A stretch of DNA of 60,342 nt, from assembly GCA_046160365.1 (NCBI GenBank), contig JBJXGL010000207.1, positions 1 through 60,342 on the forward strand, written 5' to 3'. The translations under genes and the position numbers were made by a program. This DNA is from Aestuariivirga sp. (GTDB taxonomy: Bacteria; Pseudomonadota; Alphaproteobacteria; Rhizobiales; Aestuariivirgaceae). The notes beneath the pieces were generated by a model. That model had not been told where the DNA came from. It did no database searches and saw nothing but the letters and a program-made list of their open reading frames with translations. Below are positions 1 through 60,342 of the stretch, in pieces (positions within the stretch are counted from its first letter, which is position 1; each line of letters starts with the position of its first letter).

Positions 1-45
1 CTGAGAAAACAGACTGGATAGGGCGTTGGAAAACAACGAGTGCAT
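1..45 (-). CDS. 5' end of a gene running off the left edge (MHSLFSNALSSLFSQ...), product unknown
   Basis: ATG at 45-43 preceded on the minus strand by GGAAGGA (RBS-like); frame open to the window edge. Confidence 0.5.
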   Translation of the reverse strand, partial: MHSLFSNALSSLFSQ

Positions 46-134
46 GGCGTGATTCCTTCCTTGCAAGGGGTGGAATCTGTTTCATGAATCGTTTCAGCGC
101 CTTATCCAACTGCGTCGAGTACGCTGAGCGCGCG

Positions 135-163
135 TTGACAAAGTTCTTATTGTGTTCCATCTC
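135..163 (+). promoter_or_regulatory. Sigma70-type promoter with an embedded LexA (SOS) box
   Basis: Consensus -35 TTGACA at 135-140; GTTC-TTATTGT-GTTC at 143-157 matches the alphaproteobacterial LexA motif GTTC-N7-GTTC and fills the spacer; the -10 (CATCTC, 158-163) is degenerate. Confidence 0.75.
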
Positions 164-169
164 TCCCGC

Positions 170-530
170 CGCTCCCCTCCACTCGAGGGTCCTGCTCATG
201 ACGGTGAGCCTGGATGGTGGTGAGGGCAGGTCTGCGGTGGAAGGCGAACGTTGCCTCGAGCCCCGGACCCCTGGACTGCCCCCGGCGGGTTACTACGGAC
301 CCGTTCCCTATAGGTGGGCTCAAACCGGGATGGTGGGCTCACGCCGTAATCCCATAACCGGGGAGCTGACTGAGGCAGCCAGGGTGAACATCCTGCCGGC
401 GTGAGCGCTGCAAAGCGCACGTTCTCGCGACTTTAAACAAGAGTCGCACCCCGCGTTGAGCAGCGCTCACGCACCCCTCGTCTCCGGGGGCAAGAATGGG
501 AGGCCGAGGTCCGGACATACCGGTCCCACA
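170..530 (+). ncRNA. Candidate large structured non-coding RNA (~360 nt), family not recognised
   Basis: Nested complementary segments 182-188/254-260, 263-268/509-514, 269-280/374-384, 281-285/358-362, 287-293/346-352, 399-411/460-472 (13 bp perfect), 427-433/441-447; lies directly downstream of the promoter; overlapping ORFs are unconvincing; ends approximate. Confidence 0.65.
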
Positions 531-540
531 ATTCGATGAG

Positions 541-1659
541 TCATGCCCGCTGGAGAGCGCCGGTTTGAAACAGATAAACTCGCAATCCCCCATGCAACAC
601 CGGCGCTGATTGTTTGAAGGGAAGACCCGTCGCACGGGCAAGCGCCGCATCGCTGGTGATGATGCCGACGCGCCATCCGGCGAAGCGTTCGCGTAGTGTC
701 TGTCCCAATGCGGCATAGAGCGCGAATAGCGGCTTCTTCTCGCCGATGCGTGAACCATAAGGCGGATTGCAAATCACCAGGCCCGGAGGGCCATCGGGCG
801 GAGCGATGTCGCTCACGGATTTGCGTTCGAACACGGTGAAGCCCGCCACATCCGCGCGCTTCGCATTGGCCTCGGCAGCAGCGATAGAGCCTTGATCGCG
901 GTCGCTGCCGTGGAAAATGAAAGCGGGCGTGACGCGCGCGGGCGCAGCCTTCATGGCTGCCCACGCGTTTGCATCGAAGGTCGCCAGCTTCTCGAATGCG
1001 AATGAGCGATTGCGTCCGGGAGCCAGGCCCGCCGCGATCTCCGCCGCCTCGATCACGAAGGTGCCGGAACCGCACATCGGGTCGAGCACCGGCTCACTTC
1101 CGGTATATCCGCATTGGCGAAGAAACAGCGCCGCCATGGTCTCGCGCATCGGCGCCTTGGCCATGGCCTGCTTCGCTCCGCGCTTATGCAGCAATTCGCC
1201 TGAGGTATCGACGCTGAGCGTCAAAAGATCGCTCTCGACCCTCGCCTTGATGGCGATATCGGCATCAGCGCTGACGGGCGCGCCCAACTCCTCGCGGATC
1301 GCTGTTTCAATGCGCTGGGCGACAGCGCCGGAATGATAGAGCTTCGAGCGTTTGCACGAAGCCTCGACGCGCACCGGAACGCCTCGGCGCAGCACCTCGC
1401 CCCACGGAAAACTTCGTGCCCGCTTGTCAAGCTGCGCCAGGTGCGTAACCGGAAACTCGCCGATCCGCGCCAGGACCTGGCTCGCACCTCGCAGTTCCAG
1501 ATTGGCCCGCCAGACATCGCGCCATGTGCCCATGAACGCGACGCCTCCCGCCATCCGCCTTGCGTCCGTAAAACCCTTCGCCGCTGCTTCGTCGCGCAAA
1601 GCCTCCTCGAGGCCGGGCACCGCGACAAGGAAGACCTCAAATCGTTCGCCATCGGTCAT
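541..1659 (-). CDS. THUMP-domain class I SAM-dependent RNA methyltransferase (RlmL/YpsC-like, UPF0020)
   Basis: N-terminal PGLE motif, DTSGELLHKRG, APMRETMAA, DPMCGSGT and NPPYG motifs. Confidence 0.9.
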   Translation of the reverse strand: MTDGERFEVFLVAVPGLEEALRDEAAAKGFTDARRMAGGVAFMGTWRDVWRANLELRGASQVLARIGEFPVTHLAQLDKRARSFPWGEVLRRGVPVRVEASCKRSKLYHSGAVAQRIETAIREELGAPVSADADIAIKARVESDLLTLSVDTSGELLHKRGAKQAMAKAPMRETMAALFLRQCGYTGSEPVLDPMCGSGTFVIEAAEIAAGLAPGRNRSFAFEKLATFDANAWAAMKAAPARVTPAFIFHGSDRDQGSIAAAEANAKRADVAGFTVFERKSVSDIAPPDGPPGLVICNPPYGSRIGEKKPLFALYAALGQTLRERFAGWRVGIITSDAALARATGLPFKQSAPVLHGGLRVYLFQTGALQRA

Positions 1660-1753
1660 GCCTCTCCATAGAGCGAAATCAATTGGCCTGCGACGAGATT
1701 TCCCGGCCTCCCTTTTGGCGCAATCGGCCGTTCACATGCTAAGAGATAGTCCC

Positions 1754-3187
1754 ATGGATTCAACGCTCCCCACCGAGCCCAAACCTTTCGTTCCACCGGC
1801 GCCCATTCCCCGCAAGCGTGCGAGCATTCCGGGCTTTTTCGAAGTGGTGCGCACCATCATGCGCAATCCGCTGGAGCTCTGGGGCGAGCCTTCTTATGAA
1901 GACAGATGGATCGGCACCAAGTTCCTGAACGAGCGCTCGCTTATCGTCAACGATCCGGGCCTCATCCGTCATGTGCTGGTCGAGAATGCGTCGAACTACA
2001 AGATGGGCGTCATCCGGCAGCTGATCCTCAGGCCCATCCTGCGCGATGGCCTGCTGACAGCCGAAGGTGAAGTCTGGAAGCGTTCGCGCAAAGCCATGGC
2101 GCCGGTGTTCACGCCGCGCCAGGTGTTTGGCTTCGCCGAAACCATGTTGGCGTGCACCGAAGCTTATGCCACGCACTATGGCGAAGCGGCCCGCACTGGC
2201 GCCACGCGCGACATCGCGAGAGACATGACCGAGCTCACCTTCGACATCCTGTCGCAAACGCTGTTCTCGGGCGAGATCGTCACGGCGTCCGGCGACTTCG
2301 CCAGCGATGTCGAAAATCTGCTCCACACCATGGGGCGCGTCGATCCGTTCGATCTTATCAAGGCTCCGCCTTGGGTGCCGCGTCTCACGCGCATCGAGGG
2401 CGCCAAAGTGATGAAACTGTTTCGTGGCATTGTCGACGATACGATCGCAAAGCGAAAAGGGAAGATGACGAAGGGCGCCGATGTCCCCGACGATTTCCTG
2501 ACGTTGCTCTTGCGGCAGGAGCGCGCCGATGGCCTCAGCCGTGAGGAGATCAACGACAATATCATCACCTTTATCGGCGCTGGCCATGAGACGACGGCGC
2601 GCGCGTTGGGTTGGGCAATCTATTGTCTTGCCAACGCGCCCGCGGATTTGCACGAACTCGAGAACGAGATCGACGCATTCTTCGCTGGCGAAATCCCCGC
2701 GCCGCATCTTTGGCTCGACCGGCTGCCGAAAACCCGCGCGGCTTTCGAGGAAGCCATGCGGCTCTATCCGCCGGCCCCGTCCATCAACCGCGCGGCCATT
2801 GAGGACGACCGTTACGAAGACCTGGAGATCAAGGCGGGTACAACCATTCTGATGATGCCCTGGACGCTGCACCGGCACCGCAAGCTGTGGGACCGGCCCA
2901 CGGCGTTCATTCCCTCGCGTTTCTGGCCGGAGAATCGCGAGAACATCGACCGCTTCCAGTATCTGCCCTTCGGTGTCGGCCCGCGCGTTTGCATCGGCGC
3001 ATCCTTCGCGCTTCAGGAAGCGGTAATCGCACTCGCCATATTGCTGCATCGCTTCCGCTTCCATTGCACGCCCGCGTGCAAGCCGTGGCCAGTGCAGAAA
3101 CTCACGACACAGCCTGACGGTGGATTGCCGATGACGGTGACCCTGCGAAATGTCAGGGAATCGCCTTCCGCCGCTTCGCCTTCATGA
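1754..3187 (+). CDS. Cytochrome P450
   Basis: AGHETT I-helix, EAMR (ExxR), heme motif FGVGPRVCIG; start trimmed to MDSTLP because the longer ORF overlaps the divergent gene. Confidence 0.95.
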   Translation: MDSTLPTEPKPFVPPAPIPRKRASIPGFFEVVRTIMRNPLELWGEPSYEDRWIGTKFLNERSLIVNDPGLIRHVLVENASNYKMGVIRQLILRPILRDGLLTAEGEVWKRSRKAMAPVFTPRQVFGFAETMLACTEAYATHYGEAARTGATRDIARDMTELTFDILSQTLFSGEIVTASGDFASDVENLLHTMGRVDPFDLIKAPPWVPRLTRIEGAKVMKLFRGIVDDTIAKRKGKMTKGADVPDDFLTLLLRQERADGLSREEINDNIITFIGAGHETTARALGWAIYCLANAPADLHELENEIDAFFAGEIPAPHLWLDRLPKTRAAFEEAMRLYPPAPSINRAAIEDDRYEDLEIKAGTTILMMPWTLHRHRKLWDRPTAFIPSRFWPENRENIDRFQYLPFGVGPRVCIGASFALQEAVIALAILLHRFRFHCTPACKPWPVQKLTTQPDGGLPMTVTLRNVRESPSAASPS

Positions 3188-3731
3188 CCAATCGCCAGGC
3201 GAAAACAATGAAGATGATCGCCGCGACAAGTGCGAGGTAAGGCAGCATGATCGCCAGCACGGAGAGCAGGATCGCTCCAATGATCTCTCCCGTCGCCAGC
3301 GCGCTGTTGCCGATACCGCCGGTCAGCATTGTCGATGCACCACGCAGCAGCGTCGTCGCTCCTTGCGTGGCGGCGGCAGCGCCTCCGCCCGCGATGATGG
3401 CGAGTGACCATTTCAGCATCGGCGGCAGATCGCCCATTACCGCGTAGGAGACCGCAATGCCCGCGCCGACTGCGACTGGCCCGGCGATGCCATCGAGCAG
3501 ATTGTCGAGCACAGGCACATAATACGCGGCGATCTCGGCGATCGCCGCCACTGCCAGCATGATCAGCGCAGGCGTTGTGGCAATCCAGTCGAGGCTGTCC
3601 GCCAGCGGCAAATACCCGCCCCGCGCCGCAAGGCCCGCAATCAGCATCGGAATAAACACCCGAAACCCCGTGGCGGCAGCCAGCGCCAGGCCGAGCGCGA
3701 TAGGAACGGCGGCTTCAGCGAGATTTTCCAT
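3153..3731 (-). CDS. DUF4126-like membrane protein
   Basis: GLALAAATGFRVFIP and EIAAYYVPVLDNLLD motifs; hydrophobic; start trimmed to MENLAE. Confidence 0.8.
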   Translation of the reverse strand: MENLAEAAVPIALGLALAAATGFRVFIPMLIAGLAARGGYLPLADSLDWIATTPALIMLAVAAIAEIAAYYVPVLDNLLDGIAGPVAVGAGIAVSYAVMGDLPPMLKWSLAIIAGGGAAAATQGATTLLRGASTMLTGGIGNSALATGEIIGAILLSVLAIMLPYLALVAAIIFIVFAWRLVMKAKRRKAIP

Positions 3732-3868
3732 GGCCCACCTGATTGTCTCCGGTGCTTCATATAGCAAATGATTTCCACGTGCGAAGCTCCCACCAGTTCC
3801 GTTGCCGCAAATTGGCCCTGAAATGCGGGTGTAAGCCCCCCTGAAAGAAACCGGGTAAGGCACTCGCC

Positions 3869-5719
3869 ATGGCAACGCTGGCCGAAAAGATCATGCTCTC
3901 GCTCGACGTCTATGAGGACGCGAGCCGGCTGCCGCCGGGCTGGACGCGGGTGGCGCAACGCGACGATGGCGGCAGCGGGTTCTTCGCCGCCGCTTACCGC
4001 AAGGGAGCCGAGGTTGTCGTAACCTTCCGCGGCTGGAACGACGCCGAGCCTACCGACGCCGTCGACATCTTGCGCGCGTACGAGAACGGCCCCTTCGAGC
4101 AGATCGGCGATGCCCAACGTTTCTTCGACGCCGTGAAAGCCGCAAACCCCGGCGCAACGTTCTCGTTTACCGGACACTCGCTGGGTGGCGGGCTCGCGGC
4201 CGCCATGGCGGTGCGCAATAGTCTGCAGGCAACGTCCTTTGCCGCGATCGAAATGGTGGACGCCGTGCTCGAAAGCATGAATGGCCACAAGGAGAAATTC
4301 CTCGGCATCACGCTGTGGGAAATCGCGGCGGCAACGTTCAACACCGCGATCACGCGCGCGGAGCTTTCGAACTATACGGGTGTGCAGAACTACACCGTGT
4401 TCGGAGACATCGCCCACTACAACCACCGCGCGATCCCCGCCACCGGTTTCGTTGGTGCCGACACCGTACTGCTGCCCGGCCTTGCGGCGCAGATCTACGA
4501 AGACGACAGCCAGTTCGGCCGCTGGGCGGGAAACACCGGCGATATCTGGTCGTCGCTGGTTCCGCTCAACACGGCGGGCACGCCATTCTCCGTCGACTTC
4601 GCGGCGCAGCTTCATTCGCTCGGCTTCACCGCGCTGCCGCTGCTCTTTGTTTCTGACATGGCAAGTCTCACGGCCGCGCTTCCACGCCTCGTGCTTCAAC
4701 TCACCAACGATTATCTGGCGCGCGACAGCGATGGTGTCATCCCCTGGCGCATGACTTACGATGCGCTCGACGCCATGGTGTTCGATCACTTGAAAACGCC
4801 TTCGGGCCAGGCGACCGTACTCTCCGCGATGATGGGCGATCTGCACGACATTGCCAATGGCGGCCCCAATGGAAGTGCAGTTGCCGATCGGGAGATCAAC
4901 ACCGGCATCCTGCAGCTTGCGATCGAACACGCGGCGCGCGAGGCGCTCGACAACAATACCGCTCCAAACACCGGAGGCCTCATCACCGACAACGGCGTCT
5001 ACATCTCCGCCGATCTCGGGCGCGGCTACGATCACGCACCCGAAGGCACGCGCGTGCTCGTGGCCTATGCCGGTTTTCTCGCGGGCGATGCCGCGGGGCA
5101 GGGCGGCACAATCATCCTCAACGGCACGGACCGCGTGCTGATCGAAGCCAACAACGGAGTGTCCGCGGCCTTCAACGGGCTTTGGACATCGAATGAGTTG
5201 ATCTTCGGCGGGCGCGGCAACGATGTCATCAACGCCTTCGCCGGCAACGACGCGATCTTAGGCCTCGGCGGCCGCGACCGCCTGTGGGGGCATGCCGGCA
5301 ACGATCTGCTTTCGGGCGGAGCCGATGCCGACGTCCTCGCTGGCGGTCCGGGCGACGATATTCAGATCGGCGGCGCGGCGGGTGACCGGCTTCATGGTGA
5401 AGCGGGGCGCGATATGTTCGTGTTCGACACGCTTGCGAATGGCGCCACCGGAGACGTCATCGTGGATTTCGCGCCGGCCGACGACACGCTCGCCTTTGAC
5501 AATGCAAGCTATACCGCGCTCGGCTCCGTTGGGCCGATCGCTGCAAGCGCGCTGGCCTTCGGCGGCATCGCGACCACCGTTGCGCATCGGTTCGTCTACA
5601 ACACGGTGAACGGCGTGCTGCTCTATGACGCCGATGGATCGGGCGCCGTTGCCGCCTTGCGGATCGCAACACTCACATCCGTCCCCGTGCTGACGGCGGC
5701 GGATTTTCTGGTGATCTGA
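3869..5719 (+). CDS. Secreted lipase-like (alpha/beta hydrolase) protein with RTX calcium-binding repeats
   Basis: VVVTFRG and GHSLGG nucleophile elbow in the N-terminus; about eight GGxGxD-type nonapeptides; C-terminus ADFLVI typical of type I secretion substrates. Confidence 0.8.
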   Translation: MATLAEKIMLSLDVYEDASRLPPGWTRVAQRDDGGSGFFAAAYRKGAEVVVTFRGWNDAEPTDAVDILRAYENGPFEQIGDAQRFFDAVKAANPGATFSFTGHSLGGGLAAAMAVRNSLQATSFAAIEMVDAVLESMNGHKEKFLGITLWEIAAATFNTAITRAELSNYTGVQNYTVFGDIAHYNHRAIPATGFVGADTVLLPGLAAQIYEDDSQFGRWAGNTGDIWSSLVPLNTAGTPFSVDFAAQLHSLGFTALPLLFVSDMASLTAALPRLVLQLTNDYLARDSDGVIPWRMTYDALDAMVFDHLKTPSGQATVLSAMMGDLHDIANGGPNGSAVADREINTGILQLAIEHAAREALDNNTAPNTGGLITDNGVYISADLGRGYDHAPEGTRVLVAYAGFLAGDAAGQGGTIILNGTDRVLIEANNGVSAAFNGLWTSNELIFGGRGNDVINAFAGNDAILGLGGRDRLWGHAGNDLLSGGADADVLAGGPGDDIQIGGAAGDRLHGEAGRDMFVFDTLANGATGDVIVDFAPADDTLAFDNASYTALGSVGPIAASALAFGGIATTVAHRFVYNTVNGVLLYDADGSGAVAALRIATLTSVPVLTAADFLVI

Positions 5720-5720
5720 A

Positions 5721-6134
5721 TCAGTCCTCGATCACCCACTCGTGCTCGATCGTGGCCGTCTTTGCGAACATTGCGGTGGCGGAGCAGTACTTCTCCATCG
5801 ATAGCTTGACCGCGCGCTCCACCGCGGCGGGTTTCAAATTGTCACCCTTGAGGCGGTAGATCATTTTCACATGAGTGAAGACCTTGGGATCTTCCGTAGC
5901 GCGCTCGCCATCGAGTTCGACCACGCAGCTCGTCACCTTCTCCCGGCCCTTCTCGAGGATCATCACCACATCGAAAGCCGTGCATCCGCCTAGACCCAAC
6001 AGCACCATCTCCATCGGCCTGATGCCGAGGTTCCGGCCGCCGGCTTCCGGCGCGCCATCCATGATCACCGAGTGGCCCGATCCGGACTCGCCTACGAATG
6101 TCCGGGCCTCGACCCATTTCACGCGCGCCTTCAT
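5721..6134 (-). CDS. OsmC family protein (YhfA-like)
   Basis: RPMEMVLLGLGGCTAFDV and EKYCSA motifs; start trimmed to MKARVKW. Confidence 0.92.
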   Translation of the reverse strand: MKARVKWVEARTFVGESGSGHSVIMDGAPEAGGRNLGIRPMEMVLLGLGGCTAFDVVMILEKGREKVTSCVVELDGERATEDPKVFTHVKMIYRLKGDNLKPAAVERAVKLSMEKYCSATAMFAKTATIEHEWVIED

Positions 6135-6172
6135 GTCTGCTGTCTCCAGTTTCAAACAGTCAACCAACCGGG

Positions 6173-7342
6173 CTACGCGGCCGGTGCCTGTCTTTGGCCT
6201 TGGGCGCGCAGCACGACGAGGAGTGCAAATGCCACGGCGAGAATGGCGGCGCAAAGCCCGAATGCGGCGGCGATGCCCGATCCCTCCGCCACCCAGCCGA
6301 AGACCCAGGGTGCGGCAATGCGCGGCAGCCCTGTAACCAAGGCCACCTTGCCGATGCCGCCGGCACTGTTTTCAGGCGTCATCCGCGCCGCGATGGCAAA
6401 TATGCTGGGGCTTATAATCGCCGTTCCGAAGCCGATGCTTGCGAATGCGGCGACGCTCAATGCAAATGAGTTCGATTGACCAAGCACAATACAACCCGCC
6501 GCGGCAATGGCCAGCGAGACCAGCAACAACGGAAGCTCGTTAAAGCGCGCGCGCAGCAGATCTCCGGGAAGCCTGACGGCGGCCGTGCAAGCCGCAAAAA
6601 AGGCGACGCCAAGGCCAGCATAAGTCGCGAGCGACGGCGCCATCTCGTCCAGCAGCTTGGCCGACCAGAAAATCGCCGAAGTCTCGACAACCATCGAGGC
6701 GCCTGCGGCAAGGCCCAGAAGCGTTAATGCAAGTCCATGCCTGGAGCCGGTTTGCAGCGATGTGGCGGCTGGCGCTGGTGTCCGGTTGGGCAAGCCCGTG
6801 AGTGCCGCAACGATGCCTATCGCCGGCACGGCCAATGCGGCAAGCGCTGTGTACTGCAGGCCGTAGCTGACCGAAACCGCGCTCGCAATGATCGCGAACG
6901 GCGGTATCGCCGCCGAGAAAGCTCCGTGGAAGGATGTGAAGACTGGGCGCTTCAGTTCGCGCTCGATGGCCCCAGCCTCGGCATTCATCGAGACGTCGAG
7001 CAGGCCGAGGCTGGCTCCGAAAAGCGTAATGTTGAGCAGGAACGCCATTGGCGATCCGCTCAACAGGAGCAGGACCGTGGAGAGCGCCGACAGCGCCAGT
7101 GCGGTTGCAATCAGCGGCCTGCTTGCAAACTTGCGGGCAAGCCTGCCGCCAAACCCCATGACTGCAACGCTGGCAAGTGTGGAAACCGAAAGGCCCATCC
7201 CCAGTTCCAAATTGCCCGCCGACGCCGCGCGGGCCACTGCGGGGATGGAGCCTGCCCAGCAGCCCACGAGCGCCCCAAAACCCATGAAGACCAGCGAGAG
7301 GGCGGCGCGGGAAGAAAGGGGGGCGGTGGGCATGAACGCCAC
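6173..7342 (-). CDS. MFS transporter
   Basis: About 12 hydrophobic segments, GRLARKF loop motif, LLDVSMN and FHGAFS motifs; alternative ATG start at 7333. Confidence 0.88.
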   Translation of the reverse strand: MAFMPTAPLSSRAALSLVFMGFGALVGCWAGSIPAVARAASAGNLELGMGLSVSTLASVAVMGFGGRLARKFASRPLIATALALSALSTVLLLLSGSPMAFLLNITLFGASLGLLDVSMNAEAGAIERELKRPVFTSFHGAFSAAIPPFAIIASAVSVSYGLQYTALAALAVPAIGIVAALTGLPNRTPAPAATSLQTGSRHGLALTLLGLAAGASMVVETSAIFWSAKLLDEMAPSLATYAGLGVAFFAACTAAVRLPGDLLRARFNELPLLLVSLAIAAAGCIVLGQSNSFALSVAAFASIGFGTAIISPSIFAIAARMTPENSAGGIGKVALVTGLPRIAAPWVFGWVAEGSGIAAAFGLCAAILAVAFALLVVLRAQGQRQAPAA

Positions 7343-7509
7343 TCAATAACGATGTCCGGCAGAAAATGCATCTCGCGCGACACCCGCCACATGGCCGCAC
7401 TGCGTTTCCGGCATGCCGTTCCCCTCGCAAGAGACAGCTGGCAAATATAGTTGCGTTTAGGGGTTCACAAGGGGGAAAGTCATTGCTACATAGCGTCCGC
7501 AGTCACCAA

Positions 7510-7586
<77 letters not shown>

Positions 7587-7591
7587 AAAAG

Positions 7592-7629
7592 AAGCCCGCT
7601 ATTCCAACAGGATGGCGGGTTTCGCTTTT
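7592..7629 (+). terminator. Intrinsic terminator after the tRNA
   Basis: AAGCCCGCTATTCC / GGATGGCGGGTTT hairpin followed by a T-rich tail. Confidence 0.75.
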
Positions 7630-7655
7630 GTGCCAGACAGCTTGAAAAACCGCGC

Positions 7656-7675
7656 TGGGTAACACATGGGTAACA
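7656..7675 (+). repeat. Putative integrase arm-type binding sites, left
   Basis: Tandem TGGGTAACACA-TGGGTAACA; a similar tandem pair lies near the other att at 57356-57375. Confidence 0.65.
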
Positions 7676-7871
7676 ATCCACATAAAATTCCCGTGAAGGG
7701 CCAATCAGATCGATTTGAGATTGGACGCGCTGTTGAACTTCATTCTTGGCGTCCGATTCCGCGATTTCCGCAAGGCCGACTTCGCGCCTTGGCCATGAGA
7801 CCGGCAGTTGGCTAGGGTTGTCGATCGACACTTGGCAGAGTGGGCGCGAGTGCTTCCCTCTCATTGGCGCG

Positions 7872-8117
7872 CTATTTTGAACGTCCTGCTCTTCTGACAG
7901 CTTTGATTGCACTTCCCGGATCGAACTCCAAGAGTTCCGCAAGCCTCAGGAACTCGACAACGTCTATCCGCCGCTGTCCGCTCTCGAAGCGCGCGACAAA
8001 CGATTGATGTTCGCCAAGTTGTTCCGCGAGGCTGGCATGGGTCAGGCCAGCGGACTTGCGCTTCGCGATGAGCAAACCGACCAAGGCTCGATGCGCTGAT
8101 CCAAGTGTCTTTTCCAA
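7872..8117 (-). CDS. Small XRE-family helix-turn-helix regulator
   Basis: GLTHASLAEQLGEHQSFVARFESGQRRIDVVEF HTH_3-type pattern; TTG start. Confidence 0.88.
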   Translation of the reverse strand: MEKTLGSAHRALVGLLIAKRKSAGLTHASLAEQLGEHQSFVARFESGQRRIDVVEFLRLAELLEFDPGSAIKAVRRAGRSK

Positions 8118-8146
8118 ATGGGCCCAGTCTCAGTCTGAGTGGGCGT

Positions 8147-9536
8147 TGTCGATAGCTTCTGAAGTTGTCCGGTTTAGGTAGCTAACGAGTTGACCGCTTG
8201 TTGTTTGATTTTTGGGCTGTGGACAACTGTGGATAACGTCGCACAGCTGTCTGCCTCTCCCTCGCCTGGCGCAAGCGGCTGACGCTTTGGCTCGGGAATT
8301 CCGGTTGATGCGGCGGGTGCTCTGGCGACGCAGAGCGGCCCGTGGAAGATGGCGATGTCGCCGGTGTGGTAGTGATGGACGCGCACCTTGGCGCGCACGA
8401 AATGCGGCCTTGCGGCATTGGCTTCGATCTGCAGGCGCTTGCCGTTCCATGACACGGTGTTGTCGGCAGCGACGATGCGCTCCTCCTGGACGCAGAGGAC
8501 ATCGCGCCACTGCGCCTGGGGCACGGCAACATAGGCCGATCCTTCGCCCGAGGGCTTGACCGCGAAGCGGGCGTTGTGAGCGGCGATGTATGTGTCCTTG
8601 AGAAACCGGTTGGCGTCCGCGACGGTTGTGATGGCGTTGAGTTTGAGCTCCTTCGGCAGCCTGTCCTGAAGGGTGCCGAACATGCGCTCGGAACGGCCGC
8701 GGGCTTCCGGCGAATAGGCCGCGATGTGCTCGACGCCGAGCTGAGCGAGAGCCCGGCCGACCTGGGTGAGGTCCTCCTTCGAGACCTTGCCGCCGCCTTC
8801 GGGGGTGAGGAAGTAGTGGCTGCCCCGGTCGGTATAAAGCGAGCAGAACAGGCCCTTGACGGAGATCATCTCGGCGAGGCCGCGGAAACTCGACATGGTG
8901 CCTTCCTCCTCCACCAGGAAGGCCGAGGTGATCTCGCTCGTCGCATCGTCCATGGTCACCACCAGGTCGAGCGGCCCCAGGCCTTCGATCCAGATATGCC
9001 GCGAGGCGTCCTGATGCAGCATCATGCCGGGCAGAGGCCTCCTCTCGCGCTTGCTGCGGTGGGCGCCGCGGCGCTTGGCCTTGGACACCAGCCCGCTGCT
9101 TTGCAGAAAGCCCTTCACAAAGCTGTAGCCCCTCAGGCTGCCATGGTCCTTTTGCAGATGCTCGTGGAAATGCTTCACCGTGAAGCCCTGGTAGCGTTCG
9201 CGGTAAAGCCTCGCGATCTCCCCGGCCTCGGCGTCAGGCACCGCGCGGCCCGACACCCGCCCCGCACGACGGTCGATCAGACCGTCCTCGCCATCGGCCT
9301 CAAAACGCCGCGCATAGCGCCGGAAAGTCCGCTCGCTCACGCCCAAAATCTCCGCCGCCTCCATCTGGCTCAAGCGCCCATGAGTCCACTTCGAAAGAAT
9401 ATCCAGATACTGTTGCATTCTCAGTCCCTGTAGCTGTCGAACCGTACGGCCCATCCGACCCTCCCTGTGGATAAGGCCCGACTAAACCGGACAGTTCACG
9501 CGCTACCTAGACCGGACAATTGATGGGCTCTCGACA
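8147..9536 (-). mobile_element. Insertion sequence, IS1202/ISNCY-type, with a long target duplication
   Basis: Ends TGTCGA...TCGACA, imperfect IRs with subterminal TGTCCGGT(T/C)TAG repeats; 16-bp direct repeat CAGTCTGAGTGGGCGT at 8131-8146 and 9537-9552. Confidence 0.92.
8174..9454 (-). CDS. DDE transposase (IS1202/ISNCY-type)
   Basis: N-terminal HTH; HQDAS, MDDATS, YTDRGS and SPEARGRSERMFGTLQDRL motifs. Confidence 0.95.
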   Translation of the reverse strand: MGRTVRQLQGLRMQQYLDILSKWTHGRLSQMEAAEILGVSERTFRRYARRFEADGEDGLIDRRAGRVSGRAVPDAEAGEIARLYRERYQGFTVKHFHEHLQKDHGSLRGYSFVKGFLQSSGLVSKAKRRGAHRSKRERRPLPGMMLHQDASRHIWIEGLGPLDLVVTMDDATSEITSAFLVEEEGTMSSFRGLAEMISVKGLFCSLYTDRGSHYFLTPEGGGKVSKEDLTQVGRALAQLGVEHIAAYSPEARGRSERMFGTLQDRLPKELKLNAITTVADANRFLKDTYIAAHNARFAVKPSGEGSAYVAVPQAQWRDVLCVQEERIVAADNTVSWNGKRLQIEANAARPHFVRAKVRVHHYHTGDIAIFHGPLCVARAPAASTGIPEPKRQPLAPGEGEADSCATLSTVVHSPKIKQQAVNSLAT

Positions 9537-9607
9537 CAGTCTGAGTGGGCGTTTGAGGTAATCTGGATTCTACATTATCTTAAAAGTAGATATTTCTTGG
9601 AGCGCCG

Positions 9608-10030
9608 TTGGCTTTGGCCGCCAATCCGAACAGATCGATCAGCGGAATGCAGCTTGTGTTCTCCGCAACTGGGGAGATGGATCAAGACGACGTTGGCCGA
9701 TGCAAATATGAACTGCGGCTGCTGGACCCAGCGGGCGCCACGGCGATGCGCCTCACTCTCCCGGCCGAATTCGTGGAGCCCGTGGTCTTATCTCGAGCTA
9801 AGTTGTTTGTCTCGATGACGCCAGATGGCGCCGTTGCTGCATGCGCCGACGCTAACGCAGATGAGTCGCTCGCAAAACCGACCGCCATCGATGAACTGGT
9901 GGAGAACGGCATCACCCCCCAAATGCTTGAGGACGAGCCTGACTCTGTTCGAATGCTTCAGAAGCTGCGGGATAGACTTATGGTGGCTTTGAAATCGGTC
10001 GAAGCCACACTGAAGGACATGCCGGAGTAG
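9608..10030 (+). CDS. Hypothetical protein
   Basis: 140-aa ORF filling the gap with a protein-like composition; start uncertain. Confidence 0.5.
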   Translation: MALAANPNRSISGMQLVFSATGEMDQDDVGRCKYELRLLDPAGATAMRLTLPAEFVEPVVLSRAKLFVSMTPDGAVAACADANADESLAKPTAIDELVENGITPQMLEDEPDSVRMLQKLRDRLMVALKSVEATLKDMPE

Positions 10031-10053
10031 CTGTCTAGCGTATCAGTTTCCCA

Positions 10054-10314
10054 TCATCTCCTTCGCCAAACAAAGTTGAGCTTGTCGCCGTCCTGGAACA
10101 GCGCGCCGCGGAGCGGCTCGGAGAACATGGGATCGTCGATCATGGCGCTCAGATACTCACGTGGTTCAGCTTCATGGGTCTTTGCTCGCCAGGCGGCGCC
10201 GACCTCCTGCATCCCGAACAGGAAGCGGAAGTCCGGCGCGTCGTCACGCGGCTTGTTGTCGACCGCCACTATGCGGAGCTTGGCGTGGATGGTGAGCGTC
10301 CGGATAGTTCCGAC
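10054..10314 (-). pseudogene. 5'-truncated DUF736-family gene
   Basis: GTIRTLT...APDFR...EVGAAW...YLS..IDDP.F pattern; the frame is cut at the IS3 remnant end (10315). Confidence 0.8.
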
Positions 10315-10716
10315 TGTCCATTGCCAGATAAATTGGGACAGAAGGCAGCCTGACCGAATGGAGGCTTTGGCGCATCTTGGGTTTCATGTTAGGCGGCTTG
10401 CTTGCGGTGAAGCAAGCGTCTGATTTTGAATGTCTGGTGTTTGATCCATTCTCGTTCAAGTAAGATGGTTTGGCCACGACCGAAGTAGACATCAGCGGGC
10501 GTCAGGTTGGTGATGCTTTCGTGATAGCGGAGATGATTGTAGTGGCTGACAAAGTCAGCAATGTTCTGTTCGAGGTCGCCTGTTCGGACGACGTCACTTG
10601 TGTTTCGGATTTCTGTCTCATCTTCCTTCTCCATACGACTACGATGAGCCAGAAATCCTCCGTTCTTCAAGTCATGCAATCTGTCCAATTGGTGCCGATG
10701 TCAGACAGGTTGGACA
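10315..10716 (-). mobile_element. Internally deleted IS3-like element (~400 bp)
   Basis: Ends TGTCCA...TGGACA; orfA start MRQKSETQVTSSEQ abuts the integrase-core C-terminus HYNHLRYHESITNLTPADVYFGR. Confidence 0.8.
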
Positions 10717-10755
10717 CCGCGAACGATAATCTCCAACCCTCCCCGCCGCCCCGAA

Positions 10756-11928
10756 CTATGGGCCAAGCCCCATTGTCGCGAGCAGCGCCCGGTTGACCGC
10801 GTGAACGTCGAACTTTGCAACCGCTAGCTCGTAGGAGCGCACGCCCATCTCGTCGATCAACCGCGGCTGGCGGATGAAACGTTCCATCGCCGCAGCCAAT
10901 GCCCCGCTGTCGCGCGCCGGGATGAGAAATCCGTTCTTGCCCTCGATGACGGTCTCGCGGCAACCGGGAGCATCGGTTGTTATCACGGCGCGGCCCGTTG
11001 CCAGGGCCTCGAGAATGCTGCGCGGAATGCCCTCACGATAGTACGAGGGTAGCACGAAGACGCTGCATGCGGCCAAAAACGGGCGCACGTCATTAGTTTC
11101 GCCGAGATACTCTATCGCGGCCATGGCGGCGAGATCGGCGTGGCTGACCGACGAGGAATGGGGTTCCAACGGGCCAAGCAACTGGAAGCGAACCTTGGGA
11201 TGCTTGGCGCGAAGCTGTCGGGCGGCCTCGGCGTACTCGAAGATTCCCTTATCGCGCAGGAGCCTGGCGATGAGCAGAAATTTTATCTCGCCTGAATCGG
11301 GCCCGCTGCGGGGGTAGTGATCGAGATCGACGCCCGAGCCGGCGACGCCAGTGATGATGCTATTATCGGCGAGCATCCGGTGTTTCCGGATGTCCTCGTC
11401 ATCGGCATCGTTATAGACGAAGACGCCGCGGACCCCTTTCAACGCCCGGCGGTAAAGCGCCACGCTCACGGCCCTCACCAAAGCGCCGCGCCATTTCGGA
11501 TGGGGGTCGGCAAAAATATGGCCCATGCCGGTGAACAGCGCGAACCGCCTCTCCACGCCCGCGAGCCTCGCGGCAAGGCAACCGTAGATGATGGGTTTCA
11601 TCGTGTAGGGCAGAACGAGGGTTGGCCTTGATGCCCGGAAACCGCGATAGAGGGCAAACAGCGTCCGCAAATCGGCGATCGGATTAAGCCCCGTCCGGGC
11701 CATCGGAATCCGCACGAATTGGACGCCGATCTCCCGCAACTTTTCGATCGTCTCGCGATCGTCCTCCGGCGCGAAGGCCGTCACCTGATGGCCCGCATCG
11801 GTCATGGCTTTCAGAAGTTGATAGCGGAAATTGGTAAGCGAGCGGGTCAGGCTCGCCACGACGGCTATGCGTTGCGGCGGAAGCCCAGCGCCGCCGGGCC
11901 CGCCCGCCTTGGCAGCATCATCCCGCAT
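10756..11928 (-). CDS. GT4 glycosyltransferase (CapM/WbpU-like)
   Basis: YTMKPIIYG, ARLLRDKGIFEY, VLPSYYREGIPRSILEA motifs. Confidence 0.93.
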   Translation of the reverse strand: MRDDAAKAGGPGGAGLPPQRIAVVASLTRSLTNFRYQLLKAMTDAGHQVTAFAPEDDRETIEKLREIGVQFVRIPMARTGLNPIADLRTLFALYRGFRASRPTLVLPYTMKPIIYGCLAARLAGVERRFALFTGMGHIFADPHPKWRGALVRAVSVALYRRALKGVRGVFVYNDADDEDIRKHRMLADNSIITGVAGSGVDLDHYPRSGPDSGEIKFLLIARLLRDKGIFEYAEAARQLRAKHPKVRFQLLGPLEPHSSSVSHADLAAMAAIEYLGETNDVRPFLAACSVFVLPSYYREGIPRSILEALATGRAVITTDAPGCRETVIEGKNGFLIPARDSGALAAAMERFIRQPRLIDEMGVRSYELAVAKFDVHAVNRALLATMGLGP

Positions 11929-12766
11929 GGCGCAGCACCATGTCTTCGATCTCCGAACCGCCGCCGACGCGGCCAAGAACCGCGAATTTTCCTCCGGCCC
12001 GGTATTCGAACAGGGTTCCGGCGTTGGCGCGCGCCCGATTGGTTCGGGTCACCAGCAGCATGGAACCGGGCCCCTTGAGATAGGACGCGATATTACCAAT
12101 AGCGCGGTCGAGGTCGGCGGTGGAGAAATAGTTGCTATTGAGAATGTTGGCGGCGCGCACGAAGTCGAACGCCGAAGCAAGCTGGCCGGACCGCCGCAGG
12201 ATGTCGTCCTCGACCACCGTGATGTCATCCCGGTCATGCACCGTTCTGCCGATCATCTGAACGGGTTCGAACTTCCCGGCCTCGATCGACTCGCGCACGC
12301 GGCCAGCGAGTGCGTTGCGCAACAGGGCCCTGGGAATGAACTTCAGGGTCAGGTAGTCGAGGCGACGGTTCCAGGATCTGACCGCTTTTCCCAGTACTTC
12401 ATATTGCAGGGGCCAGCCGGAGGAATCTGTGAGCACGAACACGCCGGCGCGGGGTTCTACCAGTTTGGCGTTCACATAGAGATCGGTGGCGACGGTCTTG
12501 GCCGGGGAGCCGTGCCGGAGCAGGAAGTCCGCCAATTCGACGGTTGTCGTCCCAGTCGAAACGCCGACGTCCAGCGCATGACGTATGCGCGGGGCGCGCT
12601 CGCGGAAAATTTCCTGGAACGCGGCTTCGATTTCGGCGAAGCGCGTCGCCGCGGTCAATTTGAAGGTTCCGTTGCGCATCTTCAGACTGCCATAGAAGTC
12701 CTGTTCGACGCTGGCGTCGATCTGGCTGGCGGGAAGCGCGAAGTAGTCGCGTGCTGTCAATGTCAT
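11918..12766 (-). CDS. Putative SAM-dependent methyltransferase-like protein (CheR-like C-terminus)
   Basis: ALDVGVSTG motif-I-like segment; FDFVRAANILNSNYF...YLKGPG; start uncertain. Confidence 0.55.
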   Translation of the reverse strand: MTLTARDYFALPASQIDASVEQDFYGSLKMRNGTFKLTAATRFAEIEAAFQEIFRERAPRIRHALDVGVSTGTTTVELADFLLRHGSPAKTVATDLYVNAKLVEPRAGVFVLTDSSGWPLQYEVLGKAVRSWNRRLDYLTLKFIPRALLRNALAGRVRESIEAGKFEPVQMIGRTVHDRDDITVVEDDILRRSGQLASAFDFVRAANILNSNYFSTADLDRAIGNIASYLKGPGSMLLVTRTNRARANAGTLFEYRAGGKFAVLGRVGGGSEIEDMVLRHAG

Positions 12767-12806
12767 TTGTGTCAGTGTCCGTTTGGAGGCGCTTGCGGGG
12801 TCGCGG

Positions 12807-13898
12807 TCAGCCCGGCTGCGATCGAACGAAGTCATCGAACTGATGGGCGATACGGTCGATGCCGTAACTGGCCTCGGTGCGCGCTCTCGCTTGTCGGCAC
12901 ATCGCTTCATATTCCTCCGGCGGCAAATCCATAGCCTTGATCATGGCTCCTGCCAATGCGCGGGGATCGGCGGGCGGAACGACAAAACCGGCTGGCCCGA
13001 CGATGGCCGCGGCATCGCCGACATCGGTGGTGACGACGGGTTTGCCGTGGCTCATGGCCTCGGCGATGACGTTCGGAAATCCCTCGGTGCGGGACGAAAG
13101 CGCGAGAACGTCGATGCTTTCGTAGAACCGGCCCATGCCGCTGATCTCGCCGCAGAGATCGACGGCGTCCGGCGCGAGGCCAGCCGACTTGACTAGCGAA
13201 GCAACGCCCGCGTTCTGCGGATCAAGCCCATGCCCCGCCGCCCGGAACCGCGCATCCGGCCGCGCGCTCAAGGCGATGGCGGCCGCCTTGAAAAAGGTAT
13301 CGTGGTCCTTCTGTGGATGGAACCTTCCGGCGATTCCGAACACCCGCGGAGATTTGGCGACGATCTTTCTTGGCTCCGGCATGAAAAATCCGTTCGGAAT
13401 GACAACGGCGTTGCGATTGCGGTAGCCGAAGTCGCCATGGTGGATGAGGGCGCGCTTTGAGTTGTAGATCACACCCGCCGGCATGGCGGAAAGCGCGCGA
13501 CAGACCCACACGGCGAACCGGGTGCTGAACGACATGGACGAGGGATCGTCGAGAGACTGGCGCACGTTCCAGATGACCGGGGACACGCCGCCGGCGATCT
13601 TGCCGGCGACCGATCCGACAGCCATGGCGTGATACATCCAGCAGACCACCCTGGCCGGCTTCTCGCGGCGCATGATGGCGGCGACCTTGCGCGGCGCCAG
13701 CAGCATTCCCACGGCCGAACTCACCCCGAGAGAAACGAATTCGACCCGCGGGTTGGCGGCCAGCTCCATGTTGCGGGCGGACACTTCCATCAGGGACACA
13801 ACCAGAATCTTGTCGTCTTTCGACACACTGAGGAGTCGGCATAACATCCTCTCCGCTCCGGCATTGCCGGCGAGATTGGTGATGAAATGCATGATCAT
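12807..13898 (-). CDS. GT4 glycosyltransferase (WbnK-like)
   Basis: GAERML, CWMYHA, GRFHPQKD, SSRTEGFPNVIAEAM motifs. Confidence 0.93.
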   Translation of the reverse strand: MIMHFITNLAGNAGAERMLCRLLSVSKDDKILVVSLMEVSARNMELAANPRVEFVSLGVSSAVGMLLAPRKVAAIMRREKPARVVCWMYHAMAVGSVAGKIAGGVSPVIWNVRQSLDDPSSMSFSTRFAVWVCRALSAMPAGVIYNSKRALIHHGDFGYRNRNAVVIPNGFFMPEPRKIVAKSPRVFGIAGRFHPQKDHDTFFKAAAIALSARPDARFRAAGHGLDPQNAGVASLVKSAGLAPDAVDLCGEISGMGRFYESIDVLALSSRTEGFPNVIAEAMSHGKPVVTTDVGDAAAIVGPAGFVVPPADPRALAGAMIKAMDLPPEEYEAMCRQARARTEASYGIDRIAHQFDDFVRSQPG

Positions 13899-14173
13899 TG
13901 GGGTATCGTGCCAAAAACGCTCTGTCGCCGGAGTTTGTCAGCAAATAACGTGCAAATCAAAGAGTTCCATCTGTGTTCCGGGCCGGGCCACAACGTTGAG
14001 AACAGATACTTGGCGGAAGGGCCGATCCACACCCAATTTCGCCCGTTTCGCGACGGGGTGCCCGTTAACACCATACGCGTCCAAAGGTTTGGTTTAGGGT
14101 CAGATTGCGATAAGGTCGTATTCTGGCCGGCGGTCGCACTGTCATAGCCGGGGAAGGACGCTGGAAGCCGCAC

Positions 14174-15457
14174 ATGCCGTTTCAATCATATCGCCTATCG
14201 GTCAAGGCCGGAGTAATTGCCGCCGTGTTGGCGGGGTTAAGCCTGCACATCGAAACCTCCACCGCGGAGACGACTTTGGCCGATTACCGGATCGCCGCGG
14301 GCGACGTTCTCGAGTTCGATTTTCTCGACGATCAGGAAATGCCGCGGCAACTTACAGTCGGCGGGAGCGGACAAGCACAAATTCCGCTTCTCGGCGCCAT
14401 AGCGGTCGCGGGTTCGACGATCGCCGAAGCGCATGACACCGTGCGCAAGGCCTTCATCGACAAGAAGATGCTCGTCGATCCGAAAATCGCGCTGACCGTC
14501 GGGTCCTATCGCCCGATATTCGTTCTGGGAGACATCCGGAATCCGGGCTCGTTTCCCTATCGGTTTCAGCTGACGGTGGAACAGGCGGTCGGCCTCGCAG
14601 GCGGGCTTGTCTCGTTTCAGTCCAGCGCCGAAGACCGCATCATGCTGCGCGCCCGGCTCGAGGGCGATTTGGCCACGCTGAGTTCCATGATCGCGCGCGA
14701 GGCATCCTGGGTGGCCCGCCTCGAGGCCCAACTCGACGGCCGGAATTCGGTCAGCCCGTCCGACCTGATGGAAGACGCCGCGCCGTTCCTGAAGCCGGAC
14801 CAAATCGCGACGTTCCTCGAGGTGGAAAACCGCATTCTGAAGGCGGAATTGACCGCCTACGAGTCGCAGACCTCGATCCTGTCCTCCAACATTTCGGAGA
14901 CGACGAAACAGCTCGCCCTCTTCGAGCAACTGCAGCAAAACCAGAAGAAGGCGATCCAGTTCACGAAGGACGAAGTGGACCGGGCGGTGAAACTGCGGAA
15001 GTCCGGCCTGAACACCGCGGCGGAAGTCGCCTCAATTCAAAGGCAATTCACTATCGACGAGGGAAGGTTCCTGCAGATTCTCGCCGACACGGCCGGCGCG
15101 CAGCGGCAAATTGCGGCGCTCAAGCAACAGCTCGCCGCCCTGGAAGACAACCGGAGGAGAGACGCCTTGATCGCCGTGCAGGAACGGACCGGCATGCTGA
15201 AGCAGCACTTCGCGCGCTACCGGTCGCTGGAAGAGCAGTTGGCTCTCGCGGCAAACTGGGCAACCGCCGAAGCCGACAGCGCGTTGAAATCGGTGATCAG
15301 CTTCACGATCCGTCAACGCCCCGGCGAAAGCGCGGGAGACATCGCCGCGACCGGCACCGCGGCGATTCTGCCGGGCGATGTGGTGATCGTCTCGGTCAAG
15401 AGCCCCGATCCAGCTCGCGCCGTCCAAAGCCAGGCCACCTCCAGCACCACCAACTGA
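14174..15457 (+). CDS. Polysaccharide export protein (Wza/ExoF-like)
   Basis: Signal peptide, YRIAAGDVL, IPLLGAI, YRPIFVLGDIRNPG SLBB region, coiled coil, ILPGDVV C-terminus. Confidence 0.9.
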   Translation: MPFQSYRLSVKAGVIAAVLAGLSLHIETSTAETTLADYRIAAGDVLEFDFLDDQEMPRQLTVGGSGQAQIPLLGAIAVAGSTIAEAHDTVRKAFIDKKMLVDPKIALTVGSYRPIFVLGDIRNPGSFPYRFQLTVEQAVGLAGGLVSFQSSAEDRIMLRARLEGDLATLSSMIAREASWVARLEAQLDGRNSVSPSDLMEDAAPFLKPDQIATFLEVENRILKAELTAYESQTSILSSNISETTKQLALFEQLQQNQKKAIQFTKDEVDRAVKLRKSGLNTAAEVASIQRQFTIDEGRFLQILADTAGAQRQIAALKQQLAALEDNRRRDALIAVQERTGMLKQHFARYRSLEEQLALAANWATAEADSALKSVISFTIRQRPGESAGDIAATGTAAILPGDVVIVSVKSPDPARAVQSQATSSTTN

Positions 15458-15470
15458 CGCGCCTTGCTCG

Positions 15471-17354
15471 TCAAGCGTCCGTGTACGCCCGTGACCGCTT
15501 GTCGTATTTGGCCGCGCCGCCCAGGCCAAAACGCGACTGGGCACGCGGGTCCACGCGGTTGATGACGGTGCCGAACAACGGGGCCTGATTGAGCCTGAGA
15601 CTCGAGGCCGCTTCCCACAACTCGTTCGCCGTCGTCTTGTCCCACGCGACCGTCATGATGACGCCGTCGATCATCGGCGCAAGCCAATTGGCGTCATCGA
15701 CGCTCAGAACCGGCGGCGTGTCGAACACGATCATGTCGAAATTGGCCCGGAGCTGCTTCGCAAGATGGGCCAGCCGCTCCGAATTGAGAAGCGAGCTCGG
15801 GCCGAACGGCCGCTGATTGAGGCCGATGACCTTGAGCAGCGGCAAGTCGGGGCTGGCCTGCACGATCGAATCGAGCTCGCATTCGCCGACCAGAAACTGC
15901 TCGAGCGTGAACTCCGAAGGCTGGAGACCCATGTTGCCGTAAATTTTGTAGTTGTGCAGGTCGAGGTCGACCAATGCCGTGCGGAGCCCGTCGGCCGCCG
16001 CCGTCGCTGCAAGCCCGATCGAAATCGCCGTCTTGCCCTCGGCCGGCAGGCACGAGGTGACCATGACGGCCTGCCGGACCTTGTCCGAATAGGGCAAGCG
16101 GCAGCCGAGATAAAGCATGCGCATCGCCTCGGAAAATCCGGATTGCGGGCTCTTGACGATCTCGCGCAACGGATTGAGCTTGGTGGCTTGGCGCACCGAC
16201 CGGAACATCGGCACATAGGCGAGGTTCGGCAGATTGAGAAGGCGCATGACTTGATCGCCGCTGCGAATGGCGGTCCGCATTCCTTCCATGACCAACAGCG
16301 CCAGAATGGAGAGGAGCGCCGAACCGAGGAACGCCGCGGACACGATGACCCTGGTCCGCGGATAGGCCGGTTCGGTTGGCACTTCGGCCGACGACACGAT
16401 GCGCGCGCTCGGCCGCTCGGCTTCGTTGTTGAGGTCCTCGGCGATGCCGGAGATTTCCGAGTCGATCATCTGCTTGACCGTCGCGATGCGGGCATCGACG
16501 GCCTGGATCTGCGGATGATTCAATCCGAACTGCGCGGTGAGTTCGGACCGGCTCTGCTGCAGCTTGACCTCTTCGTTGCGCAGCGCGGTGAGAAACGGCT
16601 GAGAACCCCTCTCCTTCAGGAATTGCATCGCCTTGTTTGCGAACTGGCGCTTCACTTCCATGGACACGACGAGATATTCGCTCGCCACCGTATCGGCGAG
16701 TTTCGCGGCCATTCTGGCGTTGCCGTCGGAAACGCTGATGTGCACCGCCAGACTTTCGCCTTCGCGGGAAACAGCCGCGTGAGAAATCAGCCGCGAGATC
16801 ACTTCATCGCGCTGCACGTCCTTGCCGACTATCGGTTGCTTTTCGTCAACTTTCTTCGCGGCGTCGCCACCGGTGACCACCCGCAGATACGATAACACTC
16901 GCAACAGGTTTTCCGAGACCGCGCCGAACACGTCGGCGCTGCCTTCGTCGCCGCCGCGCAAGTACTTGTTAAACGACGGATTGCCGATCAGCTCCAGATT
17001 GTCGGCCACGCGGCCCATCACCAGGCGCGAGACGATGATGTCCATTTCGGTCTCGGCCGCCGACCTGTCCCGGTCCTGGCTCTTGAGCTGCGCGTCGCTT
17101 TCGAAAGGCCGGCTGTCCTTGCGCTCGAGAACGACGGTGGAGACCGCCACGTAATATTTGGGCAAGTATCGCGTCACGAGCAACGCCAGAACCGCGCAGG
17201 CGAGTGCGATGCCAATGATCAGCTTCAAGTTCCGCCAAATGAAGCCCATCCCGTCGATCGCGCCGGTCGATTGCATCTGCTCGCGCTGCAGGGCCGCGAG
17301 TTCAGCGGCCGATAGCCTGCTGGAGCTTACGCGTATTTGTTCCATGACCGTCAT
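15471..17354 (-). CDS. Polysaccharide co-polymerase / BY-kinase (Wzc/ExoP-like)
   Basis: Two TM segments flanking a periplasmic domain; Walker A SCLPAEGKT, LVDLD and FDTPP motifs. Confidence 0.9.
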   Translation of the reverse strand: MTVMEQIRVSSSRLSAAELAALQREQMQSTGAIDGMGFIWRNLKLIIGIALACAVLALLVTRYLPKYYVAVSTVVLERKDSRPFESDAQLKSQDRDRSAAETEMDIIVSRLVMGRVADNLELIGNPSFNKYLRGGDEGSADVFGAVSENLLRVLSYLRVVTGGDAAKKVDEKQPIVGKDVQRDEVISRLISHAAVSREGESLAVHISVSDGNARMAAKLADTVASEYLVVSMEVKRQFANKAMQFLKERGSQPFLTALRNEEVKLQQSRSELTAQFGLNHPQIQAVDARIATVKQMIDSEISGIAEDLNNEAERPSARIVSSAEVPTEPAYPRTRVIVSAAFLGSALLSILALLVMEGMRTAIRSGDQVMRLLNLPNLAYVPMFRSVRQATKLNPLREIVKSPQSGFSEAMRMLYLGCRLPYSDKVRQAVMVTSCLPAEGKTAISIGLAATAAADGLRTALVDLDLHNYKIYGNMGLQPSEFTLEQFLVGECELDSIVQASPDLPLLKVIGLNQRPFGPSSLLNSERLAHLAKQLRANFDMIVFDTPPVLSVDDANWLAPMIDGVIMTVAWDKTTANELWEAASSLRLNQAPLFGTVINRVDPRAQSRFGLGGAAKYDKRSRAYTDA

Positions 17355-17492
17355 GTGTTCAGTCCATCACATTTCATGGGCAGCTTGCACAATACCAGCG
17401 GCAATAAAACGGCAAAAGAACTCATTCCGAAATCACTCACATTAATTAAGCTATTGATTTTCATAATAAATTTCCAACACAACATTACTGAC

Positions 17493-18755
17493 CTACCTCC
17501 CCCCACGCGCCGGAGGCATGGCAGGGCGCAATGCTGCCACGGCAATCCCCGCCGAGAGAAGGAGCGGAACATACCAGAAGCGCGCGTAGATGTGCGGAAC
17601 CGCGTTGATGGTCAGCGCGAAAACCAGGAATGTGGTAAGCGCGCAAAGGCCGGCGTCCTTGTTCTTTCCGACCCAGTTGGCCGCGCCCGCGAGGCAGAAA
17701 CCGGTCAGTAGAATCAAAAGCAATCCGGCGAGACCGATCAGGCCGCCTTCCGACCAGATCAGAAGGTAAGAGTTATGGACGACCTGGTTCAGGTGGCTTT
17801 GGAGGCGATACTGGTCCGCGCCAATTCCCAGAAGCGCCGTCCGCTGCGCGACGTCGAGGGACTCGTAAATCAAAGCCAGGCGCTCGGTGGCCGTTCCGGC
17901 TTGGCTGATGTCGCCCGACTCGAGCGCCGGCAGCACGCGCTTCTGGAACACCGCCGGCAGCACGTCCTTGCCCCGGCTAATCACGATGAACGCCGCGCCC
18001 GCGAGTCCAATTGTCCCGAAGGTTAGCGACCGCAACGAAATCTTGGCGGCGAAGTAGATGTAGCAGGCGCCCAGCAGGGCGAGCAGCCCGGTATTGGAGC
18101 CCGTGAGAAGGACGCCGTAAAACATCGCCGCCACAGACACCGCGGCCGCGACGAGGGACAGATGGCCTTGGGACCGCAACCAGAACAGCAATGGAAACGT
18201 CAACGCGATGAGACTGGCGCATTCGTTTTCGCGCTCGACGAAGGACTGCATCCGGCGGCTACCGCTGACAAAGCGCGTGTTGGTTTGGCCATCGTATTCG
18301 ATCAGATAAATGCCGAATATGCACATCAGGAAGATTGACAGCAGGAAAATCTTGGCGAGCGACACCGTCTGCGGGATGGGCCGCCCCGCGATGATGAGGG
18401 GGAGCACGACAAGGCTGTAGAAATACTGCAGCGCGACGATCATTCCCCGGTTCGGGTCGCCGAAGACAGCGCTGCTGGTCAGCAAGCCGCCAAAAACGAA
18501 CATCGCGCCCGCCATCCACATCGGCGTGTACGAACCCAGCGGGCGAAGCGGCACCGCGCGCCGGACGAACATCACCGCCAGGCAAAGCAGCGCGAAGACA
18601 TCGCTCAGAGTGACAAACACGACAGGATGCCGGAGAAAGTTCATCGGCGACAGGAAAACGGCGACCGCGGCCAGCGCGAACTCCAGCCTTTCGAGCTGGC
18701 TGGTGCTCACCTGCCGCGCCGGCATAGATGGGGCCGCCTGAAAATCCCAGGTCAC
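17493..18755 (-). CDS. Wzy polymerase / O-antigen ligase family protein
   Basis: Polytopic membrane protein with LLTGS, LGIG and VHNSYLLIWSEGGLIG motifs. Confidence 0.85.
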   Translation of the reverse strand: MTWDFQAAPSMPARQVSTSQLERLEFALAAVAVFLSPMNFLRHPVVFVTLSDVFALLCLAVMFVRRAVPLRPLGSYTPMWMAGAMFVFGGLLTSSAVFGDPNRGMIVALQYFYSLVVLPLIIAGRPIPQTVSLAKIFLLSIFLMCIFGIYLIEYDGQTNTRFVSGSRRMQSFVERENECASLIALTFPLLFWLRSQGHLSLVAAAVSVAAMFYGVLLTGSNTGLLALLGACYIYFAAKISLRSLTFGTIGLAGAAFIVISRGKDVLPAVFQKRVLPALESGDISQAGTATERLALIYESLDVAQRTALLGIGADQYRLQSHLNQVVHNSYLLIWSEGGLIGLAGLLLILLTGFCLAGAANWVGKNKDAGLCALTTFLVFALTINAVPHIYARFWYVPLLLSAGIAVAALRPAMPPARGGR

Positions 18756-19173
18756 CTAGGAACGCTCCTCAAGAAAACGGCTGGTTGCCCGCGCCGAATG
18801 TTCACCGGCAGGGGAAGTTCGAAGCACCGCAGGCAGGCAATTTCCGCGCCAATGTCCAAGCCCTTCCCGACTGACTCGGCGCCGGATTGGACGTCCGGAG
18901 CCGCGCACCGCAAGGGCATGGATTTGCCCAACATCCGGTTCCCGTTTCCACAACGCGAGTTGCAATCTCCGAACTTGAACCAGTATCAAAGAATCGATTT
19001 GCACCAAAGTCAAATAAATGGTTCGGGTTCAGCCAAAGGGAGCTAAGAAGCGTTCGGTATCCTTAACGGCTCGCGAGAGTTCCGATGCGGCGCTAACCGC
19101 GCCGCGTCATTGCCGTTGACAAAGCCGGTGGCCTCCGACATGCCTTGCCGTCAAAATTTGGAGCAAATTCAGT

Positions 19174-20523
19174 TTGAAACGCTGGTGGGCGTCGATCAAG
19201 GCCGACACAATTCTGCGGCGGATCATCAGAAACATGGCCTACTTGTTGTCGGCCAACCTGCTGGTGTCGTTGATCGGGCTTCTTACCGTCGCCATCACGG
19301 CGCGCGCGCTGGGGCCGCTTGGCTTGGGCATCCTGGCGTTGGCCGAAGCCTATGTCCGGCTCGTCGATCAACTGGTCCGGCTGGAACCCTGGCAGGCCGT
19401 CATCCGCTACGGCGCCATCAAACTCGAACAGGGCAAGGACCTGGAATTCCGCCGCCTGGTGAAGCTTTCGACGATGTTCGACTTGTGTGGCGCCGCTCTG
19501 GCGGCGCTGGTGGCGATCGCCTTTTGCCGGCTCACCGCATCGTGGCTGGGCTACAGCGAAGACCAGGCCAAACTCACGGCATTTTACGCGATCTCACTGT
19601 TCTTCGCCGTGTCCTCGACCCCAACCGGCCTGATGCGCGTGTTCGACCGTTTCGACATTCTGGCAAAGATGTCGGTGGCCTTGGCGTTGATCAGGCTCGG
19701 CCTCTCGGTGCTGGCCTGGCAATTGTCCGGCGACGCATGGACATTCATAACCATTCTTTTCGTCTACACGCTGGCCGAACAGCTGATTCCGCTGGCCCTG
19801 GCGTGGCGCGAATTGCGCAGGCGCGGCCACGTCGGGATCTGGACAACGCCGCTGGCGGGCGTTCTGTCCGAAAATCCGAACATCCTCCGTTTCATCGTGA
19901 ACGCCAACATCAACGCTCTGGCGAGGCTCAGCACCCAACGCCTCGACACGTTGATTGTGGGCGCAGTGCTCGGCAATTCGGCGGCAGGCTTCTACCACCT
20001 GGCCCGGCGCATCGGCCTTGCCGCCGTCAAATTCGGGCGCCCGCTGCAGCAGGCGATTTTCCCCGACATCGCCAAGATCTGGGCGCAGGGGGACAGGCCG
20101 CGATTCCGGCGCCTTGTATTCCGGGCCAACGGATTGTTGACGCTCGCCTCTCTCCTCGGCGCCGCCGCCGCCTACCCGTTGGTCGATTGGATCGTGGCCT
20201 ACGGGTTCGGGGCAGCTTTCCTTCCGAGTGTGCCTCTCATAAAAATGCAATTTTTAGCTGTAGTTTTGTTTTTGGCCAGCAATACATTGGGGCCTGCCTT
20301 GATGACCATCGGCGCCGACCGGGCAATGGTGTGGATCTCCCTGGTCGCGACGATCGCGTTCTTCGCGACGATTTTCCCGTTCATGGCGTGCTTCGGCGCG
20401 GCGGGAGCGATCTTGAGCCAGGCACTCTTCTCGCTGATTGTGCTAGCTGGAACCTGGAGCTTCCTGCTGTGGCTGACCCGCCCACCGGCGGGGCCAGCAT
20501 CGCCGGCTTCGCGGGACAAATGA
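19174..20523 (+). CDS. Wzx-type oligosaccharide flippase
   Basis: Polytopic; ARALGPLGLG, LDTLIVGAVLG..AAGFY motifs; TTG start. Confidence 0.88.
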   Translation: MKRWWASIKADTILRRIIRNMAYLLSANLLVSLIGLLTVAITARALGPLGLGILALAEAYVRLVDQLVRLEPWQAVIRYGAIKLEQGKDLEFRRLVKLSTMFDLCGAALAALVAIAFCRLTASWLGYSEDQAKLTAFYAISLFFAVSSTPTGLMRVFDRFDILAKMSVALALIRLGLSVLAWQLSGDAWTFITILFVYTLAEQLIPLALAWRELRRRGHVGIWTTPLAGVLSENPNILRFIVNANINALARLSTQRLDTLIVGAVLGNSAAGFYHLARRIGLAAVKFGRPLQQAIFPDIAKIWAQGDRPRFRRLVFRANGLLTLASLLGAAAAYPLVDWIVAYGFGAAFLPSVPLIKMQFLAVVLFLASNTLGPALMTIGADRAMVWISLVATIAFFATIFPFMACFGAAGAILSQALFSLIVLAGTWSFLLWLTRPPAGPASPASRDK

Positions 20524-20626
20524 TCAAGCTTTGCAGCTCGGGATTTGCATGGCAATTGCCTGCAGAAAGCGGGTTGTGCGGCGGAGACGATCCATTCAAA
20601 TACGCTCGAACCCAAGAAGAAGCGAC

Positions 20627-21298
20627 GTGAATCCGGACGTGGTAGAAGTTAAGGGAGCGGACAGTCGGCTCGCGTCGGTTTTTCCCCTGCGGCGGGCTAT
20701 TGAGCAGGCCATCGCCGCCCTGTTCCTGGCGGTCTTCGCCATTCCCATCGGCCTCACCGCGCTCGCCGCATGGCTCAGCTGCGGGCGGCCGCTGCTGTTC
20801 CGGCAGGCGCGGGCCGGCCTTAACATGCAACAATTCACCATAGCCAAATTTCGCACCATGCACGACACCCGCGACGCCCTCGGCAATTTGCTGCCGGATC
20901 ACTTGCGGGAAACGAAAGCGTCGCGTTTCATGCGCCGCATCCGCGTCGACGAGTTTCCCCAGCTTGTGTCCGTAGCGCGCGGCGAAATGTCGTTCTTCGG
21001 TCCGCGCCCGCTGCTGCCGGCGACCATACTGGCCATGGGCGAGCTTGGCCGCGCGCGCTGCCGCATTCTTCCCGGACTGTCCGGTTGGGCTCAGGTGAAC
21101 GGCAACACGCGTCTCGACGACAAACAGAAACTGGCCCTCGACGTGTGGTACGTCGACCACAAGAACCTTCGACTTGACCTGTACATTCTCATGCAGACCG
21201 TTGTGACGCTGCTTCGCGGCGAACGGGTTAACGTGCAGCGCATCCGGGAGGCGGAAGACTACGTCGGGCAGCACTACGGCGCGAGGGCGCAGTCTTGA
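20627..21298 (+). CDS. Priming phosphoglycosyltransferase (PglC-like bacterial sugar transferase)
   Basis: FRQARAG, KFRTM, RVDEFPQL, GPRP, PGLSGWAQVNG motifs; start trimmed to GTG at 20627. Confidence 0.93.
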   Translation: MNPDVVEVKGADSRLASVFPLRRAIEQAIAALFLAVFAIPIGLTALAAWLSCGRPLLFRQARAGLNMQQFTIAKFRTMHDTRDALGNLLPDHLRETKASRFMRRIRVDEFPQLVSVARGEMSFFGPRPLLPATILAMGELGRARCRILPGLSGWAQVNGNTRLDDKQKLALDVWYVDHKNLRLDLYILMQTVVTLLRGERVNVQRIREAEDYVGQHYGARAQS

Positions 21299-22209
21299 AA
21301 ACGGTATTCGCCGGCGCGGTGGAGGGCTCGCGGATCGCGCTCGATGCGCTGATCGGCGCCGGCCTGGCGCCTGCGCTGGTTGTGACGCTGCCGCCCAGCG
21401 CCGCCGGCCGTCATTCGGATTTCAGCGATTTGACGTCCGTCGCCGAGGCCGCCGGAATCGAGGTTCATCATACCCAGACCATCAACGGCGCCGCAACCAT
21501 CGCGGCCCTGCGCGCGCTCGAACCGGATCTCGCCATGGTGATCGGCTGGTCGCAGATCTGCAAACAGGAGTTCCGCAGTGTGGCGAAGCTTGGCTGCATC
21601 GGTTTTCATCCCGCGCCGCTGCCGCGATTGCGGGGCCGGGCCGTGATCCCCTGGACCATACTTCTTGGCGAGACGGAGAGCGCCTCGACCCTGTTCTGGC
21701 TGGACGAAGGCACGGATTCGGGGCCCATTCTGCTGCAACGGCGTTTTGAGCTTTCGCCGGAAGAGTCGGCGCGAGGCCTCTACGACAAACATACCGCCAA
21801 CCTCGCCGCCATGTTACCGGAAGCGGTGGGGCTGGTGGCCCGTGGCGCGCCGCCGCGGGTTGGACAGGATCATTCCAAGGCAACCTATTGCGCCAAGCGC
21901 ACGCCCGAGGACGGCCTGATCGACTGGCGCGAGCCGGCGGCGGCGATCCTTCGCTTCATCCGTGCCGTTGGCGAGCCCTATCCCGGCGCTTTTGCGTTCC
22001 ACAATGAGGATAAGATTGTCATCGACAAGGCGCGGTTGTTTTCTGGCTCCCACCAATACATTGGTCTCACCGGCCAGGTGCAAAACCATACGGCGGAAGG
22101 CTTCACCGTACGCTGCGGAGATGGCAATATGATTGAAGTTCAGTCTTGGCGGACGCCCCGTGGCGGCAAGCCGGGGGTGCACAGCAGGCTGACGGGAGCG
22201 TGTCGATGA
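21295..22209 (+). CDS. Formyltransferase family protein (probable sugar N-formyltransferase)
   Basis: GFHPAPLPRLRG, DEGTDSGPI, PYPGAF motifs of the Fmt/ArnA fold; embedded in a sugar operon. Confidence 0.85.
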   Translation: MKTVFAGAVEGSRIALDALIGAGLAPALVVTLPPSAAGRHSDFSDLTSVAEAAGIEVHHTQTINGAATIAALRALEPDLAMVIGWSQICKQEFRSVAKLGCIGFHPAPLPRLRGRAVIPWTILLGETESASTLFWLDEGTDSGPILLQRRFELSPEESARGLYDKHTANLAAMLPEAVGLVARGAPPRVGQDHSKATYCAKRTPEDGLIDWREPAAAILRFIRAVGEPYPGAFAFHNEDKIVIDKARLFSGSHQYIGLTGQVQNHTAEGFTVRCGDGNMIEVQSWRTPRGGKPGVHSRLTGACR

Positions 22210-22892
22210 TCTCAAGCATAGAAGCATTCGGCCGCACGCTTGTCATCGCCCCGCATCCCGACGACGACGTTCTGGGGGCCGGCGGCACGATGGCGAAAAT
22301 CGCCCGATCGGGACAGGACGTCCATGTTGTCGTCGTCACCACCGGCAAACCGCCGGCCTACAGCGCCGAGTCGGTTGCCCGCGTCCGGGCGGAAGCAGCG
22401 GAGGCCCACGGGATCCTCGGCGTCAAGACCACAAGCTGGCTTGACTTGCCGGCCGCCCAGCTTCCGGAAGTCGCCAACGCGCAACTGAACGGCACCATCC
22501 GCGACGCCGTGACGAGGATTTCGCCGCGGACCATTTTCGCGCCTTTTCCCGGCGACATTCATATCGATCACCAGTTGGTGTTCCTGTCGACCCTGGTGGC
22601 TTCACGGCCGCATCAGGCGGAGTTTCCGGCGACGCTTCTCGCCTACGAGACGCTGTCGGAAACCAACTGGAACGCTCCCTACATCACGCCACCCTTCGTG
22701 CCCAACGTGTTCCTGGATATCGAGGCGACGCTCGATAAGAAGCTTGCCGCCATGCGGGCATTTTCATCCCAGCTCCGCGCGGCGCCGCACGAGCGCTCGC
22801 TTGAGGCGTTGCAGGCCTTGGCCACTCTCAGGGGCGCGACCGTGCACCGCGCCGCGGCCGAGGCATTCGTTCTGGTGCGGCATGCCGGCTGA
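22206..22892 (+). CDS. PIG-L/LmbE family deacetylase
   Basis: APHPDDDVLG and DIHIDHQ motifs. Confidence 0.92.
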   Translation: MISSIEAFGRTLVIAPHPDDDVLGAGGTMAKIARSGQDVHVVVVTTGKPPAYSAESVARVRAEAAEAHGILGVKTTSWLDLPAAQLPEVANAQLNGTIRDAVTRISPRTIFAPFPGDIHIDHQLVFLSTLVASRPHQAEFPATLLAYETLSETNWNAPYITPPFVPNVFLDIEATLDKKLAAMRAFSSQLRAAPHERSLEALQALATLRGATVHRAAAEAFVLVRHAG

Positions 22893-22952
22893 CACAGCAA
22901 CACCGCGGACCCGCGACGAAAGCGCCAGAATCCGGTTTGTGGAAAATTGCCG

Positions 22953-24113
22953 ATGACCAGATGGCCCGTATACGATGACGAACAGATCGCGGACGTAACT
23001 GCGGTCTTGAAATCCGGAATGGTCAATGCCTGGACCGGACCGCATGTCCTCGAGTTCGAACAGGCCTACGCCAAAAGCCTTGGCTGCGAACATGCGATCG
23101 CTCTGGCGAACGGAACGCTGGCGCTTGATCTTGCGCTCTATGCGATCGGCCTCGAACCGGGCGACGAGGTGATCGTGACGCCGCGAAGCTTCGTGGCGTC
23201 GGCATCCTGCGTGGCGATGGCCGGAGGCGTTCCGGTTTTCGCCGATGTCGATTTGGACAGCCAGAACATCACCGCCGAAACAATACGGCCCGCGATAACG
23301 CCGCGCACCAAGGCAATCATCCCCGTTCACCTCGCGGGCTGGCCGTGCGACATGGACCCGATCAACGAACTCGCCCGCGAACACGGCATCCGCGTCATCG
23401 AAGATTGCGCCCAAGCGCATGGCGCGATGTACCATGGCAGGCCGGTTGGGATGCTGGGCGACTTGGCGGCGTTTTCGTTTTGCCAGGACAAGATCATCAC
23501 CACCGGCGGGGAAGGCGGGTTGCTGGTCCTCGCCGACAGAGAGCTGTGGAAGAAAGCCTGGAGCCGGAAGGATCACGGCAAATCGTACGACACGGTTTTC
23601 AGCGCGGCGCATCCGCCCGGATTCCGGTGGCTGCACGAAGGCTTTGGCAGCAATTGGCGGATGACCGCGCTGCAGGCCGTGCTGGGAACCAAGCAGCTCC
23701 AGCGCCTGCCGCTCTGGCATGCCCAGCGCACCGCCAAGGCCGAAACCATGCTTGCCGCTTGCAAGGCAATCCCGGCATTGCGGACGCCGGCGCCAGCCGG
23801 CGGCATTACCCACGCCTGGTACCGGTTCTATACTTTCGTGCGGCCCGAAATGCTCAAACCCACATGGGACCGGGACCGGATCATGCGCGCGCTCGCCGTG
23901 CTCGGCGTCACCTGTTTTTCGGGGAGCTGCCCCGAAATCTATCGCGAGAAGGCATTCGTCGACGCCGGCTTCGGGCCCGCGCAACGCCTGCCAGCCGCCT
24001 CCGCACTCGGCCAGACGAGCCTCGCCTTCCTGGTCGATCCGAGCGAGGAAGACGCAACGATCGAGACGAATTGCGCAGCAATAGCCAAGGTCATGGCGGA
24101 GGCAAGCGCCTAG
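22953..24113 (+). CDS. DegT/DnrJ/EryC1/StrS sugar aminotransferase (PglE-like)
   Basis: NGTLAL, IEDCAQAHGA, FSFCQDKIITTGGEGG with the PLP lysine present. Confidence 0.94.
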   Translation: MTRWPVYDDEQIADVTAVLKSGMVNAWTGPHVLEFEQAYAKSLGCEHAIALANGTLALDLALYAIGLEPGDEVIVTPRSFVASASCVAMAGGVPVFADVDLDSQNITAETIRPAITPRTKAIIPVHLAGWPCDMDPINELAREHGIRVIEDCAQAHGAMYHGRPVGMLGDLAAFSFCQDKIITTGGEGGLLVLADRELWKKAWSRKDHGKSYDTVFSAAHPPGFRWLHEGFGSNWRMTALQAVLGTKQLQRLPLWHAQRTAKAETMLAACKAIPALRTPAPAGGITHAWYRFYTFVRPEMLKPTWDRDRIMRALAVLGVTCFSGSCPEIYREKAFVDAGFGPAQRLPAASALGQTSLAFLVDPSEEDATIETNCAAIAKVMAEASA

Positions 24114-24129
24114 GCGCCAGGATTTGCCC

Positions 24130-25104
24130 ATGACGGACAAAAAATTGCGCGTTCTGTTCACCTCGGCGGGCCGCCGCGTAGAGTTGCTCCAGTGTTTCCG
24201 GCGCGCGGCGGTCGAACTCGGACTGCAGCTGGACGTGCTGGCTTGCGATCTGAATACGTCCTTAAGCGCGGCCTGCAGCGTGGCCGACATGGCGTTCGAC
24301 GTTCCACGCTGCACCGATCCGGGGTATGCCGGCGCGGTGCTCGACATCGCCCGCGCGAATGGCGTCCGGTTGGTCATTCCGACAATCGATCCGGAGCTCA
24401 TGCCCCTGGCCTTGGCTGCCGATTCCTTCGCGGCGGAGGGTGCGCGCGTTCATGTCAGCCCGCCGGACGTCATCGCAGTTGCCCAGGACAAGCTGAAGAC
24501 GGCTCGCGTCCTGTCGGCGGCGGACGTTCCCGTGCCCGTGGCGTTCGAACTTGAGGACGCGCGCCGGAACCCGCGGGACATGGCATGGCCGTTGTTCATG
24601 AAACCCAAGGCGGGTAGCGCCAGCCGCGGGCTCAAGGTCATCAAGTCCGCCGAGGAGCTTCCCAGCGAGGTTGCCGAACCCATGCTGCTTCAGGAGTTGC
24701 TGGAAGGGCCGGAGTACACCGTCAACATGATGGTCGCCCAGTCGGGAGATCTCACCGGCGCCATCATGCACCGTAGGCTTCAGGTCCGCGCCGGGGAGGT
24801 CGAAAAAGGCCGCACCGAACGGCGCGCCGACTTGCGACGGCTCGCCGAGAAGATCGCTGGCGCGTTGCCCGGCGCCCGCGGCGTGTTGTGCTTTCAGTCC
24901 ATCGATGACCGGCGCGGAGGTCCGAAGGTGTTCGAGATCAACGCGCGTTTTGGCGGCGGTTATCCGCTCGCCGACCATGCCGGCGCGCGCTATGCGAAAT
25001 GGCTTCTGGAAGAGACCGCCGGCATCCCTTCCACCGCCGATGACAATTGGCATGAAAACGTCACGATGCTCCGGTACGATGCCGCGGTGTTCAAGGGACA
25101 CTAG
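24130..25104 (+). CDS. ATP-grasp domain protein
   Basis: TSAGRR, IPTIDPEL, KPKAGSAS, FEINARFGGG motifs. Confidence 0.9.
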   Translation: MTDKKLRVLFTSAGRRVELLQCFRRAAVELGLQLDVLACDLNTSLSAACSVADMAFDVPRCTDPGYAGAVLDIARANGVRLVIPTIDPELMPLALAADSFAAEGARVHVSPPDVIAVAQDKLKTARVLSAADVPVPVAFELEDARRNPRDMAWPLFMKPKAGSASRGLKVIKSAEELPSEVAEPMLLQELLEGPEYTVNMMVAQSGDLTGAIMHRRLQVRAGEVEKGRTERRADLRRLAEKIAGALPGARGVLCFQSIDDRRGGPKVFEINARFGGGYPLADHAGARYAKWLLEETAGIPSTADDNWHENVTMLRYDAAVFKGH

Positions 25105-25108
25105 GGCC

Positions 25109-25807
25109 ATGTGGAATGAAACTCCACGCGCCTTGGTTTTTGATCTTGATGATACGCTCTATCTGGAACGCGACTTCGCCGAAAGTGGCTTCAAGGCGGC
25201 GGGCGACTGGCTACGGAGCGAAACAGGCGTGGACGGCCTCCATGCGATTTGCACCAGGCTGTTTGCTCAGGGCAATCGAGCAAATATTTTTGACGACGCA
25301 CTGCGCGAACTCGCACCGCAAAAACCGCACGCGCTGGTTGAGCGTCTGGTCGATGTCTACCGGCATCATTTGCCGGAGATCGCACTTGCCGACGATGCGA
25401 AGCGCTGCCTTGAGCGACACATTGGGCGCATTTCCCTGGGTCTCATCACCGATGGCCTGGCGGAAACGCAATGGGCCAAGATCAGAAGCTTGAACATTGA
25501 GCCGTTTTTTGATTGCATCGTTTGCACTGGCGATTGGGGGCGCAAGTACTGGAAGCCGCATCCGCGGAGTTATGAGTTCATGGAGCAGCGGTTTATGGCG
25601 GAGGGACGTGACATGATCTATGTTGCCGACAATCCCGCAAAGGATTTTGTGACGGCGAAAGCCCGTGGCTGGCGCACCGTGCAGCTGGCGCGTCCGGGGC
25701 GAATCCACACGATGTCCGCGGCGGAACAAAGTCACAATGCCCACGAAACGATCAAATCTCTCGACGACTTCGAAGCATTTAAGTCTATAACGGTGCGGGA
25801 CCACTGA
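25109..25807 (+). CDS. HAD-family hydrolase
   Basis: FDLDDTLY, ITDG, KPHP, YVADNPAKDF motifs. Confidence 0.92.
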   Translation: MWNETPRALVFDLDDTLYLERDFAESGFKAAGDWLRSETGVDGLHAICTRLFAQGNRANIFDDALRELAPQKPHALVERLVDVYRHHLPEIALADDAKRCLERHIGRISLGLITDGLAETQWAKIRSLNIEPFFDCIVCTGDWGRKYWKPHPRSYEFMEQRFMAEGRDMIYVADNPAKDFVTAKARGWRTVQLARPGRIHTMSAAEQSHNAHETIKSLDDFEAFKSITVRDH

Positions 25808-25843
25808 GATGTTGTTGCAGGCTAGAGCATCAAACTAAGCAGA

Positions 25844-26944
25844 ATGCGCATTGTATTTGTTCAAGCGGGTCTGACCGCCGGCGGCGCAGAAAAGGTCGTG
25901 AACGTCCTCGCCCGGCACAACGCGGGCCTGGGAAACGAGGTCTTCGTGATCGCCTTCAGCGGCAGTCCCGGCCAATCCTACTTTGCCTATCCCGATAGCG
26001 TTCGAATCATCACCATGGAGGGCGAGCCGGAGCGGACGCACGGCAGGCTGCGCAGCGCCTTCGCCCGCACGGCTTGGCTGGCGCGGCAGTTTCGAGCGCT
26101 GAAGCCCGACGTCGCCGTGTCGTTCTTGACCAAGACGAACGTAATGTCGATGGCCGCGGGCCTCGTGACCGGCGTTCCGGTCGTCATATCGGAGCGCAAC
26201 AATCCGACGAAGCGAGCGGCCTCGCCCCTATGGCTGCGCGCCATCAACGTTTTCGGCCGGCAGGCAACGGCGATCGTGATGCAGACGGACGCTTCGCAAC
26301 AAATACTGGCGTCGGCCCTGCGCAAGAAGGCGGTGGTGATTCCAAATCCGGCCGTGCTGCCGGAGGGCGTGACATTTTCATCTGGAGACGGGCAGCGCAT
26401 CGTCGCCGTCGGTCGGCTCGAACCGCAAAAAGGCTTCGACCTCCTGATCCGCGCCTTCGCGCAAGTCGGCAAAGACCTGTCAAAGGCCAGCCTGACGATT
26501 TTCGGCGAAGGTCCGGACCTTGCAGATCTGCAAGCGCTCGCGCAGGAGCTTGACATCGCCGACCGCTTGAATTTCGCCGGACTGTCCGCCACACCCGGAA
26601 TGTGGCTCGCCGAGGGCGACATATTCGTTCTCAGCTCGCGTTTCGAAGGTTTTCCCAACGTGCTTGTCGAGGCGCTCGCGGGTGGCCTCGCGTCAATCGC
26701 CTTCGATTGCCCCTGGGGACCGTCGGACATCATCATGAGCGGCGAAAACGGCCTTCTCGTGCCGCAGGAGAACGTCCCGGCTCTCGCCCAGGCCATTCGC
26801 AAACTGTTGACCGATCCGGATCTGCGCCTGAAGCTTGCCAAGGCCGGTCCGCCGACCGCAACGCGGTTTTCGCTGGACAGCGTGCTTGCCAAATGGGACT
26901 TCGTCATTAAGAAAGCGACGGCGGGCCGCGGCGCCCTGGCCTGA
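25844..26944 (+). CDS. GT4 glycosyltransferase (AmsD/PglH-like)
   Basis: GGAEKV, SERN, GRLEPQKGFD, SSRFEGFPNVLVEA motifs. Confidence 0.94.
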   Translation: MRIVFVQAGLTAGGAEKVVNVLARHNAGLGNEVFVIAFSGSPGQSYFAYPDSVRIITMEGEPERTHGRLRSAFARTAWLARQFRALKPDVAVSFLTKTNVMSMAAGLVTGVPVVISERNNPTKRAASPLWLRAINVFGRQATAIVMQTDASQQILASALRKKAVVIPNPAVLPEGVTFSSGDGQRIVAVGRLEPQKGFDLLIRAFAQVGKDLSKASLTIFGEGPDLADLQALAQELDIADRLNFAGLSATPGMWLAEGDIFVLSSRFEGFPNVLVEALAGGLASIAFDCPWGPSDIIMSGENGLLVPQENVPALAQAIRKLLTDPDLRLKLAKAGPPTATRFSLDSVLAKWDFVIKKATAGRGALA

Positions 26945-26970
26945 CAGACGGCGCGACCGGTCCGGCTTGC

Positions 26971-28512
26971 CTATCGATCTTGGCCTTCGTCGACGAAGCG
27001 TGCGAGGGCAAACACGGCATCGATAAATTTCTGGCTGCTGATCCAACCTTCGTCGACCCAGCGCCCCTCGGGTTCTTGCGTCGCGACGAGGCCGGCCACG
27101 CGTTCCCCGAGCGTTTCCCGTGACCACCGGTCGGCGGCGTTCTCCCAATAGCGCGACGTCACCGCCGGTTGGCCCTTAAGCCGCCGCTCGGCGAGATCGA
27201 TCACCATCGGAATTTCGAACGTGCTCTTCAAATTGTAATGGCCGAGCAGGTCGCCGCTCGAATAGGTGGCCTCATTTTCCGAGTTCACATAGAGTGGCTT
27301 GTCGGTCGCGAGTTCGTAGAACCTCGCCCAGTCGCCATCCTCCAACCGGACCGACTTGAGCCACTCCACGGCCTCGCGGACGGATTGGAGATAACGGCTG
27401 TCACCGGATGTTTGGTGCAGCAACAAGAGAGCCTGGATCGACCCGGCGGTTTCGCGAGATGCGGCGGCGGGCGGTTCGAAAACGCGCCCCCAGACCGGTT
27501 GCATGTTCTTGTCATAGGTTTGCGCCCAGCCACGCTGCGGCGCAGGAAGCTGGGCGGCCAGCAGAAATTCGCCAGCGGCTTTGGCCGACTTGACGCACTG
27601 GCCGCAGTCATAGACGCGGCCGGCATAGAGCAACAGCCGTATGACATCGCGCAACAGGTCATCGTTGAGAACAAAATAGGGCAGCGACGCCGGCTTGACC
27701 CATTCTCTCGGCCAACCGCCTTCCGGCAAGTTTGCTTGGCGCAATGGAGCGCCTCCGTCATCGTCGTCGCGCCAATCCGAGAACACCGGAAATGCGCCGT
27801 TTTGATACTGCAGGCGCATCAGGCGCTTCATGCCGTAGTTGATGGCCCTGCGGACTTCCGGATCTGACGCGCCCGACAATTGGTCGTACCAGATCAGGAA
27901 CCCAAGGGCCGCTTGCGTGGTATTGTCGTCAAGCACCGAGCGGTTCTTGAATTCGTTGGCGGCGATCTCCTTGCAGGCGTTTTTTGCGTTGCCGGCGTAA
28001 CACCAGTCTTTCCGCCTGTCTTCGCCCAGCACCGCACTGTAATACCAGCCGCCCGACTGCAGTTGAACCAGCATCAGCGCCCGGGCCACCCCATGCGCCG
28101 CCTCAAGATAAGGCTTTTCACCTGTCGCCTCGAAAGCTCTCAGGAAAGCCGCGCCAATGGCCGGAGTCCCGGGAGGTTGTATCCAGCTCGTCTGGGCGTC
28201 GACGACTCCACTCTCGCCCCGGCGCTCGGCCAAGTCGGCCGAGTAGGCCCAAACATAGGTGTTCTGTACCGCAACCTGGTTATGGAAATAGGTAACCGCG
28301 CGCGACAGGGCCTTCAGGGCCGCATCTCGCGTCGCGCCTTGGGACCAGGCCTGGCCTGCCCAGACGAACATGCCGACCAACGCCGCGGCGAGGAACGGTA
28401 CGCATGTCCCGACGATCGCGATGCGGCAGGATACCCTCCTTTCCGGACGCATCGCAGTAAACTCGCCGCGCCTCGGGCTACCCGGAGTGTTATCCAGTCC
28501 GGCGTTGGTCAT
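26971..28512 (-). CDS. Secreted polysaccharide lyase-like protein (PL10/PelA-like alpha/alpha toroid)
   Basis: Hydrophobic signal region; LDDNTT, QYQNGAFP, GWAQTYD, WGRVFEPPAAASRET, WARFYE motifs; start uncertain. Confidence 0.75.
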   Translation of the reverse strand: MTNAGLDNTPGSPRRGEFTAMRPERRVSCRIAIVGTCVPFLAAALVGMFVWAGQAWSQGATRDAALKALSRAVTYFHNQVAVQNTYVWAYSADLAERRGESGVVDAQTSWIQPPGTPAIGAAFLRAFEATGEKPYLEAAHGVARALMLVQLQSGGWYYSAVLGEDRRKDWCYAGNAKNACKEIAANEFKNRSVLDDNTTQAALGFLIWYDQLSGASDPEVRRAINYGMKRLMRLQYQNGAFPVFSDWRDDDDGGAPLRQANLPEGGWPREWVKPASLPYFVLNDDLLRDVIRLLLYAGRVYDCGQCVKSAKAAGEFLLAAQLPAPQRGWAQTYDKNMQPVWGRVFEPPAAASRETAGSIQALLLLHQTSGDSRYLQSVREAVEWLKSVRLEDGDWARFYELATDKPLYVNSENEATYSSGDLLGHYNLKSTFEIPMVIDLAERRLKGQPAVTSRYWENAADRWSRETLGERVAGLVATQEPEGRWVDEGWISSQKFIDAVFALARFVDEGQDR

Positions 28513-28531
28513 GCAAGAATCCGGATTGCTC

Positions 28532-30700
28532 CTACTCTCTGGCTATTTGCGGCCGAACTTCCGCGGTAAACTGCGGGAGTGGCATTGCGACGTGAGCGAA
28601 GGTAGGCGCCGGCGGCTTCTGCCGCACGTAGGACGGCGCAATCACCGACACCGCGTCAAAAACTGCATCCAGGTCGCCGGCCTCGCTCGCGTTCTCGATC
28701 TTCCCGAACGCGGCCCGCAATTCGACGAGCGCAACCGGCGCCGGCACTGCGCCGAATACGCCCGGAACCGGCGATTCAACGCGCCTTTCCTGCCTGTCGA
28801 ACAATTCCTCATAGAGTTTCTCGCCGGGCCTGCAACCGACAATCTCGATCTTGATGTCGTCTTCCGGCGTGTATCCGGCAAGCCTGATCATGCGGCGTGC
28901 GACGTCGATGATCTTCACCGGCGCGCCCATGTCGAGAACGAATATTTCGCCGATACCCAACTTCTTTTGCAGGCCGCCGGCGGAGGCCTGCAGCGTCAAT
29001 TCCACGGCTTCGCGAATTGTCATGAAGAACCGCGTCATATTTGGGTCGGTGACGGTCAGCGGCCCTCCCCTGGCAATTTGCCGCTGGAACAACGGAACAA
29101 GCGACCCGCTCGAACCCAAGACGTTGCCGAAGCGCACCGTCATGAATCGCGAATTGCCGGAGCTTTCCAGATCGAGAGCCTGGCAGTAAAGCTCGGCCAA
29201 TCGCTTGGTCAATCCCATGACGCTGGCCGGATTGACGACCTTGTCGGTGGAAATCTGGACCATGGCCAGGACGCCATGACGACTGGCGGCTTCTGCGATG
29301 TTTCTGGTGCCGATCACATTCGTCAGAAAGCCCTCGGACGGATTGATCTCGACCATTGGAACGTGCTTGAGCGCCGCGGCATGAAAGACGAGTTCCGGCT
29401 TGTTAGCGCCGAAAATCTCCTCGACGCGCGCTGCTTCGCGGATGTTGCAGAGATAAAGGCGGCGCGGCGTCTTCGGGAATTTCTCGGAGAGATCGAGGTC
29501 GACGGCGTAAAGATTATACTCCGTGCTTTCGATCAGAACGAGCTCGGCCGGCTTCAGCGCCGCGATTTGCAGGCACAATTCGCTGCCGATCGATCCGCCG
29601 GCGCCGGTGACGAGCACGCGCCGTCCCGCGATCAGCTTGGCGATCGATGTCCGGTCGAGAGCAGTCTGCGGCCTTTCGAGAAGGTCCGTGAGCTCGATGG
29701 GGCGGACCTCGAACTGGTCCACGTTGCGCGTGTGCCGAAGCTCGGTCGGAGCGGGAAGCCGCGACACGGCGATGCCGAGCTGGTCGGCCTTAGCGACAAT
29801 GCTTTCCACTTCGTGGCCCGGAAACATGGACAGCGGCTTGGCGAAAATGACATGACGCGGGCGGCGATTGCGGCGTTCAAGCCCGGTCATGACCCGTTCG
29901 AAATCCGACAGCGTGCCGAGCACCGGCACGCCGCGGATCAGCATCTCCTGATGATCTTTCGAATCGTCGAGCACACCGACGGGCTTATAGCGGGACGACT
30001 TGTCGTTTTGCAGAGCGCGCAGATAACTGTCGGTATCGCTGCCAGCGCCGACAATAAGGACCGGCAGCATGTCGCGCCCCGGCTGGCCGAAGAGCTTGCC
30101 GGTCGATGGACTTAGCTCCCAAAGCTTGGACTTGAGCCGAACGGCCGTCATCAACGGCACCAGAATGAAAAACTCGATGGCGATGACCGAGCGCGGAATC
30201 ATGGCGAGCCGTGTGAAGATGAACATCACGCTGACGAAGATGATCGACGAAAGCAAGGTTGCCCAAACCACGACCTTCAAATCACCGATGGAAACATAGC
30301 GCCAGTTGCGGGTGTAGAGGCCGGTCAACGGAAACACGACGGCGCAAATGACCATGAACAGCGGCACGGCCATCAAGATCTTGGAATAGGCGATGACCGG
30401 GGAAAACGGCGCGTCGACGCCAAATCTGAAAATGCCAGCCACAAGCAATGCCAATCCGGCAAGCACGATGTCGGTCACATACAGAAGCCAATGTCGATAG
30501 GGTGCCTTCGCCTTCGCTTTGAGGGCAGCGGCGAGTCCGCCCATCGGCGAGTGCGAGCGTGCTACGTCATCGAGTAGGAGTTTGAGTCTCGTGAAGCTTC
30601 CGAATGATTGCATGCTACTTTGGGTAGCACCACCAGCTGTGTCTTGAGTCCCCTCGGCAATACGAGGCCGTAAATCGTTACCCATGGCGCACACCGTCAA
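28532..30700 (-). CDS. Membrane-bound NDP-sugar 4,6-dehydratase (PglF/CapD/WbpM-like)
   Basis: Four N-terminal TMs, VTGAGGSIGSEL, HAAALKHVP, STDK, RFGNVLGSSGS, RPGEKLYEEL; start uncertain. Confidence 0.94.
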   Translation of the reverse strand: MTVCAMGNDLRPRIAEGTQDTAGGATQSSMQSFGSFTRLKLLLDDVARSHSPMGGLAAALKAKAKAPYRHWLLYVTDIVLAGLALLVAGIFRFGVDAPFSPVIAYSKILMAVPLFMVICAVVFPLTGLYTRNWRYVSIGDLKVVVWATLLSSIIFVSVMFIFTRLAMIPRSVIAIEFFILVPLMTAVRLKSKLWELSPSTGKLFGQPGRDMLPVLIVGAGSDTDSYLRALQNDKSSRYKPVGVLDDSKDHQEMLIRGVPVLGTLSDFERVMTGLERRNRRPRHVIFAKPLSMFPGHEVESIVAKADQLGIAVSRLPAPTELRHTRNVDQFEVRPIELTDLLERPQTALDRTSIAKLIAGRRVLVTGAGGSIGSELCLQIAALKPAELVLIESTEYNLYAVDLDLSEKFPKTPRRLYLCNIREAARVEEIFGANKPELVFHAAALKHVPMVEINPSEGFLTNVIGTRNIAEAASRHGVLAMVQISTDKVVNPASVMGLTKRLAELYCQALDLESSGNSRFMTVRFGNVLGSSGSLVPLFQRQIARGGPLTVTDPNMTRFFMTIREAVELTLQASAGGLQKKLGIGEIFVLDMGAPVKIIDVARRMIRLAGYTPEDDIKIEIVGCRPGEKLYEELFDRQERRVESPVPGVFGAVPAPVALVELRAAFGKIENASEAGDLDAVFDAVSVIAPSYVRQKPPAPTFAHVAMPLPQFTAEVRPQIARE

Positions 30701-30760
30701 TCTGCCTTGGCTGGCGCCAAGGACCCGATTCCACTTCTTTCGCCCGACCTCTCAAGCCCA

Positions 30761-30775
30761 TTAATGCGCGATTAA
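30761..30775. promoter_or_regulatory. CtrA-binding box
   Basis: TTAA-TGCGCGA-TTAA (TTAA-N7-TTAA) in the intergenic region upstream of the PglF-like gene. Confidence 0.6.
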
Positions 30776-30942
30776 TCGGGATAGTCAAATTTTATCAAAC
30801 CAACTTGGTTAAAGTGGTGGTCTGATCCCTAACGTTGTAAGAGGGGTATCAAGACTGTCTGTGATGTGCATCACACTTTTGTGACAGTCCACCGGCAATT
30901 CTATAACCGTGGTACCGCAGGTGGGGTAGGGCGTGGGCGGCG

Positions 30943-31773
30943 CTACCAGCCTGGCAGATTCTTGCCAATGAGACGCTGCACCGATTCAACTTCGCCCGCG
31001 AAATGCTCCGACATGCGCTCCCTGAGATCCGGCGTTAGCGCAGGGTACTGGATTTCGCGCGCAACCATGCTGCGGAGCCTGCCGAATGCCTCGGTTTTCC
31101 TGACCGGCGCGACAAGGGGTTTCACCCAACCGAAATAGCGCCGCAGTTCGGGACTGACCATTGGAACCGTTTTGTCTTTCACCTTTTCCCGGGTGGCGTG
31201 GACCGCTGCACCGGCGCCATCGAGGCCCAGAAAAGCTCTTAGTTCGGCAAGTTGGCCAATGGGGTCTGCCTTCACGTTTTCGAACGACAGGACCAGCAGC
31301 CGGTCCCGGCCGTAGAGTTCAAGATAGACTTCGAGTTGCTGGCTGTATTTCCCCCCCGCCAAGAAGCGCCCGCCGGCGGCGGCCCTCGGATCGAGGTAGC
31401 TTGCGATATTGCGGCCAACTTCGCCCCGGCGGTACAGCATGCAGTAGTCCGAATACGCCCGTTCGACGGGGTTTCGCAGCTGCGCCACGAGTTTGATGTG
31501 CGGCAGCGACTTGTGGACGCGGGCTCCAGCGCCTTGGGTATCGAGGTAGGAGTTCGATTTTTCTCCCGCCAACTGCCCGACTGCCTTGGCGCCAAACTGC
31601 GCCAGGTACCAGGCGTCGCCGCGATGATACTCGCGGCTAAAATAATGCAGCTCGGGATCGGGCATCAAGACATTTGGGTCGGCCTGAAGCGACTGCTGTA
31701 GCCAAGTCGTGGCACTCTTGGCAGCACCAATTATCAGGAAGTCAATGTCCTGCATTTTCATGTGACGATCCAC
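30943..31773 (-). CDS. PAPS-dependent sulfotransferase (Sulfotransfer_1, heparan-sulfotransferase-like subtype)
   Basis: 5'-PSB motif DFLIIGAAKSATTWL, ELHYF, 3'-PB motif LRNPVERAYS. Confidence 0.92.
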   Translation of the reverse strand: MDRHMKMQDIDFLIIGAAKSATTWLQQSLQADPNVLMPDPELHYFSREYHRGDAWYLAQFGAKAVGQLAGEKSNSYLDTQGAGARVHKSLPHIKLVAQLRNPVERAYSDYCMLYRRGEVGRNIASYLDPRAAAGGRFLAGGKYSQQLEVYLELYGRDRLLVLSFENVKADPIGQLAELRAFLGLDGAGAAVHATREKVKDKTVPMVSPELRRYFGWVKPLVAPVRKTEAFGRLRSMVAREIQYPALTPDLRERMSEHFAGEVESVQRLIGKNLPGW

Positions 31774-31833
31774 CGATGGCTGGGACTTTTACCTGTCCGC
31801 GGTGGCCAGGGAAGCAGGAACTTGCCGGTTATT

Positions 31834-33003
31834 CTATCGCCGCATCAAACTATCGTAAATTTGAACGATACTGTTCACGTGGGCTTCGACGCTGAATCGA
31901 GAAAGAACATCGCTGCGGGCGTCGGAACTAATCCTCTCCCACAATTTCCGATCCGTCAGCAGCGCGTGGATCGGCTGGACAAATGCTTCCGGATTTTCCG
32001 GCGCCACGAGGAAGCCGGTTTTGCCGTCCGAGATCGCTTCGGGATTACCGCCATGATCGGTTGCAATTACGGGTGTGCCAAGCATCATCGCCTCGATCAA
32101 TGTCCGGCCAAAGGGTTCGCTAACCGCCGGAACAAGTTTGACATCCACCCCCGCCATGTACCGGTCGATGGGCCGCCGGAACCCCATGAGCTTGATGCTT
32201 TCGGATATGCCAAGCTCCGCGGCCCGGCCCATCACCGCCAGCTCCAAATTTGGACCGCCAGGCGCGGACTCGCCGAACAGCAACCCCATGATGCCGATAT
32301 CCGGGTGCCGCTTCTTGAAGGCCGCGACGATGTCGACAAATCCGACAGGACGCTTGCGATCGATCAAGCCGCCGAAGTAACCGGCGAAACGGGTGTCCGG
32401 CGGGCAACCCAGCTCGCTCAGCAACGCGGCGCGCGATTTCGCCCGGTCGGGAAAGACTACGGGGTGTTCGAACGGGCTATATACAACGCTCAGCCTCCCG
32501 GCCACCGGGACGATCGGCCTTCCCGGTCGGGAAAAATTCGAAACGGTGACGATATGGTTCGCCAAGAGCGGCGCCAGAAAATTCACGCCCCTCGCGTCGG
32601 GATCGGCGCGGTGATGCCAGACGAGCTTGGCGCCGGCCAGCCGCGCCGGAAGCCCCCAGGTCGAATGGATCTGGCCATCGTTCGTGTGCACGATGTCGAT
32701 CGCGTGAACCCGGAGAAACCGGCGCAACCGCGGCACCGTCGCGAAAGCATACGCCCCCCAGCTCGCGCGGCGCGCGCCGCGGCGGGCGGGCGGCGACAAC
32801 GTGGCGACCTTTGGCGCGGCGACGAAATCCATTGCTTCGCCGCGGATGAAATCGGCCAGCACGCCATCGCCGTCGTGCAGCGCAATCACCGGTTCAACGA
32901 CGTCCCGGTCGAGTTGCCGAACCAGCTTGAGAGCCGAGATATGGCTTCCGCCAACTTCGTCACCCATGAAGGGAAAGCAGACTCTAATCGGGCGCCGCGT
33001 CAT
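31834..33003 (-). CDS. GT4 glycosyltransferase
   Basis: GGSHIS, DIVHTN, EPFGRTLIEAM, GGNPE motifs. Confidence 0.92.
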   Translation of the reverse strand: MTRRPIRVCFPFMGDEVGGSHISALKLVRQLDRDVVEPVIALHDGDGVLADFIRGEAMDFVAAPKVATLSPPARRGARRASWGAYAFATVPRLRRFLRVHAIDIVHTNDGQIHSTWGLPARLAGAKLVWHHRADPDARGVNFLAPLLANHIVTVSNFSRPGRPIVPVAGRLSVVYSPFEHPVVFPDRAKSRAALLSELGCPPDTRFAGYFGGLIDRKRPVGFVDIVAAFKKRHPDIGIMGLLFGESAPGGPNLELAVMGRAAELGISESIKLMGFRRPIDRYMAGVDVKLVPAVSEPFGRTLIEAMMLGTPVIATDHGGNPEAISDGKTGFLVAPENPEAFVQPIHALLTDRKLWERISSDARSDVLSRFSVEAHVNSIVQIYDSLMRR

Positions 33004-33324
33004 TGATGCAGTGTTTACGAGGCTTCGCCAATGTTCAAGCGAATTCGCGGACCGTTTTCACGGCGTCGGCCATTCGCCGGATCCTCGCCAACCGCCCGTC
33101 CAATTGTCGCCATACTTCTTTCCCAAACGCGCCAGTGGTGAATTCGGTTCTCGCGACTCGGACTGCGGCGAGTTGCGGACGATAGAATCAAGTCACCGGA
33201 TTTTTGGGGTCAACTGTTAACCAATGGGTCATATCTTCGCCGGGGCGCGCTTGGCGAGTTCGAATGGATGAGGCATGCGCAATTTGGCGATGCTGAAACT
33301 TGCTAAGTAGAGGGGTCTTTTTGC

Positions 33325-35004
33325 ATGAGCGAAGATTTGCGTAGCGGCATGCGCCGCACGTTGTGGTCGGCCATTTGCGCCGTTCTCCTTCTTGCCGTTG
33401 GTTTTTCCGGTGCTGGGCATGCCGCTACCTACAGGGCGTATGTCGATCCCACCAACGGCGATGTGCCGGAGCCGCGAGAAGAGCGGATCGACACCGACCG
33501 GACTCGCAAGCACGCGTTTCCCTCGGCGCGGGGCTACGGCCGGTTCGCGGACCCCGGGATCGGGCCGCGCGAAACGTTCAAGATTTACAAGATCACGCAT
33601 CTCGGCGACTCCGGCGCCGGCTCGTTCAGGGACTGCTACATGGCGACGGTGCCGCGCGTGTGCATCTTCACGGTCAGCGGAACGATCACCGTGCAAAGCG
33701 ACATGCTGGCGCGGGCACCGCAGAGCAGAATGTACATCGCCGGCCAGACGAGTCCCGGCGGCATCCAATTGAAGGTCGGCCCATCGAACTCTTCGGGCCC
33801 GCTGCGCAGCGTCACGACCTCCGACTTCATCATGCGCTTTATCCGCCTGCGGCCCGGGACCGGGCATCAGGTCAGCACCAACGTTCAGGGAGCCGCCGTG
33901 GCCGGCAACCTCGACTGGTCGGCGCACGACGTCATCTTAGACCACGTCAGCCAGCAATGGGCGACTGACGAAGGCTTCGCGATGATCGGGCTCGACAACG
34001 CCACCTTGCAATGGTCGCTGCAATCGGAACCGATCGCGTGCGGCTCATGCCGCGACGACCACAACAGCTCCCACGACTACGGCAGCTTCCTGATCTCCAA
34101 CAATCGTTTCACTATGTACAAGAACGTGCTGATGGGCGGGCGCCTCCGCAACCCCAACATCGCGGCGAACTCGCTCGATATGATCAACAACGTGGTCTAC
34201 AACTACGGCGAATACGCCGCGCAGATGTACGTCAACGTCAAGGTGAGCGTCGTCGCCAACATTCTCTCGAACTGGTTCTCGCGCGGCCCGCGCACCGGGA
34301 CGATGAGCGAAACCGGACGCCGCCCCCACTGCCTGTTCGCGGCCTTCGAAGGCGCGCCGGCGCCCGGATTGGGCTTCGAGTTCTATCTCAACGGCAATGT
34401 CTGCCCCGACGACCTGACCGGCGCCAACAATCTGAAAACCGTGGGCGGCAGCCTGACAAGCCCGATCCTCTATCAGAAAGGCACGCTGCTGAGACCGAGC
34501 GGCGCGCCGGGCGTACTGTTCAGCAGCCCGAGGCATGGCGGGATTTCCGTGCGGCCCTACGACATCGTGAGCGCCCAGCAAGCCGTCGCCGACGTCCTGG
34601 CGTACGCGGGCGCCATGCGCAACATGCACAGAACTCCCAACCGCGACGCGGTCGATAGCCGGTCGATCAATCAGTTGACGAATTGCGACGACCGCAGCTA
34701 TGTGCCGCAGCCCGTCCAGCTCGTCGCGGTTCCGTCCACCGGCTATCCGCAACTCGAAACGGGCGGGACCTGGAGCTGGGCCGGCGACGACACCGACAAC
34801 GACGGCATGCTCGATAGCTGGGAGCGCAGCCATCCCGCCATCACCAGCCTCAGCCAGCTCAGGCCCAACGGCGACTTCGACAGTGACGGCTGGTCGGACC
34901 TCGAGGAGTTCCTGAACTATTTGGCCGGCGATGGCGTGCGCCGCAATAGAATCGGCAGACTGGCCAACGTGCCGGCGGCCTATTGCGGCTACCCCGTGCC
35001 CTGA
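33325..35004 (+). CDS. Secreted pectate-lyase-like (PL1-type beta-helix) protein
   Basis: Signal peptide, AFPSARGYG, DSGAGSFR, IAGQTSPG, VILDHVS.W..DE, RNP; C-terminal DxDxDG repeats. Confidence 0.85.
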   Translation: MSEDLRSGMRRTLWSAICAVLLLAVGFSGAGHAATYRAYVDPTNGDVPEPREERIDTDRTRKHAFPSARGYGRFADPGIGPRETFKIYKITHLGDSGAGSFRDCYMATVPRVCIFTVSGTITVQSDMLARAPQSRMYIAGQTSPGGIQLKVGPSNSSGPLRSVTTSDFIMRFIRLRPGTGHQVSTNVQGAAVAGNLDWSAHDVILDHVSQQWATDEGFAMIGLDNATLQWSLQSEPIACGSCRDDHNSSHDYGSFLISNNRFTMYKNVLMGGRLRNPNIAANSLDMINNVVYNYGEYAAQMYVNVKVSVVANILSNWFSRGPRTGTMSETGRRPHCLFAAFEGAPAPGLGFEFYLNGNVCPDDLTGANNLKTVGGSLTSPILYQKGTLLRPSGAPGVLFSSPRHGGISVRPYDIVSAQQAVADVLAYAGAMRNMHRTPNRDAVDSRSINQLTNCDDRSYVPQPVQLVAVPSTGYPQLETGGTWSWAGDDTDNDGMLDSWERSHPAITSLSQLRPNGDFDSDGWSDLEEFLNYLAGDGVRRNRIGRLANVPAAYCGYPVP

Positions 35005-35010
35005 GAACGC

Positions 35011-35054
35011 TCGTGGGGCATCGCTCGCGGCGACGCCCCACGACAAAATTTTTT
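35011..35054. terminator. Terminator-like hairpin between convergent genes
   Basis: TCGTGGGGCATCGC / GCGACGCCCCACGA stem followed by AAAATTTTTT. Confidence 0.65.
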
Positions 35055-35095
35055 GCCGCAGATCGTCAATCTAGCTCCGGAAATCCGGAGCGGCT

Positions 35096-35944
35096 CTAAC
35101 CAAAATCCGGCATTTGCAGAAGACTCTTCGCGGCGGGCGTGAGCGAACCGGCGCAGGCCGCGAGCATGGCCTCAACCTCTTGAGGCGACAGATAGTCGGA
35201 AAATCCGCCGACTTTGCCCTTTCGCATCCGCGAGCTTTCGCTGTCGCCGCGGTCATAGGTGTGCGCCGGCATGCCCTTGCTCAATTCCATTTCGCGCATG
35301 CTATCGAAGCGGGCGATCTCGATGGCGCGGCCGAGAACCGCCTCGTCGGCTTCACATCCGAGAAACCGGAGGATCTTCGTCATTTCGGCTTTCGTGCCGG
35401 CGCTCAACCGTTCATAGCTGACAACGATGTGACGATGCCGCGTCAGACCGCGCGCCCAACCGTTCACATGACGTGCATAGCTCGCGATGCCGAACTCAGG
35501 ATCGGCGAGGAAGTCCGGAATGCCGCCGGCAAAGCGATTCTTGTGCCTGGTCTGGTGGAAGTACGCCGACACCATTACGTCACGCGGGTCGCGCACCAGA
35601 TAAACGATGGGCCGGCGCCAAAAAAGAAACCGGCTGTAAGCGTCGTGCGTCACCGCCACGAGCGGCACGCGCGGCGCGGCGTTCGCGAAGCGGAAAGCCG
35701 GAATGCCGCGGACGGGGTCTGAATCGAAATTCGGCACCACGGTGAAGAGGCCGTGGAGGTCGACGCCTTCTTCCTTGCCGGCCGCCATGGCGAAGTAGTT
35801 CGCCAGGATGAAACGCAGCCACGTCCGCCCCGATTTCGGATAGGAGGCGAGAACGGCGTCCAACTTCACCGCGTTCGCGATGCCGCGCACACGGCGGCTG
35901 GCAGCTCGCAGGAGGCGGCGGGGAGTGCTCATATCTTGCCGCAA
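35096..35944 (-). CDS. PAPS-dependent sulfotransferase (Sulfotransfer_1, SULT-like subtype)
   Basis: LASYPKSGRTWL, VRDPRDVMVS, VSYE, MRKGKVGG motifs. Confidence 0.93.
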   Translation of the reverse strand: MRQDMSTPRRLLRAASRRVRGIANAVKLDAVLASYPKSGRTWLRFILANYFAMAAGKEEGVDLHGLFTVVPNFDSDPVRGIPAFRFANAAPRVPLVAVTHDAYSRFLFWRRPIVYLVRDPRDVMVSAYFHQTRHKNRFAGGIPDFLADPEFGIASYARHVNGWARGLTRHRHIVVSYERLSAGTKAEMTKILRFLGCEADEAVLGRAIEIARFDSMREMELSKGMPAHTYDRGDSESSRMRKGKVGGFSDYLSPQEVEAMLAACAGSLTPAAKSLLQMPDFG

Positions 35945-35951
35945 CTCCGTT

Positions 35952-37118
35952 TCACCTCATCTCAATGGCAGAATTGACGACATCGTTCCATAGCTCGATG
36001 ATACGTTCCGGATCGAAGCGCCGCGCCGAGGCCGAAGCCGCGGCGCCGAGGCGTTGACGCAGCGGGGCATCGCCCAACAGCGTAGCGAGCGCTTTGGCGA
36101 GCGCAGCCCCGTCGTCGCGGGGCACGAGCAAGCCATCCACGCCGTCTTCGATCATGTCACGAGGACCCCAGGGGCAATCGAACGAGACCACGGGCAGCCC
36201 CGCCGCCATCGCCTCGGTGAGTGCGTTGCCCCAACCTTCGAATCTAGATGACAGGACGAACGCATCGGCGGTTTCCATCCACAAGCCCGGTCTGGCGCTG
36301 AGCCCCGGCAACTCGACGCGGCGGCCAAGATCGAGGCGATCCCGAATTTTCTCGAGGTTCGCCCGCTCGGGGCCATCGCCCCAGATCACCAGCTTCCATT
36401 CGGGGAACGCGGGCGCAACTTCGGCGAAGGCCGACAGGAGAATATCGAAGCCCTTTTGCGGGACGAGCCGGCCCACGGCGGTCAAAACGCCGTTGCCGGG
36501 GCGGCGGGCCGGAACGTTTGGGTGAATCACCGGATTGGGAATGACCCAGCCGCGCTGGCGCAAGGTTTCGGGAATGAACTCCAAGGCCCCTTTGGTCATG
36601 GTGACCAGGCCGAAGGCCCGCGGGTAGGTGCGGGCGCGCAGCCAATTCCACCATATTCCGACGTCTTGAAGCTCGGGATTGTTGCGTTCTGAGACCACGA
36701 CGGGTACGTCCATTCCCGCCGTGGCGATGATCGTCTTGACATTGGTGCGCGTGAGAAAGCTCACGACGATGTCGGGCGACAACTGCCGCAAGGCCTTGCG
36801 CAGTGCGGCGATCCGCCGCGCGGTCGCCAACATCGCCTGCAGCGCCGGATAGGGGCTGGGAGGCAGGCCTAGCCGGCACACCGCGATCTTGGGGTGTAAT
36901 GCGTAGTACGGCGTTTCATTCGCGGGCGCGAAGGCAAAAATGCTCACATCCCAGCCGCGTTCCGCCCAACCGTTCGCGATAATGCTAACGACGCGTTCCG
37001 TTCCGCCCGCACCGAGCCCAGGCATGACAATCGCGCATCGCACCGGATCGCCTGACCGCCGGTGCTTCGCGCCTCGCGGCCGCCCGGTGGCGCTCGCGGC
37101 GCCTTGCGTGGCAGTCAT
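35952..37118 (-). CDS. GT4 glycosyltransferase (AmsD/PglH-like)
   Basis: GGTERV, SERNNP, GRLVPQKGFD, SSRFEGWGNALTEAM; paralogous to 25844-26944. Confidence 0.94.
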   Translation of the reverse strand: MTATQGAASATGRPRGAKHRRSGDPVRCAIVMPGLGAGGTERVVSIIANGWAERGWDVSIFAFAPANETPYYALHPKIAVCRLGLPPSPYPALQAMLATARRIAALRKALRQLSPDIVVSFLTRTNVKTIIATAGMDVPVVVSERNNPELQDVGIWWNWLRARTYPRAFGLVTMTKGALEFIPETLRQRGWVIPNPVIHPNVPARRPGNGVLTAVGRLVPQKGFDILLSAFAEVAPAFPEWKLVIWGDGPERANLEKIRDRLDLGRRVELPGLSARPGLWMETADAFVLSSRFEGWGNALTEAMAAGLPVVSFDCPWGPRDMIEDGVDGLLVPRDDGAALAKALATLLGDAPLRQRLGAAASASARRFDPERIIELWNDVVNSAIEMR

Positions 37119-37388
37119 GACACAACGCTCCGGATTGGAGTCAATCGGGACGATGGGGGATCGAGCGGGCCGGGCAACTCAATGCATCCGACCCCATGCC
37201 GGCGGTGTATCGACACGACCCTAAATTAACCCCCCAGCCAATGCTCCATTGATAATGGAGCAGTATGCTGCCATGACCTGCTCGGACTACCGAGTGATTA
37301 CAATTATCAGTATTAACGCCGATTTGAAAGCGCTGACTTCGCGCGAGGCTCGATTGCCAGCCGGGAAGGCCTTCGATAGAAAACAGGC

Positions 37389-38750
37389 ATGATTGGCTTC
37401 CCGCGACGCTTTCGGATCATTTCCCTTGTGTATTTGGCCGCACTGGTTTTCTCCGGCCCGGTTGACGCGCGGGAAGCATTTCCGGGTGCCGGAGGCCATG
37501 GCAAGGAAAGCCAGGGGGGCCGAGGCGGGGTGGTCATCTATGTCACGACCTTGGCGGACTCGGGCGGCGGCAGCCTGCGGGCCTGCGTGGAGGCCAAAGG
37601 CCCACGCAATTGCGTGTTCCGGGTGAGCGGCACCATCAGGCTGAAGACGCCGCTCGGAGTTCTCTCCGAGAACGGCCGGCTGTCGGTTCTGGGCCAGACG
37701 GCTCCGGGCGAAGGCATCACATTGACGATCGATCCGGCCAATCCTTCGCATATCAAGACGCCGCTTTACATCAGAGGCGCTGAAGACGTCGTGCTGCGCC
37801 ACATCAGGGTCAGGCTGCAGTATCCCAACAGCGTCGCCAATGCCGACGCGCTGACGATCGAGGATAGCCGCCGCGTTTACATCGATCACTTCTCCGGTTC
37901 ATGGGCAACCGACGAATTGGTGAGCACCCACAGCAATACGACCGCGCTGACGATTTCAAACTCGATTTTCGCCGAAGGCCTGCAGCCGCACAGCAAGTGC
38001 GCCCTGCTCGGCAGCGACCCGACCGCCCCGCAGACCATGACATTCTGGCGCAACGCCTGCATTTCCAACAACGACCGGAACCCGGATGTCAACCATTTCG
38101 CCGGCTCCTGCATCGAGATCGTCAATAACATCTTCTTCAACGCGGGCGCGGAATGGGCGGAAGTCTTCTCGCAATATCCCGGCGGGACGCCGGTGTCGAT
38201 CGTCGGAAATTACTTTAAAGCCGGAAAGAGCACGTCCGATTCGACCTTCGCGATCAACTGGCATCCGGCGGCGAGCGTCGCGCGGCCCAAAATTCATGAA
38301 ATGGGCAACTCGCGGTGGGCCCCAGATAACGCGACTCTGACCCTGACATCTCCGCACACCGCCGGAGTGCTGGTGCCCGAGCCGGCATGCCCGTCGACCG
38401 TACCCGTCACCTCGTCCGACGATGCTTACCGCAGTGTCAGGAAGCGCGCCGGCGCTTTTCCTCGCGATGCCATCGACCAGAAGCTGATCCGCAACATCGG
38501 CGATCGCGGCCAAGAAGGGCGGGGATCCATAAAGGAAAAGCCAGGCGAACTGCTTCCGGACCCACCACCCGGGCTTCCATATGCGGATGTCGACGGGGAC
38601 GGCATGGCCGATAGTATCGAGGCCATGTTTGGCGCAAACGCAGGCGAAGCCGACGCGTGGTCCGATCCCGACGGCGATGGGTGGTCCAGCTTCGACGGGT
38701 TTATGCAATGGTTGTCGGAACGGCGTTTGGCTGGCGGCTTTCCGGCTTGA
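37389..38750 (+). CDS. Secreted pectate-lyase-like (PL1-type) protein
   Basis: Signal peptide, AFPGAGGHG..GGRGG, DSGGGSLR, GQTAPG, IDHFSGSWATDE, DRNP; C-terminal DxDGDG repeats. Confidence 0.88.
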   Translation: MIGFPRRFRIISLVYLAALVFSGPVDAREAFPGAGGHGKESQGGRGGVVIYVTTLADSGGGSLRACVEAKGPRNCVFRVSGTIRLKTPLGVLSENGRLSVLGQTAPGEGITLTIDPANPSHIKTPLYIRGAEDVVLRHIRVRLQYPNSVANADALTIEDSRRVYIDHFSGSWATDELVSTHSNTTALTISNSIFAEGLQPHSKCALLGSDPTAPQTMTFWRNACISNNDRNPDVNHFAGSCIEIVNNIFFNAGAEWAEVFSQYPGGTPVSIVGNYFKAGKSTSDSTFAINWHPAASVARPKIHEMGNSRWAPDNATLTLTSPHTAGVLVPEPACPSTVPVTSSDDAYRSVRKRAGAFPRDAIDQKLIRNIGDRGQEGRGSIKEKPGELLPDPPPGLPYADVDGDGMADSIEAMFGANAGEADAWSDPDGDGWSSFDGFMQWLSERRLAGGFPA

Positions 38751-38766
38751 GCTCAGAGCGAAACAA

Positions 38767-39942
38767 TTGCAGACTGAACCGGCGGTTTCGCCGTCAGAGG
38801 AGATCGAAGCTATCAACATCCTGCATTCGATCACCGGCCTGAACATCGGCGGCGCCGAATATTTGCTGGCCCGTCTTCTGCCAAATCTCAAGAGAGCCGA
38901 GATAAGTTCGACCGTCCTTTCGCTCATGACGCCTGGCCCGCTCGCGGCAAGGGTCTCGGAGAACGTGGAGATCGTGAGTCTCGGCTTGCCGCAGGGCAAA
39001 TTGCCGCTGCTGAAATTGCCCGCCGTCCGCGCGGCGTTCCGGACGATAACGGCGGATATCGTTCATGGCTGGATGTATCACGGCAACATCGCGGCAAGCG
39101 CCGGCCGATTCATCGCGGCCAAGAAGGCCCCCGTCATCTGGAGCGTCCATCACTCGATTTACGACATCGCCACCGAAAAACCTCTGACACAGAAACTGAT
39201 CCGCCTGTCGGCCATGCTTTCGCGCCGCACCCGGGCGATTATCTATTGCTCGCGGGTGGCCGCCGATCAACACGAAGCGATCGGCTTCGAAGCGGGCCGC
39301 AGGGTCATCATCTACAACGGCGTCGACTGCGACGAATTCAAGCCGGACGCGGGAAGCAAGGAAAGGCTTTCAAACTTGCTCGGCCTGCCGGCGCGACGCC
39401 TCATTGTCGGCAGCATCGGCCGCTTTCATCCCATGAAAAGCCAGGCCGACCTTTTGCGCGCATGCGCCAGCCTCATTCGCGCCGGCCACGATATTCAGTG
39501 CCTGTTCGTGGGTCCCGGACACGAAGACAGCCCCTTGATCGGGTTGGCCAAAGAACTCGGCATTGCGGACCGGACAAGCACGCTGGGGCAGAACACCGAA
39601 ATTCCATCGATCATGCCGGGCCTGGACATTCACGCCATCTCCTCGGCCTGGGGAGAAGCCTATTCGCTGGCCACGGCGGAGGCCATGGCATGCGGCGTTC
39701 CCACGGTCGTCACCGATGTCGGCGACTGCGCCTGGGTCGTGGGAAACACGGGATTGGTCGTGCCGCGCCAGGATCCCGAGGCACTTGCTGGCGCGCTGCA
39801 AAAGCTGATCGAAGCAGGATCCGATGGCCGCCGCAACATCGGCAGGTCGGCGCGGCAGCGCGTCTCCGACAAATTCTCGATGACCGAATATGCACGCAAT
39901 CACACCGAGCTCTACGGAGGCATATTGCAGGCGGATAAGTAG
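38767..39942 (+). CDS. GT4 glycosyltransferase (WbnK-like)
   Basis: ITGLNIGGAE, HGWMYHGN, GRFHPMK, EAMACG motifs; start uncertain (TTG at 38767). Confidence 0.9.
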   Translation: MQTEPAVSPSEEIEAINILHSITGLNIGGAEYLLARLLPNLKRAEISSTVLSLMTPGPLAARVSENVEIVSLGLPQGKLPLLKLPAVRAAFRTITADIVHGWMYHGNIAASAGRFIAAKKAPVIWSVHHSIYDIATEKPLTQKLIRLSAMLSRRTRAIIYCSRVAADQHEAIGFEAGRRVIIYNGVDCDEFKPDAGSKERLSNLLGLPARRLIVGSIGRFHPMKSQADLLRACASLIRAGHDIQCLFVGPGHEDSPLIGLAKELGIADRTSTLGQNTEIPSIMPGLDIHAISSAWGEAYSLATAEAMACGVPTVVTDVGDCAWVVGNTGLVVPRQDPEALAGALQKLIEAGSDGRRNIGRSARQRVSDKFSMTEYARNHTELYGGILQADK

Positions 39943-39963
39943 CGGCTCGGGGCAGCCGCCCCG

Positions 39964-40974
39964 TCAGTTCGATGGCTTGCCAGCTTCGTACTCCTCAAGC
40001 CAGGCGCACAGCTTCTGCAGCCCAGTTTCGAACGGCGTCAACGGGGCGTAGCCGGTCAACTTGAGCAGGCGCGCGGTCGAGGCATAGGTATCGATCACGT
40101 CGCCTGCCGCGCGCTCCGCGTATTTGATAATGGCTTCGCGGCCGAGCACTTTTTCCAGGATGCGGATGAAATCGCCGATATCGACCGGATTGCCCGATCC
40201 GACATTGATGACCCGGTGCGGCGCCACCGGGCTGATCCCTTCGCCTCCGCCGGAGTTTCGATCGGGGACCACGTCCATCATGCGCACCACCGCCTCGGCA
40301 GCGTCGCCGACATAGGTGAAGTCCCGGGACATCTTGCCATGATTGAAAACCGTGATCTGCTTTCCGGCACGGACGGAAGACGCGAACATGTAGGGCGCCA
40401 TGTCGGGCCGGCCCCACTCGCCATAGACGGTGAAGAACCGGATGCCCGTCATCGGCACGCCGGTGATGTGGCTGTAGCTGTGCGCCATCAACTCGTTGGC
40501 CTTCTTCGTGGCCGCGTACAGCGAAACCGGAACCTCCGTCGCGTGATCTTCCGACCACGGCTTCTCCGTGTTCGCTCCGTAAACCGAGCTCGACGACGCG
40601 TAGAGCAAGTGCCGCGGAGGCATCCGCCTGCACATGTCGAGCACGTTGGTAAATCCGACAATATTCGAGTCCACATACTGATGCGGCTCGCTCAATCCCT
40701 GGCGAACGCCGGGCTGGGCCGCGAGATTGATGACGATCTCCGGCTTGAACGACGAATAATATTCGGCGAAGCCGTCGGCGTCGCAGAGATCGACGCGGTC
40801 CGTGCTCAGGCCGTGGCTCTTCTTCAACGCATCGCATCGGTCCTGCTTCAGGCGGACGTCATAGTACGCGGTGAAACTGTCGCAGCCGCGGACTTGATGG
40901 CCGCTTTCGATCAGGCGTATGGCAAGGTGATAGCCGATCATTCCGGCCACGCCAGTCAGCAGTACTCGCGCCAA
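39964..40974 (-). CDS. UDP-glucuronate 4-epimerase (LpsL-like SDR)
   Basis: TGVAGMIG, NLAAQPGVR, YAATKKANE, RFFTVYGEWGRPDMA; TTG start with GGAGG RBS. Confidence 0.92.
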   Translation of the reverse strand: MARVLLTGVAGMIGYHLAIRLIESGHQVRGCDSFTAYYDVRLKQDRCDALKKSHGLSTDRVDLCDADGFAEYYSSFKPEIVINLAAQPGVRQGLSEPHQYVDSNIVGFTNVLDMCRRMPPRHLLYASSSSVYGANTEKPWSEDHATEVPVSLYAATKKANELMAHSYSHITGVPMTGIRFFTVYGEWGRPDMAPYMFASSVRAGKQITVFNHGKMSRDFTYVGDAAEAVVRMMDVVPDRNSGGGEGISPVAPHRVINVGSGNPVDIGDFIRILEKVLGREAIIKYAERAAGDVIDTYASTARLLKLTGYAPLTPFETGLQKLCAWLEEYEAGKPSN

Positions 40975-41230
40975 ACATTCCTCCCCATCGCCAACCGCGC
41001 CGTTAACCGTCTGGCGAAATGCCCAGCGCCAAACCGCCTTGACGTGTTATCTCGCATATCGCAAAAAATCGCGCAAAATAATAATGAGATTGCGAGTAAG
41101 TTAAGGCGGCGAGAAAACCCGGGAATGACGCTTTGCCGATAAGCTGCCGGAGCGAGGAGCCCGGTTGCGCCGCGTCAGGCGGCGCTTCGGGCCGAGCAGG
41201 TTGTAGGCGGATAGGGGAAGGGTAGTCGGC

Positions 41231-42544
41231 ATGCGTATTGCGATGATTGGCGCGGGTTACGTGGGTTTGGTGTCCGGCGGATGCTTGGCCGATTTCGGCC
41301 ACAACGTGACGTGCGTGGACTACGTGCGCGAGAAAATAGACGCGCTCAAACAAGGAAAGATTCCGATCTACGAGCCGGGCCTCGAAGAACTCGTCGCCCA
41401 CAACGCGAAGTCCGGCCGCCTTTCGTTTTCCACCGACTTGCGGCAGGCCGTCGCGGAAGCGGACGTGGTGTTCATCGCCGTCGGCACGCCGTCGCGGCGC
41501 GGCGACGGCCACGCCGACCTCACCTATGTTTTCAACGCGGCGCGCGAGATCGCCGCCAGCATTCGCGGCTACACAGTTGTCGCCATCAAATCGACAGCTC
41601 CGGTCGGAACGGGCGACGAGGTGGCGCGCATCATCGCCGAGGCGGCTCCGGACGCCGAATTCTCCGTCGTGTCGAACCCCGAATTCCTGCGCGAGGGCGC
41701 GGCGATCAACGACTTCAAGCATCCCGACCGGATCGTCATCGGCGTGAACGACGACGAAAAAGCCAGGGAGGTCATGGCCCAGGTCTATCGCCCTCTGTAT
41801 TTGAACCAGGCGCCCCTGTTGTTCACCTCGCGCCGCACGTCGGAATTGATCAAGTACGCGGCGAACGGGTTCCTCGCCATGAAGATCACCTTCATCAACG
41901 AGATCGCCGATCTGTGCGAGCGCGTCGGAGCCGACGTTCAACAGGTTGCCAGGGGCATCGGGCTCGACAACCGTATCGGGAGTAAATTCTTGCATGCGGG
42001 TCCCGGCTACGGAGGTTCGTGTTTTCCGAAGGACACCCTCGCCCTGGCCAAGACCGGCCAGGACAACGACAGCCCCCTGCGCCTGATTGAGACGACGATC
42101 GCCATCAACGATCACCGCAAGCGGGCCATGGGGCGAAAAGTCGTCCGGGCCCTCAATGGCGACGTGCGCGGAAAAACGATCGCGGTCCTCGGCCTGACCT
42201 TCAAGCCCAACACCGACGATATGCGCGATGCCCCCTCCCTCGATATCATTCAGGCGCTCCAGGACGGGGGCGCCAAGATCAGGGCCTACGATCCTGAGGG
42301 CATGACAGCAGCCAAAACCATGCTGTCCAATGTGGAGTTCGGAAGCGACTCCTATAGCGTCTGCGACGGCGCCGACGCCCTGGTTATTGTCACCGAATGG
42401 GAAGAGTTCCGCGCCCTTGACCTGAAGAAGATCAAGGCAATACTGAGAACGCCGGTTATTGTGGACATGCGCAACATTTACCTGCCGTCAGACGTCACGT
42501 CGAATGGTCTGCAATACTCCGGCATCGGCAGACCCGCAGTCTAG
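41231..42544 (+). CDS. ugd: UDP-glucose 6-dehydrogenase (RkpK-like)
   Basis: GAGYVGL, NPEFLREG, GYGGSCFPKD, FKPNTDDMR motifs. Confidence 0.96.
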   Translation: MRIAMIGAGYVGLVSGGCLADFGHNVTCVDYVREKIDALKQGKIPIYEPGLEELVAHNAKSGRLSFSTDLRQAVAEADVVFIAVGTPSRRGDGHADLTYVFNAAREIAASIRGYTVVAIKSTAPVGTGDEVARIIAEAAPDAEFSVVSNPEFLREGAAINDFKHPDRIVIGVNDDEKAREVMAQVYRPLYLNQAPLLFTSRRTSELIKYAANGFLAMKITFINEIADLCERVGADVQQVARGIGLDNRIGSKFLHAGPGYGGSCFPKDTLALAKTGQDNDSPLRLIETTIAINDHRKRAMGRKVVRALNGDVRGKTIAVLGLTFKPNTDDMRDAPSLDIIQALQDGGAKIRAYDPEGMTAAKTMLSNVEFGSDSYSVCDGADALVIVTEWEEFRALDLKKIKAILRTPVIVDMRNIYLPSDVTSNGLQYSGIGRPAV

Positions 42545-43520
42545 CCGCCGGAATAGCCAGGGCACCGAATCCCGGTTAACACGGCAGGGTTCCGAGAATA
42601 GCTGAGAGGTGTTTTGTGTCCCACCCGGCGCGTTTTCGCCGATTTTTGAGGGATCGTTTGTCAACGAGCGCCCTGACGAGATTGAAGGCGAAGTGGCGGA
42701 CGATGGCCATGTTGACGGCGCCGTGGCCCTTGCGGTTGCGGCGCAGGTCGTCGTGGAAGACGGCATCGAGGGTCCAGTGCAGGCTGTTCTCGATGGCCCA
42801 GTGGCCGCGCACGGCATGGGCTGCGTCTTGGGCGGTGAGAGGGCGCGAGGAGATATAGTAGCGGGCATCGGTGCGGCAGTGGTCCTTGAGATGGATGCGG
42901 GCTTTGACGCGGAGCACGCAGGCCACCTCCGGCAGGCGGAACTCGCCGGGGAAATGGCGTGATCCTTTGAGCCATTGGGTCTCGGCCGAGACGGTCACGG
43001 TGCGCTCTTCGATGCGGCCATGACCCTTGTCCACTTCATGGTGGTTTGCCAGCCCGCCTTGCGGCGCATCGGCGAAATAGTCTTCGATCTCTTGCCGGAT
43101 GGTTGCCTGGTTGGCCTTGACCGCGAGGAGATAATCAGCACCGGTATCGAGGATGGCCTGAGCGATGGCGGGGTTGGTTGCGATGGCGTCGATGGAGACG
43201 AGCGCGCCCTTGAGGCCGTCATCGGCGGCAAGCCGCTTGAGCAACACAGGGATGGCGCTGGTCTCGCCGCTCTTTTCTGGCGCCGGCTCTTGGCCGAGCA
43301 CCAGCCGCGAGGTGGTGGCGAAGGCCGAAACCAGGTGCAAGGCCTTGGCGCCCCCGGCATGATCATGGCTGCGCCTGGAGGTCTTGCCGTCAATGGCGAT
43401 GAGATCGGGCCGCTCCGGCCAGGTTTGTCTGACCCAGGCGGTGAAGGCTTCCCGGAACAGGGCCGGGCCGGTGCGGTTGATCATGATGTTGAGCCAGCGC
43501 CCGCACGGCACGCCATGATA

Positions 43521-44684
43521 ATACCAGCCTTCATTGAGATTGACCGATGATGGCCCATTGGCGCGTGGCGATGGAGGCGATGCGGCCGGTTTCGCCCAAG
43601 AGCCTTCGCCATGCGTCCTGGCAGGCGTCGAGGATGGCGGCGTAGTTTTCGAAGACGCGGTTCGAGAGATAGGTCTGGCGGAGATACTGCCAGATATTCT
43701 CTTGGGGATTGAGTTCTGGCGAGGCGGGGGGCAACGGCACGAGGGTGAGATTGCCGGGGATCCTGAGCTTGGCCGTGGTGTGCCATCCGGCCTGATCGAG
43801 GATGACGAGGCCATGGGCTCCTTCGGCCACCTCGCGGGCGATCTCGTCGAGATGCTTCTGCATGGCCTCGGTATCGGCGCGCGGCATGATGAGGGCGGCG
43901 CCAACGCCGCGCTGCGGGCAGACCGCGCCGAAGAGATAGGCGTTCTCGTAGCGCTGGTCCTTGGGCTGGCGCGGGCGGGTGCCTTTCTTGGCCCATTGAT
44001 AGACCAGGCTGTTCTTCTGGCCCACCCGCATCTCGTCCTGGAACCACACTTCCACGGCGGTGCCCGGCGCGAGCCCGCCTATGATCGCGCCAGCCAGGCT
44101 GGCGAAGTTTTTTTTAAAGCCGTGATCGTCTCCGGGGCCTGGGCCGGGTGCTGGGGCCTGGCGCTGATGTGGGAAAACCCCAGCCGCTTGAGCGCCCGTC
44201 CCAGGCTCACTTCCGACAAGTCCGCATGGAACCGCTGGCTCAACACCCGCTTCAGGTCCACGCAGCGCCAGCGCGCCACCCCGTCGCTCTCAGGAACAGG
44301 CCCGGCCTCTACCAGCCGTTTGAGCTCCGCCTCCTGTTCGGCCGAGAGCTTGCGCCGCCGCCCCGGAGGCTTGATGTCGATCAGGCCGTCAGCCCCCAGC
44401 CTGTTGAAACGATGGGCCCAGTCCCGCAGCGTCTGGCGGTCCATCCCGCCGATGCGGGCCGCATCAGCCCGCAGCATGCCATCGAGGACCGCCGCCAATG
44501 CCAATAGCCGCCGCGCCTGATTGGCGTCCGTGGCCTTCGAAGCCAGCCCGCGCAGCCCCGCCGCCGTGCAATCCTCCCGCAAAACAACCGCAGCGCCCAT
44601 CGCAAACCTCCGAATCAAATTGCTCGGAGAGTTGAATCACAGGCGCGATGGCGCGAGAAGAGTCAACGCTTTCGAAGGCTGGTA
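43521..44684 (-). mobile_element. IS630-family element nested in ISAs1
   Basis: IRs ATACCAGCCTTC / GAAGGCTGGTA(T); TA duplicated at 43519-43520 and 44685-44686 (exact ends ambiguous by a few bp). Confidence 0.93.
43531..44600 (-). CDS. IS630 transposase, orfA/orfB joined by a programmed -1 frameshift
   Basis: HTH orfA ends at an A8 run (44108-44115); the -1 frame continues into WFQDE...LDQAGWH...SPELNPQE. Confidence 0.9.
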
Positions 44685-45260
44685 TAATAGGGCATGAAGC
44701 GGCGCAAGAAATCCAGATGCGCCTCGCCCCAGTCGGCAATCAGGTCGAAGTCATCGCAATCGCAGATCGAGCCACAGACCACCAGGAACATGATCTCGCG
44801 CAAGGGATGGGCGACATAGCGCGGATCGCGCGGATCGGGGATCGCACCGAAATGTTCGAGAAGGCAGGCAAGACGTGACTTGGATGGCGGTTCAACGGCG
44901 ATCTCAACCATGACAGGGCTCCGAATCAGGAGCCCCCACGGAATCACATCAACTGCAACACTCAAAACTCGTTAACCGGAGTTCGGTGCCCTGCCGGAAT
45001 AGCAATAAATGTTGACGGCAACGTCAACTTGAGTCATCAGTCGCGTACCGTCAGCGTTCCGATTCCACTGTGCGAGGTAAAAAATGGGGCGCGGGACGGT
45101 CGAGCCGTTTAACCAGGAACTGCGCTAAACTTGGGCGTTTGCTGCCCGATTCGAGTGCAACCTGCCGAGTTGTTGGACGACTCGTTAACGATTTGCTAAC
45201 AGGCAGATTGTAAGGCTGTATCCGCTGTTACGTTGCGGCTTCGGCCTTCGCGAGGGGGAA

Positions 45261-45533
45261 GTGACTATGGACGACGGGCATTTTGGGCATGCCTTGAAAG
45301 GCGTGTACTACATTGCAGCGAGACTATACATGGTTTCCGCCGTGGCCGCCGTTGTGTCGTTGTTGGGCCTGGCGCTTGGATTTGTCGGCATCACGGGTTT
45401 CGTGCACCAAAGTCTCGGGGCCATGATCGTGGCGGGTTCCATTTGGTTCGTAGCCCTCGCGGCGAAAGTCACTAATCTCGAAACTTCCGCCACGTCCATG
45501 GCTCCGGCCGCGCTTACACCCCCAAGCGAGTAG
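45261..45533 (+). CDS. Small membrane protein, two TM segments
   Basis: 90-aa hydrophobic ORF preceded by GAGGGGG RBS. Confidence 0.6.
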   Translation: MTMDDGHFGHALKGVYYIAARLYMVSAVAAVVSLLGLALGFVGITGFVHQSLGAMIVAGSIWFVALAAKVTNLETSATSMAPAALTPPSE

Positions 45534-45729
45534 CGATTATCCCACGGCGCGGAGGATTGGGCCGGGTCCGGCGAAACCGCGCGAGCATTAACTAAAATTT
45601 TAGATTTGTAGGTGCAACGGCGCGGCGCTTGGCGCAGAATTGCGGCGCTCCAGCCATTGGCGCTTGAGACGGCGTCAAAGATCTTGGCCGGGAGCAACGG
45701 CGGTTCAAACTACGCGTCTGGGTGTGTGA

Positions 45730-47316
45730 ATGCGAATCCTCGCCAAACCTCTCACTGTGCCGGCACTTTGTCTTGTCCTGCTCCTGGCGCTCATTTTCTC
45801 GAGAATCATGGGCTTTGAAATGCGCCGGGACGAGCAGCTCTACGCGACACCCGCCGCGTTGCTCGAGAACTTCAGGCTGTACAAGGACATATTCTACAAT
45901 CACACACCCGGATCCGCCTGGTACTTCCATGGCATCATGGCCGGACTCGAAACCGACAAGCTTTTGCTGGCCGGCCGCCTCGGGGTCTTTTTCGGCTGGG
46001 TGGCGTTCGGCGCTGCCCTTTTGGGAATAACCTACAGATTGACCGAGTCATCGGCGATGTCTCTGTTCGCCATGACCGCGATCTTAGCCAATGGAGCCCT
46101 TCTGAATCAAACCGGAATGACGGCGACCAACAACCTGCTGGTCCTTTCCGCCGCCTATATCGGGCTTGGATTCTTCCTGATGGGAACGACCAAAAGCGGA
46201 GCGAAGCCGCTCTGGGTGTTTCTGGGCGGACTGTTTTTGGCGACGGCAGCAGCCATCAAAGCAAGTGCGTTCGTCTTTATTCCCCTGGTGGCACTGGCCG
46301 CCCTGCTCATTCCGCAACATGTTCCCTTCGCACAAAGAGTGACAAAAGTGACGGTACCGCTTGCCCTTGGCGGATTGCTCGGCGCGGCGCCGGTGCTGGC
46401 GTATTTCGCGGCCGATCCAGGTCGGTTCCTGGCGCATGTGATCGGCTTCCATACCGGACCCCACGTGGCCTATTGGGCGGCGCAAACGGTGGACGGCGAA
46501 GACATCGTGGCGATGTCAGCGGGCGCCAAGGGTCAGATGGCCTACTCCATCTGGTTCAACGGCGCCAACCTGTTGCTGATGTTCGTCACCGTCTTGATGT
46601 TGACCGTGCTGATTTGGTTGGACTCCTGGAAGCGAACCTTCCTGCGGCTGATCGGTGGCCAGTTCGGCCTCATGGTAAGTTGCATCGCGGCGGCGGCCGC
46701 CATGAGTCTGGTGCCGACGCCCGGCTTCCCGCAGTACTACACGCTCCCGCTTGTCTGCATTCCGCTTCTGATCGCATTGCTCTACGCCGATCTCGGCGAG
46801 GAAGAACAACTCAATTCGAATCCTGCCCTCATCGCCGCCTCGGCCGTCATACTGATTGTTGCCGCTCCGCAGCTCGGCCAAAGCCTGCCGCATCTTGTTT
46901 CCACCAAATCATGGACCAGCGAGAAGTCCCATCGCGCCGGAATGGCGATAGCACGGGAAATTGCCGCGGCGGGCGTCACCGGCAAGGTAGCCACCTTGTT
47001 GCCGATCTACCCGATCGAAGGCGGTCTCGAGGTTTACCCAGAACTTGCAACCGGACAGTTTGCATACCGCACCGCCGAGTACGCGGATCCCGCGCTACGC
47101 CGCTTCTACCGCACGACATCGCCAGCGGAAATCGCCCAACTATTCGCTGGCGACCGGCCGGCCGCCATCCTTGTCGGATTCGAAGCAAAGCTCGAGGAAC
47201 CATTGGTGAAGTTCGCCGAGGCGAATGGCTACAGGAAGGTCGACTCGCTGGACATCAGTGATCGCTATGGAACCGCGGTGCTCTACATTCGCCCCGCCGC
47301 CGCAATCGGGAATTGA
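45730..47316 (+). CDS. GT-C fold integral membrane glycosyltransferase (ArnT/GtrC-like)
   Basis: TM1 followed by RRDEQLY acidic motif, LYKDIFYNHTP, many TMs and a soluble C-terminal domain; same module as GtrA/GtrB. Confidence 0.75.
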   Translation: MRILAKPLTVPALCLVLLLALIFSRIMGFEMRRDEQLYATPAALLENFRLYKDIFYNHTPGSAWYFHGIMAGLETDKLLLAGRLGVFFGWVAFGAALLGITYRLTESSAMSLFAMTAILANGALLNQTGMTATNNLLVLSAAYIGLGFFLMGTTKSGAKPLWVFLGGLFLATAAAIKASAFVFIPLVALAALLIPQHVPFAQRVTKVTVPLALGGLLGAAPVLAYFAADPGRFLAHVIGFHTGPHVAYWAAQTVDGEDIVAMSAGAKGQMAYSIWFNGANLLLMFVTVLMLTVLIWLDSWKRTFLRLIGGQFGLMVSCIAAAAAMSLVPTPGFPQYYTLPLVCIPLLIALLYADLGEEEQLNSNPALIAASAVILIVAAPQLGQSLPHLVSTKSWTSEKSHRAGMAIAREIAAAGVTGKVATLLPIYPIEGGLEVYPELATGQFAYRTAEYADPALRRFYRTTSPAEIAQLFAGDRPAAILVGFEAKLEEPLVKFAEANGYRKVDSLDISDRYGTAVLYIRPAAAIGN

Positions 47317-47477
47317 CGCACCCGCGTCATGCGCGGGCGACGCCAGCAGATTAAGGCTAAATGCGATTATTCGCATTCTATTCGACTTGGAACTGTGCGT
47401 TGGATGGTGACAGTGATAGAAATCACAAAAATGGCATTCAAGATAAAGTACGGTGTCGGCGACACGGGAGAATTTAG

Positions 47478-48272
47478 ATGCAGGTAGTGCTGCTTGCCGG
47501 CGGTCTGGGCTCGCGCTTGGCCGAGGAAACTGTTCGCATACCCAAACCAATGGTGGAAGTCGGCGGACGGCCGATCATGCTGCATGTCATGGACATCTAC
47601 AGCCACTGGGGCCATCGCGAATTCGTTGTCGCAAGCGGCTACAAATCGGTGCTGATCAAGAAGTACTTCCACGACTATCAGCTGATGATCAACGACATCA
47701 CTGTGTCGCTTGGCGATGGCAAGATCGGCATGAAGGCGGCGCGCAAATTGGACTGGACGGTTTCGGTGGTCGACACCGGCGCCGACACAATGACCGGCGG
47801 ACGTTTGCTTCGCCTCAAGAGCTGGCTGCGCAACGAGACGTTCATGACTACATATTCGGACGGTGTCGGCAACATCGACATCGATGCGCTGATCAAGTTC
47901 CACCGCTCGCACGGCAAGCTGGCAACGGTGACCGCGGTTCAGCCCCCCGCTCGTTTCGGCAATCTCGAACTCGACGGAGGCCGCGTCGTGGAGTTCACCG
48001 AGAAGGTGCGCAGGCACGAGACCTGGATCAACGGCGGGTACTTCGTATTCGAGCCGGGAGTCATGGACTACCTGCCCGGCGACAGCGAACCCCTCGAAAT
48101 GTCTCCCCTAGCTAACTTGGCGCGTGATGGGCAGCTTTTTGCCTACAAGCACGATGGTTTCTGGCATCCGATGGACACCATCCGCGACCGCGAACACCTT
48201 GAGAGCCTGAATTCGTCACCGAAAATTCCATGGCTCGACTTTCCAGCGAGCGGGCAGCGGGAAAAGAGTTGA
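47478..48272 (+). CDS. rfbF: Glucose-1-phosphate cytidylyltransferase
   Basis: LAGGLGSRLAEET..PKPMVE, DTMTGGRL, TYSDG, WINGGYF, GFWHPMDT motifs. Confidence 0.93.
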   Translation: MQVVLLAGGLGSRLAEETVRIPKPMVEVGGRPIMLHVMDIYSHWGHREFVVASGYKSVLIKKYFHDYQLMINDITVSLGDGKIGMKAARKLDWTVSVVDTGADTMTGGRLLRLKSWLRNETFMTTYSDGVGNIDIDALIKFHRSHGKLATVTAVQPPARFGNLELDGGRVVEFTEKVRRHETWINGGYFVFEPGVMDYLPGDSEPLEMSPLANLARDGQLFAYKHDGFWHPMDTIRDREHLESLNSSPKIPWLDFPASGQREKS

Positions 48273-48306
48273 TTGCAATGCCGCAAAGCGTGAAGAGGAT
48301 GCGCGA

Positions 48307-49656
48307 ATGAACCTGTCGGTCATTGGAACAGGATATGTGGGGCTTGTGACGGGCGCCTGCCTGGCAAGCCTCGGCCACAAGGTCATTTGCGTCGACAAGA
48401 TCCAGTCGCGCGTGGAGATGATCCGCCGCGGCGAGGCGCCGTTCTTCGAGCCGGGCCTCGACAAGCTCGTCGCCGAGACCGTTGCGTCCGGCGCTCTAAC
48501 GGCGACAGTCGATTTGCAGGCCGCGGTGAACGCCACCGATGTCACGTTGATTGCCGTGGGCACGCCGGACCACGACGGCCACATCGACCTGTCGCAGATT
48601 ACCGCCGCGTCCACCGGCATCGGCGAAGCTCTGAGCTCGAAGTCCGCCTATCACGTCGTCGCGGTCAAGAGCACGGTCGTTCCAGGCACCACCGACGGTC
48701 CGGTCCTTCGCGCCGTTGAGAAATCCGCCGGCAAACCGGTCGGTGCCGGAATCGGCCTCTGCATGAATCCCGAGTTCCTGCGCGAGGGAACGGCGATCGA
48801 GGACTTCATGACGCCGGACCGGATTGTGATCGGCGCCAACGACGAACGCTCCGCCGCCGTCTTCGCCAAGCTGTACGAAAAGTTCGACTGCCCCAAAGTC
48901 GTCGTATCGCTGCGCAACGCCGAGTTCACCAAGTATGCGTCGAATGCCCTGCTTGCCACGTTGATTTCCTACTCGAACGAGCTTGCGGGCCTGTGCGAGG
49001 CAACCCCCGGCGCCGACCTCGAGACGGTGATGGACGGTTTGCATCTCGACAAACGGCTTTCGCCCGTCAGCGCCGGTCGGAGAATCAGACCAGGCATCCT
49101 TTCGTATTTGCGGCCGAGCAGCGGCTATGGCGGCAGCTGCCTGCCAAAGGACGTGGCGGCGCTTCGCGCTTTCGCCCGGGAAAGGCAGGTCGCAACACCC
49201 ATGCTCGACGCCGTGGCGGCCGTCAACGACCGGCGCCCCGACTCAGTCCTCGACATGGCCGAAGCGAGGATTGGCGGTTTTCGCGGCCGCAAGGTCGGTG
49301 TCCTAGGCCTGGCCTTCAAGTCGGGAACCGACGACTTGCGCTATTCACCCGCCGTGACCCTGGTGGAACATATCTGCCAACGTGGCGGCGAAGTGACAGT
49401 TTTCGATCCGGTGGCAACCCATTTGGCGAAGCCGATCTTCGGCGACCGAGTGGCCTACGCCAAGGACGCCTATGAGGCATTGCTCGGTTGCGATGTCGCC
49501 CTGATCGGCACCGGATGGCCCGATTGGCTCCAACTCGATTGGCAGCAAGCCAAGAACGCCATGCGAGGCAACTTCGTGTTCGATGCGCGAAATTCGCTTC
49601 GCGGCTTGAATTTGCCGGATGGTCTCGAGCGCCTGCAAATCGGTGCGGGTCCGTGA
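48307..49656 (+). CDS. NDP-sugar 6-dehydrogenase (UDP-glucose/GDP-mannose dehydrogenase family), second copy
   Basis: GTGYVGL, NPEFLREG, GYGGSCLPKD, FKSGTDDLR motifs. Confidence 0.93.
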   Translation: MNLSVIGTGYVGLVTGACLASLGHKVICVDKIQSRVEMIRRGEAPFFEPGLDKLVAETVASGALTATVDLQAAVNATDVTLIAVGTPDHDGHIDLSQITAASTGIGEALSSKSAYHVVAVKSTVVPGTTDGPVLRAVEKSAGKPVGAGIGLCMNPEFLREGTAIEDFMTPDRIVIGANDERSAAVFAKLYEKFDCPKVVVSLRNAEFTKYASNALLATLISYSNELAGLCEATPGADLETVMDGLHLDKRLSPVSAGRRIRPGILSYLRPSSGYGGSCLPKDVAALRAFARERQVATPMLDAVAAVNDRRPDSVLDMAEARIGGFRGRKVGVLGLAFKSGTDDLRYSPAVTLVEHICQRGGEVTVFDPVATHLAKPIFGDRVAYAKDAYEALLGCDVALIGTGWPDWLQLDWQQAKNAMRGNFVFDARNSLRGLNLPDGLERLQIGAGP

Positions 49657-49711
49657 TGCTTCGGAACTCTGCACTATCCCTCATCTAACTCCTACAACGG
49701 CACGGACCAGC

Positions 49712-50809
49712 ATGAAATTCTACTCGAAAGTCGTCGGCAACGATGTGGCCGCCCTCCTCGGCGATCTCCGCGAAGTCCTGCCGAAATTCTCCGGAACGAC
49801 CCTCCTGGTGACCGGCGCCAGCGGGTTTCTGATGAGCTATATCGTCGAAACGCTATTGGCCTGGAACGAGTCCGGCGCGGGTTCCGCGTGCCGCGTGATC
49901 GCCCTCGACAACTTCAAGACCGGCGTGCCGGATCGCCTCGCCCATCTCGAGGACATGCCGAACCTGTCGCTCGTGAAGCACGACATTTCTCAGCCGCTCG
50001 ATCCCGGCGAACCGGTGCACTGGATCGTTCATGGCGCGAGCATCGCATCCCCAATCGTTTACCGCCAGTTCCCGCTGGAAACGATCGACGCCAATGTCAA
50101 TGGCACGCGCCACTTGCTGGAGCTGGCGCGGGCGCAAAATGTCCGCGGCATGATCATCATGAGCACCAGCGAGATCTACGGCGATCCCCAGCCGGAGTTC
50201 ATCCCGACGCCGGAAGACTATCGCGGGTACGTGTCATGCACCGGCCCGCGCGCATGTTACGACGAATCGAAGCGGATGGCCGAAACGCTGGGCATGACCT
50301 ACCATCGCCTTTTCGGGACGCCCATCAAGATCATCCGGCCTTTTAATGTCTACGGTCCCGGCCTGCGGCTCGACGATCAGCGCGTGTTGCCGGATTTCAT
50401 CGGCCAGGTTCTCGACAACCGGCCGATCGAACTGCTGAGCAGCGGCGCGCCGACGCGGTCCTTCTGTTACATCCGCGATGCCACCGCGCTGATGCTGCGG
50501 GTGCTGGCCTCGGCGGCGGCCGGCGAACCCTTCAACGTCGGCAACGACGAGGCCGAGGTCTCGATGTCGAAACTCGCCGAACTCGTGGTGAGCGTCGGCG
50601 GAAAAACTCTTGGCCGGCCGGCCATATCGATCCGGCGGCGGGTCAGCGAAGACAAGGACTATCTTGTCGATAACCCGCAGCGCCGTTGCCCGGACCTGAC
50701 GAAATCGCGGAGCGCATTTCCGGATTGGTCGGCGAAGGTCGGCCTGGAAGAAGGCATCGCCCAAATCTTCAGGCATTTCGCGGAGAAACGTGGATTGCCG
50801 TCAAATTAA
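49712..50809 (+). CDS. NDP-glucuronate decarboxylase-like SDR (UXS family)
   Basis: ASIASP..Y, STSEIYGDP, GPRACYDESKR, PQRRCPD motifs characteristic of UDP-xylose synthases. Confidence 0.85.
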   Translation: MKFYSKVVGNDVAALLGDLREVLPKFSGTTLLVTGASGFLMSYIVETLLAWNESGAGSACRVIALDNFKTGVPDRLAHLEDMPNLSLVKHDISQPLDPGEPVHWIVHGASIASPIVYRQFPLETIDANVNGTRHLLELARAQNVRGMIIMSTSEIYGDPQPEFIPTPEDYRGYVSCTGPRACYDESKRMAETLGMTYHRLFGTPIKIIRPFNVYGPGLRLDDQRVLPDFIGQVLDNRPIELLSSGAPTRSFCYIRDATALMLRVLASAAAGEPFNVGNDEAEVSMSKLAELVVSVGGKTLGRPAISIRRRVSEDKDYLVDNPQRRCPDLTKSRSAFPDWSAKVGLEEGIAQIFRHFAEKRGLPSN

Positions 50810-50878
50810 CCTTGGCGGCGCGGGCAGGGCTCGCTCCGACGGGGAAGCAAAGCATTCAGCACAGTTGAGGAGAAGAAC

Positions 50879-52069
50879 ATGCGTGTACCATATGCCCTGA
50901 GCGTCAGCGGCGAGGAAGAAATCGCGGCGGTGACGGAAGTGCTGCGGTCGTCGACGCTCCCGGGCGCGAAGGTGAAGGAATTCGAAGGCAAGATCGCGGC
51001 GCTTTTTGGCAAGACGCGCGGCGTCATGGTGAACTCCGGCTCCTCCGCCCTACTGCTCGGCATCGCCGCGATGAACCTTCCGAAGGGCGCCGAGGTCATC
51101 ACGCCGGCGCTCACATTCTCGACAACGGTCGCGACGCAGGTTCAAAACGGCCTGGTGCCGGCGTTCGTCGACGTGGATCCGAAAACCCTCAACATCCGGA
51201 TCGAGAAGATCGAAGAAATGATCACGCCGGCCACCCGGGCGATGATCGTCCCGAACCTCATGGGCAACATTCCCGATTGGGACGCGCTCCGCGCCATCGC
51301 CGACAAACACAAGCTGCTTGTGCTGGAGGACAGTGCCGACACCCTCGATTCCAAGCTTCACGGCCGGCCCACCGGCCAGAGGGCCGATGTCTGCACCACG
51401 AGTTTCTACGGCGCGCACATCATCAACTGCGCCGGCAACGGCGGCCTCTTGTGCACCAACAGCGAGGAATTCGAGCACAACGCCAGGGTTCTGCGCGGCT
51501 GGGGCCGGCGGTCGTCGGTGTTTGCGGAATCGGAAAGTGTCAACGCGCGCTTCGGCATCGACATCGACGGGATTCCTTACGACGCCAAATACGTCTTCGA
51601 CATGATCGGCTACAACTTCGAGCCTTCCGAGATCGGCGCGGCGTTCGGCCTCATCCAGTACCAGCGCCTGCCAGGCTTCCTCAAGTCGCGCCAAGCAACG
51701 TTCGACCGCCACAAGGCGTTCTTCAAGACATACGAGGAGCACTTCGTGTTGCCGGAGATGATCCCAGGCGCCGACGTGACTTGGTACGCCTTCCCCCTGG
51801 TGGTCAGGGACAGCGCGCCGTTCAAGCGCAACGAGATGCAGATCTATTTCGAAGCGCGCGGTATTCAGACGCGCCCGATCTTCACTGGAAACATCCTGCG
51901 CCAGCCGGGCTTCAAGACCATACAGCGCCGCGAAAGCCGCGGCGGCTATCCCGACGCAGACCTCGTGACCCGGGGCGGCATCGTCATCGGCTGCCATCAG
52001 GGCCTCAGCGAGGCGCAGGTCGCGCACGTCTACGAGACCGCGGCGGCGTTCATCAAGAGCAAGGCATGA
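50879..52069 (+). CDS. DegT-fold NDP-4-keto-sugar 3-dehydratase-like protein (RfbH/ColD-like)
   Basis: VNSGSSA, LEDSADT, TSFYGAHII with His at the usual PLP-lysine position, TRPIFTGNILRQP. Confidence 0.8.
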   Translation: MRVPYALSVSGEEEIAAVTEVLRSSTLPGAKVKEFEGKIAALFGKTRGVMVNSGSSALLLGIAAMNLPKGAEVITPALTFSTTVATQVQNGLVPAFVDVDPKTLNIRIEKIEEMITPATRAMIVPNLMGNIPDWDALRAIADKHKLLVLEDSADTLDSKLHGRPTGQRADVCTTSFYGAHIINCAGNGGLLCTNSEEFEHNARVLRGWGRRSSVFAESESVNARFGIDIDGIPYDAKYVFDMIGYNFEPSEIGAAFGLIQYQRLPGFLKSRQATFDRHKAFFKTYEEHFVLPEMIPGADVTWYAFPLVVRDSAPFKRNEMQIYFEARGIQTRPIFTGNILRQPGFKTIQRRESRGGYPDADLVTRGGIVIGCHQGLSEAQVAHVYETAAAFIKSKA

Positions 52070-52119
52070 TGCCCGTTGCGGCTCCTCCGGGGCCGCGCAG
52101 AATCACGGAGACAACGAGA

Positions 52120-53349
52120 ATGGATCGACTGAACACTTGCCGCGCCTGTCTGGCTCCGAAGCCATTTCTGTTCCTGCCGCTCGGCGATCATGCGCCGGCC
52201 CAGATGCTGATCAGGCCCGAGGATATCGGCAAGCCGCAACCCGCCTACGGGCTCAACACGCAAGTCTGCTTGCATTGCGGCCTCATTCAGGTCGCCGATC
52301 AGATTCCGGCGGATTTCTTCCGGCACTACCTCTATGTGCCCTCGGGCGCGGCCACGATGCACACCCATTTCAGCGACTTCGCGGGCTTGCTCGCCAAGGA
52401 GGCCGGGAAAGCGGGATTGATCGTCGATATTGGCTGCAACGATGGCCTGCTGCTCGCAGCGTGCAATGGCCTCGGCGCCAAGACGCTCGGCATCGATCCG
52501 GCCGAGAACATCGCCGCGATGGCCAAATCCCGCGGAGTCGACGTCCACATCGCCTACTTCAATCCCGAAACGGCGGACGTGGTCCGCGAGAAACACGGAA
52601 CCGCCAAGGTCATCGTCGCCACCAATACCTTCAACCACATCGGCGACCTGCACACCTTCATGAAGGGCATCGCCATACTGCTGGCGGACGACGGCGCGTT
52701 CGTGATCGAAGTGCCGCGCGCCAAGGAAATGCTCGAAATCGCCGGCTTCGACAACATCTATCACGAACACGTATCGGAGTTCAGCCTGCTGTCGATGGTC
52801 AAGCTCGGCGCGTTCTTCGGCCTGGAGGTGACCGACGTCCACCGCCTGCCGCATATTCACGGCGGTTCGATGCGCGTGTTTTTCACCCGCGCCTCCGCCA
52901 AGCGCAAGGCAGCGCCGATCGTCAAGGAGATGCTCGACGAAGAAGCCAAGGCCGGCATGCTCGAGAAGTCAAGTTACGTGGAAATGGCGAAGCGCGTCGA
53001 CGCCATGGGAGATGAGCTTCGCGGCATACTCTCCGGCCTCAAGGCCAAGGGCCTCAAGATCGCGGGCTATGGCGCGTCGGCGCGCGGCAACACGGTCATC
53101 ACCTATTTTGGGATCGGCACCCAGTATCTCGATTTTCTGGTCGACAAGAATCCCCTAAAGCACGGCCTCTACTCGCCCAACACGCGCATACCGATCAAGC
53201 CCGTCGAAGCCATCGATACGGAGAAGCCTGATGTGCTGTTCGTGCTCGCCTGGAACTTCTTCGACGAAATCAAGCAGCAACAGGCGGCCTTTCTAGCGCG
53301 TGGCGGGAAATTCGTGGTGCCATTGCCGAAGCCGACTCTGGTGGAATGA
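52120..53349 (+). CDS. NDP-sugar C-methyltransferase
   Basis: Zn site CRAC...CLHC, DIGCNDG, IYHEH, HGGSMR, GYGASARG, LAWNF motifs; alternative start at 52066. Confidence 0.9.
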   Translation: MDRLNTCRACLAPKPFLFLPLGDHAPAQMLIRPEDIGKPQPAYGLNTQVCLHCGLIQVADQIPADFFRHYLYVPSGAATMHTHFSDFAGLLAKEAGKAGLIVDIGCNDGLLLAACNGLGAKTLGIDPAENIAAMAKSRGVDVHIAYFNPETADVVREKHGTAKVIVATNTFNHIGDLHTFMKGIAILLADDGAFVIEVPRAKEMLEIAGFDNIYHEHVSEFSLLSMVKLGAFFGLEVTDVHRLPHIHGGSMRVFFTRASAKRKAAPIVKEMLDEEAKAGMLEKSSYVEMAKRVDAMGDELRGILSGLKAKGLKIAGYGASARGNTVITYFGIGTQYLDFLVDKNPLKHGLYSPNTRIPIKPVEAIDTEKPDVLFVLAWNFFDEIKQQQAAFLARGGKFVVPLPKPTLVE

Positions 53350-54326
53350 GCCAGAATCCACCCCGGTCGAACGCCATGGCACGTGTCCTCATCTTCGGCG
53401 GTACCGGCTTCATAGGCTCCCATCTCGCCAGGCACTGCCTGGAGCAGGGTGACCGCGTAGTGATCGCCGCCAGGCGGCAGTCGAATTCGTGGCGGCTCGC
53501 GGACGTGCTCGATAGCGTCGTCATTCACCCGGTAAGCCTGTTAGACCAGACGGCCATCGCGAGACTGTTCGACGAGGTGCGGCCGGATCACGTCTACTAT
53601 CTCGTCGCCCAAGCCAAGCGGCCGCCCGAACGGAGTTTCTCCGATGTCGTTGACAGCATCGGCGAGGACCTGATGAGTTTGGTCAATGTGATGTCGGCCG
53701 CCGCCACTGCCGCTCCCAAATCCTTCGTCAGGGCCGGTTCCCTGGCCGAATACGGCAATGGCCCGGCGCCATTTCTCGAATCCCAGCGCGAGAAGCCCCT
53801 GAATGCCTACGGCGCTTCCATGGCGGCCGGCACGCACTTCGCGCAGATGATGCAGCCGCGGCTATCCTATCCGGCCATTCATGCCCGCCTCGCCCTGTGT
53901 TACGGTCCCGGCCAGTCCAGCGAATTTCTGATCCCGGCGCTGATCCAAAATTGCATGGCCGGACAGCCAACCGTTATCCGACGTCCCAACGACAGACGCG
54001 ACCTCATCTACGTGATGGATGTGGTGACCGGGCTCCGCAAGCTGGCGAACGCTCCGCTTCCAGGCGGAACCGTGGTGAACCTCGCCACCGGAATAGCTCC
54101 GGCCATGATCGAAGTCGCCAGGGAAGTCGTGCGGGTGCTTGGAGGGAGGCAGAAACAGATCGTAATCGATGAGGCCCCTGCCCAACCCGATACAACGAGT
54201 TATCTCTGTGGCTCTGCCGCCTTGGCGCGCCAGCTGATTGACTGGCGGCCGGAGACCGGTTTCGCCGAGGGCTTGCAACGCACTTTGAACGCGATCAAGA
54301 AAGACACGAGTACGGTGGTGACATGA
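53346..54326 (+). CDS. NAD-dependent epimerase/4-reductase SDR (CDP-abequose/paratose synthase-like)
   Basis: GGTGFIG, GSLAEYG, YGPGQ, RDLIYV.DV motifs; the YxxxK motif reads YGASM. Confidence 0.82.
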   Translation: MSQNPPRSNAMARVLIFGGTGFIGSHLARHCLEQGDRVVIAARRQSNSWRLADVLDSVVIHPVSLLDQTAIARLFDEVRPDHVYYLVAQAKRPPERSFSDVVDSIGEDLMSLVNVMSAAATAAPKSFVRAGSLAEYGNGPAPFLESQREKPLNAYGASMAAGTHFAQMMQPRLSYPAIHARLALCYGPGQSSEFLIPALIQNCMAGQPTVIRRPNDRRDLIYVMDVVTGLRKLANAPLPGGTVVNLATGIAPAMIEVAREVVRVLGGRQKQIVIDEAPAQPDTTSYLCGSAALARQLIDWRPETGFAEGLQRTLNAIKKDTSTVVT

Positions 54327-55330
54327 ATTCTTCCGGCAAGACGCTCGTCTCGATCTTGGTTCCAGCCTTCAACGAAGAAGAAAACGTCGAGCGCGCATAC
54401 TCCGCCATCGTCGATGTCCTTCGCGGCCTGCCGGACTATGACTACGAAATCATCGTTACCGACAATCACTCGACCGACGGGACTTTCAAGCTGTTGAAGG
54501 AAATCGCCGCTCGCGATCCCAAGGTACGGGTTATCCGCTTCTCGCGAAACTATGGCTATGAAAGATCGCTGCTGGTGGCCTATCAACATGCCACCGGCGC
54601 CTGTTCGGTCCAGATCGATTGCGATCTCCAGGACCCGCCGCATCATATTCCCCACATGCTCGAACTCTGGCGCCAAGGCAACGAGGTGGTGTACGGCGTT
54701 CGAAAGTCGCTGCCCGACGGATTCGTGATCCGTTGGTTGCGCCGGGCTTTCTACTCATGCATGCGCCTTGTCAGCGAAGACGATTTGCCGCTCAATGCCG
54801 GCGAATTCAGGCTTGTCGACGCCCGCATTCTGCGGGAGTTGCGCAGGGTCGACGATACGTCCCCCTATGTTCGCGGCCTCATCAGCTCGATGGGATTCTC
54901 CCAAGTCGGCTTCGAATATGACCGTGCCGCGCGCGTCGCCGGCACCAGCAAATTTCCGTTCAAAGCCTTGCTCGCCCTCGCCATCGACGGCGTCCTCAAT
55001 CACTCCCTGCTTCCCCTCCGGCTGGCATCCACTCTCAGCTTGCTTTTCGGAACGCTGACCTTTCTTCTCATCTTCGTCTATGTGATCGGAAGTTTCGTGT
55101 TGGGACAGGACTGGCCGGCCGGCTTCACGACCACGACCGTCCTGCTGCTGATTTCCATCACCTTGAATGCCATGTTCCTTGGCATCGTCGGCGAGTACCT
55201 GGGCCGCGTGTTCATGCAATCGAAAAAACGCCCGGTTCCGATCGTCCAGGCCTCGCTCAACTTCGGCGACGACGCGGCGCAGGTCGGCGCCAATCGCTCA
55301 AGGCCGCCCTCCAAGGCAAAAACGCCATGA
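54323..55330 (+). CDS. GT2 bactoprenol glycosyltransferase (GtrB/ArnC-like)
   Basis: VPAFNEEEN, DNHSTDGT, SRNYG, DCDLQDPP, two C-terminal TMs, GEYLGR. Confidence 0.92.
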   Translation: MNSSGKTLVSILVPAFNEEENVERAYSAIVDVLRGLPDYDYEIIVTDNHSTDGTFKLLKEIAARDPKVRVIRFSRNYGYERSLLVAYQHATGACSVQIDCDLQDPPHHIPHMLELWRQGNEVVYGVRKSLPDGFVIRWLRRAFYSCMRLVSEDDLPLNAGEFRLVDARILRELRRVDDTSPYVRGLISSMGFSQVGFEYDRAARVAGTSKFPFKALLALAIDGVLNHSLLPLRLASTLSLLFGTLTFLLIFVYVIGSFVLGQDWPAGFTTTTVLLLISITLNAMFLGIVGEYLGRVFMQSKKRPVPIVQASLNFGDDAAQVGANRSRPPSKAKTP

Positions 55331-55755
55331 CCGGACATGGCCGGCGGGTCGCGGCGCTCTTGCAGACGGGGCCCGCGTTTCTACGCTTCGCGACGGTCGG
55401 AGCCATCACGACCCTGCTCGATCTCGCGCTTTTCGCCGCTTTCACCGGAATTGGCCATCTGGCCCCCGCCGCGGCCAACATCATGTCCTACTGTTGCGGC
55501 ATCGCCGCGAGTTTCGTGTTGAACCGGAATTGGACATTCAACCGCGCCGGCGGTGCCGGCCCCGCTTTCCACGAAGCCATCAAGTTCGCGCTCACCTACG
55601 GCGCCGGGCTAGTTCTATCGACGATACTTGTTTACCTGCTCGCCCAAGCGATGCCAGCGCTGATCGCCAAGATCGTATCGGTGCCCATTGTACTGGTCTG
55701 GAACTTTGGCATGGCGCGCCACTGGGTCTTCAAGCGCGACACCAGTGGTTCGTGA
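55327..55755 (+). CDS. GtrA-family flippase
   Basis: LRFATVG, SFVLNRNWTF, WNF...WVF motifs; four TMs. Confidence 0.9.
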   Translation: MTGHGRRVAALLQTGPAFLRFATVGAITTLLDLALFAAFTGIGHLAPAAANIMSYCCGIAASFVLNRNWTFNRAGGAGPAFHEAIKFALTYGAGLVLSTILVYLLAQAMPALIAKIVSVPIVLVWNFGMARHWVFKRDTSGS

Positions 55756-55762
55756 CCGGTTA

Positions 55763-56940
55763 TACCAACTCCGGCTGATCACGTCGTATTTTCCTGGCGC
55801 GGCCACCAATGGAAGAGGGTTGATGCACGGATGGCTTCTGTCTGCCGAGTGAGTTCGATGCATCGCTGGCCTGCGGCGTTGTCGAGATCTTGCAGGGTTT
55901 CGAAGCAGCGGTTAGCGAGGGGTTGGTCGAGGAACTCCCAAAGATGCTCGGCGGGCTGCAGTTCGGGGCTATGGGCTGGCTGGAACACCAGCCTGAGGCC
56001 GGAAGGAACGGCGAGATTTTCTGGTCCGTGCCAGCCGGCATTGTCGAGCTGCAGCACGATGCGCTTGGCGGGACCTGCGCCAACAGATTTGGCGAAGTCG
56101 GCAAGCATGAGTTCGAACATCTCCTTGGAGATGGCTTCGGCGATGTTCCAGACCGTCCTGCCGGTTGCGGGCTCGACGAAACCCGCCACGTAGAGCCACT
56201 CGAAACGGTGATGGCCAAGCGCGATAGGGCGCTGGCCGATGGGCGCCCAGACGCCCCTGGTGATCGGCTTCAGGCCAATCCGGTGCTCATCCATCGTCCA
56301 CAGTTCGACGCTCGCCTGCGGATGCTGACGCTGTTCTTCAGACGCCGCATCCTCGAGGTTTTTTGAGCGCTTGACGGTCTTCTTCCGTGGCCGCTTGCGG
56401 ATGCCGGGGCCTGGGCTTCTGGACCGAATAACCAATCGCCACCAGCGCATCCCAGCCGCGTTGATCGTGCACCGGCTGCAGGCCATGAAAGTCCGCCAGC
56501 CAACGCGCCACCTTCGGCCCACTCCACATACCGCCATCCGGCGGTGCAGTGGTGATGCGCTGCTTGAGCGCGGCCAAGGCTTCTGGCGTCAGAATGCGCG
56601 GCTTCGCGCCATTGCCTGCCCGCAAGTCGGCAAGTGCTCCAGGACCCTTCTCGTTGTAGTGCTTGATCAGCGTGTGAACCCAGCGCGTCGAGAATGACAA
56701 AAGCCCGGCAACTTCGGCGGCGGCGTAGTCCTCCGACACCAGCCATAGCGCATGGAAATGGTTCTTGGCCACCGGATCGGCCGCCGCCTTGTAGGCGCTT
56801 TCAAGTTCGGCGCTGCTCATGTGGGGCGTAAGTGTCGTCATGATCACCTTCCGAGAGTCGAATCATGACGTGCCAAACTACCCGCTTCGTGACCACTGCG
56901 GAATCCCGCTCGCAGTCGATTCAATCAACCGGAGTCGGTA
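55763..56940 (-). mobile_element. IS630-family element
   Basis: 17-bp IRs TACCAACTCCGGCTGAT / ATCAACCGGAGTCGGTA (15/17). Confidence 0.92.
55779..56841 (-). CDS. IS630 transposase, orfA/orfB joined by a programmed -1 frameshift
   Basis: HTH orfA, slippery A-AAA-AAC around 56358-56364, then MDEHR...LDNAGWH...SPELQPAE. Confidence 0.9.
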
Positions 56941-57329
56941 TCACGCATCGCTCGTATTCCTTGGCGGTGCTGGGCTTGCAATGAAACGGCACATACTCGG
57001 CAAGGAATCGCTCGCAGAGGCTCCTGACCGTGATCGATTGCCGGATCGAATCTTTCGCCTCGCTTGGTTTCTCGCCCGCAGCGAGTTGAGAGATGATCCC
57101 CTTGGCCTTCATCCGGGCGAGTTCCGGCGTGATGGTGCCATGAGGTCCGATGGTGAAGCGCTTCAGGACACCGCGATATCGCATCGAGACGAATTAGGTT
57201 TTGCGTCCTGAGGCACGAACGCGCATGCCAAATCCCTTGAGGTCGTCGTCAACGAAATCGAGATCTCCAGACCCTGGCTTGAGATCATCGACGACGCGCT
57301 TGGATATGCGTCTAGCCTTTAAACTGCAT
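56941..57329 (-). pseudogene. Tyrosine integrase remnant (arm-binding DUF4102-type N-terminus only)
   Basis: RISKRVVDDLKP...DDDLKGFGMRV..SGRKT*F...RFTIGPHG..T...AR; in-frame TAA at 57196-57194; cut by IS630; no catalytic domain in the window. Confidence 0.88.
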
Positions 57330-57355
57330 CTCCCACACGAACCTGAAGGTCATTC

Positions 57356-57375
57356 TGGGCAACATATAGGTAACA
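57356..57375 (+). repeat. Putative integrase arm-type binding sites, right
   Basis: TGGGCAACATA-TAGGTAACA, resembling 7656-7675. Confidence 0.6.
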
Positions 57376-57506
57376 GTTGGACGTGAAAACCCGCGCACCG
57401 AAATGCAATTGGCTGCACCCATGAACGCATTTTACATCAATAGAATCAGATTGTTAGAGAATGGCCATGAGATCGCGTGAAACGCGCGGATTTAGGCCTG
57501 ACCGCT

Positions 57507-57551
57507 CTCATGATCTGAAGGTCGTCAGTTCAAATCTAGCTCCCGCAACCA
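57507..57551 (+). repeat. att site (displaced 3' half of tRNA-Met)
   Basis: CTCATGATCTGAAGGTCGTCAGTTCAAATCTAGCTCCCGCAACCA; three mismatches to 7542-7586; no tRNA 5' half upstream. Confidence 0.93.
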
Positions 57552-57553
57552 AC

Positions 57554-57594
57554 AAACCCCTGAGATCACGAAAAGATCTCAGGGGTTTCGTTTT
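57554..57594 (+). terminator. Intrinsic terminator, probably the original tRNA terminator
   Basis: 14-bp perfect stem AAACCCCTGAGATC / GATCTCAGGGGTTT followed by CGTTTT. Confidence 0.85.
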
Positions 57595-57667
57595 CGTGCG
57601 AGGGAACGGAACGCGGCCATTCTCGCCAGTACCCATTTGCCACACGTCATGAACTCCGATCCAAGCC

Positions 57668-58210
57668 TCAATATGGCTTGGCTTCCGCCAGCGGCAAACC
57701 GCCGGCCTCCCATCCGTCGGCCCCTGCCGGATACCACAGGACATTTGCATAGCCCCACGAAAGCGCGCGCTTTGCGGCGTTCCACGACATCCAGCAATCC
57801 GTCATGCAATAGAACACAATCTTGCGCGACAGGTCCCCGCCGGTTTTGGCCTCGAGGCCGCCGCGAAAATAGGTTTCCATTTCCGTGGTCAGGGCGCCGT
57901 AGCCCACATTCGCAAGCCAGACGCTGCCGGGAATGTTGTGCCGCGGCTTGTCGCGCCAGATTGTTCCCTCCGGCAAGTCCTTGGGTCTGGGAAGGCGCGG
58001 CATCACATCCAGGAACAAGGCTTCCTTCTGCTTCCACAAGTGCTCCGCCTCGTCCGTCAAGATAACGCCGGCTCCTTGCAAGCTCGAAGGAACGGCTGCG
58101 CGGTAATTGTCCATGCGGTAGCCAGCGGGCTCGGGAACATTGCCCGCATGCGCCGTGGCGGGCACAATGAACAACGCGATCCCAATACATGCGGTCCACA
58201 ATAGCTTCAT
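57668..58210 (-). CDS. PQQ-dependent catabolism-associated CXXCW motif protein (rhodanese-like)
   Basis: Signal peptide, YRMDNYRA, IPGSVWL, FYCMTDCWMSWNAAKRA. Confidence 0.9.
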   Translation of the reverse strand: MKLLWTACIGIALFIVPATAHAGNVPEPAGYRMDNYRAAVPSSLQGAGVILTDEAEHLWKQKEALFLDVMPRLPRPKDLPEGTIWRDKPRHNIPGSVWLANVGYGALTTEMETYFRGGLEAKTGGDLSRKIVFYCMTDCWMSWNAAKRALSWGYANVLWYPAGADGWEAGGLPLAEAKPY

Positions 58211-58223
58211 GGCGAGAATGCGA

Positions 58224-59069
58224 TCAGAGCCCTGTTGCTTCGAGTGGGAACTCGTTGCGGAACACCGTGCCTTTGGTGTCGGTGGCTTCGATTTCGATAT
58301 CTCCCGCGGGCTGCAGCAGCGTGTCGAACCGGAAGTTCGGATCTTCCGAAATCGAAATTCCGCCCTCCATGCTGAGGATCGGCCTGCCGCCTTGCGTGAT
58401 GTTGACCTTGTTGATGAAGTGCGGCGGGATGTAGTATCGCGTGATCTGGTCCATCTGGAAGCCGGAATGGTTGGGATGCCGGACCATCAATTGCAGTTCA
58501 CGTCTTGGCTGCTTGGCCGCGCCTTGCTGCGGCGGAAATTGCTTCAGCTTCATGATCCCCATTGTGGCTTTGGCCTCTTTGGGATCGCGCACGGCGGGCG
58601 CGGAGCAGCCGCCTGTCGCTTTCACGTAGGTCTCGGACATCAGCAACTCGCCCGACTCGGTTTCGGCGATTGCGCGCACAAAAGAATAGTCGTTGATCCG
58701 CAGCCGCGTGGAAATCCTGCTCACGCCTGACTCTTCCCCGATTTTGAACACGGCGGCGAGTGGCGAAGGATTGGCATCGACAATCAGCGTCACCGCAACC
58801 ACCTTGCTCTTGCCAGCGCTCGCGGGAATGGCGATGTCGACAGGCACGATCCCCGCGTCTTGCGCGCGCTTCGGCGCGATCACCTGCAATGTGGCGGGAT
58901 CCGCCATGGCGATTGGTTTGTCGCCAAAGACATCCGGCTTCAGGCTCTTCCAGATGGCTTGCGACTCCTCTTGTGTCGTTTGCGCCGAGGCTTGCACGGC
59001 GACACTCAGCGAAATCATGGCAGCGGCCGCAACAATCGCAGCGGTTTTGAGAGCTTTGTGCTTGAGCAT
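58224..59069 (-). CDS. Quinoprotein dehydrogenase-associated fused SoxYZ-like carrier
   Basis: APKRAQD..VPV, DANPSP, VKATGGCSAP, HPNHSGFQMD, ISEDPNFRF. Confidence 0.9.
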   Translation of the reverse strand: MLKHKALKTAAIVAAAAMISLSVAVQASAQTTQEESQAIWKSLKPDVFGDKPIAMADPATLQVIAPKRAQDAGIVPVDIAIPASAGKSKVVAVTLIVDANPSPLAAVFKIGEESGVSRISTRLRINDYSFVRAIAETESGELLMSETYVKATGGCSAPAVRDPKEAKATMGIMKLKQFPPQQGAAKQPRRELQLMVRHPNHSGFQMDQITRYYIPPHFINKVNITQGGRPILSMEGGISISEDPNFRFDTLLQPAGDIEIEATDTKGTVFRNEFPLEATGL

Positions 59070-59152
59070 GGCAACCTCCTCGAGAGTCGCAGCAAGACTA
59101 CTCCTTCGCGATAGCGCAAGGCAAATGACGGGACGGTGAACAAGCTCCGCCG

Positions 59153-60088
59153 CTATTCCCATTCAAGCTCCGCAAAAGCGGTAGTCGCATTGCGGCCGTG
59201 GTACTCGCCGAAGAGCGCCCACTTTTCCCGCTCGCTTTGTCCAACTGTCTCCACGGCTTCGCTTAAGGGCCGGCCCTCTGCGATCGCCTTGCGGAGGTCA
59301 TCCGCCAAGACCGTCAGATATCTGGTCTGGCCGTCCAATGCCTGTGGCCAGCCGGAAACCGGCCCATGGCCCGGAATGACCCGCACGGCCTTGATCGCTG
59401 CAAGTTCTTCCGTCTGTTTGAGCCAGCCGACTAGCGATCCATCCAGCGTCGGCACATGGTCCACGAAAACCAGATCACCCGCGCACAGTGTTTTCGTCTG
59501 GAGATCGAGAACCGTGAGATCGTTATCCGTATGCGCCGGTTGCCAGGCCTTGAGCTCTAGCTTCCTTCCACCCAAATCGAGTTCGATCCCATCCTCGATC
59601 AGCTGAGTCGGAACAACGATCTCGACACCGCGCATCGCATCTTCGCCCATCTGCTGGCGGAATCGCGTAAGGTACTGTTCGGCGCGGCCAGCGAGCGCCA
59701 GCGGCAATTTGCGATGCCCGATGAGCGTCGCACCAATATCGCGGAAGACGGCGTTGCCGAAGACGTGATCGGGATGCATGTGCGTGTTTATCAAGTACCG
59801 CACAGGCCGGTCCGTGACTGCCTTAATCGCATCGAGCAAGAGTTTTGCCTCGCCCACGCTGCCGCCGCTATCCACAACGGCAACGGAGTCGCCGCCCACA
59901 ATCACCGCGATGTTGCAGATCGCACCCGCGTTTGAAGCGGACATCAATTCGTGGACACCGGAAAATCCGTAGACGCCCTCGGCAACGCCTTTGAGCATCA
60001 CCGGTGGAGCTGCAGCCGCGTTCATGCAGCTGGCTGCCGCCAGCCCACCCGCCAAAATCTTAATGGATGTACGGCGGCTCAAGCTCAC
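59153..60088 (-). CDS. Quinoprotein relay system zinc metallohydrolase (MBL fold, SoxH-like), Tat-exported
   Basis: SRR Tat-like signal, NTHMHPDHVFGN, AHTDND, GDL, IPGHG; adjacent to the SoxYZ-like gene. Confidence 0.88.
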   Translation of the reverse strand: MSLSRRTSIKILAGGLAAASCMNAAAAPPVMLKGVAEGVYGFSGVHELMSASNAGAICNIAVIVGGDSVAVVDSGGSVGEAKLLLDAIKAVTDRPVRYLINTHMHPDHVFGNAVFRDIGATLIGHRKLPLALAGRAEQYLTRFRQQMGEDAMRGVEIVVPTQLIEDGIELDLGGRKLELKAWQPAHTDNDLTVLDLQTKTLCAGDLVFVDHVPTLDGSLVGWLKQTEELAAIKAVRVIPGHGPVSGWPQALDGQTRYLTVLADDLRKAIAEGRPLSEAVETVGQSEREKWALFGEYHGRNATTAFAELEWE

Positions 60089-60328
60089 TGCTTCTCTCCG
60101 GCATCAATTGAGAACTTCCGTATCGTATTGAGTTTGCATGTTGCGTTTGTCCGCGAAGCGGGCAGTTTGAGCTGTGCCGGCGGCCCCCCGATTTATGGGT
60201 GGGTCTTTTCGACCGACGGGATCTTGGGACCGCCGGCACTTGGCCATCCGCACGAACGAGAGTCTGGGCTCACGCGCCCGTATGCAATCCCGCGCCGAGG
60301 CCGCATCGCAACTCTGACGGAGGCCATC

Positions 60329-60342
60329 ATGACTGACAAGCG
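60329..60342 (+). CDS. Start of a gene running off the right edge (MTDK...)
   Basis: ATG preceded by GGAGG RBS. Confidence 0.5.

Follow-up and report, generated by a model that had tools for sequence, protein, structure and literature searches.

A dispersed, protein-free repeat made up of its own promoter and an ornate RNA of about 380 nt lies at the left end of a contig of Aestuariivirga sp., and the explanation that we favour, and to which an even chance is given, is that of a selfish RNA repeat coupled to DNA damage through the promoter that it carries. According to this explanation, LexA would repress the promoter in the host genome until DNA is damaged; the transcript, from about position 168-171, would fold into a pseudoknotted three-domain shape and dimerise via a hexamer; and the element would spread at the DNA level, presumably by recombination and without target duplications, persisting as a selfish repeat that ties its own expression to damage. 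The window, i.e. the whole stretch of 60 342 nucleotides that was analysed, contains the following features of relevance.

1-126, minus strand: terminal part of a repeated insertion sequence that recurs unchanged at the ends of contigs C323, C9 and C184
127-135, plus strand: 9-bp target-site duplication of the insertion sequence, ending in the first T of the -35 element
135-140, plus strand: -35 element TTGACA, read from the sequence
143-157, plus strand: LexA operator GTTC-N7-GTTC in the promoter spacer, assigned from the sequence, the lexA box and the genus promoters (box type, PMC6237742)
158-163, plus strand: probable -10 element CATCTC, from its 17-bp spacing to the -35 element
168-549, plus strand: ornate non-coding RNA element of about 380 nt, from fold, sibling matches and covariation
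194-209, plus strand: hairpin P2, holding the hexamer TCATGA (196-201) and the loop triplet ACG (201-203)
225-397, plus strand: central multibranch domain, closed by a long-range helix (225-230 with 392-397)
231-267, plus strand: hairpin P4 in the central domain, whose loop triplet CGT (249-251) pairs with 201-203
284-305, plus strand: hairpin P6 in the central domain, with the conserved loop ACTACG (292-297)
399-472, plus strand: 3′ domain, a long hairpin interrupted by two internal loops, from covariation of its outer helix
473-549, plus strand: 3′ tail, overlapping the stop codon of the convergent gene, without intrinsic terminator or boxA
541-1659, minus strand: convergent neighbour with RlmL-like methyltransferase domains, outside the element

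The RNA element in the window

The element is a stand-alone non-coding unit, the 5′ end of which is predicted, while the 3′ end is set at the point where sibling copies cease to match. The fold of 168-535 has a z of -2.75, and no match to the covariance models of Rfam 15 was obtained in window 1-5000 (best E 0.23) or, at the gathering score, in any of 13 homologous loci, the collection including ROOL, GOLLD, OLE, HEARO and raiA. No conserved ORF or peptide was found across the RNA copies: the ORF opened by the conserved ATG varies from 6 to 102 codons in length and is not in a constant frame, and a small hydrophobic ORF preceded by a ribosome-binding site is present in only 2 of 84 copies. A type I toxin mRNA of the tisB or dinQ type was rejected as a candidate in the absence of a conserved small hydrophobic ORF. 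A dedicated adjacent ORF, as in HEARO/OMEGA, retron and other RNA-plus-enzyme loci, was not found among the neighbours, and a search for intrinsic terminators in 1-800 returned none.

With regard to expression, positions 184-334 are covered in one metatranscriptome by a contig of 151 nt, which has a depth of 2 and differs from the window at four places; the same run otherwise covers just a tRNA fragment in 20 kb of the window. This observation weighs little, since the run was found by using the window sequence and the reads may originate from DNA; low-share sequencing runs and the uncovered parts of the window were left out of the evidence. Elsewhere in the window, a tRNA-Met gene (7510-7586) is the sole tRNA/tmRNA match, and a 616-aa ORF (3869-5719) contains a GxSxG motif and glycine-rich repeats near its C-terminus, which we take to be a lipase-like motif and repeats of the RTX type, respectively.

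The promoter and its LexA operator

The first-pass annotation had reported a -35 hexamer followed by a perfect LexA box in a promoter pointing into a structured region, with a convergent gene as the next one. These statements hold: TTGACA is at 135-140; the operator consists of GTTC (143-146), TTATTGT (147-153) and GTTC (154-157); the region into which the promoter points is non-coding and backed by covariation; and the RlmL-like gene is on the minus strand. The putative -10 element lacks the final T, so that a strict promoter scan gives no promoter here; from the spacing of the elements, the transcription start is predicted at about 168-171. The bare GTTC-N7-GTTC motif is within chance in the window, where it is seen three times against 2.0 expected (32 of 100 shuffles reach three), and it occurs 144 times in the 4.79-Mb genome; it is its position and conservation that give it weight. 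The host genome encodes LexA, with the same box type upstream of lexA and of two further genes, which we take from their N-termini to be ssb and radA. The motif is the Caulobacter SOS box, as described in the available part of PMC6237742. Taken together, the operator is real and most likely controls the window copy of the RNA.

The alternative that had been raised, namely that the box serves a divergent gene starting at 45, fails. Positions 1-126 are the repeated end of an insertion sequence, bordered by a 9-bp target duplication, which places the ORF at 45 within the insertion sequence. The latter has a 13-bp imperfect terminal repeat (114-126); its opposite end is seen on seven contigs, four of which are paired by 9-bp duplications, and one such duplication pairs contig C182 with the window. 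The insertion landed 8 bp before the -35 element and leaves the operator outside. Since the presumed gene is the start of the insertion sequence, the box belongs to the RNA; sibling copies are boxed without the insertion sequence, and conservation of the box is thus not confined to the divergent gene, as the same annotation had considered. The insertion sequence lies at or beside the -35 element of LexA-boxed promoters in three of its seven visible sites (window 1-135; G000 C328:1-160 and C184/C180).

The window promoter is identical in 26 of 28 bases to that of another boxed gene, on contig C328, and the sequence upstream of it is unlike that of the sibling copies, which suggests that this promoter was acquired by promoter capture.

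Fold, pseudoknot and self-complementary hexamer

The transcript is predicted to adopt a pseudoknotted three-domain fold. The 5′ helices and the pseudoknot are paired in 90.7% of cells across 60 genus sequences, with a covariation score of 0.48 as compared with 0.195 for shuffled and at most 0.16 for slid alignments. Across 19 full-length sequences, 83.6% of cells are paired in the long-range helix and the 3′ helices taken together, and 98% in the helix 225-230/392-397; the outer helix of the 3′ domain reaches 92%, with double changes at five of its ten pairs. Pairing between the loop triplets of P2 and P4 is possible in 15 of 18 genome-level combinations (5.9 after shuffling), through ACG/CGT in the window and ACA/TGT, GCG/CGC, CCG/CGG, ACC/GGT or GTG/CGC elsewhere; one triplet pair is broken in 5 of the 60 genus sequences. 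All these structure counts run over related sequences and are not probabilities, and five mis-registered rows and three with no parsed loop were read by eye before the triplet and hexamer counts.

The hexamer of P2 is perfectly self-complementary in 38 of 45 copies by automatic register and in four more by eye. Its central pair is self-complementary in 24 of 24 genome-level variants (AT, GC, TA or CG; 6.1 after shuffling), and its four-base core in 23 of 24. In two pairs of copies the centre is swapped, from TA to AT (L371 versus L372) and from AT to GC (L368 versus L369), the opposite hairpin strand being unchanged in both and the hairpins otherwise identical. Adjacent bases are unable to pair with each other inside one chain. 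Covarying adjacent nucleotides in a palindrome are taken as evidence for symmetric intermolecular bridges in the accessible sections of PMC12286853, as for OLE B3 and GOLLD B8. On this pattern of covariation, the RNA likely dimerises through the hexamer. Because the hexamer overlaps both the P2 stem and the kissing triplet, the dimer and the hairpin fold would be alternatives; and, because the genus searches required TCATGA, only model-found copies test it. A two-strand fold of P2 gave a duplex in another register, and no support for the dimer was taken from it.

Copies and distribution

At least six copies are present in the host genome, with 5′ ends on contigs C207, C352, C25 and C349 and 3′ ends on C207, C352, C145, C115 and C272; between a divergent copy on C55 and the boxed promoter belonging to it lies an insertion, presumably IS1595, flanked by an 8-bp duplication. 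The RNA core motif is found in 72 of 151 genus genomes, at 0-11 copies each, and is absent from the other 79; among the near-complete ones, 43 of 88 have it and 45 have none. Of 150 genomes of the order, 13 are matched by a covariance model built on the first 138 nt. On inspection, matches in families f5, f10, f15, f18, f21, f24 and f40 keep the architecture, and genome G099, with 17-18 matches, has the highest copy number in the distant families; the matches in G193, without the architecture, and in G202 look spurious and were rejected. In a draw from the class, 5 of 149 genomes match (G380 and G418 credible on inspection, three marginal), and the model search of a phylum draw gave 0 of 149 other genomes. 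By these matches, the RNA family is spread over at least eight Hyphomicrobiales families.

Blastn against plasmids and phages gave no match. Among IMG/VR viral contigs the core pattern was found 0 times, and two looser patterns at 128 loci or more, none of those listed passing the model; no association of RNA copies with tRNA genes or prophages was seen. In copies of family f40 and genome G380 (L351, L359, L364, L342, L377, L380), the central and 3′ domains are separated by exchangeable internal modules, among them a hairpin unit of about 35 nt repeated in tandem.

An exchangeable operator

A perfect box is present in each of the five host copies whose 5′ end is known; three spacers occur among them, and one of the five is a divergent subtype with the box at another register. 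Across the genus, TTGAC precedes the RNA core by 48-52 nt in 26 of 26 first loci and 78 of 87 non-redundant genome loci. After removal of three chance matches from 162 non-redundant promoter windows, a perfect box is found in 30 of the remaining 159 (0.13% of shuffles), with four others at one mismatch; 129 (about 81%) are without a perfect box. Both copies in the cultured type strain, Aestuariivirga litoralis, are unboxed. The offset of the box from TTGAC is -15, +8 to +10, +14, +16/17 or +19/20, with many spacer sequences. On a tree of 129 RNA bodies, built from 135 columns and with rough support, the box label changes 18 times, at least ten of these changes being forced by strong branches. 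No box was found at the promoters of the inspected distant-family copies, and in G042, G099 and G446 the copies are unboxed, LexA being still encoded.

The operator is, therefore, exchangeable between lineages. The repeated occurrence of perfect boxes implies selection for LexA control, which on these promoters operates in some lineages without defining the family, and it is likely that control by damage is an addition to a selfish repeat and not its defining role. The proposal of the first-pass annotation that the RNA is a member of the SOS regulon stands in so far as an operator sits in the promoter pointing into the RNA and travels with it; the stronger idea of an SOS system by nature does not, given the unboxed majority, the unboxed distant copies, the LexA-positive genomes with unboxed copies and the patchy, multi-copy character of the repeat. 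Likewise, the expectation that the box be kept upstream of RNA homologues whatever the flanking genes is borne out in part, as the box follows the RNA and not the flanks, but does so in just 30 of 159 promoters.

Neighbours, ends and mode of spread

The RNA is absent beside all 29 orthologues of the convergent RlmL-like gene (drawn from 47 genomes with a match; three flanks are shorter than 750 nt). Downstream genes are on the same strand in 35 cases and on the opposite strand in 31, by crude ORF calls, and the largest cluster of recurring neighbours comprises 6 of about 234 loci. No terminal repeats were detected in 28 copies (4.5 nt for own ends versus 4.7 nt for swapped controls), nor was a target duplication or a transposase of the element found in these. 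Empty orthologous sites and dispersed copies both occur, the sites not being base-precise. The left ends of copies within a genome are sharp and coincide about 12 bp ahead of TTGAC, indicating that the promoter is copied together with the RNA, and spread would therefore take place at the DNA level. Two copies at orthologous sites in G000 and G020, together with several neighbours that recur across species, indicate that copies have also been passed on vertically for long periods.

REP-like repeats adjoin about 25% of RNA ends, versus 6% of gene ends; as the mechanism of spread they were rejected, since one orthologous pair shows later insertion of the repeats. One type of transposase, presumably IS1595-like, recurs just upstream of or inside RNA promoters (L066, L153, L189, L205, L227, L235). 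The unboxed distant copy L367 (G064:C44) is followed directly, in the same orientation, by a recA-like gene.

A partly GTA-like promoter end

When a matrix of RNA left ends was applied to the 7946 TTGAC sites of the host genome, the top ranks were taken by the promoters of a gene for a 234-aa protein, the RNA copy on C55 and a family to which the promoter of a terminase-portal-protease-capsid cluster belongs, the gene names of the latter being read from ORFs. GTA-type terminase loci from 35 genomes provided 27 parsed promoters. Their upstream block and -35 element are, in the genus and order, nearly identical to those of the RNA. Block scores above 15 bits are reached by 65 of 150 RNA promoters, by 16 of 32 sites in the 234-aa family and by 1 of 1293 controls; the window promoter, at -11.6 bits, is without the block. 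The GTA promoter spacer holds a palindrome like the GafZ element in the available text of PMC11150451, and the same source, on Caulobacter GafY/GafZ, offers a further likeness in the small hairpin at the transcript start. Unlike in the GTA promoter and leader, a LexA box or an ATTCCTA motif takes the place of the palindrome in the RNA promoter spacer, no GTA gene follows, and the GTA leaders themselves are without the RNA. From the similarity of the blocks, the left end of the RNA appears to share ancestry with the GTA-cluster promoter, with the spacer palindrome replaced.

Of 80 genus tails, 19 contain an rRNA-type boxA (0.1% of shuffles), as do 6 of the 37 distant ones; the window copy is without one, and many tails finish in a ribosome-binding site and start codon. 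In one subfamily (L031, L037, L049, L059, L072, L087, L103, L105) the start codon is ATG, GTG or TTG, and the same tails contain a five-codon frame ending inside a boxA-like motif. None of the 35 GTA terminase loci contains the RNA, and packaging genes are absent from 125 same-strand downstream ORFs at 150 loci. A single copy, L238, is back-to-back with a terminase operon, which is within chance. A GTA-type terminase is present in all five distant RNA-positive genomes examined, and the RNA in 10 of 15 terminase-negative versus 18 of 46 terminase-positive genomes (p 0.08).

The 234-aa protein is helical and is encoded by about 30 dispersed copies (G000 C346:4517-5218, i.e. L152, C98, C14 and others), and its family occurs in 65 of 151 genus genomes, often at 10-25 copies. 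Its genes have a GTA-type promoter end and a perfect LexA box in 18 of 23 promoters; no assignment was obtained from Pfam, PHROG, Atlas or PDB folds. An obligate partnership with the RNA was rejected, with 33 genomes having both against 31 expected (p 0.52); a profile of the protein gave no match in five RNA-rich genomes, and the gene never adjoins an RNA copy. In G000, a GTA-type terminase-portal-protease-capsid cluster is on C186 (L396), and orphan copies of its promoter are on C143, C348, C158, C54 and C285, one orphan preceding a small two-gene module that presumably is a BrnT/BrnA pair. ORF-less elements at C152:924 and C256:4349 of the same genome, both on the minus strand, have an rRNA-type boxA no more than about 70 nt downstream of a LexA-boxed promoter, and a further boxA is on C310.

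Competing explanations

Conservation of structure over eight families would fit a host-useful RNA equally well as a selfish repeat, and kin are non-independent in every count given above. A host-serving SOS RNA, structural or protein-binding, which would aid survival of DNA damage and be amplified for dosage, accounts for the boxes of the five host copies, divergent subtype included, and for the selection that recurrent perfect boxes imply; a precedent is the LexA-affected 6C RNA with its damage phenotype, as reported in the available part of PMC5014011. It is nonetheless an unlikely explanation, with the 129 genus promoters without a perfect box, the 79 genus genomes without any copy (45 of them near-complete) and the unboxed copies of LexA-positive genomes all standing against it. 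Less doubtful, but still well behind the selfish repeat, is the idea that the element descends from the leader of a late operon, of phage type or related to GTA, and survives as a relic, a portable promoter-plus-leader acting in cis, whose fold would serve attenuation or antitermination and whose boxed copies would give their neighbours damage-induced read-through, antisense in the window. The resemblance of the promoter block and first hairpin to GTA-cluster promoters, the boxA of genus and distant tails and the ribosome-binding site and start codon at the end of many tails all speak for such an origin, as do the long leaders and antitermination that GTA clusters use according to the available part of PMC11150451. 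It is, however, hard to reconcile with 0 packaging genes among the 125 downstream ORFs, with 0 of 35 terminase loci containing the RNA, with its absence among the viral contig matches listed, and with neighbours in both orientations and a window copy without boxA; moreover, a cis leader has no need of a dimer signature.

A further explanation is a GTA parasite or satellite, in which the oligomeric RNA, or a GTA-like DNA end, would engage the GTA packaging machinery and spread upon damage or GTA induction, much as phi29 pRNA serves the phi29 packaging motor. A GTA-type left end common to three dispersed families, sharp left ends without duplications, the intermolecular pairing signature of the hexamer, the terminase of all five distant RNA-positive genomes examined and the position of L238 are in its favour; yet the RNA is, if anything, commoner in genomes in which no terminase was found, the lone adjacent case is within chance and the RNA promoters lack the GTA spacer palindrome, so that this explanation is regarded as a long shot. 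Its specific form of an RNA-only satellite, with a GTA-derived promoter end, an oligomerising RNA, LexA-wired lineages and packaging-borne spread within and between Hyphomicrobiales genomes, is held to be similarly improbable. Least credible by far is that the RNA is a structured messenger for a type I toxin peptide under LexA control. Size, folding, LexA control and multiple copies are features that the RNA has in common with dinQ of E. coli (PMC3567139, in the part available) and with tisB, a LexA-controlled type I toxin gene of the same species; the inconstant length and frame of the ORF from the conserved ATG, and the rarity of a small hydrophobic ORF with a ribosome-binding site, contradict it.

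Relation to known systems and significance

The element combines traits of several known groups. Correia elements are promoter-bearing MITE-like repeats and provide a comparison for a repeat that carries its own promoter. With the MRSC class, as presented in the available part of PMC11109978, it has in common the many copies per genome, in mixed orientation, non-coding and patchily distributed; it differs from MRSC and MITE-like repeats in having no terminal inverted repeats, target duplications or transposase, and a deeply conserved tertiary-style fold in place of a single stem. Like OLE, ROOL and GOLLD in the accessible text of PMC12286853, the RNA is several hundred nucleotides long, with a pseudoknot or kissing loops and no ORF, and, like OLE B3 and GOLLD B8, it has adjacent nucleotides covarying within a palindrome. 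Unlike them, as far as the same text goes, it is smaller, has no Rfam match, reaches about 18 chromosomal copies at unrelated sites, has no tRNA or prophage association that was seen and has an exchangeable LexA operator, its oligomer being predicted from sequence. The 6C RNA of Corynebacterium (PMC5014011) and DinR of Klebsiella (PMC10907235), in the parts of these sources available, likewise have their level tied to LexA; both are short single-locus regulators, whereas the RNA described here is long, multi-copy and boxed in part of its family. Of the mitomycin-induced sRNAs of Caulobacter in the available part of PMC6237742, none has an SOS box. Full-text literature searches gave no description of the family; supplementary motif tables (e.g. 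those of PMC11109978 and PMC5737381) may hold an unnamed fragment.

What is new is an undescribed family of large structured RNAs that, by its matches, extends across at least eight Hyphomicrobiales families, and for which the sequence signatures of a pseudoknot and of dimerisation between RNAs are unusually clean, making it a ready target for structure work. It appears to be an RNA gene that has repeatedly joined and left the SOS regulon, and it links three dispersed repeat families of one genome to the GTA promoter; if that link were functional, the element would be the first GTA parasite consisting of RNA alone.

Follow-up and report, generated by a model that had tools for sequence, protein, structure and literature searches.

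The window, a 60,342-nucleotide stretch of Aestuariivirga sp. DNA, carries at 135..547 on the + strand a gene-less copy of a dispersed RNA element of Rhizobiales that live in soil and water, the full form of which leads into the gene of a small protein with four cysteines (Cys4). The window copy consists of a promoter-like site, a structured RNA and a leftover start codon. We favour, with slightly less than even confidence, the reading that this copy is a pseudoknotted and likely transcribed RNA, that the Cys4 protein pairs with its fold, and that the gene-less copies act in trans. A first-pass annotation had proposed a large, stand-alone structured RNA of no known family at 170-530. Strong covariation, a conserved promoter-like site and the lack of an Rfam match agreed with a new structured RNA; it is not a single gene, being one member of a multicopy family whose full form has a protein gene behind it.

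The element is roughly 380 bases long. Its limits lie at 135 and about 547, beyond those first proposed, as judged by homology with the other copies in the genome, which runs from 135 to 545-549; the copies become alike at a TTGACA hexamer and diverge 1-4 nt past the ATG at 543-545. The genome holds a second full copy (contig C352, 91% identity), two 5' halves (C25 and C349) and three 3' halves (C145, C115 and C272), all five half copies being cut by contig ends; identities ranged from 87 to 95%. A further, diverged copy lies in C55, and the genome has at least six loci in total.

The TTGACA at 135..140 (+) was taken as the −35 hexamer of a predicted sigma-70-type promoter. A −35-like hexamer occurred at the same offset in 87 of 96 distinct copies; a strict consensus scan of the element, in which the consensus is that of E. 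coli, returned no promoter. Overlapping the promoter spacer at 143..157 (+) is a GTTC-N7-GTTC box, given as the alphaproteobacterial LexA box in the accessible part of PMC8565304. The lexA gene of the same genome bears the reverse complement of this box, and the other three close copies that retain their 5' end have the box as well; genome-wide, the motif is not enriched (144 observed vs 197 expected). With the box over its promoter, the window copy has this feature of the LexA regulon, and its regulation is predicted on that basis. Since the −35-like hexamer is found in 87 of 96 copies and the LexA box in 15 of 96, the promoter appears to be family-wide and SOS control, if real, to be limited to certain lineages. 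The transcript would start near 168-170.

At the 3' boundary, the leftover ATG (543..545, +) overlaps the stop codon of a convergent RlmL-like methyltransferase gene (541-1659, − strand; Pfam PF01170/PF22020), and the 24-codon frame after this ATG, when translated, is unrelated to the Cys4 family. The first-pass annotation had placed the RNA between a divergent and a convergent gene. The convergent gene is indeed there, but on the other side positions 1-126 belong to the end of another repeat, which is IS-like. This IS-like end was 100% identical at four contig ends (the window and C323, C9 and C184 of G000). In the window and in C184 it lies a few bases ahead of a GTTC-N7-GTTC box, which in C184 precedes a hypothetical gene, hinting that the IS-like sequence may prefer LexA-controlled promoters. 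The 3' tail of many copies (L001, L196, L368 and several from Tardiphaga) finishes with a short motif that contains GANTC, the CcrM target; the window has GAGTC at 538-542.

Folding of 170-530 against shuffled sequences, a check suggested by the first-pass annotation, gave z = −2.53 for the + strand (1 of 100 shuffles as good) and z = −1.49 for the − strand (8 of 100). Homologues were found, and their covariation, also suggested as a check, was pronounced. In an alignment of 30 diverse 5' halves, two-sided changes occurred in 30 of 36 pairs and 86.9% of cells were paired, against 38-55% in slid registers and with none of 500 shuffles reaching this level, while a model of P2, P3, P4, P5 and the long arm was paired in 95.5% of cells over 18 full-length rows (0 of 500 shuffles); these shuffle and slide controls ignore relatedness among the sequences. 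Many changes were from G-C to G-U, indicating an RNA rather than single-stranded DNA. Covariation showed the predicted fold to be compact, and the free length variation in the middle of the RNA and in its arm argued against a reading frame inside it.

The predicted fold, read on the + strand throughout, begins with P1 (about 173-181/216-224, within 173..224), in which 7 of 8 pairs had two-sided changes among the 30 sequences. P1 encloses the hairpin P2 (190-198/205-214, loop TGACGG; 6 of 8 pairs). The first rows were chosen by a P2 pattern, so the invariance of P2 is overstated; later rows show varying P2. P3 pairs GGCAGG at 225..230 with CCTGCC at 392..397, the latter coming after an A-rich junction; 100% of its cells were paired and 2 of 6 pairs had two-sided changes. 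It is followed by the hairpin P4 (231..267), made up of 231-234/264-267 and 242-245/253-256 with a conserved ACG loop at 246-252 (11 of 14 pairs two-sided), and by the hairpin P5 (285..304), in which 285-290/299-304 closes an A-x-T-A-x-G loop (6 of 6 pairs). The loops of P4 and P5 may touch each other at 249-252/294-297, a tentative contact that was paired in 90% of cases with one two-sided change. A variable insertion region occupies 305..385, where the alignments showed homologues to differ by more than 100 nt in length. The long arm P7 (399..472) consists of 399-411/460-472, 415-418/453-456 and a cap at 427-433/441-447, with 96-100% pairing and two-sided changes. A small terminal hairpin (511..523), read from the sequence, varies between copies. 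Invariant nucleotides were concentrated in loops and junctions.

The segments quoted in the first-pass annotation are present in the window and are complementary, and its long arm survived in this fold: in the 18-sequence alignment, the perfect 13-bp helix 399-411/460-472 was paired in 94% of cells with 21 two-sided changes, and the capping hairpin 427-433/441-447 in 94% with 31. Most of its other stems gave way. Only 56-59% of cells were paired over the 18 sequences at 182-188/254-260, 269-280/374-384 (first 6 pairs), 281-285/358-362 and 287-293/346-352. The stems 263-268/509-514 and 389-397/489-498 lie partly outside the 18-row alignment; 264-267 was better supported with 231-234, and 392-397 with 225-230.

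A putative pseudoknot joins the G-rich strand before P2 (CGAGGG, 184..189) to the C-rich strand after the long arm (CCCTCG, 475-480), which together with a downstream G-run at 486-490 forms the segment 475..490, as read from sequence and local fold. Over 22 distinct pairs, own partners beat swapped ones (8 of 2000 shuffles), and in most gene-bearing copies the pseudoknot has 7-10 bp, with matched changes between subgroups. Covariation gave the pseudoknot moderate support. Alternatively, the G-run could form a hairpin of at least 4 bp with the 3' strand of the pseudoknot, one that 16 of the 65 copies can make (41 of 2000 in the swap control); the automatic pairing behind this 65-copy comparison of pseudoknot and hairpin picks some wrong sites. 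The alternative pairing is suggestive only, in some subgroups including that of the window, and it was weak overall.

Searched against Rfam 15, the window gave no gathering-level match on the element, and positions 1-3000 gave only noise at E up to 10; the best match overlapping the element was NEAT1_1, with 24 bits vs 50. Likewise, 32 homologous loci, gene-bearing and gene-less, matched no Rfam family and showed no ribozyme similarity at E up to 10; the families covered include RNase P, tmRNA, SRP, 6S RNA, group I/II introns, HEARO, raiA, OLE, ROOL, GOLLD and the riboswitches. The sole gathering-level match in the whole window was a tRNA gene at 7510-7583 (+).

A pattern scan of public genomes returned at least 119 stretches; among those listed, 26 were confirmed by profile and the rest were chance. 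The 26 confirmed loci came from sequence records labelled Aestuariivirga, Hyphomicrobiales or unclassified Alphaproteobacteria/Proteobacteria, and two viral matches of the scan were chance on inspection. Model R2 detected the 5' domain in 15 of 20 genomes of the same genus, with 1-17 copies each, and in 1 of 80 other genomes of the family; weak R2 matches in a Tardiphaga robiniae genome (G416) were real homologues. Model R3, which includes four G416 homologues, found 14 strong copies in G416 and matched 16 of 141 genomes of the order (14 after removal of two false ones), in eight family groups. The R3 matches in G090 (L244) and G094 (L245) and the weakest ones in G416 and G417 were false on inspection and were excluded from the counts. 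Two further groups were reached through the Cys4 protein, so that the RNA occurs in ten or more family groups of the Rhizobiales. Among the 24 genomes examined from genus g39, 13 had 1-16 copies, and three near-complete ones had none.

The suggestion that the RNA is widespread in Alphaproteobacteria thus stood for the Rhizobiales but not for the class as a whole, since a low-sensitivity search of 145 class-wide genomes other than the window's own gave no match. One Bradyrhizobium genome and S. meliloti pSymA/pSymB gave none either; misses in these searches are weak because they score 21-150 candidates per genome. A supposed likeness to rhizobial intergenic regions held through Tardiphaga and other members of the order, but pSymB and a Bradyrhizobium genome, searched with a short motif that we take to come from a rhizobial repeat, gave only chance matches in coding regions. 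Phage, plasmid and viral collections had no match, and the 3'-arm model R1 had none outside the genus. BLASTN against 301 genomes of the order was too insensitive (three real carriers and one coding-region chance match), and a 10-nt pattern search was uninformative.

Many genomes have one RNA copy, sometimes two, followed by a ribosome-binding site and a Cys4 gene of 70-190 codons. In G002 (L248), for example, a diverged copy has GGAGG behind it and then a 123-aa frame that contains four cysteines. The core of the protein is C-x4-C-x-R-x3-C-x(6-14)-C, in which the four cysteines are invariant, and the protein likely binds zinc. A search of 1.84 billion representatives returned 62 relatives at E<=0.001. 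For 55 members Pfam gave no family apart from isolated chance rows, and NCBIfam gave none for 6. The structure model was confident (pLDDT 92); fold searches, in which the N-terminal domain was queried within the whole model, matched the C-terminal helix only (best Z 5.3), Foldseek found nothing at E<=0.001, and the best score in the ESM Atlas, 0.79, was uninformative. A homologue search with the Tardiphaga Cys4 protein returned nothing, the query having unchecked coordinates that are possibly out of frame.

The Cys4 gene occurred in 42 of 151 genomes of the family; 37 of these have it once and 5 have it twice. The RNA was directly upstream on the same strand at 6 of 6 metagenome Cys4 loci (4 distinct) and at 28 of 31 and 14 of 16 genome loci (42 of 47 together). 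Among the five that miss it, four lie near contig ends, one of these showing the 3' part of the RNA, and one keeps the 3' part only. Linkage with diverged Cys4 genes was found in G416 (1 of 14 copies, L220), G084 (L296, group f5), G619 (1 of 11 copies) and G061 (1 of 16 copies), and further in groups f37 (L434, L442), f15 (L444-447), f45 (L453) and f6 (L459). These results indicated a tight linkage of RNA and gene in at least seven Rhizobiales groups, and an asymmetry of 1-2 Cys4 genes vs up to 17 RNAs per genome. One locus (L443) has a Cys4-like gene without the RNA upstream.

Searches for a Cys4 gene found none in the genome of the window (413 contigs, 96% complete) or in the RNA-positive G101 and G258 (100% complete; only 30 candidates scored in each). 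In G210 none of the 7 copies led into a Cys4 frame, and in G607 the same was true of 10 of the 14 examined. In this genus, gene-bearing and gene-less RNAs are distinct P2 subtypes. Weak Cys4 matches were mostly chance frames, with the RNA upstream in 0 of 9 and in 5 of 23 by the model plus 2 by eye. A long Cys4 subtype (L293, L284, L297, L299, L303) has a conserved aromatic C-terminal motif and often ends beside a tRNA gene, which Rfam confirmed for L293. A Tardiphaga copy, L324, is followed by a Shine-Dalgarno sequence and a frame whose cysteine pattern is degenerate; this may be a Cys4 gene in decay.

Gene-less copies usually end at a Shine-Dalgarno-like run and a start codon, as though the gene had been severed where it begins. 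Gene-bearing and gene-less copies were most alike within one genome (98.7% in G416, 93% in G084, 79% in G061); in G013 they have an 88% module in common, and five copies in G385 are nearly identical though some of their sites are common to other species. These results showed that copies are homogenised within genomes, that is, by concerted evolution. Orthologous sites were filled, empty, or reduced to promoter and tail. The phaC site was filled in two genomes and empty in three; the mutL-racemase site was filled in two, a relic in one and empty in three; and the window's site was empty in all four relatives that have the methyltransferase gene. Copies have been gained and lost at orthologous sites. 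As the promoter precedes the predicted start of the transcript and yet accompanies every copy, DNA-level duplication with gene conversion is most likely, and plain retrotransposition of the transcript would be unlikely. One relic (L368, G385, about 1330-1420, − strand reading) keeps promoter and 3' tail and has lost the RNA body, and L150 and L183 have internal deletions between short repeats. Palindromic REP-like elements, of which there are dozens per genome, often abut or interrupt the RNA (e.g. L015, L028, L161, L167).

Neighbours of 82 model matches were unrelated, did not recur and faced either way, and by inspection the co-directional downstream genes (lepA, guaB, cysE-like, phaC-like) had no common pathway. 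Some sites, such as that upstream of lepA, persist between species. A scan of 30 neighbouring proteins found one reverse transcriptase, at one locus only, and two IS1595 proteins, with no recurring transposase, integrase or reverse transcriptase. Upstream genes (at L161, L163, L018, L172, L011, L210, L182, L058, L196, L208 and L248) were often accessory or defence-like, among them HNH, reverse transcriptase, DUF4062, DUF3800, CoiA, GmrSD, AAA ATPase, HigB, IS1595 and DUF2971; the promoter side may therefore be an insertion hotspot. A 6S RNA gene (L199, 2330-2489) lies directly downstream of one G381 copy.

In one metatranscriptome run, a single contig of depth 2 lay on 184-334, with no coverage of the flanks, a weak hint of transcription, as a contig of depth 2 could be DNA. 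The available reads showed no processing signature. Runs X18 and X20, RNA by guess only, were left out of the expression evidence.

One copy usually lies directly before the Cys4 gene, suggesting that RNA and protein work as a pair. In our favoured reading, transcription would start from the upstream promoter and would be induced by SOS in the lineages with a LexA box, the window's included. The full-form RNA would be both leader and ligand of the Cys4 protein, which is predicted to bind the RNA fold. The full (master) copy would control translation of its own Cys4 gene, and the gene-less copies would supply additional ligand in trans, titrating the protein or giving it a scaffold. The C-rich strand of the pseudoknot (CCCCUCC-like in gene-bearing copies) is complementary to the Shine-Dalgarno sequence, and might act as a translation switch, being sequestered in the pseudoknot in one state and masking the ribosome-binding site in the other. 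Zinc binding, protein-RNA binding, the translation switch and any catalysis are steps that we infer. A bolder reading, which we consider unlikely, is a new kind of RNA-centred Rhizobiales system in which the ribozyme-sized RNA is itself the active part, through catalysis, self-propagation or assembly. One tiny zinc protein behind a single master copy would be the sole cofactor dedicated to it, and 5-17 promoter-carrying gene-less copies would be kept alike by gene conversion, with SOS wiring in some lineages. The RNA as a catalyst is a candidate idea.

Several observations would also suit a selfish, non-autonomous mobile element, a promoter-RNA unit moved by some enzyme, with the fold needed for movement and Cys4 an accessory or passenger of the parent element. 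Its copies are all-or-many among genomes, as in g39, and they fill orthologous sites that are empty elsewhere (phaC, mutL-racemase and the window's own), as dispersed MITEs and non-autonomous IS elements do; their neighbours vary, with downstream genes in either orientation, and those upstream are often accessory genes. We regard this account as the closest rival and yet as rather improbable. The copies have no transposase, integrase or reverse transcriptase as a recurrent neighbour, the sole linked protein has 70-190 aa and no enzyme match, sites such as that upstream of lepA persist across species, and the phage, plasmid and viral collections lack the element. By eye, no terminal inverted repeats or target-site duplication were apparent, the empty sites compared being those of other species. 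Nor does a cognate reverse transcriptase stand beside the RNA as in retrons and group II introns, the only one among the 30 neighbours being at one locus.

The pseudoknot closes the RNA just ahead of the Shine-Dalgarno sequence and start codon, the 3' strand of this pseudoknot resembles an anti-Shine-Dalgarno sequence, and the invariant nucleotides lie in loops and junctions, all of which could belong to a cis-acting, riboswitch-like leader whose core binds a metabolite or ion, whose pseudoknot switches ribosome access, and whose duplicated cassettes are kept where they drive the downstream gene. However, roughly half of the gene-less copies face a convergent gene, as in the window, the co-directional genes have no common pathway, position 5' of one pathway being true only of gene-bearing copies, and an RNA of 300-550 nt is large for an aptamer; such a leader is improbable indeed. 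We give least credence to a catalytic or self-assembling RNA (a ribozyme or an RNA cage) with Cys4 as a folding cofactor like a maturase or the RNase P protein. The size, nested long-range helices, end-to-end pseudoknot and possible loop-loop contact resemble those of ornate RNAs, the ACGT loop of P4 is nearly palindromic and might help multimers to form, and the G-rich tracts that some subgroups have in matching form at either end could be substrate repeats, but no ribozyme in Rfam was similar at E up to 10, the P4 loop of gene-bearing copies is not palindromic, and no processing signature was visible in the available reads.

Large structured bacterial RNAs are rare, and most are without an experimental handle. 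This one offers a tightly linked uncharacterised microprotein, genomes that naturally carry the RNA both with and without the gene, a pseudoknot defined well enough for mutagenesis, a LexA box that predicts an inducing condition, cultured carriers and an RNA suited to cryo-EM. It would be a new regulatory or RNP system of the one-protein/many-RNA type or else a mobile element without an enzyme gene nearby, and both would surprise specialists in RNA and in mobile elements. The RNA and the Cys4 protein fall outside every catalogued family in the libraries searched, and we rate them as new, though the element may be in print as an unnamed rhizobial repeat. A literature search, with most subscription papers outside its scope, found no description of the RNA, and the accessible part of PMC11109978 has no Rhizobiales text. 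Like RIME, Sm-1 to Sm-5, Rhizobiales-1/-2 and CIR, the element is a dispersed intergenic repeat of Rhizobiales, often beside palindromic REP-like elements. The Rhizobiales-1/-2 and Methylobacterium-1 alignments are about 60-115 nt (PMC2864571, supplement) and do not resemble the element. Large S. meliloti repeats are named Sm-1 to Sm-5 in PMC2245857; the element may equal one of them, the S. meliloti search having covered pSymA/pSymB without a match.

The raiA motif, OLE, ROOL and GOLLD are large ornate RNAs, and OLE binds protein partners (bioRxiv 10.1101/2024.12.08.627333, accessible part). According to the same source, they are, like our RNA, large, multi-helix, pseudoknotted, found by covariation and largely unsettled in function. 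Unlike them, the RNA described here has no Rfam match, occurs in a different phylum, is present in 1-17 homogenised copies and has a fixed downstream microprotein gene.

HEARO has ORF-less stand-alone copies. Our element resembles HEARO/OMEGA in combining a structured RNA 5' of an ORF with ORF-less copies. HEARO has 343 nt and a structure with IsrB (bioRxiv 10.1101/2024.12.08.627333), and in the accessible part of that source the HEARO/OMEGA arrangement (omega-RNA with IscB or IsrB) is likewise a structured RNA of about 340 nt 5' of its partner ORF, with which it forms an RNP. Unlike HEARO/OMEGA, our RNA has no Rfam match and its partner is a 70-190-aa Cys4 protein without HNH or RuvC; the adjacent nuclease ORF (IscB, IsrB or TnpB), a guide segment and IS200/605 ends were not identified.

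SOS type I toxin leaders such as tisB have a LexA-boxed promoter, a long structured leader and a small protein gene 3', a layout that our element shares. The Cys4 protein is a soluble-looking domain with helices, in contrast to their short hydrophobic peptide, and the LexA box of our element is not family-wide. In CsrA/RsmA with CsrB/RsmXYZ, and in CcaF1 with CcsR, one small RNA-binding protein is titrated by several paralogous RNAs. The Cys4 protein matched neither the CsrA/RsmA nor the CcaF1 family in Pfam and NCBIfam searches, and the RNAs of those systems are short repeated hairpins that do not lead into the gene of the protein they titrate, unlike the 380-nt tertiary fold proposed here.
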